Shown: one piece after another, positions 1 to 13,374 of the stretch
How positions within the stretch are numbered: position 1 is the stretch's first letter
Layout of the letters: every line of letters begins with the position of its first letter
Source: Okeania sp.
GTDB lineage: Bacteria; Cyanobacteriota; Cyanobacteriia; Cyanobacteriales; Microcoleaceae
Direction of reading: 5' to 3'
Assembly (NCBI RefSeq): GCF_035285525.1
Contig: NZ_JAYKGW010000172.1
Span: 1 to 13,374, forward strand
Length of the DNA: 13,374 nucleotides
Program-made: the position numbers and the translations under genes
The notes under the pieces: model-generated
What the model was told of the DNA's origin: nothing
The model's input: only the letters and a program-made list of their open reading frames with translations
The model's database searches: none

Positions 1-350
1 TTTCAATATGGAAAACGAATTTAGAAATCCAACAAAATTTAACGAATGAGGAGAAAGAATTAATTATGAATTTATCACCAGCTTATTTGAAATGGCGTGA
101 AGATGTTAGGCAAGAAGGACGAATAGAAGGACGAATAGAAGGTCGTCAAGAAGGACGACAAGAAGGACAAAAAGTTGTACTGGAAAGCTTGTTGAAAACT
201 AGGTTTGGCGACCTTGACCAAAAGCTATTAGAAGTTGTGGAAACTTTATTAAATTTATCTACTGATAAATATGCTCAAATACTAATTCAATTACTTAATC
301 TATCACGGGAGGAACTTTTAGATTTAATCAAAAATAAATCCTCAAAATAG
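1..350 (+). CDS. 3' portion of an Rpn-family / DUF4351-type (PD-(D/E)xK transposase-like) protein, 5'-truncated by the window edge
   Basis: The reading frame of the 66..350 ORF stays open back to base 3 (SIWKTNLEIQQNLTNEEKELIMNLSPAYLKW...), so the listed ATG is probably internal. The tail LSPAYLKWREDVRQEGRIEGRIEGRQEGRQEGQKVVLESLLKTRFG...LSREELLDL matches the EGRQEGR-repeat plus helical C-terminus that I recall for cyanobacterial DUF4351/Rpn proteins. The nuclease domain itself is not in the window. Confidence 0.6.
   Translation, partial: SIWKTNLEIQQNLTNEEKELIMNLSPAYLKWREDVRQEGRIEGRIEGRQEGRQEGQKVVLESLLKTRFGDLDQKLLEVVETLLNLSTDKYAQILIQLLNLSREELLDLIKNKSSK
114..173 (+). repeat. In-frame 12-nt tandem repeat (5 units) encoding (EGRI)2(EGRQ)2(EGQK)
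   Basis: Read directly: gaaggacgaata x2, then gaaggtcgtcaa, gaaggacgacaa, gaaggacaaaaa. Confidence 0.9.
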
Positions 351-415
351 GAAAAAATTGAGTCTGAATTAATATTATCCTTCTTTATTTAAGAAGAAGA
401 GTTTTCTTTATATGC

Positions 416-442
416 AAGCATTCAACTATTAGTTGAATGCTT
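416..442 (+). terminator. Hairpin (12-bp perfect stem, 3-nt loop) followed by a T-rich tract; candidate intrinsic terminator of the upstream gene
   Basis: aagcattcaact-att-agttgaatgctt, followed by acctttatattt. It lies 66 nt after the stop codon at 350 and covers the TTG at 433. Confidence 0.45.
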
Positions 443-471
443 ACCTTTATATTTGCCTACTGATAACTGAA

Positions 472-3400
472 ATGACACTATCATCTATTATTAAACTACT
501 AGGGCGATCGCCTCTCACAACTGAACTCTTAAACCAACTCCAAAAACACGAATGTTTACAACTAAACGGCGCTCCCCGTTTACCTAAAGGTTTAGTCGCA
601 TCTACCCTCGCCCAACAACAAGAGCAAAATTTACTCATTGTCACTGCAACATTAGAAGAAGCAGGACGTTGGGCTGCACAGTTAGAAGCTATGGGATGGC
701 CGACAGTTCACTTTTACCCGACTTCAGAAGCATCCCCTTATGAACCTTCCTACTCAGAAGAAATGATCTGGGGACAAATGCAGGTTTTGGCAGACTTAGT
801 TACTCTAGAAAATGCAACCAACAACGGTAATAATAAAGCCAAAATAGCAGTCGTGGCAACAGAGCGATCGCTCCAACCCCACCTACCTACAGTCAAAAAA
901 TTTCAACCCTACTGCTTAACCCTCTACTCTGGTATTACCATTAACTCCAAAACCTTCGATGAAAAACTTGCTCAGATGGGATACGAACGAGTACCCTTAG
1001 TCGAAACCGAGGGGCAGTGGAGTCGCCGGGGGGATATTATAGATGTATTTCCCGTCGCCTCAGAATTACCAGTACGTCTAGAATTTTTTGGCGACGAACT
1101 GGAAAAAATTAGAGAATTTGACCCTTCTACTCAACGTTCCCTTGACAAAATTTCCCAAATAGTGTTAACACCTAGAGATTTTAGTCAGTGGGGATTAGGA
1201 AATTTAGAGTCTGGCACTGACTCAATATTTGCTTCCCTGTTAGACTACCTGCCAGAAAATACTCTCATTGCCATCGACGAACCAGAACAATGTGTTGCTC
1301 ATGGCGATCGCTGGTTTGAACTGGTAGAAGAAAATTGGCAACAACTCAACACTGCCACAAAATCACCAAAAATTCATCGTACCTTTGCCGACTCCCTCGC
1401 AGAAGTCGAATTTTTTCCCAGACTATATTTATCAGAACTCGTCAAAGAAACCAAGAGCGGTATTACCGCCTCGGTTCCCTACACTCTCAACCTTGCCAGT
1501 CGTCCTTTACCAGTGATGCCACACCAATACGCAAAACTGGCAGAAAACTTGCGTCAAGAAAGGGAACGCAAACATTCCATTTTCCTCATTTCTGCTCAAC
1601 CATCGCGTTCCGTCTCTCTCCTTCAGGAACACGACTGTCCGGCTCAGTTTATTCCCAACTCCCGCGACTACCCTGCTATTGACAGACTGCAAACCCAATA
1701 TACTCCTGTTGCTCTCAAATATAGCGGTTTAGCAGAATTAGAAGGATTTATTTTGCCTACATTCCGGTTAACTGTCATCACTGACAGAGAATTTTACGGA
1801 CAACACACTCTCGCTACTCCCACCTATATTCGCAAACGCCGTCAAGCTGCTTCCAAACAAGTAGAACCCAATAAACTGCGACCAGGAGATTATGTAGTTC
1901 ATCGCCAACATGGTATCGGCAAGTTCGTGAAATTAGAAAGTTTGACTATAAACAACGAAACTCGCGACTATTTAGCAATCCAATATGCTGATGGTTTGCT
2001 TAGAGTTGCTGCCGATCAACTTGGTTCGTTGTCGAGGTTGAGAAGTACGGATAAGAAAAAACCGCAACTCAACAAACTGACTGGCAAAACTTGGGAAACT
2101 ACGAAAAATAAAGTCCGCAAGTCAATCAAAAAATTAGCCGTTGATTTACTAAAACTCTATGCTCAACGTTCTAAACAAACAGGTTACAGTTTTCCTCCCG
2201 ATACCCCGTGGCAAGAAGAAATGGAAGATTCGTTTCCCTATCAACCGACCCCCGATCAGTTGAAAGCAACCCAAGATGTGAAAAGGGATATGGAAAGTGA
2301 GCGAGCAATGGATCGTTTGGTTTGCGGTGACGTTGGTTTCGGTAAAACTGAAGTTGCCATTCGAGCAATTTTTAAAGCTGTTACTGCCGAAAAACAGGTA
2401 GCATTTTTGGCACCGACAACAGTTTTAACTCAACAACATTATCACACTTTGAAAGAACGTTTTGCTCCGTATCCCATAGAAATAGGTTTACTCAACCGCT
2501 TTCGTACTGGTAGCGAAAAGAAAGAACTTCAACGCAGGTTGGCAACTGGGGAATTAGATATTATTGTCGGTACTCACTCAATTTTAAGTAAAACGATCCA
2601 GTTTCGGGAGTTGGGGTTGTTGGTGGTAGATGAGGAACAACGGTTTGGGGTTAACCAGAAGGAAAAAATTAAGGCGCTGAAAGCTCAAGTGGATGTGCTA
2701 ACATTGACGGCAACACCAATTCCGCGAACATTATATATGGCGCTTTCGGGGATTCGGGAAATGAGTTTGATTACAACTCCACCTCCTTTGCGTCGTCCGA
2801 TTCAAACTCACCTTGCACCTTACGATCTGGAAACTGCTCGCACTGCTATCAGACAAGAATTAGACCGTGGAGGTCAGATATTTTATGTGGTGCCACGCAT
2901 TGAAGGTATTGAAGAATTAGCTGGAAAATTACGAGAAATGATTCCTGGAGCTAGAATTAATATCGGTCACGGACAAATGGATGCGGCAGAGTTGGAGTCA
3001 ATTATGCTAACGTTTAGTGCTGGGGAAGCTGATATTTTAGTTTGTACTACAATTATTGAATCTGGTTTGGATATTCCTCGTGTTAACACGATAATTATAG
3101 AAGATGCTCAAAAGTTTGGTTTGTCTCAGTTGTATCAGTTGCGAGGAAGGGTAGGACGTGCGGGAGTGCAAGCTCATGCGTGGTTGTTTTATCCGACTAC
3201 TGCTTCCGGTAATGCAGCGCTGACAGATGAGGCGCAAAAACGGTTGCGAGCAATTCAGGAGTTTACTCAGTTGGGTTCGGGGTATCAGTTGGCAATGCGA
3301 GATTTGGAGATTCGGGGAGCGGGAGATATTTTGGGAGCGGAACAGTCTGGACAGGTTAATACTATTGGATTTGATTTGTATACAGAAATGTTGGAGGAGG

Positions 3401-3897
3401 CGATTCGGGAAATTAAAGGTCAAGAAATCCCTCAAGTTGATGATACGCAAATTGATTTGAGTTTGACTGCGTTTATTCCGGCAGATTATATTCCAGATTT
3501 AGATCAAAAAATGGGTGCTTATCGCGCCGTTGCTACTGCTAATAGTCGGGAAGAATTGAATCAAATAGAGGTTGATTGGAGCGATCGCTATGGTGCTATT
3601 CCAAAAGTTGGTTTACAGTTATTAAGGATGATGGAATTAAAACAAATTGCCAAAAAAATGGGCTTTTCTCGGATTAAAGTAGAGGGCAAACAACACGTTG
3701 TTTTAGAAACACCAATGGAGGAACCTGCATGGAATTTATTGAAGGAGAAATTACCTGGTCATTTAAAGTCTCGTTTTGTGTTTAGTAAGGGTAGAGTTAC
3801 GGTTAGAGGTTTAGGTGTTTTAAGTGCAGATAAACAGTTGGAAAGTTTGATAGATTGGTTGGGTAAAATGGAAGGAGCTTTAGTAATGGATAATTAG
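472..3897 (+). CDS. mfd: Transcription-repair coupling factor Mfd (TRCF)
   Basis: Size is over 1100 aa. A CarD/RID-like segment is present ([14 protein letters not shown]). Superfamily-2 helicase motifs are present: [10 protein letters not shown] (Walker A), VVDEEQRFG (DEEQ box), [21 protein letters not shown]-terminal TRCF domain follows. I prefer the ATG at 472 ([10 protein letters not shown]...) because the TTG at 433 sits inside the upstream hairpin. Confidence 0.95.
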
Positions 3898-4005
3898 TAA
3901 CTTTAGTTTAGCAGACACGGATTTGGCCACGGATACACGGATTGATGCACAGATTATTAATTATTAATTATTAATGATGGATAATTAGTAAATTTAGTTT
4001 AGTAG
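3886..4005 (+). repeat. Direct duplication of the mfd 3' end including its stop codon (29 bp, 2 mismatches), with a CACGGAT repeat cluster and (ATTATTA)n between the copies
   Basis: 3886..3914 atggataattagtaactttagtttagcag versus 3977..4005 atggataattagtaaatttagtttagtag. CACGGAT occurs at 3916, 3928 and 3936, and CACAGAT at 3948. attatta x3 starts at 3953. Confidence 0.8.
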
Positions 4006-4110
4006 TGAACTATTTCAGTATCCCATAACCCCATTTTCTAATGTACCATTTAAAATGAAACAGTCTATTACTGAATTATTTATTATCAATTATTAATTAT
4101 CCATTAGATT

Positions 4111-4722
4111 ATGCCATTTAGTAATTACAAAAATATTGATACAGTTGCCCAAGAATTTCAAATTCAATATGTTTATGCAAATTTTGTCAATGAAATTAAA
4201 TTTTCCGTAAATCAGAATTTTATAGAGGAGTTAGATTTTACAATTTCTAATTTATCTGTATATACTTCAGAATATGCTATTTGTGAAAGTTTAATTTTTC
4301 CAATCTTAAAAGAAGTCTGGAAACTTTATTATGACAAATTAATGCTTTGGAGTCATAGGACTTTAACTTATGATGAAAAACTATCAGGACAACCAGATTA
4401 TATTGTCGCTCAACTCAGTCCTTTAGGTAGAATGATTTTTGGTAAACCCTATTTTTTATTAGTTGAAGCAAAGCTAGATAATTTTAACGAAGGATGGGGT
4501 CAATGTTTGGCTGAGTTATTAGCAGTACAGAAAATTAATAATGATTTAGAACAAACAATTTTTGGTATTGTTTCTAACGGTAAATTTTGGGAATTTGGAA
4601 AATTGAAAGGAGATATTTTTACCAGAAATATTGCCAGCTATAATATTGAAGATTTAGAGAAATTATTTGCTGTGGTAAATTATGTATTTCAGCAATGTTT
4701 ATTGCAGTTAGATAATAGTTAA
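4111..4722 (+). CDS. Standalone PD-(D/E)xK nuclease-fold protein resembling the HsdR N-terminal domain, paralogue 1
   Basis: The 203-aa ORF has the ordered motif E (AICESLIFPILKEVW) ... PD (SGQPDYIVA) ... ExK (FLLVEAK) ... Q (GWGQCLAELLAVQ). This is the restriction-endonuclease-like core seen in HSDR_N / HSDR_N_2 type domains. It has no other domain. It is about 70% identical to the 5037..5651 product by hand count (143/203). Confidence 0.75.
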   Translation: MPFSNYKNIDTVAQEFQIQYVYANFVNEIKFSVNQNFIEELDFTISNLSVYTSEYAICESLIFPILKEVWKLYYDKLMLWSHRTLTYDEKLSGQPDYIVAQLSPLGRMIFGKPYFLLVEAKLDNFNEGWGQCLAELLAVQKINNDLEQTIFGIVSNGKFWEFGKLKGDIFTRNIASYNIEDLEKLFAVVNYVFQQCLLQLDNS

Positions 4723-4810
4723 AAAAATTATAATATTTAGTATTTTATGGTGAGCGATCGCTATAATTTAAGCATTAACTGGGAAACAGTGCGCAAATAG
4801 CAATAAAAAT

Positions 4811-4916
4811 ATAGCATTTCCCAAGAAGGGTGAGGTACAGATATTAATAATTAAGTTTGATTAGTGCGAGCATCTTGCTCGCGCAGGTGTACCTCACGCT
4901 TAGTGAAATCTGCTAT
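4811..4916. repeat. Long imperfect hairpin / MITE-like structured intergenic element
   Basis: Outer arms are atagca/tgctat (4811-16 / 4911-16) and tttc/gaaa. A 10-bp arm gtgaggtaca (4830-39) pairs with tgtacctcac (4888-97). An inner hairpin is gcgagca-tct-tgctcgc (4866-82). A related half-copy (agtgcga...tcgcg...ggtgtacctcac) lies at about 12837..12888. Confidence 0.5.
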
Positions 4917-5036
4917 AAATAAAATAATTATTTACTTAACTTATACCACATTTTTAACCAGATAATTGAAGCACAATAACATTAATAATTAGAGATAGTT
5001 TTTATTATCAATTATCAATTATCCATTAAATTAATT

Positions 5037-5651
5037 ATGCCATTTAGTAATTATAAAAGTATTGCAGCAGTTGCCAAAGACTTTGAAATTAAGTATATTT
5101 TATCAGATTTTATCAACGAACTTGAATTTGCTGTACCTCAGAATTTTCGAGCAGAACTAGAATTATTATTCACAGATGGTGTTGTTGATAATTCAGAAGG
5201 TGCTATTTGTGAAAATCTGATTTATCCAGTTTTAAAAGAAGTCTGGAAAATGTATAGAAAAAAATTAACTCTTTGGAGTCATCAGACATTAACTTACGAT
5301 GAAAATCTATCTGGTCAACCAGATTATATAGTGGCAAAACGTCATCCTTTAACTACAGTTATTTTTGACAAACCATATTTTTTAGTAGTCGAAGCAAAGC
5401 AAGATCAATTTAATGAAGGATGGGGTCAATGTTTAGCTGAATTAGTCGCAGTACAGAAAATTAACCATGATTTAGAACAAATAATTTTTGGGATTGTTTC
5501 TAACGGTCAAACTTGGCAGTTTGGGAAATTAAAAGGAGATATTTTTACAAGAAATATTATCAGTTATAATATTGGAGATTTAGATAGATTATTTGCTGTC
5601 GTAAATTATGTATTTCAAGAATGTTTATTGCAGTTAGATAAGAGTGAATAA
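5037..5651 (+). CDS. Standalone PD-(D/E)xK nuclease-fold protein resembling the HsdR N-terminal domain, paralogue 2
   Basis: The 204-aa ORF has the same motif order: AICENLIYPVLKEVW ... GQPDYIVA ... FLVVEAK ... GWGQCLAELVAVQ. The homology with paralogue 1 extends about 35 bp upstream of the ATG (tttattatcaattat[t/c]aattatccatta). Confidence 0.75.
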   Translation: MPFSNYKSIAAVAKDFEIKYILSDFINELEFAVPQNFRAELELLFTDGVVDNSEGAICENLIYPVLKEVWKMYRKKLTLWSHQTLTYDENLSGQPDYIVAKRHPLTTVIFDKPYFLVVEAKQDQFNEGWGQCLAELVAVQKINHDLEQIIFGIVSNGQTWQFGKLKGDIFTRNIISYNIGDLDRLFAVVNYVFQECLLQLDKSE

Positions 5652-5750
5652 AATCTCGAAAATCTAGTTTTTATAGCGAGGGATTAATTATTAATTATTC
5701 ATTATCATAGGTCAATGCTATTTAAGTTATCAGTTCAATAGACATCCTTC

Positions 5751-5789
5751 GTAACGCACCGAAAATTAACATTGTACATGGTGCGTTAC
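5751..5789. repeat. Perfect 10-bp inverted repeat hairpin (gtaacgcacc ... ggtgcgttac, 19-nt loop); dispersed-repeat-like or a weak terminator downstream of paralogue 2
   Basis: Read directly. A partial third copy (ttaacgca) follows at about 5797. No clean U-tract follows. Confidence 0.45.
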
Positions 5790-5804
5790 ATTTCATTAAC
5801 GCAT

Positions 5805-5837
5805 CCTACAAAAGTCTTTAACTTTTAACTCCAACAA
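5805..5837. repeat. Ectopic copy of the mnmG 3' end (including stop codon) plus part of its downstream flank
   Basis: The 17-mer ctttaacttttaactcc at 5816..5832 is identical to 10840..10856, which covers the mnmG stop and the last codons. The match extends to 22 bp with one mismatch. On the minus strand the copy still reads VGVKS-stop. cctacaaaagtc (5805-16) resembles cctacaaagtc (10774-84). Confidence 0.65.
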
Positions 5838-5868
5838 TTGGATAATCGGTTATAATAAATGTTCTTAA

Positions 5869-5985
5869 CTTACTGGTAAAAATGTAAAAATATTAGACTC
5901 TCTTCAAACATTATCTGGAGAGAATATTTTACCAGGATTTATACTTAGATATGACAATAATTTTGTAGTTAACTCTGAGGAATAA
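5869..5985 (+). pseudogene. Decayed 3' fragment of a Uma2-family gene
   Basis: 5873..5972 aligns by hand to 6476..6574 at about 80-85% identity. It translates as TGKNVKILDSLQTLSGENILPGFIL, against AGKDVEILDSPEILSGEDVLPGFIL in the intact gene. A 1-nt insertion then shifts the frame. An in-frame stop at 5866 cuts it off upstream. Confidence 0.7.
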
Positions 5986-5994
5986 ATAACCAAA

Positions 5995-6570
5995 ATGACA
6001 AATTTGACTATCGAGCTTAACTCAGTAATTGACATGACAGAAGAACAATTTTTTCAACTCTGTCAAAAAAACCCGGATTTAAGATTTGAAAGAAATGCTA
6101 AAGGAGATTTAATTATTATGTCGCCGACGGGAGGAGAAACTGGAAGTTATAACGCTGGATTAACTTCTAAAATTTGGATTTGGAATGACCAAAGAAAGCT
6201 AGGTATAGTTTTCGACTCATCCACAGGTTTTCAACTCCCTAATGGTGCCAATCTTTCTCCTGATGCTTCCTGGATATCTATAGAAAAATGGAATAATTTA
6301 ACTCCCGAAAAAAGAACTAAATTCTTACCTCTTTGCCCTGATTTTTTAATAGAATTAATGTCACCTTCCGATAGCTTACCTAAAACTAGAGAAAAAATGA
6401 AAGAATACCTGGAAAATGGAATGCATTTGGGTTGGTTAATTAATCCTAAAAATCAGCAAGTAGAAATTTATCGTGCTGGTAAAGATGTGGAAATATTAGA
6501 CTCTCCGGAAATATTATCTGGTGAAGATGTTTTGCCTGGATTTATATTAGATATGACAACAATTTGGTAG
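5995..6570 (+). CDS. Uma2 family (DUF820) putative restriction-endonuclease-like protein
   Basis: The 191-aa ORF shows the family pattern ...RFERNAKGDLIIMSPTGGETG ... SPDASWIS ... PDFLIELMSPSD ... EYLENGMHLGWLINP. This family is highly expanded in cyanobacteria. Confidence 0.9.
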   Translation: MTNLTIELNSVIDMTEEQFFQLCQKNPDLRFERNAKGDLIIMSPTGGETGSYNAGLTSKIWIWNDQRKLGIVFDSSTGFQLPNGANLSPDASWISIEKWNNLTPEKRTKFLPLCPDFLIELMSPSDSLPKTREKMKEYLENGMHLGWLINPKNQQVEIYRAGKDVEILDSPEILSGEDVLPGFILDMTTIW

Positions 6571-6592
6571 TTAAAGAGGAGTAAACTGTAGG

Positions 6593-6612
6593 GACGTTCC
6601 ATGAAACGTCCT
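6593..6612. terminator. Hairpin between the convergent Uma2 and DUF433 genes (7-bp stem ggacgtt/aacgtcc, 6-nt loop), followed by ttt
   Basis: Read directly. Flanking gttaaag(a)gg and cctttaac can extend the stem. It is positioned between two convergent stop codons. Confidence 0.45.
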
Positions 6613-6659
6613 TTAACCAGACTTCCAGAAAGCAAGATAGCAATGGTTTAAATTGTAGT

Positions 6660-7091
6660 CTACCAAAATGATCGTGTTTTCCTTGCTTGACGCTTGGTTT
6701 TCCTTTCTGTCAGTTTAACTCGAACTGCTTCATATCCTGGACGGGGAGGACTGGCAGCAATTTTTGCCAAGCGATCGCGATTCTGTTCTTCCCAATAGGC
6801 TCGAATTTCTGCTGCCATCCTCAAAACTTCCTGATACTCTGCTTCAACTTCTACTTGATGGTTTTTTATATAAGAAAGAACACCATGGAGTTCCTCTTCA
6901 GTAAGATCGAAAGCATCGCGAATGTACTTGGGTGGATACTCAGCTTTGAGATAATCCATAATGTCATAGAGAGTAATCCGAGTACCTGAAATCGTTAGAC
7001 CTCTTTCAGTACGGATAATAATTGCTTCTTTGTGAGATTGGTTTATCATATTTTTTGTTGGCGTGAAAAATTTCAGCAGTCTTGTTTCCAT
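6660..7091 (-). CDS. DUF433 domain protein (antitoxin-like / small DNA-binding fold) with a charged C-terminal extension
   Basis: IIRTERGLTISGTRITLYDIMDYLKAEYPPKYIRDAFDLTEEELHGVLSYI matches the DUF433 pattern (GTRI..., L-T-x-E-x-(I/L)-x-x-x-L-x-Y). An alternative start is the ATG at 7049 (MINQSHKE...). No PIN/DUF5615-type partner gene is adjacent. Confidence 0.75.
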   Translation of the reverse strand: METRLLKFFTPTKNMINQSHKEAIIIRTERGLTISGTRITLYDIMDYLKAEYPPKYIRDAFDLTEEELHGVLSYIKNHQVEVEAEYQEVLRMAAEIRAYWEEQNRDRLAKIAASPPRPGYEAVRVKLTERKTKRQARKTRSFW

Positions 7092-7248
7092 TGTAGTTTA
7101 TATTTTGTTACAAGGAAACTGGCACTATATAGAGAATGTTAAAAGGTAAAATTATTTATATAAAAAAGTATATATAGAGTAAATCTCCACAAAATATAAC
7201 TATATGTAGAGTTAAAGCTGTAAATTTTCTACTTTTTTGTTGATAAAT

Positions 7249-7296
7249 TGCATACTATTGCCTGTAGAAAATAATTTGTGAATGCAATAGTATGCA
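7249..7296 (+). promoter_or_regulatory. Candidate C-box / operator: perfect 13-bp inverted repeat with a 22-bp spacer, ending 3 nt before the C-gene ATG
   Basis: tgcatactattgc (7249..7261) and gcaatagtatgca (7284..7296) are exact reverse complements. Each arm has GCA-N6-TGC internal symmetry. The position immediately 5' of the ATG fits the short-leader or leaderless C genes known in other R-M systems. Confidence 0.5.
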
Positions 7297-7299
7297 GTC

Positions 7300-7635
7300 A
7301 TGAAAAAATCTATTAATCAAGCTTTTGGCAGAGTGCTTGCTGCATACAGACAACTGGAAGGTTTATCCCAGGAAGATTTTGAAGGTGCTGCTCATCGTAC
7401 TTATGTTAGTGACTTAGAAAGGGGGTTAAAAAGTCCTACGTTAGAAGTGGTTTCAAAACTTGCTGAACGCCTAAATATTCATCCAACTGAGCTTATTTCT
7501 CAAACTTTTGCTTTGTTAGAAACAGATAAGATGCGATCGCCTCAATCTGTAATTAAGTACATCCTTAATAATTCTACTAATACAGACTTTACTTACACTA
7601 ATAAAGGAGAAAAATTCACGTCTAAAGAAGTATAA
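7300..7635 (+). CDS. R-M controller (C) protein, XRE/HTH_3 family
   Basis: LSQEDFEGAAHRTYVSDLERGLKSPTLEVVSKLAERLNIHPTEL matches the C-protein signature (G-x-S-Q-E ... HRTY(I/V)S..ERG.(R/K).P(S/T)L..(L/V)..(I/L)A..L). The gene sits directly upstream of a small nuclease ORF and opposite a methyltransferase. Its roughly 35-aa C-terminal extension is longer than in typical C proteins. Confidence 0.85.
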   Translation: MKKSINQAFGRVLAAYRQLEGLSQEDFEGAAHRTYVSDLERGLKSPTLEVVSKLAERLNIHPTELISQTFALLETDKMRSPQSVIKYILNNSTNTDFTYTNKGEKFTSKEV

Positions 7636-7647
7636 AAAGCAGCAATA

Positions 7648-8259
7648 TTGACAAACACAACGGTAATTACTTTGGCAATAATATTTAAACAAGTTGTTGG
7701 TATTAGTTTGTTTGAAGTAATAGATAAAAAGCAAACTGGAGCATTCATCGGAGCAATTTTTGTCTCAAATTTTGCCAATATTTCCTCACATTTAGTACTT
7801 AACCCATCTCAAACTGGTTATCCAGATTTAATCCCAAAAGAATATCTAAATAACTCATCCGCAATTAATTGGGATCAATTTCCTCATGGAGGAGTAGAAG
7901 TTAAAACATCTTGTGGAAGCTTGAAAACAGGAGTAACCAGTAATTTACCAGTAGGTAATTCTAGAATATCTTTTCTAACAGGTTTAGATTGGAAAGGACA
8001 TCATCAATATATTAATAATTTACTAGCTTTATTCTGGGATTATTTTGAGGGAATACCAACAATTATGTCGGCTTTTTATTCTAATAAACTTGTACCAAAT
8101 GACTTTTCAAATACAATTCCCAAAGCAGGAGGAGGAAGAACAACAAGTGTTTGTGTTACTAAAAAAACTGCTAGAGATAAATTGATGAATAATTGGGTTT
8201 TATTCTCTGATTTACCAGATTATATTCAGTTCTTTAAAAAGTTAGGAATTAACTACTAA
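7648..8259 (+). CDS. Candidate Type II restriction endonuclease (PD-(D/E)xK: ...GYPDLIP...GGVEVKTS...)
   Basis: The gene follows the C gene by 12 nt and converges on the C5 methyltransferase gene. The ordered residues are E (SLFEVID), PD (GYPDL) and EVK (GGVEVK). I recognise no named family. The only available start is TTG at 7648 or a nearby non-ATG codon. Confidence 0.6.
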   Translation: MTNTTVITLAIIFKQVVGISLFEVIDKKQTGAFIGAIFVSNFANISSHLVLNPSQTGYPDLIPKEYLNNSSAINWDQFPHGGVEVKTSCGSLKTGVTSNLPVGNSRISFLTGLDWKGHHQYINNLLALFWDYFEGIPTIMSAFYSNKLVPNDFSNTIPKAGGGRTTSVCVTKKTARDKLMNNWVLFSDLPDYIQFFKKLGINY

Positions 8260-8313
8260 AAATTACTTAAAGAAAATAGTTCAAGCTGCAAAGGATTTTC
8301 TTTTGGGGTTGTA

Positions 8314-9642
8314 TTAATATTTTTTTTCAGTAATATTAATTAAGTGTTGACCGAGCAAATACATAAATTTGGGTGGGATACTTTCACCGATTGATTCTCT
8401 GATTAAACTATCTGATGCTTGCTTAATTTTTTTGTTTTTCCAAATCAAAGGACCCCATTTATAATTAAAATCTGAAATAGTATGTAATTTACAAGCTTCA
8501 GCTAAAGAAAGTACGCGATTTTGTGTGGGATGAATATTACGATCTGAGCAAGGAAAACTTAAGTTTTTTGTTAGTGTAGGAGCTGGAATATCCCAGCTCA
8601 TTCTTTTGTAAGCACTGGTAAAACCTCGCATGATTCTCAATTTTCCATCTTTAGTTTTAGTAAATGGTCGTGGTAATAAATCGCCACATTTAATGCAGTA
8701 TAAAGGAGTATTATTATTGGCTCGATTAATACCTGAAGAATCACGAGAAGCTTTATGTGTGGGATTATTTTTAAATCCACATTTTGGATTAATACATTGA
8801 TTATTAAATGCTGAATTTCCTTCAGGAGTGTGACTAATCCATTGATATTTTTCAGGAGTTAATATAGGTACATAGTGAAGTGGTAAATTAGGATGTTTTG
8901 CGGTTTCTGAATTTTTGCCATCTAAAATAGGAAAGTCACCTATCGTATCCTTAACTGTAATCCATTTAGGAAGTGAATTTTTTCCTAGTTGATGATGAGT
9001 TTCTGGAGGAATTAAAGAACCACCAGACTGTAAATATTTTTTAGCAATTGGTAGTTTGGAATAAACTGTAATTAATCTTTTTCTACATTGTGGAATACCA
9101 TAATCAGCAAATTCAACAACTTTTGATTCACCGATATATTCCGAACCTAAATATTCAGAAATTAAGTCTAAAATAGGTCTTAATTTTCCATTTTCATCTT
9201 CTATAACTGTATTAGACATTCGTGAAACATTTTCAAAAATAATCCATTTTGGTTTTAATGCTACCGCGATACGAAGAGCAGGTAATATAAGTCTATTTCG
9301 TGGGTCTAATTTTGGGCGGAGACCTTTTCTAACATTTAATAAAAGAGTTCCTAGTCCATTTTGTGACATTCCTTGACAAGGTGGTGTTGCAATTATAGCA
9401 AATAGTTCTTGATTGCCAATTATTTTGTGAACTGTATTCATAATTTCTTCTTCTTTATTTAAAATATCTTCATTTATTACGGTAGAATTAGGAAAGTTAG
9501 TTTTGATTAAATTAGCTCGTTCTGTAATAAGTTCATTATGTAATAAGAATTGAACGCCTGCTGTTTCAAATGCTTTATCGCCAATGCCCGAACCTGCAAA
9601 TAAACTGACTGCTAATTTAGTTTCAAAAGAAGAAGGAAACAT
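8314..9642 (-). CDS. DNA (cytosine-5)-methyltransferase
   Basis: All canonical C5-MTase motifs occur in order: I LFAGSGIG, IV TPPCQGMS, VI IIFENV, VIII QCRKRL, IX RVLSLAEACKLHTI, X IGESIPPKF. A long variable (TRD) region lies between VIII and IX. Confidence 0.95.
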   Translation of the reverse strand: MFPSSFETKLAVSLFAGSGIGDKAFETAGVQFLLHNELITERANLIKTNFPNSTVINEDILNKEEEIMNTVHKIIGNQELFAIIATPPCQGMSQNGLGTLLLNVRKGLRPKLDPRNRLILPALRIAVALKPKWIIFENVSRMSNTVIEDENGKLRPILDLISEYLGSEYIGESKVVEFADYGIPQCRKRLITVYSKLPIAKKYLQSGGSLIPPETHHQLGKNSLPKWITVKDTIGDFPILDGKNSETAKHPNLPLHYVPILTPEKYQWISHTPEGNSAFNNQCINPKCGFKNNPTHKASRDSSGINRANNNTPLYCIKCGDLLPRPFTKTKDGKLRIMRGFTSAYKRMSWDIPAPTLTKNLSFPCSDRNIHPTQNRVLSLAEACKLHTISDFNYKWGPLIWKNKKIKQASDSLIRESIGESIPPKFMYLLGQHLINITEKKY

Positions 9643-9650
9643 AGGATAAG

Positions 9651-9670
9651 ATTGAGTAAAATTGAGTAAA
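9651..9670. repeat. Exact tandem 10-mer (attgagtaaa x2), 9 nt upstream of the methyltransferase start codon
   Basis: Read directly. An inverted 8-mer copy (ttactcaa) lies at 9819..9826, near the mrr start. Confidence 0.8.
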
Positions 9671-9850
9671 GAAAATAGTAGAAATTTAATTATACATTAT
9701 TGGTGAGCGATCGCTCTACCAGCATTAAAAAAATCTACAAATTTTATATTTTTCAAGACTACTAAACTATTCTTACATCTGTGGGTATTTATCAAAAAGG
9801 TTATTTGGTAGAATACTCTTACTCAAAGTCAATATATCCATGAAGCTATT

Positions 9851-10735
9851 ATGGCAAAGCCAAATAAAGGACCTCAGTTTGTCAAATATTTTGCACCTGT
9901 AATTTCAGCATTAAAAGAATTAGGAAATTCAGGTACTCCCTCAGAAGTTAAAGATTTAATTGCTATAAATTTACAAATATCTGATAATATTCTTGATGAA
10001 CAATTACCCAGTGGAACATCATCTAGATTTGATAATCAAGTTGCATGGGCAAGATTTTATTTAGTTAAAGCTGGATATATTGATTCATCAAAAAGAGGGA
10101 TTTGGAAATTAACAGAAGCTGGAATTAATTCAGAAATTACATCTAAAAAAGCTCTGGAAATCTTTCAAAAACTTCAACAAGCTTTTCGTCAAGAGAGTAT
10201 AAATAATCAGATTAATAAAGAGCTAGAAACAGATGAAGATAATGTTGCAGCTCCCGACTCAAACGAAAATAGTTTCAGAAACTATCGCCAAGAACTATTA
10301 GAAACTATTAGAAATCTTTCACCTAGTGGCTTTGAACATCTCTGTCAAAGACTATTACGAGAATCTGGGTTTCAACAAGTAGAAATTACAGGTAGAAGTG
10401 GAGACGGTGGTATTGATGGCAAAGGAATATTACGGATTAATTTATTAATAAGTATTCCTGTATTATTTCAGTGTAAACGTTATATTGGTTCAGTAGGAGC
10501 GCCAGAAATTCGTGATTTTCGTGGGGCAATAATGGGAAGAGCAGATAAAGGTATATTTATTACAACTGGAACATTTACCAGTGAAGCTCGTAGAGAAGCT
10601 GTTAGAGATGGAGTTCCGCCCATAGAATTAGTAGATGCTAGTAAATTAATTCTAATGTTTGAACAGTTAGAACTTGGTTTAATACCCAAAACTGTTGATG
10701 AGATTGATAAAAGGTTTTTTAAGGAGTTTAGTTAA
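9851..10735 (+). CDS. mrr: Mrr-type (Type IV, modification-dependent) restriction endonuclease: Mrr_N winged helix plus Mrr_cat
   Basis: The N-terminus (FVKYFAPVISALKELGNSGTPSEVKDLI...FDNQVAWARFYLVKAGYIDSSKRGIWKLTEAG) fits Mrr_N. The C-terminal part (FEHLCQRLLRESGF...GRSGDGGIDGKG...LFQCKRY...IRDFRGAI...GIFITTGTFTSEA) fits the Mrr catalytic core (D...QxK). Confidence 0.92.
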   Translation: MAKPNKGPQFVKYFAPVISALKELGNSGTPSEVKDLIAINLQISDNILDEQLPSGTSSRFDNQVAWARFYLVKAGYIDSSKRGIWKLTEAGINSEITSKKALEIFQKLQQAFRQESINNQINKELETDEDNVAAPDSNENSFRNYRQELLETIRNLSPSGFEHLCQRLLRESGFQQVEITGRSGDGGIDGKGILRINLLISIPVLFQCKRYIGSVGAPEIRDFRGAIMGRADKGIFITTGTFTSEARREAVRDGVPPIELVDASKLILMFEQLELGLIPKTVDEIDKRFFKEFS

Positions 10736-10755
10736 TAATAAATAACATCAAGAAA

Positions 10756-10774
10756 GGGTTTGGATACCAAACCC
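10756..10774 (-). terminator. GC-rich hairpin (gggtttgg-ata-ccaaaccc); on the minus strand it is followed by tttctt, so it is the likely mnmG terminator and may also serve mrr
   Basis: Read directly. It lies between the convergent stops of mrr (10735) and mnmG (10842). Confidence 0.5.
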
Positions 10775-10841
10775 CTACAAAGTCGCAATTTATCGACAGA
10801 TACCGAAAAATAAGCCAAAGATTACTCTTGAATTTTAACCT

Positions 10842-12746
10842 TTAACTTTTAACTCCCACAAGTCTATATTGCACTTCCAAATAAACTAATAAAGCATTAA
10901 TATCTGCCGGATTTACTCCCCCTATTCTTGACGCTTGCCCAATAGTTAATGGCTGAACTTTTGACAATTTTTCCCGCGCTTCCATCGACAATGTATCAAT
11001 AGCAAAATAATCTAAATTAGCAGGCAATTTCCGATTCTCTTGCCGACTAATTTGGTCGATTTGATTTTGTTGTCTTTGCAAATAACCGGAATATTTAATA
11101 TCAATTTCGGCTCCTTCTTTTTCCACTAATTTTAAATCTAAATTCCCCAAATTATACTTTTCTAAATCTACATAATGGAAACCTGGTCGGCGCAATAAAT
11201 CTGCTAAACTAATTGAACCTTTAATTCTTGTCTTAGTATCGGCAACAATATTAATAGCTACCTCTTCTAATTCTTTAATTCGAGTTGAATTTAACCGAGT
11301 TTTTTCTGCATTAATATTAGCTTGCTTCTTCTCAAATAACTCCCAGCGACGGTCATCTATTAAACCAATTTCTCGACCCAAAGGTGTTAGTCTTTGGTCA
11401 GCATTATCAGACCGTAAAATCAAACGATATTCCGAACGACTCGTCAACATTCGATAGGGTTCGCGCAAATCTTTAGTACATAGATCGTCCATCAAAGTAC
11501 CAATATAACTTTGTTCTCTGGGAAAGATAATCATCTCCTTATTCTTAACAAAATTAACGGCATTTATTCCCGCTACCAAACCTTGAGCTGCTGCCTCCTC
11601 ATATCCAGTCGTACCATTAATTTGACCAGCACAAAATAACCCCTCAATTTTCTTAGTCATCAACGTCGGATAACATTGAGTCGCTGGCAAAAAATCATAT
11701 TCCACAGCATAAGCAGGCCGCAACATCACACAACTTTCTAAACCAGGCAAACTGCGCAACATTTGTAATTGCAATTTTTCTGGTAAACCAGTCGAAAACC
11801 CCTGAATATAAAGTTCTGGAATATCACGCCCTTCCGGTTCAATAAATATTTGATGACTACTTTTATCAGCAAACCGGACAATTTTATCCTCAATACTCGG
11901 ACAATAACGGGGACCTTTCGCATCCACCCACCCACCGTAAACAGGAGACAAATGCAAGTTATCGCGAATTAATTTGTGAGTTTCGGGAGTAGTGCGCGTG
12001 AGATGACAACACATCTGTTCCCGTTCCACCCAAACTTCCGGATCGAAACTAAACCAACGCACTTTTTCATCCCCCGGTTGCGGTTCCAGATCGGTGTAGT
12101 CAATGGAACGTTTATCAACTCTAGCAGGAGTACCCGTTTTCAGGCGTCCGGTCTCAAAACCAAGATTATTCAGAGTTTCAGTCAAACCGATAGCAGGAAA
12201 TTCTCCGGCGCGACCTGCTGGCATAGATTTATTGCCTACCCAAATAACGCCACCGAGGAAAGTTCCGGTAGTGAGAATGACAGCTTTACATTTGAAGGCA
12301 ACACCGAAGTAGGTTTCTACTCCAATAATTTCATCGTTGTCTCCCAAAACCAAGTCTGTAACCATACTTTCCCGGACTCGGAGGTTGTCTTGGTTTTCGA
12401 CAATGTTACGCATAATGTTAGCGTATTCCCGTTTATCAGTTTGAGCGCGTAACGCCCAAACAGCAGGTCCGCGAGAAGAGTTGAGAATCCGTTTTTGCAG
12501 ATAAGTGCGGTCTGCCATTTTGCCTATTTCTCCACCCAAAGCATCGACTTCGTGGGTAAGTTGAGATTTTGCAGGTCCCCCAACAGCGGGGTTGCATGGT
12601 TGCCAGGCAATTTTATCCAGGTTGAGAGTGAGTAGGAGGGTGTGGCAACCGAGGCGTGCGGAAGCAAGAGCAGCTTCGCAACCGGAGTGGCCAGCGCCTA
12701 CTACGATGATGTCGTATTCGTCTTGGAAATCGAAATTTTTGGTCAT
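10842..12746 (-). CDS. mnmG: tRNA uridine 5-carboxymethylaminomethyl modification enzyme MnmG (GidA)
   Basis: The 634-aa ORF has an N-terminal FAD fold ([23 protein letters not shown]) and further family segments: [33 protein letters not shown], and a C-terminal helical domain ([11 protein letters not shown]). Confidence 0.97.
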
Positions 12747-12766
12747 TTTAGTTATCAGTTATACTA

Positions 12767-12808
12767 GGGAACAGGGAACAGGAAACAGGAAACAGGGAAC
12801 AGAGAAGA
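12767..12808. repeat. STRR-like heptanucleotide tandem repeat, about 6 units of GGGAACA/GGAAACA (TGTTCCC/TGTTTCC on the mnmG strand)
   Basis: gggaaca gggaaca ggaaaca ggaaaca gggaaca gagaaga. It starts 21 nt upstream of the mnmG ATG. Confidence 0.85.
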
Positions 12809-13006
12809 GTGCCCGATATAAAAATTAAATGTTCCCAGTGCGATTTTTCGCGAACCGTGCATTTTGCTTGCTTCGTGGTGTACCTCACCAAAGTGGAACC
12901 CACTGTAACAGCGATCAGTACCAACTTCAGCAGTTGGAAGCTTAAACAAATGTTTGATAGCAATATTGAAACAGGACTTACGCAAAGGTACTATGTATAG
13001 AGTTGA

Positions 13007-13045
13007 AAAACTATTGTACAATAGTTTTAAGCGCTATATATAGCG
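13007..13045. promoter_or_regulatory. Two adjacent perfect palindromes (22 bp and 14 bp) in the divergent mnmG / methyltransferase intergenic region; candidate operators
   Basis: aaaactattgt|acaatagtttt (13007..13028) and cgctata|tatagcg (13032..13045), both perfect, read directly. No gene ends nearby that they could terminate. Confidence 0.4.
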
Positions 13046-13163
13046 TCTATGCGTAATTCCTAAAAATATATTGCCCAAAATCACTTGAGTTATTGTTTAA
13101 GTTTATAGTATAACATTTATCATTGGTAATATTTGATTTACAAAAAGGAGAATTATTCAGATA

Positions 13164-13374
13164 GTGAACCAACTTTTTTATGGTGATAATTTAGAGGTTT
13201 TACGCAGACATATTAAAGATGAATCTGTGGATTTATGTTATGTAGATCCGCCGTTTAATTCTAAGCGTAATTATAATCAAATTTATAATAATATTGGTGG
13301 GGAAGATAAGGCGCAAACACAAGCTTTTATTGATACTTGGACTTGGGATGATTTTGCTAATCAAGGTTTAGTAG
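13164..13374 (+). CDS. 5' part of a beta-class N6-adenine/N4-cytosine DNA methyltransferase (N6_N4_Mtase family), truncated by the window end
   Basis: A GTG start is preceded by aaggag (13145..13150). The translation is VNQLFYGDNLEVLRRHIKDESVDLCYVDPPFNSKRNYNQIYNN...AFIDTWTWDDF. The pattern LFxGDNLxxL...SVDLxYxDPPF near the N-terminus (motif IV first) is typical of Mod-like / Type III or IIG-associated amino-methyltransferases. Confidence 0.85.
   Translation, partial: MNQLFYGDNLEVLRRHIKDESVDLCYVDPPFNSKRNYNQIYNNIGGEDKAQTQAFIDTWTWDDFANQGLV

Follow-up and report, generated by a model that had tools for sequence, protein, structure and literature searches.

Can1 and Can2/Card1 are CARF-fused PD-(D/E)xK effectors that are genetically tied to type III CRISPR loci. 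Cas4, including solo-Cas4, is a small CRISPR-linked PD-(D/E)xK nuclease with many copies outside CRISPR loci (PMC5704561). A further family, PD_DExK, is already catalogued in PADLOC as a CRISPR-associated accessory gene, yet it is uncharacterised. Literature searches for a characterised PD-DExK of type III-D systems returned catalogue-level mentions and no biochemical or genetic data on the family, whose nuclease activity and immune role are accordingly predictions. One of the mentions, a "PD-DExK" cluster described in PMC6546367, was seeded differently (Marme_0670).

Here we describe two genes, A1 and B, carried by a 13,374-nt stretch of Okeania sp. DNA (the window). Both proteins match the PADLOC PD_DExK profile PDLC01472 (E 4.6e-46 for A1 and 4.1e-48 for B) over nearly its full length, with residues 53-196 aligned to profile positions 2-143 of 146. 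An earlier, sequence-only reading of this DNA had described their family as one with no assigned function; they match a CRISPR-associated profile, and have homologues embedded in type III-D cas operons. A1 and B are new members of a catalogued, uncharacterised family, which comprises some 1,000 clusters when grouped at 50% identity. Pfam and NCBIfam scans covering A1, B and a further ten members matched no family model.

Two intact predicted nuclease genes beside mfd

The two genes are arranged with their neighbours as follows.

433..3897, plus strand: mfd (transcription-repair coupling factor), an open reading frame and the array's conserved left anchor in Okeania, Dapis and Trichodesmium
4074..4106: tandem repeat of heptamer/14-mer units (ATTATTA/ATTATC) immediately before A1 (TRF; direct repeat D5)
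4111..4722, plus strand: A1, predicted 203-aa stand-alone PD-(D/E)xK nuclease of the derived copy type, with patch LDFTISNLSVYTSE at residues 41-54
4810..4917: nested palindrome within the spacer between A1 and B (inverted repeat I2)
5004..5028: tandem repeat of a heptamer (ATTATCA x3.6) immediately before B (TRF; direct repeat D5)
5037..5651, plus strand: B, predicted 204-aa stand-alone PD-(D/E)xK nuclease of the ancestral-like copy type, with patch LELLFTDGVVDNSE, which is the family consensus
5995..10735: defence island on the right-hand side of the array (Pfam and PADLOC), variable in that its genes differ among relatives
5995-6570: Uma2 (Pfam/PADLOC)
6660-7091, minus strand: DUF433 (Pfam/PADLOC)
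7300-7635: C-protein HTH (Pfam/PADLOC)
7648-8259: type II REase (Pfam/PADLOC)
8314-9642, minus strand: C5 methyltransferase (Pfam/PADLOC)
9851-10735: Mrr type IV enzyme (Pfam/PADLOC)

The open reading frames confirmed a same-strand pair encoding 203 and 204 aa, both on the plus strand, with a spacer of 314 nt where about 315 bp had been estimated. BLASTP aligned A1 and B without gaps at 143/203 identities (E 2e-110), the figure previously obtained by hand count. A1 and B are real, intact duplicates of a small predicted nuclease family.

Among 47 homologues E54, P95, E119, A120, K121 and Q131 were invariant and position 96 was D or E, and both window proteins carry the full set, in agreement with the intact E...PD...ExK...Q signature proposed earlier. 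An AF2 model (A1 entry; pLDDT 90.9, pTM 0.90) placed an N-terminal extension of about 50 residues ahead of an alpha-beta-beta-beta-alpha-beta core, formed by helix 54-73, strands 77-81, 97-102 and 110-120, helix 125-143 and strand 149-155. In both proteins the helper Glu falls on alpha1, the D at the start of beta2 and the (D/E)xK at the end of beta3. Foldseek matches, at modest scores, included the nuclease domains of DrdV and BpuSI and viral PD-(D/E)XK proteins. The structure prediction and Foldseek search that had been suggested as a check thus returned a PD-(D/E)xK fold, and the description of both proteins as minimal PD-(D/E)xK nucleases was borne out by motifs, topology and matches alike. 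The top Foldseek PDB matches were mitoribosomal proteins, which were treated as uninformative because some 300 columns aligned at rmsd 9-12 A, and PDB sequence searches with the single protein and with a 47-sequence profile returned nothing meaningful. Residues and model together point to predicted Mg2+-type PD-(D/E)xK endonucleases, which would cleave nucleic acid.

Positions 4079-4111 and 5001-5033 match over 33 nt at 94%, and some 35 bp of upstream DNA had been assigned to the duplicated unit. The match is real, but TRF resolved it into tandem heptamers (ATTATCA/ATTATTA). Heptamers of the same type precede most family copies in relatives; since they vary in number and are also present elsewhere in those loci, the match need not belong to the duplicated unit. 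The palindrome at 4810-4917 folds as RNA at -44.4 kcal/mol (z -6.2) and has partial copies in two related loci (L001, L009). The spacers of related arrays are much shorter than that of the window, at about 20-90 nt, so the palindrome is probably an inserted dispersed element. Rfam matched no family anywhere in the window, palindrome included, and promoter and terminator scans of the region gave nothing above shuffled background.

As the sequence-only reading had proposed, A1 and B are not parts of a Type I system, having no helicase, HsdM or HsdS partner and lying instead between mfd and Uma2, and Pfam and PADLOC annotation of the flank places them at the edge of a restriction/methylase island. 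Across 80 loci no methyltransferase cluster recurred beside the family gene, which argues against a type II restriction-modification pair. In the window, the C5 methyltransferase forms a separate unit with the C-protein and REase at 7300-9642. A search of the phage collection gave no homologue, and for that reason a phage origin or an anti-CRISPR identity was dropped.

Family members inside and outside type III-D operons

About 30 of the 80 genome loci have the homologue inside a type III-D effector operon, with a csm3 gene on each side, in the order Cas10-Csm3-Csx10-Csm2-CARF/RelE-Csm3-[F]-Csm3-Csx19-Csm3-Csx21, where [F] is the family gene. At 24 loci with csm3 on either side, the median gaps were 24 and 29 nt. 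Metagenome loci anchored on Csx19 gave the same picture, with the family gene present between two csm3 genes in 26 of 38. The Cas10 of these III-D systems has no HD domain, and its N-terminus is the same whether the family gene is present or absent; this presence/absence pattern therefore lends no support to a role for the gene as a stand-in for the missing HD DNase.

The 13.4-kb window, in contrast to these loci, contains no cas gene (PADLOC) and no CRISPR-like array (TRF). The window genes match the profile with no cas gene or array nearby, and are therefore members of the family by sequence that occupy a non-cas context. A neighbour-joining tree likewise placed them in a solo clade, separate from the cas-embedded clade. 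In Nostocales an AAA_16 ATPase (neighbour cluster c9) lies 2-4 nt upstream of the solo-clade gene.

We considered whether solo copies might serve in trans as accessory nucleases, working with a type III-D or other type III CRISPR effector whose genes lie at another site in the same genome. Cas-embedded copies are about 60% identical to solo copies, and cas-embedded, ATPase-linked and distant members all match PDLC01472 as well as the window proteins do. Supply in trans is conceivable because 12 of the 38 Csx19-anchored III-D loci have no embedded copy, and on an Allocoleopsis plasmid a solo copy does lie among Csx3/Crn3, Cas3', Cas6, Cas4 and Cas1 genes. However, solo and cas-embedded copies form separate clades, a single Stigonema MAG holds both kinds (L044, solo; L072, cas-embedded), and the Nostocales solo clade has a conserved partner of its own in the c9 ATPase. 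We therefore regard this explanation as improbable.

Copy types, selection and turnover of the array

Solo-clade arrays in Okeania, Dapis and Trichodesmium comprise one to three intact copies together with fragments and pseudogenes, and their paralogues fall into three classes, A1, A2 and B. The window A1 groups with A1 orthologues in L001-L004 and the window B with B orthologues in L001-L003 and L009-L011. Nine related loci from three genera, like the window, carry mfd (neighbour cluster c11) immediately upstream of the array.

This linkage raises the question of a housekeeping nuclease for DNA repair or processing, tied to Mfd and transcription-coupled repair rather than to immunity. The shared strand of mfd and the array, the strong conservation of the family and the purifying selection described below would all suit such a role. 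However, the linkage is limited to one lineage, outside which the family occurs on plasmids, in cas operons or beside STAND-type ATPases. The arrays differ in copy number and often contain pseudogenes, their other flank is occupied by a variable defence island, and between mfd and A1 lie 213 nt of repeat-rich DNA. A repair function linked to Mfd is accordingly the explanation that we find very hard to credit.

The sequence-only reading had proposed a dedicated two-gene module, with A1 and B acting as a heterodimer or as alternative specificities and a hypervariable patch under diversifying selection as the recognition surface. The divergence is indeed very uneven. Residues 1-50 of A1 and B share 24/50 identities (48%) and residues 41-50 only 2/10, both as first reported, whereas residues 81-203 share 99/123 (80%, slightly below the 83% or so originally given). 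A1 also adjoins B recurrently, in the window and in L001, L002 and L003, and tandem arrays with changing copy number are typical of conflict genes. However, the patch is class-specific rather than hypervariable: it differs between A and B and is almost invariant among the orthologues of each class, and the B patch is the family-wide consensus. Nor was diversifying selection seen. By crude methods applied to few sequences, dN/dS was below 1 in every comparison, at 0.66 in the patch between A and B and 0.05-0.38 within classes (both Nei-Gojobori), and 0.60 on the A stem (parsimony). Whole orthologues gave 0.24 (A1), 0.16 (B) and 0.15 (A2), and the genes are under purifying selection.

The replacements on the A stem are nevertheless strongly clustered, with 8 of 24 in codons 41-53 (13 of 203 codons; binomial p = 8e-5) and none in those codons on the B stem. 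Residues 41-53 form the helix end and loop leading into the catalytic Glu54, and a localised, old functional shift on the A lineage is therefore possible. The uneven divergence between A1 and B is an old, now-fixed difference between copy types and not ongoing rapid evolution. In codons 1-30, synonymous divergence between A1 and B is low; the counts are too small to claim gene conversion.

The make-up of related arrays also bears on the two-gene proposal. A2 is the sole intact copy in L007 and B in L010, L009 has B with an A1 pseudogene, and L004 has A1 with a fragment. Since some relatives retain just a single intact copy, A and B are unlikely to form an obligate heterodimer. For the wider proposal of a dedicated pair with a diversifying recognition surface, we see little likelihood.

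Predicted role and comparison with known systems

We favour, with a probability of roughly 0.6, the explanation that A1 and B are intact, selectively maintained solo nucleases of the PD_DExK family, in an array derived from old duplications, and are predicted immune effectors. According to this model, the family gene of many cyanobacteria would share a transcript with the two cas7/csm3 genes that flank it in an HD-less type III-D operon, where it is a frequent and dispensable component. The window copies belong to a sister clade living outside cas operons, which would be translationally coupled to an HTH-AAA_16 ATPase in Nostocales, and which in Okeania, Dapis and Trichodesmium forms a tandem array just downstream of mfd, bordering a variable defence island. 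Old duplications would have produced classes A1, A2 and B, and the array evolves by birth and death, through copy gain, truncation and pseudogenisation. B would have retained the ancestral sequence, and the A lineage would have passed through a one-off burst of replacements in residues 41-53, conserved since. A1 and B may each be an independent enzyme, probably a homo-oligomer, acting as an immune effector, and the difference between them may alter substrate or partner preference.

Some observations sit less easily with this model. Identity of about 60% across cyanobacterial orders is unusually high conservation for a defence gene, and the stable position of the array beside mfd could equally suggest a housekeeping role. 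The model also does not account for how an unregulated solo nuclease would avoid self-damage.

A broader and rather doubtful proposal is that cyanobacteria have in this family a modular immune nuclease, so far unrecognised, that has come under three control systems: HD-less III-D operons, the uncharacterised Nostocales HTH-AAA_16/STAND ATPase operon, and free-standing arrays beside mfd in Okeania and Trichodesmium. The segment before Glu54 would set the partner or substrate of each copy, in which case the A1/A2/B array would be a small specificity repertoire. A large proportion of cyanobacterial type III-D systems with an HD-less Cas10 carry the family gene at one fixed position between cas7 genes, and learning what its product cuts would help to explain the working of these systems. 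The solo clade, whether ATPase-coupled or tandem, is a simpler setting for testing the enzyme. The window is a clear example of the solo, duplicated state, and alone reveals no new kind of system.

Among solved structures, the best nuclease matches are the N-terminal domains of the type IIL/IIG enzymes DrdV (7lvv, 7lo5) and BpuSI (3s1s), with Foldseek E 7.5e-3 to 4e-2, TM 0.44-0.48, rmsd 4.5-5.5 A and about 10% identity. Those nuclease domains are parts of larger proteins that also contain methyltransferase and specificity modules; A1 and B stand alone. The HsdR N-terminal domain (HSDR_N PF04313, HSDR_N_2 PF13588) belongs to the same superfamily and has a similar motif order. However, the resemblance proposed earlier did not extend to a profile match, as neither model matched A1 or B even at E<=0.1, or ten other members at E<=1, let alone at the gathering threshold. 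HsdR structures were not among the top 50 Foldseek matches, and A1 and B, at 203 and 204 aa, have no SF2 helicase motor or HsdM/HsdS linkage. On a Sphaerospermopsis plasmid, a 209-aa protein neighbouring the family gene has sub-threshold HSDR_N matches, and its alignment to the profile of the family is weak (hhalign E 0.007, probability 5%).

Like Cas4, the window family is small, of PD-(D/E)xK type and CRISPR-linked, with copies outside CRISPR loci. However, searches at E<=1 matched A1 and B to no Cas4 profile, Foldseek recovered Cas4 SSO0001 only marginally (E 0.28), and within cas loci the family gene lies among the effector genes csm3 and csx19 and not with cas1/cas2. A1 and B differ from Can1 and Can2/Card1 in having no CARF or SAVED sensor domain; the III-D operons encode the sensor separately, as a CARF-RelE protein. 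From the cas-embedded PD_DExK genes (PDLC01472) the window copies differ in belonging to a solo clade and standing in tandem beside mfd, with no cas gene or array adjoining. They resemble them in length (about 200-210 aa), in the same E/D/ExK/Q residues and in sequence, at about 57-61% identity.

The window genes and their protein family

The tandem same-strand pair proposed in the sequence-only reading was confirmed by ORFs and by BLASTP, which aligned the two products, A and B, without gaps at 143/203 identities (E 2e-110). The two genes are separated by 314 nt.

Genes, repeats and palindrome around the pair (window coordinates)
4111-4722, + strand: gene A, ORF of 203 aa
5037-5651, + strand: gene B, ORF of 204 aa
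3953-3975, 4074-4106 and 5004-5028: heptamer tandem repeat ATTATTA/ATTATCA, upstream of the two genes
4810-4917: nested palindrome of 108 nt in the spacer (fold -44.4 kcal/mol, z -6.2)

Neither protein has a Pfam or NCBIfam family, and PDB sequence searches returned no match for the family. The family, for which the earlier reading knew of no assigned function, is not an unknown one: both proteins match the PADLOC profile PDLC01472 (PD_DExK, labelled CRISPR-associated; E 4.6e-46 and 4.1e-48, 143/146 profile positions). A and B are members of this catalogued CRISPR-associated family. It is a large one: of the cluster representatives at 50% identity, 1,014 matched with E<=1e-3 and 338 with E<=1e-10. 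All named matches among the 120 best homologues listed are cyanobacterial. The gene is found on fifteen cyanobacterial plasmids, and on none of the phage records searched.

The catalytic signature noted from the sequence is intact: E54, P95, E119, A120, K121 and Q131 are invariant in 47 aligned homologues, and position 96 is D or E. An AlphaFold2 model built on this alignment (pLDDT 90.9, pTM 0.90) has the element order of a PD-(D/E)xK core (helix 54-73, strands 77-81, 97-102 and 110-120, helix 125-143, strand 149-155), preceded by an N-terminal extension of about 50 residues. Foldseek found no close solved relative; among nucleases it matched the N-terminal domains of DrdV and BpuSI best (E 7.5e-3 to 4e-2, TM 0.44-0.48), and its further matches included viral PD-(D/E)XK proteins as well as a DUF5898 protein of Pandoravirus. 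The nuclease identity proposed earlier was thus borne out, and in A and B the fold and every catalytic residue of an active PD-(D/E)xK enzyme are present. The suggested likeness to HsdR_N, however, found no Pfam-level support in twelve family members scanned. A weak profile link joins the family to an HSDR_N-like neighbour on a Sphaerospermopsis plasmid (L082, 4408-5037 and 14351-14980), where this 209-aa PD-(D/E)xK protein, separate from the family gene and with sub-threshold Pfam matches, and a DarT ssDNA ADP-ribosyltransferase lie near the family copy. This plasmid is another defence-rich neighbourhood.

Genomic contexts of the family

We surveyed 80 genome loci by calling and clustering ORFs and annotating recurrent neighbours, which revealed three main contexts: type III-D operons, ATPase operons and an array downstream of mfd. 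In about 30 loci the gene lies within a type III-D effector operon, in the order Cas10, Csm3, Csx10 (Cas5), Csm2 (Cas11), CARF-RelE, Csm3, family gene, Csm3, Csx19, large Csm3, Csx21. Same-strand csm3 genes border it on either side in 24 loci, at median distances of 24 and 29 nt. An independent sample of Csx19-anchored metagenome contigs (L083-L142) contained 38 type III-D loci whose upstream sequence was long enough; the family gene occupied a fixed offset before csm3-csx19 in 26 and was absent from 12, and it is therefore a frequent but dispensable accessory. Pfam detected no HD domain in Cas10 of the operons carrying the gene, consistent with the published finding that this domain is present in only 3% of III-D Cas10 proteins (PMC11229360). 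A simple model in which the nuclease replaces the HD domain is unsupported by presence and absence, since the Cas10 N-terminus is equally HD-less in loci with and without the gene. A Gp49/ParE-like toxin gene often follows csx21 at the operon end (L024 14176-14538, L017 14357-14662), in some loci with a small partner gene after it (L029, L032).

In a neighbour-joining tree built from 92 full-length copies, two clades separate: one is mostly cas-embedded, and the other, the solo clade, holds the Nostocales genes linked to ATPases together with those linked to mfd. An HTH-AAA_16 ATPase precedes the family gene in about a dozen Nostocales loci, with a gap of 2-4 nt where the two genes are closest, and in nine loci an nSTAND1-type ATPase follows it. 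ATPase-linked solo-clade loci are L012, L013, L015, L022, L027, L033, L042, L044, L048, L057 and L064 (around position 10000 in most). The AAA_16 ATPase has only a weak PDC-S27 match in PADLOC, and with its nuclease it is a candidate uncharacterised module.

In Okeania, Dapis and Trichodesmium, family genes lie downstream of mfd, which is immediately upstream in 9/11 loci and in the window. This linkage would suit a repair nuclease working with Mfd; with the same family in type III-D and ATPase operons, we regard that role as very unlikely. In the window, A and B have mfd on one side and a variable island (Uma2, DUF433, a C-protein/REase/C5-methyltransferase unit and Mrr) on the other, and the defence-island setting described earlier holds. 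The complete type II restriction-modification unit (7300-9642) consists of a C-protein HTH, an REase (no Pfam match; PADLOC REase_II E 3e-45) and a C5 methyltransferase (opposite strand), followed by an Mrr-type methyl-directed enzyme (9851-10735). Uma2-family endonuclease genes adjoin the family gene in the window (5995-6570), several type III-D operons and Allocoleopsis and Planktothrix plasmids (L017-L019, L034, L063; L081 9760-10380); this recurrence may be chance, because such genes are very abundant in cyanobacteria. At 66-350 lies a 94-aa ORF that matches DUF4351 weakly and contains a 12-nt tandem repeat coding for (EGRQ/EGRI)n. It looks like what is left of the C-terminus of an Rpn/PDDEXK_2-type protein, and in L001, L003 and L008 the array is followed by full PDDEXK_2 genes.

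Array turnover and paralogue divergence

The mfd-linked group comprises three paralogue classes; window A belongs to A1 and B to class B, and A2 is not present in the window.

Composition of mfd-linked arrays in related loci
L003: A2-A1-B
L001: fragment-A1-B
L002: A1-fragment-B-fragment
L007: A2 alone
L010: B alone and a distant fragment
L009 (Trichodesmium MAG), 9373-10609: order reversed, B then A1, the A1 copy a pseudogene with an in-frame stop at codon 15
L008: frameshifted chimeric copy, then A2, then B

The array is undergoing birth-and-death evolution, and the two-gene module proposed earlier is not a fixed unit, as A2 or B can stand alone. Copy-to-copy spacers in relatives are mostly 20-90 nt, as against 314 nt in the window, where the palindrome folds far better than shuffled sequence and has no Rfam family match. 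Since partial copies occur elsewhere (L001 9872-9959, L009 17446-17469), the palindrome is probably a dispersed element that was inserted into the spacer, and may be a small MITE/REP-like one. The proposed duplication of upstream DNA rested on a real 33-nt match (4079-4111 and 5001-5033, 94%), but this consists of tandem ATTATCA/ATTATTA heptamers. In Okeania and Dapis loci, most copies of the family gene have a repeat of the ATTATCA type ahead of them; because these heptamers vary in number and recur elsewhere in the loci, the match is a common local repeat and no proof that a promoter region was co-duplicated. Another heptamer repeat (AGGGAAC x5.9) lies near mnmG at 12766-12806.

Our recount agreed with the uneven divergence reported for A and B at residues 1-50 (48% identity) and 41-50 (2/10); C-terminal identity is high, but was 80% for residues 81-203 and not about 83%. 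The segment just before Glu54, previously called hypervariable, is near-constant within each class: LDF[A/T]IS[N/H]LSVY[S/T]SE in A1, LEFLLSHGTIYGSE in 4/5 A2 copies (LDFLLSHGAVYSSE in L005) and LELLFTDGV[V/I]DNSE in B, the last being the consensus of the whole family, Nostocales and cas-embedded members included. By the Nei-Gojobori method, dN/dS between A and B was 0.66 in codons 41-50, 0.65 in codons 1-53 and 0.30 in codons 54-203. Among orthologues it was 0.38 (A1), 0.05 (B) and 0.34 (A2) in the patch, and 0.24, 0.16 and 0.15, respectively, over the whole gene. A and B are kept by purifying selection, and ongoing diversifying selection is unsupported. A dedicated A+B module under such selection would account for the tandem pair and its uneven divergence; given the variable arrays and these ratios, we consider it unlikely.

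Parsimony reconstruction with Nostocales outgroups placed 8/24 A-stem replacements in codons 41-53, compared with 0/14.5 on the B stem; the A-stem clustering is significant (binomial p = 8e-5), and pN/pS for codons 41-53 on this stem is 0.60. These results point to a single shift, localised and asymmetric, that followed an old duplication, with conservation since then, and these crude methods do not separate ancient adaptive change from local relaxation. In the model the segment forms the end of helix 35-47 and the loop into Glu54, so it could plausibly influence the binding of a substrate or partner.

Proposed role and relation to known systems

We infer that A and B would each act as a metal-dependent endonuclease and immune effector, independently of its neighbour. 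They might instead serve in trans as accessories to a type III system encoded elsewhere in the genome, as the cas-embedded relatives would suggest; both belong to the solo clade, and we think this improbable. The pattern worth pursuing is the wider one, in which the family holds a fixed position in HD-less III-D operons, has a solo clade coupled to ATPases and occurs in tandem arrays.

The literature searched contained no paper characterising the PDLC01472 family, and its members are annotated "hypothetical protein" in RefSeq. Cas4 membership of A and B failed by PADLOC profile search and Foldseek. The PDLC01472 catalogue entry is the closest known entity, and A and B add two new members to this known, uncharacterised family, which resembles Cas4 and solo-Cas4 in being a CRISPR-linked PD-(D/E)xK family with many solo copies.
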